From assembly GCA_965235115.1 (NCBI GenBank), contig OZ249440.1:18972001-19036000 (forward strand): a stretch of DNA of 64,000 bases. Reading direction: 5' to 3'. The notes below the pieces were generated by a model. That model worked only from the letters and a program-made list of their open reading frames with translations, was not told the DNA's origin and made no database searches. A program made the translations under genes and the position numbers. Below are positions 1 through 64,000 of this stretch, in pieces; position 1 is the stretch's first letter; each line of letters begins with the position of its first letter. The DNA is from Laetmonice hystrix (taxonomy: Eukaryota).

Positions 1-98
1 CACACCCCGTCCCGGTCTCTCTTTTATTATTTTATTTTCTATATTTTTACCTTTTGGCGATTAACACGTATTCACGTTCCATGTGTTTTTTGATGCAG

Positions 99-242
99 TT
101 TGGGGGTTTTCGGAGGGACCACCACCCAACAAGTGCAGTGATGGATATCCTCATCACGAAAATGCCGCCGCTCAACTTGGCCCTTCGCCGTACAGACTGT
201 TCGTCAACCAGACAGGCTACTCGCTCTCAGAAACCATAGAAA
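99..242 (+). CDS. FRRS1-like exon, Reeler N-terminal part
   Basis: gcag|TT TGG GGG TTT; WGFSEGPPPNKCSDGYPHHENAAAQLGPSPYRLFVNQTGYSLSETIE; donor A|gtacgt. Confidence 0.85.
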
Positions 243-3200
243 GTACGTAAAAAGGTGTTTGTGCTGCACGACTGCATGTGTGCATGGGGTGGATCCAAAT
301 ATATACATGTAGGTCTATGCTGCCAATTATGCTATAGGGCGCCAAATGAACATGCTTATCTTTTGGCAGAGATAGGCCTACCCATTACCCTTTTATCGTT
401 GATAGTTCGGCTGACGTCGACTTTCAACACACCGTTTCGTGGAGTGATTGGTCGTGCTATCAGCAGTGGTCAGGGGCCAGCCCAACTCGTTGGTCAGTTT
501 CTCTCCTCCCCCAATGGAACCACACTCCTGAGTTGGTATCCACGTGTCAAAGGGTCAAAGGTAACTATTAAAGGCCCACTCTATACTTTGAACGCCGTGT
601 TGGCCCGGGCTGTTGTGTATACCTGCGCACAGAACATAGTTACCCACATCAATTCCCGAAAAATGAATTATATGCGCAGCTACAACTAGGCCACATAGTA
701 AATAATATTACTTGCTTTATTTCAAACAGCTAAATCATATTTTTGTGGGATATCAATAGGTTCTTATAGGTGAGCGGAGTAGGTTATGAAACCAACTTGG
801 GCCGGATATCATTGGGGCGCCACTATATTTAATTCGACAAGTATACACTGGGCCTTTAAAGGTGCTATTCGTCTCGCACAGAATGACATTTCTCCTATCA
901 TACATTGTGCACATAGTACTAGAAAAAATTCCTACCGATACCATTGGCCTGATAAACCTTCTATTAGTTTGTGTGCAGCATTTGAAACCTATCTCGGTGC
1001 GCACCGAGATAGAGCCATTTCCTATGGTGGGGCGTGTCAGGGTCTCCACAGGCCTTCTCAGAGAGCCCCATTTGTGCCGTTATCCATGAAAATTTTTGAT
1101 TTCCTTTGTTGTGAATCTATTTCCATGATAGGTGGGATCACATAAACGTCAGCAAAATAAAAAATAAAAAAAATGAACTTTTTTCACGAATAGCACCTTT
1201 AAGAAAAGAAATACGCTGGAGGTCAATTATAAAGTCTTAGACTACATTTTCAGTTAAATAAATGATCGTTTTTGAGATAATTGAGGTGACTGCTATCTTG
1301 AAAATATACCAACTAATTATGTTTTACTAGACAATATCAGAATCGTCATTGTCACTGGTAGGCCTACTGTTCAATGGGAGTATGTTACCCTTCAGAACTG
1401 TGTATTCCACACTGACGCGAGACTGAAGCAGGAAGTGGTGCTTTTGTGGCAAGCTCCTGCCACAAATGAGGGCGACATTATAATCAGGTGAGCATGGGGG
1501 GGGTGCCTTAGCGTGATAAACCATGGATATCATAGAGAAACTTTTCTCATCGTTAGAGCTGTCCCACAGCACGTTTAGACATGTCAGTGTCAACCGGCAA
1601 TATGTTAAACCAAAGGAATAATTCAATAAGTAAGCGAGTGGTTTAGCACTAAAAACAATGTTGAATGACTTGGACAACGCCGCTATAGGCTTGTAACCCC
1701 CGCCGCAGACGAAGAACATTTGTCCGCGAACATTTGTTGACGAACAAAGATCCGCTCATGTGCGGTGATCAAAACGCCAAACAATAGTTCGCGAACATTA
1801 TTGTTCGTCAGTATTCGACATGTTTATTTCCGAACAAATGTTCGTCGTCGGAGGTCAACCACGAATTTGTGTATCTGAACAAATGTTTCTGCACAAATGG
1901 CTTGGCAGCAGTGGAAGAATTACGAAAGTATCTGGCAGAAAGAGATGTGCCATGCAACAAGAGGACAAAAAGGGGAACTTGTTTCACTGGCAACCGAGGC
2001 AGAGTATAATCGGAAAGACCCATCAACTTCTCTGAGCGAATCCGCGTAGTGATCTGGCTGGCTTAATTGCTACATAACTCAAGAGAAACTAGTCCTGAGT
2101 ATTTGATGCCTCTGGAGCACATATATGTATACACCTGACTTGTGATCCGAGGGCATAACTCAAGAGATCATATGGCACTGAGCAATTGATGCCCTGTGGG
2201 TACCTTTTACCATGAAATGTATCGTCAGGGCATAACTCAGGAAAGCATAGTGTATGTATTTTATGCCTGTAGGACACCATCACAACTGATGACCTTTGGG
2301 CATGATGTTATGCCCAAAGGGCGTTATAAATGGTGCCCTCTGGGCAGAACCTCTATGGGCACTACTGAGATCATCAGTTCTGAGTACTTGATGTCCCATA
2401 TGGCACCAAAAGAAATGGAGGGCATATACTAGTAAACCCTAAACCGCGAGATAGAGTATTCGATGCCCTCTGTGCACAAGTAGGGCCTGCCATGGATGGT
2501 AACCTCAGGGCATAACTAAGAAATGCATGTATATAACCCTATATATTAAATGCCTTCAGGGCACCATTATGGCATGGTGACTTCTGGGAAGGATATTGGT
2601 GCCTGAAGAGCATGACAAGGGGACCAACTTGCCTCGGCGGCGACAAGCAAATGTTCGTCTTCTGCGCCGGGCTATGAATACCTTATGCTTGAATAAATTA
2701 AATTTGATAAAAAAAAGTAACATTTACTGCACTCTAAAAACAGATTGGTTGAATCAACCAATATTGGTTGAAATGTGTCTAACCAGTCCAATTGGTTGGA
2801 CACATTTCAACCAATATTGGTTGATTAAACCAATATCTTGGTTAATTTCAACCAATCTGTTTTTAGAGTGTGGCGCTAGCGGCAGCTAATAATACCTTGT
2901 TATAACGAGCAACTACTGACCATTAGTAGTCCAATCGTATATTGTGACCTTCTCCAGGTTTGATGTCGCTTTTGACTTTGGGACCTTTTGGTTGAACCAC
3001 GAAGTATTTTTGAAATCGGCAGAAGGGTCGAAAACCAGCAATGACCAAAAAGAGCCCAAGGTAAGTGTGGTATGGTATTGTCACTATTATCAATTCAGGG
3101 GAAGGGCTATGCCTTAATTGTATACAGGTATCAATTTCATAGAAGAAACAATCCTTGATCAGTTTGTCAGTCAGTCCGTTTCAATTTGTCTAAACATGTT

Positions 3201-6200
3201 AACTGTAACTAAACTTTCGTCAGACCATAGAGCTATACTGATTGCAACCTTTGCATGGCTGGACGATACAGGTATCAAGTAGCGGGCCCATCACCCTGCA
3301 GTGGTCCGAGTGTGGCACGTCGTTGGCCTGTGTCCGGTACCCAGTCGCCTGCTCAGGTACCGACTGTGTGTACGGAGCTACATTCCGACCTGTGAACGGC
3401 GCCCAAGAGGTGGAGGTGACGATTCAAGGAGGATCGGAACCTTACGTGGCTCTGGGTTTCTCAAGGGATCACGTGATGGTAAGGGGAGTTGAACCATCTT
3501 TGGAACGATAAAGAATAATGTGCTAAAAGAGAGAAAAGCACATGTTGTAAGATGAAAAGAAATTATTACTCCTGCACCAGTTATGACACCAATATGACTG
3601 TATACCAATTATTATTAGGGCGAAGACATCTTTGTGGGTTGTACGGAGCACCGGGGCCGGTCACAGGTGGCGCACGGACTCATGCCAGAGTACTATGTAT
3701 TCCCACACAAACTAGTGAGTGTTTACGAGCTATCATCACTTTATTCTATTCGGCAATTACTTCACTTTGTCTTGAACCGGAGGGATCGAGAACATCTTTT
3801 CAAGTTGAGATACCCTATACAGATAGTTGTCCTGAATATCCTCTTGCGACTGGTAAGTAACCAACTGGATTTTGAGAATGGGTCTCATGGGGCCTAACGT
3901 TACCAGTACAAATTGTGTCGATTCTGTTTCCTTGGTGAGATTAACCATCGGTTTCCGAGTAACCTCCTGTTCGTTTTTACCCAGATTGGGTTCAGAAACA
4001 TGACCATTCGTCGGGAGGATGGGCGGATTTCGTGCCGCTTCACCAGGCCAGCTGTTATCCCCGGCGATTTGGGCTATTTCCGTGGAGAAATAGATCTAAC
4101 ACAACCCTACTACATCTTCCTGGCCATTGGAGAGGTATATCCCGGTAAGTAACAACGGGTTAGGATGGTAGATTATATAGATCCTCACAGACCAGCCGTG
4201 TGGAAACCGTCCAGGTCTCGGAGCTCGGCAGCCGAGACTTAGAACTGTCATTGTTGTCTTCTGCTATAACTTGCGTTTCTCACACTATAAATAATTACTG
4301 TAACCTACGCTGCACCATCTCGTCACCTATAAATGAACTTTATGACCGAGACAATGTCAGAACATTGCAAGGTTGGATGACTTTACCTGACGGCTTCCCA
4401 CCGGTCTCCATACACTCCGTAATTTGATCCAAAGACTACCCGGCTCCATACATTGAGTGGATGCTTTAGGTCAGGACCCCGTGAAAAACGTATTAGGGGG
4501 CTATCCCCCTGACCCCTATACCCCACATTGGGCAGACAGTGAATAACTATCTATCAAAGTGACTTAATTACTTCCTCTCTCCGTAACGAAAATCTAAAAT
4601 GTTTTCTACCCCCATGCACAGGATCGCTCGACTGGCAGAAACACCACATACTTCCCTTAATAGCCTCTGCCAAAATGAATATTTTTGAGGTTGGATCCAC
4701 TGTATACGTTGGTTCGTCACGAATCGAGATAAAAGTTCACGGTAGGTTCTCTCTGATGGCTGCGACCCAAAGATGTGATTTATGGGCCGACTCGAGACCT
4801 GCTGCGCACCCAAGAAACCAACATGTTACGACCCCTAATGCGTAACAGAGAGAGTTAACTTTAACTATATAGGTCAACCATGCAATACTGGTTTAAAGAA
4901 CAATCTTGTCACGTCGACCAGAATCCGCCCCTGTGGTCTATAAGATATTCGCTATCAATAGCCATTTCCTCGCTGTAAGTTCGTACCATGCCCCTGTTAA
5001 TTTACCATTACAATATCGCTCCACGCCAAGGTTGACCAACATTTTTCTGACGTTTCGTTGCCAGGGGTTCTGTTTGTCATCGCCTGGTTGATCCTGGCCG
5101 GGATAGGCCTGATGATTGGGCGACACTATAAGGATACATTAACCTGGAAACCTTCACAGTCGTCCGCTATGCTCTGGTTCCAGGTGGCAATCTTGTATAT
5201 ACTATATATAGGCCTCCAATTATAACGTTTCGATCATCTTTTCCTTCCTTTCTCCTATCCCTTCCCCCATATTTTCCATTCGACTTTTCACTTCTTGTTC
5301 TTGTTCCTCTATTCCTAACTGATCCGCCGTCTAATCCGGGTCAAGTAACCTTCGGGTGTCTCTCGTTCAGGTTCACCGAGTTCTTGCTCTGCTGGCTGTC
5401 CTCTGCAGCCTCGTTGCCTTCATTATAATCTTCGCCTACGTCAGAGCCTGGACGCTGGTAGGTACTGTGTATAATAAACGCCCAAATACCCAAATCCAGA
5501 TTCTGGAGCAAACATTATTTCTCTTAAATTACATCTGCTCGTCTGTTTTGTACCCCAACCCTGAGTATACCCCCGGGGCGCCCAGGTAATTATGTTACGT
5601 TCAGGTAAAGATACTAGGGAGTACTTTTTCATACAAAACACCTGCCGAAAAATGGCTTACGAACAAAATAGGGATACTTTTTGCCTCCATTGCATGAAAA
5701 ATGTCCCCAACGGAGATTTCGAGACGTTTTCCGCACGTAAAGAACGACAAAATGTCTCAAAGATTTCTGTTTGGGACATTTTTCACGTTTGAGATATTTT
5801 TCGTTACATAACTCTGTCTTGAGTTGCTGCTACTGTTTCAGGTTGCCGAGAACCATGCCATTGTTGGTATCGTTACCATGGTACTACTGTTGGTACAGAC
5901 GTTGATGGGGCTCTGTCGGCCGGGTCTTGACCATCCGTACAGATACTTGTTTAAACTGTTCCACTTCAATATTGGCATGGCTGCCTTCATACTGGCCGGT
6001 AGGTTCGGGAAGGATTCAGTCAATGTGTGAACGGGTCGTGAATGAGTGCAACAATTCCTGGCCTCCGATATTGATGATGAGACCGATCGTAGGATGGCTA
6101 ACCTTGTAAGATCTAGTACTTGTAAGATTAGACATGTGCAGATGAGGCCAGCGAGCGGGTAACCGTAACGTCCTCACCCACCCACTCCCTCCCAACCCTT

Positions 6201-6925
6201 CCCGCCCCAAGTGCATGAGTAATGGGCCTGGTTCCTAAAATCTTAGGATCTTACTTAAGTTTAGGCTTAACGCTTCTGATTGGCTAGTCTAAGCAGACCA
6301 GCCAATCAGAAGCGTTAAGCCTGGTGATTCACGGTACGTGAAAACAAGCTTCCAGATTGAAAGGTCAATGAAGGGACCTATTGCTTCTAAGGTCCCCACG
6401 GGAGCGCATTATTACCCAAACAGATGTAGAGGTTTCTCCATGACAAAATACATGTATACATGCTGTTCTATATTGATTCCTTCCAGTCGCTACAATCCTC
6501 CTGGGATTCTCCGTGGACATTATCCCGGCCACAGAGCGGAGGAAATGTTTCATTTTGACCTTATGCTGCTTCGGTATATATGTCTTATGGTATGCCGTCA
6601 TGCTGGCCGTAGGTCGGGAAACCGTCCCTGAGGAAGGTAGGTCTATATGTTTACTTTTCATGGTGATTCTATACTGAAACCCCCTCAACCTCTGTGAATA
6701 CCTCCAAGATATGGTCCCAGATTTTGAGTTCAGATGTACGCTCTGTTTGTTCCAGGAGAAATGATTCAGATGAATTCCGACGAAAAGCGACCGACAGAAA
6801 AAGAAAGCGCCTCAGTCGACGACCGGGCGCGACCGGCCAAAGTTGGAATGGTTGTCCTGTGTATCGGTGTGGTCATTGTGCTGGCGTTGTCTATTGCCAT
6901 CATCGCCATTCTAATTGTCTCCTAA
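99..6925 (+). CDS. FRRS1: Ferric-chelate reductase 1-like (Reeler + DOMON + cytochrome b561), 13 exons in window, 5'-partial
   Basis: Phase-consistent GT-AG exons 99-242, 406-560, 1396-1487, 2958-3060, 3272-3478, 3619-3714, 3985-4144, 4622-4741, 5065-5183, 5371-5457, 5842-5998, 6487-6636, 6756-6925. Reeler motifs (GFSEGPPPNKC, PFRGVIGRA, LWQAP, TFW), DOMON motifs (YVALGFSRDHVMGED, ISCRFTR), and four b561 His motifs (KVHG, QVHR, NHAIVG, FHFNIG). Signal-peptide exon lies upstream of the window. Confidence 0.92.
406..560 (+). CDS. FRRS1-like exon, Reeler
   Basis: gatag|TT CGG; IRLTSTFNTPFRGVIGRA...PNGTTLLSWYPRVKGSK; donor gtaact (phase 0 matches next exon). Confidence 0.75.
1396..1487 (+). CDS. 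FRRS1-like exon, Reeler
   Basis: ttcag|NCVFHTDARLKQEVVLLWQAPATNEGDIII|gtgagc. Confidence 0.88.
1697..1854. mobile_element. Degenerate MITE-like foldback remnant
   Basis: Repeated GAACATTTG motifs on the left and CAAATGTTC on the right give imperfect terminal inverted repeats; no TSD resolved. Confidence 0.4.
2081..2600. repeat. Degenerate array of ~70-85 bp palindromic units
   Basis: Alternating (G/C)AGGGCATAACTC and GAGTA(T)TTGATGCC(C)T motifs, about 6 units, variable sequence between them. Confidence 0.55.
2730..2870. mobile_element. 141-bp palindromic MITE, CACTA/EnSpm-type ends
   Basis: TIR CACTCTAAAAACAGATTGGTTGAA ... TTCAACCAATCTGTTTTTAGAGTG; 2-bp TSD TG at 2728-2729 and 2871-2872. 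Confidence 0.8.
2958..3060 (+). CDS. FRRS1-like exon, end of Reeler
   Basis: tccag|(R)FDVAFDFGTFWLNHEVFLKSAEGSKTSNDQKEPK|gtaagt. Confidence 0.88.
3272..3478 (+). CDS. FRRS1-like exon, DOMON start
   Basis: tacag|VSSSGPITLQWSECGTSLACVRYP...YVALGFSRDHVM|gtaagg. Confidence 0.85.
3619..3714 (+). CDS. FRRS1-like exon, DOMON
   Basis: attag|GEDIFVGCTEHRGRSQVAHGLMPEYYVFPHKL|gtgagt. Confidence 0.88.
3985..4144 (+). CDS. FRRS1-like exon, DOMON
   Basis: cccag|IGFRNMTIRREDGRISCRFTRP...YYIFLAIGEVYP|gtaagt. Confidence 0.9.
4622..4741 (+). CDS. FRRS1-like exon, DOMON end / b561 start
   Basis: cacag|GSLDWQKHHILPLIASAK...RIEIKVH|gtaggt. Confidence 0.88.
5065..5183 (+). CDS. FRRS1-like exon, b561 TM1
   Basis: gccag|GVLFVIAWLILAGIGLMIGRHYK...MLWFQ|gtggca. 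Confidence 0.85.
5371..5457 (+). CDS. FRRS1-like exon, b561 TM2
   Basis: ttcag|VHRVLALLAVLCSLVAFIIIFAYVRAWTL|gtaggt. Confidence 0.9.
5842..5998 (+). CDS. FRRS1-like exon, b561 TM3-4
   Basis: ttcag|VAENHAIVGIVTM...CRPGLDHPYRYLFKLFHFNIGMAAFILA|gtaggt. Confidence 0.92.
6263..6322. repeat. Perfect 23-bp inverted repeat (hairpin) in FRRS1-like intron
   Basis: AGGCTTAACGCTTCTGATTGGCT (6263-6285) and AGCCAATCAGAAGCGTTAAGCCT (6300-6322). Confidence 0.85.
6487..6636 (+). CDS. FRRS1-like exon, b561 TM5
   Basis: tccag|VATILLGFSVDIIP...YVLWYAVMLAVGRETVPEE|gtaggt. Confidence 0.85.
6756..6925 (+). CDS. FRRS1-like last coding exon, C-terminal TM
   Basis: tccag|GEMIQMNSDEK...VGMVVLCIGVVIVLALSIAIIAILIVS*. 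Confidence 0.88.
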
Positions 6926-7778
6926 TACCCGAATCTTCACCGACTGGTCGGGACCAATGTCCCGCCCCGAGAAAAGGGTGACGTCGGCGTGAAAAAAACC
7001 ATTGCTTCCAAGACTATTCACCTAAACATCGACGAGGACCTTATCATTGCTGAACCATAACACATTATTGACCAAATAAGGTACACTACAGTATGTGCGT
7101 GGAAGGTAGGACAGAACTCACTGTCAATATCAAATATTAACTTTATGCCTAAATTTATCTCCGCAGACAGCTGGTTCATGTTACTGCGTTCTGTCACAAT
7201 ATACCTCATGACGACAAAAAACTTCTACTTGAACGTTTCCAGTGGGTGGCTGATGTAGAAATATATCGACCTGTCTGCTGTTTAATCAGCCCCCAAATAT
7301 CAATGTATTAACCCCTGGTCGGGACCAGTACCTATAACTTTAATTTTTTCGTTGTCACAGCTTGGATAAAACACCTGCACAGTCACAAATATCAGAATAT
7401 ATAGTATACAGATTTAATAGTTGGTATTTGTTAACCAAATTTTGGTGTTTGTTGACAGAGGTGCAGTGAGGGCCAGGTGTTCAATCTCCCCACCTTCCGT
7501 CAATCCATTTCTAGTGTCATCAATTACCTCAGTCCATTTCTAGTGTCAATTACCTGAGTCCTAATAATAAATATATGAAAACAATTACCAGTCGTTGGCT
7601 TGTCTTTATAACTAATCGTTCCCACCAGTGCTTCAATAACCTACAACTGCCGGTAGATTTGTCTCGTTTCTCGAGCTCAGAGGTCGGTTATAGAAGCCTG
7701 AAGAAGTGGTTTGTGCTGTTAACCACACAGTATCGATCATACGGGCCCAACTCATTGATTCATGTATACAGGTCCTCA

Positions 7779-7785
7779 TATATAG
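7779..7785 (+). promoter_or_regulatory. Candidate TATA box of the secreted-protein gene
   Basis: TATATAG about 60 bp upstream of ATG 7842. Confidence 0.5.
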
Positions 7786-7841
7786 GCCTACACCGAGGTA
7801 TCTTCCTGGCCGACAAGACAACCAGACGATATTGACAAGTC

Positions 7842-10051
7842 ATGGGGTGAGTATATACGCTTGCAATAACTCCGTATGTTCTCTATGAGAACATCTCAAT
7901 GACGCAGTAAGGTGAGGACTGTTTGAATTCGCCATGCCTCGGCAACTGCTGGGGGTGGGGTGGGGTGGGGTGGGGTGGGGTGGGGTGGGGTGGGGGCGTT
8001 GGCTGGGAGCTTGGAGATGGGGGACATTTAGTGGTTAGAGGGATTGGATATAGTTCTCCACCAGCAAAACCACGTGAGAAAGTGAAAGAATACATCTCAT
8101 CTCATGTTGATTGTAATGTTTCCACCGACTGTCCAATGAAAGAGAACTATGCAACGTTTCCTCTCTTATGGAAACTGGTCAACTTTGGGTCAAACTGCCA
8201 TACGGACAGTCGCCCGTGTCAGGACAATGCCAATAATTATATTCTTATTTTCACAGGGGTTTGTTCATCATCCTCGGCTTCCTCTGCTTCCAGTCGACCT
8301 CAGGTCAGACTGTGACTGAACTTAAAGCTCAAGTTGAAGAACTGAGCCGACAGGTCATGATGCAGCAGACGTACAGAGAGGAGGAGACTCGGACTGGAGG
8401 TCACTCTGGAGTAAAACAGAAACGTGTGTGGGAGGACGGAACACGGCCGTACCACTCGTCGTCCCACGTGGGCCGTAACGTGGCCGCCATCCACGACCAC
8501 GCTAACAACGTGCGCACCGTCGGCATGGGAGAATTCGCCGCCGTCCTCAACGGGGTCGAGTTTAGGACCCGTCACAACGACTTCCGCCTCAGCATGCCCA
8601 GTCACAACAGCACCGAGTATCACAGCACTGAAGAAATCCCGTTTCCGGAGGTACCGAAGGCAGTCACAGATAAACCAACAACTGCGGAACAAATCAAGGA
8701 AATGCGAGAGTGGTTCCGGGCATGGCAGAAACAGGATTTCTCGGTGCGTGACTACAGGGAGTATTTCAAGCCAGTGCTTTGCTACCTGGAAGGTGCCTGG
8801 ACGACAGCCGCTGCAAATGGAAAGATTGACGAGCCTTTCGTCAGCGACCGTCACCTGTTAGACGCATTCTCTTGGAATGAACTAGAACAGAAAATCCGGT
8901 TTACCTCCTACACAGGCACAAAGGATCGTTTCGAAAACTATGCGTATCTTCCAAGGACCATCATTGACATCAAGGACGGCAAACCCGTCTTTGCTCAATG
9001 GAACTACCGCATTATGTGCCACCCGCTCAAAAATGACCTTCCGCTGAACCGCTTCAGAGTCGTTGACGACCTGACGTCACGTCTCGCCTTCAAAAACACG
9101 ATGGCCAAGCACGCGGAGACGCGCGCTGCCCGCTTCCAGCTGAATCCGTACAACAAAGCCACCTGGGTCGAGGGTCACAGCGTGCGGGGCTTTCTGGATG
9201 ACCTCATGGGAGAAGTGCCGGGCAAGAATAACTACCAAGCAAACCTAAATGATGAGATGTTCAATATCACTGCACTTCAGTTCAACAAAACGACTCCGTT
9301 AAACGCTGGCTTCTACCACAGAAACTACAAGGTGGATCAGCGCGGGGCAATGGGGTCGAAACTCAGGAGGCGAAGTTTTTCTGACGATACCGTCTTCATG
9401 GCCAAAACAAGTCAAACAAAAGTGGCTCCATCTAGACTAGAAACCTGTAATTACAAACTTGGCAAACTGGAATGTAAATCGGAGTTTGAGCGTTGGAGCT
9501 ACGCTGTACCTCTTGAGATCATATACCTGACACCTCTACCAAACTGGAATCCGTATAATATTCAATACAAGGGCGATGAAAACACGTCACTAGGCCGCAC
9601 CGTCTATGACAACGGTCGGACCGGCGACGACGACCCCAACAAAGCCTATAACGGTACGAACAGTAAGTACTTCTACCAAACACCAGCCGAATTCTTCATT
9701 GGAGACATCGCCCAAGTGGACGCTGCAGACACCGACAAAGGAGTCTATCTCTACGTCAAGGATAGGCAAGGAAAGGTCAGGAAGGTCGTGGCTTCTGGCC
9801 ACAGAGTCTTCCTGCCTCCCGTCATCGAAGCGGAAAAGCCCATCCGCCAGAGGTATCCCATCATGCCCATTCATGGCGAGGGAAGTGGCTCTTGGAAGGA
9901 GTTGGAGGCACTAAAGGACATCGTCCTAGAACCGGCTAAATATAAACACATGTACCGGCAACCTATCTCCACTGGTGGGTCGGCTTCACCAGAGACAGGC
10001 GGAGAGACTTCCGGCGAGGAGAACTACGTTTATGATGACACCGCGTACTAA
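7842..10051 (+). CDS. Uncharacterised secreted protein, ~599 aa, two coding exons (7842-7846 joined to 8257-10051)
   Basis: ATG GG|gtgagt ... ttttcacag|G GGT TTG gives MGGLFIILGFLCFQSTSG (signal peptide), a short predicted coiled coil (TVTELKAQVEELSRQ), then a stop-free globular region with IHDH, RTRHNDF, YLEGAW and RWSYAVPLEIIYLTPL motifs, 4 mature Cys and several N-x-S/T sites. The 1795-bp exon has coding-like base composition. Confidence 0.88.
7955..7995. repeat. (GGGGT)n microsatellite in intron
   Basis: Direct reading of sequence. Confidence 0.9.
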
Positions 10052-10356
10052 TAAACTATCAAATCCTAACGGTAACCCGGCTAAGAAACGTCTGCGGACT
10101 ATACAACACTACGCAGACAAAACGCCGATTCGATACGACAGGAAGGTTGCGGAAACGAAAGCACTTTTCGATAGCCCTTCACTTCTTGCTCTAAAAATTA
10201 CGACTACTACTGCTGAATATAATGCCCTAAATGTATACATTCATTTAAAAGCGCTTATAATATTTTATCTCCATGTATTGCTGTTTTTACCTTTTCATTT
10301 CTAAATTTAAATACATGTATATATTAACAAATCACTATCTGTATGCTATCTTCATT

Positions 10357-10373
10357 AATAAAGACGAAATAAA
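10357..10373 (+). terminator. Tandem AATAAA polyadenylation signals of the secreted-protein gene
   Basis: AATAAA at 10357-10362 and 10368-10373, about 300 bp after the stop. Confidence 0.65.
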
Positions 10374-12565
10374 GCAAAGAAAATCCCAACGCATCATTGC
10401 GGTGTCCATCAAGATTTAATTTCTTCAATTCAGATTGTTATTTCAAGACAAAAGCGTGTCCATTGATAGTTGTTTACTTGAGGTGAGCGACTCGAGAAGT
10501 AGACAAAATAATACGGACGGCTACACCTGGCAGGTAACTCAGGAACACCTGAGTACTTGAGGTCTGTCCAGGTATGCCAAGGGAACAGAATCTTGCCTGA
10601 TTTCGTTCAAGCTTTCAGATAATTCCGTTATTTACACATACCCATACATGGAGAAATCTCCAAGTTTCTACATACAAAAATACTGCGTATATACTGATAT
10701 CTCCTAAAACGAAACTGCATAGTTTTATTGCTCTATCAAAACAATTCCTCTTTTTTTTCTTCTTCTTTTTTTTCGCTCAGCAAACCAATACATCTGCATA
10801 CATTTATTGCTCTATCAGTTAAACTTTACATGCAACAATAATAAATTATTGCTTATAGTTCAACCATCTTGCTCGTTTGCTCATTATCCAAAATAAATAT
10901 GATCTATCCCTTCTGACTTATTCCGTTCGGTTCTAGATTTGTAGATTTTCATGCCTAATAAAGTTCCAGCTCAAACCCGTCCGGAACATATTGCCATTAT
11001 CCTATATACTAGTAGTATGCAGTGATGTCTATATTAAAGCTACGCCCTGACATATACCTTTGGTGCTCCATGACTTAGACCGAGCTCACGGCTCACTGCC
11101 GACTAGTTCATCATAGTACGGTCATCTCTTGACGACACAGACCTGACTTGCCTGGCTCAAGAAACAGCCAAGTTATAAGAAGTCACAAAACGCTAGACAA
11201 GTAACAAGAACCTAGAGCGAGGTACTTAGACTGACCTCACATTACGATTTACAGATTGATGCTGGAATCTAAATCTACTGTATTTATCGGTATCTATATC
11301 TACTAGACAAGTCTGCAGGTGGTATATTTCATTATCTGATCTTAGATCGGCTCAAGCGTTTTATACGCTGCATGCCGAAGGTTTAGAGTATCCTGAGAAT
11401 AAAGTCTGACAAAAGTGCACTTGCACAATAATATTAAAGATGGTTGTTAAAGGTACCGATACGCCCTAATTTATATATGATTAGACAAAAAAGATCACAT
11501 TCAGTTTCATGCAGGTAAAAGAGAATGTGGGCGGGGAAGTACATCACAGCAATTTCAGAACCTGCGAGTAGACAAGCGAGCAGCCGCCAGTCAGTTATAC
11601 TTACCCGGCCTAGATCGGCCGAGGGTTGCAGTTTATTTCTTCCCAAAAACGGGCTCTATAAAGTTCCATTTTATCAATAGCTTTACATTTCTAAGTCAAT
11701 GCAGTTGTAAAACCTTCTTTCCGCCAGGCTTCGTGTCCTGTCTCCACCTCATAGAAACACCTCTTTCACGTACGATATATAAATTTCTTTCTTCATTTCA
11801 ATATCGTTTTGTTTATGAAATACGGCTTACATTGTGACCCAGTACGTAACAGTCATGCATACATTAAACACTGTCACAAAAGATTGCGTTCAGATTAACT
11901 TTTACTTAGACATACAACACAACCTCGATATTATACTCACCTATACTCACAATCGCATAATTCTGCTTATAACAGGCTCTGCTGTAATGCTGTGTCCAAT
12001 TTGTTGTTTTCTCTTTCATCTGATTTGTCAACAAAATATTAAATCACAAATGTATATAGAAACATACAGACATTACATGAGGAGAGTATCTTGTTTAAAT
12101 ATATTTTGGGTTCATAATATCAGAAATTCATTCAATTCTCGAAACAAAACTGAAAATCACTCGTTAGTGCTAATTTAATAAGTACAGGTCCTGTTAATTT
12201 AGACGTTTCAATTTCTATTTAATCACTCAGTTACTAAGCTACTTGTCAATATCCTGAGAACCCGAGTTTATCACACCAATATCCAGAGAATACTAAATAC
12301 GTCTCAGAGAGTTATCCCTTCGGTTTCCTTATTGCTTCCTTAAGTCCACGTCGGCTTCCGGTCAGGGATATGATCATGATTCAAGATCTTGCCAAGTTTA
12401 TCTTTATGTTGGCCAGTGAATATGTTCCAGCACTACCAGACTGCTTGTTTACATTTTGTCCAGTTCTTCCCCTGATGATATTTGATTTATCCAGACCGTC
12501 GGACGTCGCCGCCTTTTGTCCTGACTACCGTAGCCGATCCGTGAGTCCACCCCTAGGGTCCATCT

Positions 12566-60325
<47,760 letters not shown>

Positions 60326-61705
60326 CTGAACAACACAAGACGGTTCGTCTAGAACATAACTTTATCACCATCATCTAGTTATAAATCTTTATCATTTTGT
60401 GCATCTCAGTAAAGGTTGATAAAAATTAAAATTGTAAGTCTAAAATACAGAAAATGTCTCAAGTAGTATATAAAATACACAATAGGGGGCAGCATATGTC
60501 TCTCATCTTCTGTTTCAATCAATATAGGCGTACACCTTCAAATCTCCATGCTGGCCATACTCAGAAGTTTTTGGAAATCATGTCAATAACATCAGGAGAG
60601 TCTTTCTAAAGACATGTATGTTCTTGGGAATCATTCGTGGCCAACTTAGGCCGATGGATACTAAATTGCTACGGCCCCATATATTTCAAATCATTTTTGT
60701 CGGGCAGGACATGCCCAAGCATATATGTAAAACCACGCTTCTCTCTCAATGTGACTTACAGATGTCCCCTGTTCCACTAATCTAAACCAGATCAGGACCT
60801 GCCCTGGTTTACTTTCCGCAGGCAAGGAGAACTTTTTTCCCCTCCCTGCCGGATTGTAGTTACAGGGTGCAGTATTTGCTGCGAGTGGTGCGTGCCTACG
60901 GCAGTGGGCCACACCCACCCACCCACCGGCGGAGCCTGGTGGTGGGCCACACCCACCCACCCACCGGCGGGGCCTGGTGGTTGCATACTGAATGGTCCTC
61001 ACACCCACGACATCCGAGTACCACGTCACAGAATATAGAGCGATCGCCCGTAAAAATGTCCGCACTTGTCTTGTAGTGTCAACAAGACTTTGTCACCTCT
61101 ACAAAAATAAACATTCCTTCCTTGAACTTGCAGAATATATATAGCAGTGGTGAATATATAAGTCCACCTACAACTGTTTCGCAATAAACTAGTGACGCCC
61201 CCCCCCCCCCAAGCCCAAGGACTTTTCATGGTTGCCCACGACGTACCCAGACATGACCTTAAACCTTAGTTCCGACCCCTTGCTGACCTCAATCGACGTT
61301 TTCCACCTCAGCCCTGACCTCAAACCGGGCTGGTCTCTGACCTCATATAACGACCTCAAGTGCTCTATCTATTACTCCAGACCTTCATCCCAATGAGGAC
61401 CGTATAGTCTTTGACCTTGTCTTGACCAGAACGGGGCTTTATAGAGCATCATAATGACCCAGTATTGACCCAAAATAGGGCGGTATTATTCCATATAATA
61501 ACGACCTGGCGCAGAATTTACCTTTTTTGTCCTTCCTGACAATATGCTAGCTGGCACCGCCACCGGCACCACACAGACCACAACCGGAACCGCAGCACCG
61601 CTTTGGGTCCACTACAATAATACCCCGGGCCACAACCTATCAACCCAAGACAGGAACTTACGTTTTCCTGGGTTACATCGATAACGGGAGATTTGCCGGT
61701 GTCTA

Positions 61706-62690
61706 CTCTATACTCTGGATTGGTTTGCCTCTCTGTACTGTACTCTGGGTTGGTTTGCCTCTCTGTACTGTACTCTGGGTTGGTTTACCTCTCTGTACTG
61801 TACTCTGGATTGGTTTGCCTCTCTGTACTGTACTCTGGGTTGGTTTACCTCTCTGTACTGTACTCTGGATTGGTTTGCCTCTCTGTACTGTACTCTGGGT
61901 TGGTTTGCCTCTCTGTACTGTACTCTGGATTGGTTTGCCTCTCTGTACTGTACTCTGGGTTGGTTTGCCTCTCTGTACTGTACTCTGGGTTGGTTTACCT
62001 CTCTGTACTGTACTCTGGATTGGTTTGCCTCTCTGTACTGTACTCTGGGTTGGTTTGCCTCTCTGTACTGTACTCTGGGTTGGTTTGCCTCTCTGTACTG
62101 TACTCTGGATTGGTTTACCTCTCTGTACTGTACTCTGGATTGGTTTGCCTCTCTGTACTGTACTCTGGGTTGGTTTGCCTCTCTGTACTGTACTCTGGGT
62201 TGGTTTACCTCTCTGTACTGTACTCTGGATTGGTTTGCCTCTCTGTACTGTACTCTGGGTTGGTTTGCCTCTCTGTACTGTACTCTGGATTGGTTTGCCT
62301 CTCTGTACTGTACTCTGGATTGGTTTGCCTCTCTGTACTGTACTCTGGGTTGGTTTACCTCTCTGTACTGTACTCTGGGTTGGTTTACCTCTCTGTACTG
62401 TACTCTGGATTGGTTTACCTCTCTGTACTGTACTCTGGATTGGTTTACCTCTCTGTACTGTACTCTGGATTGGTTTACCTCTCTGTACTGTACTCTGGAT
62501 TGGTTTACCTCTCTGTACTGTACTCTGGATTGGTTTACCTCTCTGTACTGTACTCTGGATTGGTTTACCTCTCTGTACTGTACTCTGGATTGGTTTACCT
62601 CTCTGTACTGTACTCTGGATTGGTTTACCTCTCTGTACTGTACTCTGGATTGGTTTGCCTCTCTGTACTGTACTCTGGATTGGTTTACCT
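61706..62690. repeat. 30-bp minisatellite, ~33 copies
   Basis: Unit CTCTGTACTGTACTCTGG(G/A)TTGGTTT(G/A)CCT; two variable positions. Confidence 0.97.
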
Positions 62691-64000
62691 GTGTCTGGTT
62701 TTCTATCTCATGAGTTCATTATTATTATTACAGCCTATTAAAGCCTAAAATGTGAGGTCTTTATCAAATACAAATGTACGCCATACATTGACCATACTGA
62801 CTGTATAGAGCGTATATTCTTTCCATGACAGTGGGTGTGTAAGGGGGAGAGTGACGATCTGTTAATTATAAGACCTTAAATTGATTGTTCCGCCCCCCCC
62901 CCCCCCGCCCCCATTATTTCTGTATTTCTGGCATCCCAAACGATGCCAACATACCACGACAGTTACCGGATACACACGGCGCACTGACCACAACCACAGC
63001 CGTGCCACATCTATCCCTTCCGTCATTCACACGGGGGACACGACGACAGGGCCACACACACGGATCAAACTAACCCCCTCACTGATTATAAATGTGTGGG
63101 CTGCTTTTTAACAAGTGATAAATAAATAAAACGTGCAAAGGCAAGCTTATACACCCGCACATCCACACGTTAATAAATGCACAACATCAGCACTTCAACA
63201 ACTTCAGTCTACGCTTTCTCTACATGTCATCAGTAGAATCCATGTACCCTTGTCATAATACCAACAGGGCTACACTGCACGTGTAAGCTAAAAAACCTTC
63301 ACAAACCATAGCCACAACCACTTCCTTGTCACAGGTTGAATGTATAAAACCTATGGCTTTATGATCATACTGAGATCTAATTCTACATACTGGCCATTAC
63401 CCAATGAATCACACAACCGTACATAGGACACATACCATTGCACACCCACAGAACACGCACCCGCATGCCGGGCCCAGCCTCCGACCTGGCCGTCTGTACC
63501 ATGTTGTTACCATCTCTCCGCCATTCTCTCCATCTACCCCTCCCTCCCACCCACCCAGTCTCCCACAGGTCGTCACAGACGTGCTAACATGCACCAATGA
63601 CTATGTAATTGGCAATATATCATATATCACATCATTATAATAGAGCTGTACTGCTATAGCTTTTTTACTCCATTGTCAGCATTTTATACTATATTAACAT
63701 GCTTGACTACATTAACATGCTTGCCTAATGGTGAAAGAAAGTAGATTTCAGTAGTTCTAATAGGGTAGGAAAGCTAGTATACAACTAAGTTGAGTACGCC
63801 TACTGTTCTCCATTCCTAAATATAAATTTACCTTATATACAGTCATAGTATTTGTCTTTGATGGAAAGGCCAACAAGTTTTTTCTGTTACAAAACGAAAT
63901 TTGACGCTTCGATATAAATCAAGACATTACACAATATCCAACCAAACATTATTTCCAATCAAATCCTTGGTTTGCACTGATTTTTCTCTTTGGTCTTCTT

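What the first reader, a model, noticed from the sequence alone, without database searches (positions are those of the whole stretch)
7779..10373. Compact gene for a ~599-aa secreted protein of no family I can name
Seen: a complete unit of TATA, a 5-nt first coding exon (ATG GG|gtgagt), one 410-nt intron, a 1795-nt uninterrupted exon and a double AATAAA. The ORF track misses the true start. The product has a signal peptide, a short coiled coil and a ~500-aa region with clustered His/Asp/Glu motifs (YHSSSH, IHDH, RTRHNDF, SHNSTEYH, SDRH, MCHP, IHGEG) and 4 Cys. Neighbouring genes average ~140-nt exons, so the architecture is anomalous. Inference: a secreted metal-binding enzyme or oligomeric matrix protein that arose by retroposition or ancient horizontal transfer. 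From memory, similar motif strings occur in uncharacterised marine-invertebrate proteins; I could not verify this.
Basis: partly seen in the sequence, partly recalled or inferred. Interest (0 to 1): 0.72.

Follow-up and report, generated by a model that had tools for sequence, protein, structure and literature searches.

The report
Phage tail-fibre domain in an animal
This compact two-exon gene encodes a secreted protein whose 500-residue body is clearly related to the outer part of bacteriophage tail fibres, so it belongs to a widespread but unnamed marine-eukaryote family that most likely began as a gene captured from a phage.

Summary
A 5-nt first coding exon (7842-7846), a 410-nt intron and a 1795-nt exon (8257-10051) give a 599-aa protein with a signal peptide and a short N-terminal helix. 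No RNA run exists, so the splice junction rests on sequence and comparison with a paralogue.

The protein has no Pfam, PDB or Swiss-Prot match. It belongs to a large unnamed family that is 50-58% identical across cnidarians, annelids, brachiopods and molluscs, with a likely radiolarian member.

The new result is that residues ~36-557 are homologous to the distal part of P2-like prophage tail fibres:
- Pseudomonas, Dechloromonas and Pseudoalteromonas prophages, 28-34% identity.
- Bacillus phage G gp431, TM 0.74.

In the two prophage loci annotated, the gene lies between the baseplate genes and the tail sheath or a fibre-assembly chaperone. Four histidines (HxH, RTRH, SxRH) are invariant in all prokaryote rows sampled and kept in 82-93% of eukaryote rows.

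An ancient phage-eukaryote transfer is therefore supported, but its direction is inferred rather than proven. This copy has also lost all internal introns and the family's C-terminal His/Cys module. A metal site is plausible. Enzymatic activity is untested. The function is inferred to be a secreted oligomeric binding protein.

The parts
7779..7786 (+). TATA-like element about 60 nt upstream of the ATG
   Evidence: TATATA found at 7779. No transcript data are available.
7842..7846 (+). First coding exon, ATGGG (Met plus 2 nt of codon 2), ending in phase 2
   Evidence: The donor is GG|GTGAGT. Exon 2 has no in-frame ATG ahead of the signal peptide. The C1 paralogue has the same phase-2 acceptor position. 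Annotated relatives have first coding exons of 6-9 nt.
7847..8256 (+). The only intron (410 nt); it contains a (GGGGT)8.8 microsatellite at 7952-7995
   Evidence: GT...AG borders with a pyrimidine tract. Tandem repeat found. The DNA contigs run through it unspliced, so those runs are DNA.
8257..10051 (+). Second exon: 1795 nt of uninterrupted coding sequence including the stop codon
   Evidence: Open frame. Aligns at 50-58% identity to 638 family members. Polymorphisms are 8 synonymous to 7 non-synonymous.
8257..8305 (+). Rest of the signal peptide (residues 2-18 of 599; cleavage predicted after STSG)
   Evidence: Read by eye: a hydrophobic core LFIILGFLCF followed by small residues at -3 and -1. 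No signal-peptide predictor was available.
8306..8398 (+). N-terminal helix or short coiled coil (residues ~19-49)
   Evidence: The AF2 model gives a helix at residues 2-47 with pLDDT above 90 from residue 20. The last ~15 residues also align to the phage fibres.
8363..9928 (+). Phage-tail-fibre-like domain (residues 36-557 of the 597-aa translation)
   Evidence: tblastn to Bacillus phage G gp431, E 3e-32. Foldseek E 5.8e-38, TM 0.74. 15 IMG/VR loci and 7 bacterial loci at 28-34% identity. Domain model pLDDT 94.2.
8492..8500 (+). HxH motif (H79, D80, H81)
   Evidence: His in 100% of 53 prokaryote-side rows and 90-93% of 40 eukaryote-side rows.
8564..8581 (+). RTRHND motif (residues 103-108; H106 and D108 universally conserved)
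8843..8854 (+). SDRH motif (residues 196-199; H199 universally conserved)
10052..10373 (+). 3' UTR with AATAAA at 10357 and 10368 (another overlaps the stop codon at 10050)
   Evidence: No remnant of the family's C-terminal module was found here or anywhere else in the window.

Best explanation
This is an intact chromosomal gene for a secreted 599-aa protein made of a signal peptide, a short N-terminal helix and a ~520-residue globular body.

Shown:
- The body is homologous to the distal, post-collar part of tail fibres of P2-like myophages and prophages, and to gp431 of Bacillus phage G.
- The gene belongs to a large, strongly conserved, unnamed family of marine eukaryotes.

Inferred:
- The family arose by one ancient transfer between phages and eukaryotes, most likely from phage to eukaryote. 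It then gained a signal peptide, disulfide cysteines and a C-terminal His/Cys module.
- In the lineage of this genome, one paralogue lost all internal introns while keeping the tiny 5' exon and its intron. That is the pattern expected from recombination with a partial cDNA. It then duplicated into the C1 and C5 copies.
- The window copy (C5) later lost the C-terminal module.
- Mechanism, by analogy with tail fibres: the helix oligomerises the chains, probably into trimers, and the body binds an extracellular ligand. That ligand is most plausibly a microbial surface glycan.
- Four invariant histidines may hold a metal ion that stabilises the fold or takes part in binding.
For: Gene model and integrity
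- Searches support the model.
- Polymorphisms are 8 synonymous to 7 non-synonymous, and the non-synonymous ones fall in variable stretches.

Eukaryotic family
- 638 word-index hits and 1122 clusters at 50% identity, named from Cnidaria, Annelida, Brachiopoda and Mollusca.
- One cluster holds an acantharian transcript.

Phage homology
- Foldseek to gp431: E 5.8e-38, TM 0.74, rmsd 3.2 over 584 columns.
- tblastn against 2.3 Gb of phage records: E 3e-32.
- 15 viral contigs match at 31-34% identity over residues 36-542.
- Bacterial matches come from Pseudomonas, Dechloromonas and Pseudoalteromonas.
- 75 prokaryote-side clusters were found. The few that carry a source name (6 of 75) are called 'phage tail protein' or 'tail-collar fiber domain-containing', and 30 carry PF12571.

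Phage genomic context
- Baseplate J, then the fibre (PF12571 N-terminus plus this domain), then sheath and tape measure.
- Baseplate_J, Tail_P2_I, fibre, then tail-fibre assembly chaperone.

Shared residues and fold
- 43 positions are at least 85% conserved on both sides, including H79, H81, H106 and H199.
- For the domain-only model, only 23 of 48,161 PDB chains reach Z >= 2. The top 12 are all phage receptor-binding-protein shoulder domains, TssK, or tail-fibre and baseplate proteins, with Z 3.8-6.2.

Phylogeny
- Eukaryote and prokaryote rows are split by one strongly supported branch. The window copy and the C1 copy are sisters.

Introns
- A phase-0 intron at residue ~213 is shared by Owenia, Littorina and this genome's multi-exon paralogues.
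- Intron 507 (phase 1) is shared by Nematostella and Lingula.
- Both are absent from the window gene.

C-terminal module
- It is present in the C1 copy and in deep eukaryotic branches but absent here, with no remnant.
Against: - No RNA evidence for expression or for the splice junction.
- The direction of transfer cannot be read from a tree in which each group sits on one side of a single branch. Tail fibres are also known to capture metazoan domains (PMC12923769).
- Oligomerisation was not shown. The one complex job gave no answer.
- No ligand, metal or activity has been measured for any member, phage or eukaryote.
- In the prophages, further small ORFs follow the fibre gene. The domain may therefore be a fibre body that carries a separate adhesin, not the receptor-binding tip itself.
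- The very high conservation across animal phyla (about 55%) is unusual for an immune lectin.
- A fully intronless Lingula gene leaves open that the intron-poor state is primitive.
Confidence: 0.72

Rival explanations
1. The transfer went the other way. The domain is an old eukaryotic secreted protein that phage tail fibres captured as a distal module, as extracellular contractile injection system fibres did with C1q and adenovirus-shaft domains.
For: - The tree shows only a clean split, so a root inside the eukaryotes is not excluded.
- Metazoan-to-fibre transfers are documented (PMC12923769).
- The eukaryotic side was sampled more richly: 1122 clusters at 50% identity in the all-protein scan, most of the listed ones eukaryote-like, against 75 clusters at 90% identity in the word-limited search started from the Pseudomonas fibre, a few of which are themselves eukaryotic. 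The two counts are not directly comparable.
Against: - The prokaryote side has many deep lineages, spanning beta- and gamma-proteobacterial prophages, an alphaproteobacterial plasmid and a Gram-positive jumbo phage.
- The only PDB folds resembling the core are native phage-tail, T6SS and contractile-injection-system baseplate proteins.
- The named eukaryotic hits come only from four invertebrate phyla plus one radiolarian, so the known distribution is patchy and marine; absence from other groups was not tested.
- Cysteines, the signal peptide and the C-terminal module look like eukaryotic additions.
Confidence: 0.17
2. The body is a metal-dependent enzyme, for example a glycan- or cell-wall-degrading activity of the kind carried by many phage fibres and spikes, and not a passive binding module. 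The four invariant histidines and the conserved Asp, Glu and Arg residues would form the active site.
For: - H79, H81, H106, H199, D108, E178, R251, D376, E420, D491, R530 and R532 are conserved across phage and eukaryote sequences.
- Conservation across animal phyla is unusually high, about 55%.
- Most eukaryotic members carry an extra His/Cys-rich C-terminal module.
Against: - No match to any enzyme family by Pfam, NCBIfam, PHROGs, PDB sequence, or the PDB, Swiss-Prot and Atlas fold searches.
- In known fibres, conserved HxH motifs are structural metal sites on the trimer axis (general knowledge of T4 gp37 and R-pyocin fibres, not tested here).
- The 3D clustering of the residues could not be examined.
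Confidence: 0.3
3. The window copy is a decaying, truncated retrocopy with no function. It lost the C-terminal module and may not be expressed.
For: - It lacks the C-terminal module present in its sister and in most relatives.
- No RNA data exist.
- It has no internal introns.
Against: - The 599-codon frame is intact.
- Every residue that is invariant in the 19-sequence alignment is kept.
- Its branch length (0.63) is similar to its sister's (0.51).
- Polymorphism is enriched for synonymous changes.
- Splice sites, the TATA element and poly(A) signals are preserved.
- Other members, and all phage homologues, also lack the module.
Confidence: 0.08

Closest known systems
Tail fibres of P2-like prophages or tailocins of Pseudomonas, Dechloromonas and Pseudoalteromonas (annotated 'phage tail protein' or 'phage tail-collar fiber domain-containing protein', with a PF12571 N-terminus)
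   Same: The ~500-residue distal region aligns end to end at 28-34% identity. The shared motifs are HxH, NGxxxRTRHNDY, EMRExF, SxRH, YRI, YAIPLE, TPLxxWNPY, ADT and RYPxxP.
   Different: - The phage proteins have a baseplate-attachment N-terminus (PF12571) and a C-terminal coiled coil.
- They have no signal peptide and none of the four cysteines.
- They lack two insertions: the Cys loop at 397-406 and the GRxGG loop.
- In the two loci annotated, they sit between the baseplate genes and the tail sheath or a fibre-assembly chaperone.
- The domain itself is not described in Pfam, PHROGs or NCBIfam.
Bacillus phage G gp431 (1013 aa, uncharacterised)
   Same: Best structural match: Foldseek E 5.8e-38, TM 0.74, 24% identity over 584 columns. 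tblastn gives 26% identity over residues 14-556.
   Different: It comes from a jumbo myovirus of a Gram-positive host. The domain is the C-terminal half of a longer protein, and no function is annotated.
Uncharacterised eukaryotic family (e.g. Nematostella LOC116616310, Lingula LOC106153767, Orbicella LOC110062447, Ridgeia NP493_1609g00081)
   Same: Signal peptide, N-terminal helix and the whole domain at 50-58% identity. The four cysteines are conserved. Several annotated genes also have a tiny first coding exon.
   Different: Most members are about 700 aa and end in a ~100-residue module (HxH ... GHxH ... CDG..C.D.H). In Nematostella, Lingula and Owenia this module begins at a phase-0 intron; in the first two it is a single last exon. 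The window protein lacks it. Most members are also multi-exon.
Receptor-binding-protein 'shoulder' domains and TssK (lactococcal phage 1358 and p2 RBPs, Bordetella phage Mtd, T6SS TssK, Haloferax tailed virus 1 fibre)
   Same: These are the only solved folds that resemble the core of the domain. The top 12 of just 23 hits with Z >= 2 all belong to this group, with Z 3.8-6.2 and 99-159 aligned residues.
   Different: Z stays below 8, only about a quarter of the domain aligns and identity is 6-13%. This is a resemblance of the core, not demonstrated membership.

Membership tests
Phage tail-fibre distal domain (unnamed; P2-like fibres and phage G gp431) | Significant sequence similarity over the whole ~500-residue domain | tested here: met
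   E 3e-32 against the phage database. 22 viral or bacterial loci at 28-34% identity over residues ~29-571. Alignment A3.
Phage tail-fibre distal domain (unnamed; P2-like fibres and phage G gp431) | Same predicted fold | tested here: met
   Foldseek TM 0.74, rmsd 3.2 and probability 1.00 to the BFVD model of gp431. Both structures are predictions.
Phage tail-fibre distal domain (unnamed; P2-like fibres and phage G gp431) | Conserved core residues (HxH, RTRH.D, SxRH, YRI, PLE, WNP, ADT, RxRxP) | tested here: met
   All are present in the window protein. 43 positions are at least 85% conserved on both sides.
Functional phage tail fibre (virion or tailocin component) | Baseplate-attachment N-terminus (PF12571) and a location in a tail gene module | tested here: not met
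   The window protein has no Pfam hit. The gene is a spliced eukaryotic gene lying tail-to-tail with a ferlin gene. So it is a homologue of the domain, not a tail fibre.
Eukaryotic LOC116616310-like family | Signal peptide, helix and domain with four conserved Cys | tested here: met
Eukaryotic LOC116616310-like family | C-terminal His/Cys module (HxH ... GHxH ... CDG..C.D.H) | tested here: not met
   Absent from the protein, and no remnant in the 3' UTR or the rest of the window. A few other members also lack it, e.g. Gigantopelta P0080.
Metalloenzyme or metal-binding protein | Conserved metal-ligand residues | tested here: inconclusive
Four His are invariant in all 53 prokaryote rows and kept in 82-93% of the 40 eukaryote rows.
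Metalloenzyme or metal-binding protein | Ligands clustered in 3D, or a match to a known metal-site fold | not testable with these tools
   Model coordinates are not exposed. No enzyme or metal-site fold was found.
Processed retrogene | Lacks the introns of its parent or paralogues | tested here: met
   No intron within residues 3-599. Paralogues are split at about 215, 295, 340, 392 and 439, and the intron at ~213 (phase 0) is shared with Owenia and Littorina.
Processed retrogene | No introns at all, plus a poly(A) remnant and target-site duplications | tested here: not met
   A 410-nt intron is kept after nt 5 of the CDS, at the same site and phase as in the C1 sister. No poly(A) tract is evident after 10373. 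Target-site duplications were not searched for, and the event is old (the two copies are 57-58% identical).
RBP shoulder / TssK fold | Structural similarity with Z clearly above background over a whole domain | tested here: inconclusive
   Z 3.8-6.2 with 99-159 residues aligned. The hits are thematically uniform but below the tool's trust level of Z 8.

The most novel reading that the evidence does not exclude
A bacteriophage tail-fibre module was captured by marine eukaryotes before cnidarians and bilaterians split. It has been kept under strong constraint ever since as a secreted, coiled-coil-oligomerised protein that recognises bacterial surfaces, or acts on them. In effect this would be a domesticated phage receptor-binding device serving host-microbe interaction, with a conserved four-histidine metal site inherited from the phage.
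Probability: 0.3. Interest if true: 0.85.

Novelty: new variant of a known kind. Interest (0 to 1): 0.72.

Why it matters
Transfers from bacteria and phages to animals are known for enzymes and toxins, such as lysozymes and aerolysins. In six full-text searches I found no description of a phage tail-fibre body domain fixed and conserved across several animal phyla.

The link gives a first functional handle on a family of more than a thousand clusters that currently carries no annotation. It also gives a first eukaryotic relative for a phage fibre domain that is unannotated in Pfam, PHROGs and NCBIfam.

If the domain binds bacterial surface structures, the family would be a new class of invertebrate microbe-recognition protein. 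It would also be a ready-made set of natural variants for studying how this fibre domain recognises its target.

The gene structures are informative too. They show tiny 5-9-nt first coding exons, intron positions shared between cnidarians and bilaterians, and repeated intron loss. Together these make a clean case study of how a transferred gene becomes 'eukaryotised'.

Tried and rejected
- Pfam, NCBIfam, PHROGs and PDB-sequence searches of the window protein found nothing.
- Foldseek against the PDB found nothing below E 0.18.
- AlphaFold DB Swiss-Prot and the ESM Atlas shape search gave only noise. The ESM Atlas feature search gave no usable hit.
- The first PDB-wide alignment with the whole model was swamped by single-helix matches to the N-terminal helix. 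I repeated it with a domain-only model.
- The transcript test of the 7846/8257 junction was not possible. The three runs that hold the stretch are DNA from one sample, and no RNA run exists.
- The homo-oligomer test (two copies of residues 52-551) gave no answer. The chains did not fold without an alignment (pLDDT 24), so this is evidence neither way. A trimer of the whole domain exceeds the size limit.
- The search for a remnant of the C-terminal module downstream of the stop codon or elsewhere in the window found none.
- Six literature searches for a prior description of the family or of tail-fibre genes in animals found none. The only relevant paper concerns the opposite direction of transfer, in contractile injection system fibres.
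- Earlier notes of this scan held nothing on this family.
- Ideas considered from the motifs and dropped, because no fold or profile match backs them and the spacing does not fit: M23 peptidase (HxxxD and HxH), cupin (HxH..E..H) and alpha-carbonic-anhydrase-like (HxH plus a His 25 residues on).
- Assembly contamination was rejected. The gene has a spliceosomal intron, sits on a chromosome-scale contig next to a ferlin gene, and has seven or more paralogous loci, most of them with introns.
Full report
**1. The observation**

- TATATA lies at 7779.
- ATGGG at 7842-7846 is followed by GTGAGT.
- A 410-nt intron ends in a pyrimidine tract and CAG at 8256.
- An uninterrupted 1795-nt exon runs to the stop codon at 10049-10051.
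- AATAAA occurs at 10357 and 10368, with a third copy overlapping the stop.

The spliced CDS is 1800 nt and encodes 599 aa. The protein begins MGGLFIILGFLCFQSTSG|Q, which reads as a signal peptide by eye. The mechanical ORF list starts at a TTG at 8261 and so misses the Met. The mature chain has four Cys.

The splice junction could not be tested. The only public runs that hold this stretch are three DNA runs from one sample. Their contigs run through the intron at an even depth of about 55x.

Indirect support for the junction is good.
- The sister paralogue on contig C1 also lacks an in-frame ATG.
- It has a strong acceptor at the same point of the signal peptide, in the same phase 2, with a candidate 11-14-nt ATG exon about 1.45 kb upstream.
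- The annotated genes of Hydractinia, Owenia and Lingula start with coding exons of only 9, 6 and 6 nt.

The contigs differ from the window at fifteen coding sites, eight of them synonymous. The seven replacements fall in variable stretches. This fits a gene under constraint.

**2. The family**

The protein has no match in Pfam, NCBIfam, PHROGs or PDB sequences. It nevertheless belongs to a big family.
- There are 638 hits in the word-indexed search and 1122 clusters at 50% identity in the exhaustive scan.
- Named members are all 'uncharacterized protein'. They come from corals, anemones, octocorals and hydrozoans; from annelids (Owenia, Ridgeia, Lamellibrachia, Paralvinella); from Lingula; and from gastropods and bivalves.
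- They are 48-58% identical to the window protein over almost its whole length.
- One deep-branching cluster includes a transcript from the acantharian Phyllostaurus.
- Longer members carry typical extracellular add-ons. These include a sub-threshold C-type lectin domain, a ShK domain, mucin-like repeats and cysteine-rich repeats that look sushi- or PAN-like by eye.

Most members are about 700 aa. They end in a ~100-residue module with HxH, GHxH and CDG..C.D.H motifs. The window protein lacks this module, and the window holds no remnant of it. The module is present in deep eukaryotic branches and in the C1 sister. Its absence here is therefore a secondary loss.

**3. The link to phages**

An AlphaFold2 model built on 61 family members is confident (pLDDT 91.9, pTM 0.90). 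It shows a 47-residue N-terminal helix followed by a large alpha/beta body. Foldseek found nothing in the PDB.

In the viral model library, however, it matched Bacillus phage G gp431 with E 5.8e-38, TM 0.74 and rmsd 3.2 A over 584 columns. Sequence searches confirm the match independently.
- tblastn against 50,697 phage records finds gp431 at E 3e-32, 26% identity, over residues 14-556.
- A pattern scan of IMG/VR returns 15 viral contigs at 31-34% identity over residues 36-542.
- A scan of bacterial genomes returns Pseudomonas, Dechloromonas and four Pseudoalteromonas species.
- A search started from the Pseudomonas protein finds 75 clusters ranging from 94% down to 30% identity. Six carry a source name, either 'phage tail protein' or 'phage tail-collar fiber domain-containing protein', and 30 carry PF12571.

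The genomic context on the phage side is unambiguous.
- In viral contig L013 and in Pseudomonas sp. QTF5, the gene follows baseplate J and the P2 gpI-like protein. It precedes two small ORFs, the tail sheath and the tape-measure protein.
- Its first ~165 residues are the universal P2-type fibre N-terminus. The remaining ~510 residues are the domain found in the animal protein.
- In Pseudoalteromonas citrea the domain ends a 1136-aa protein. That protein lies between Baseplate_J, Tail_P2_I and a tail-collar ORF on one side and a tail-fibre assembly chaperone on the other.

The alignment shows long shared motifs:

| Animal protein | Phage fibre |
|---|---|
| AIHDHANN | INLHNHPN |
| LNGVEFRTRHNDY | INGxxVRTRHNDY |
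| EMREWF | EMREYF |
| SDRH | SFRH |
| WNYRI | WRYRI |
| YAIPLEIIYLTPLxxWNPY | YAIPLELILRTPLEGWNPY |
| ADT | ADT |
| RYPIMP | RYPVYP |

Over 93 sequences, 43 positions are at least 85% conserved on both sides.

A second model of the domain alone (pLDDT 94.2) was aligned to 48,161 PDB chains. Only 23 reached Z >= 2. The top twelve are all phage-tail or related baseplate proteins, with Z 3.8-6.2:
- the shoulder domains of the lactococcal phage 1358 and p2 receptor-binding proteins;
- Bordetella phage Mtd and SPP1 gp22;
- T6SS TssK;
- the fibres of Haloferax tailed virus 1 and cyanophage A-1(L);
- the phi812 and Anabaena contractile-injection-system baseplates.

Each score is weak by itself. The uniform theme suggests that the core of the domain is a fold native to phage tails.

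**4. Direction and age of the transfer**

In trees of 57 and 93 rows, all eukaryotic sequences sit on one side of a single strongly supported branch and all prokaryotic ones on the other. That fits one transfer event but cannot give its direction.

I favour phage to eukaryote, at about 70%, for four reasons.
- The phage side holds many deep lineages. Their hosts range from beta- and gamma-proteobacteria and an alphaproteobacterial plasmid to a Gram-positive jumbo phage.
- The fold's only solved look-alikes are tail proteins.
- The named eukaryotic members come only from four invertebrate phyla plus one radiolarian, so the known distribution is patchy and marine. I did not test for absence elsewhere.
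- The cysteines, signal peptide and C-terminal module look like later additions.

The opposite direction is a real possibility. Fibres of contractile injection systems have captured metazoan C1q and adenovirus-shaft domains (PMC12923769).

The residence in animals is old. A phase-1 intron at window residue 507 is shared by Nematostella and Lingula. In Nematostella, Lingula and Owenia, the C-terminal module begins at a phase-0 intron.

**5. History of this copy**

The genome holds at least seven further loci. The multi-exon paralogues lie on contigs C19, C13 and C29. They are split at about residues 215, 295, 340, 392 and 439. The first of these introns is phase 0, at the same place as in Owenia and Littorina.

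The window gene and the C1 gene are sisters, 57-58% identical, with support of 96. Both consist of a tiny ATG exon, one intron and one giant exon. Losing every internal intron while keeping the 5'-most one is the pattern expected from recombination with an incomplete cDNA. It is not what simple retroposition leaves.

A primitive intron-poor state is not excluded. One Lingula gene is completely intronless, and intron positions turn over quickly in this family. After the duplication, the window copy lost the C-terminal module.

**6. How it probably works**

Shown: a signal peptide, an N-terminal helix, a confidently folded body homologous to a fibre domain, four eukaryote-specific cysteines, and four His conserved on both sides. 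H79, H81, H106 and H199 are invariant in all 53 prokaryote rows and kept in 82-93% of the eukaryote rows.

Inferred:
- The helix oligomerises the protein. Tail fibres are trimers, which is general knowledge and was not tested here.
- The body binds an extracellular ligand, most plausibly a microbial surface glycan, since host recognition is the job of distal fibre parts.
- The histidines may hold a metal. HxH motifs form structural metal sites in T4 and R-pyocin fibres (recalled from memory, not tested).

Three cautions apply.
- In the prophages, further small ORFs follow the fibre gene, so the domain might carry a separate adhesin and not be the binding tip itself.
- The very high conservation across phyla would also suit an enzyme.
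- The one oligomer prediction gave no answer.

**7. Verdict**

Retroposition is supported in a modified form. Metal binding stays plausible for four of the histidines. 'Enzyme' is unsupported.

I found no description of this family or of its link to phages in the literature. I rate it a new variant of a known kind, namely phage-to-eukaryote gene transfer, here of a tail-fibre body domain. Interest is fairly high.

Noticed in passing
window 7952-7995: A perfect (GGGGT)8.8 microsatellite lies on the coding strand inside the gene's only intron. It is G-quadruplex-prone, and the short-read contigs break there.
   Followed up: partly
L002 (G000:C1:18285467-18290143), gene on the minus strand: Sister paralogue (57-58% identical) with the same layout. 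One giant exon gives a 696-aa open frame with no in-frame ATG and a phase-2 acceptor inside the signal peptide. Unlike the window gene, it still carries the C-terminal His/Cys module.
   Followed up: partly
G000:C19:23.80-23.84 Mb (L004, L005, L007, L009, L011), C19:14.355 Mb (L003, L010, L012), C13:21.985 Mb (L006, L008), C29:13.60 Mb: Multi-exon paralogues of the same family, including a tandem cluster of at least three copies on C19. Some fragments contain stop codons and may be pseudogenes.
   Followed up: partly
L036 (Nematostella), L037, L041 and L042 (Lingula), L038 (Hydractinia), L039 (Owenia), L040 (Littorina): Gene structures differ widely, from 1 to 13 exons. First coding exons of 6-9 nt recur. 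One Lingula gene (P0075) is fully intronless. A few intron positions are shared across phyla, given as window residue and phase: 57/0, 91/1, 138/0, 213/0 and 507/1.
   Followed up: yes
C-terminal ~100 residues of most eukaryotic members (e.g. P0004:600-706): A eukaryote-specific module with HxH, GHxH and CDG..C.D.H motifs. It starts at a phase-0 intron in Nematostella, Lingula and Owenia. It has no Pfam match and is absent from the phage homologues, which end in a coiled coil instead.
   Followed up: partly
L030:7644-8471 and L035:7888-8841: The ORFs just downstream of the fibre gene in Pseudomonas (275 aa) and Pseudoalteromonas (317 aa) share a weak N-terminal match to the Leptospira LIC10774/LIC10365 surface-protein family and to a PHROG tail protein. 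They could be a separate fibre tip or adhesin.
   Followed up: no
P0173 (1430 aa, residues 1032-1103): One long family member carries a plastocyanin/azurin-type copper-binding domain (PF00127, E 3e-8) downstream of the fibre-like domain. This could be a fused gene model or a real metal-related accretion.
   Followed up: no
window 8414-10247 compared with run X3: A second haplotype or individual differs at 16 of 1834 bases (about 0.9%), which points to a highly polymorphic species.
   Followed up: partly
window 10373-12566: According to an earlier first-stage note, the ferlin gene's last exons lie at 12566-14657 and its 5' parts near 50 kb. That would put the ferlin on the minus strand, so the two genes are tail-to-tail about 2.2 kb apart and the fibre-like gene is not nested in an intron.
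   Followed up: no
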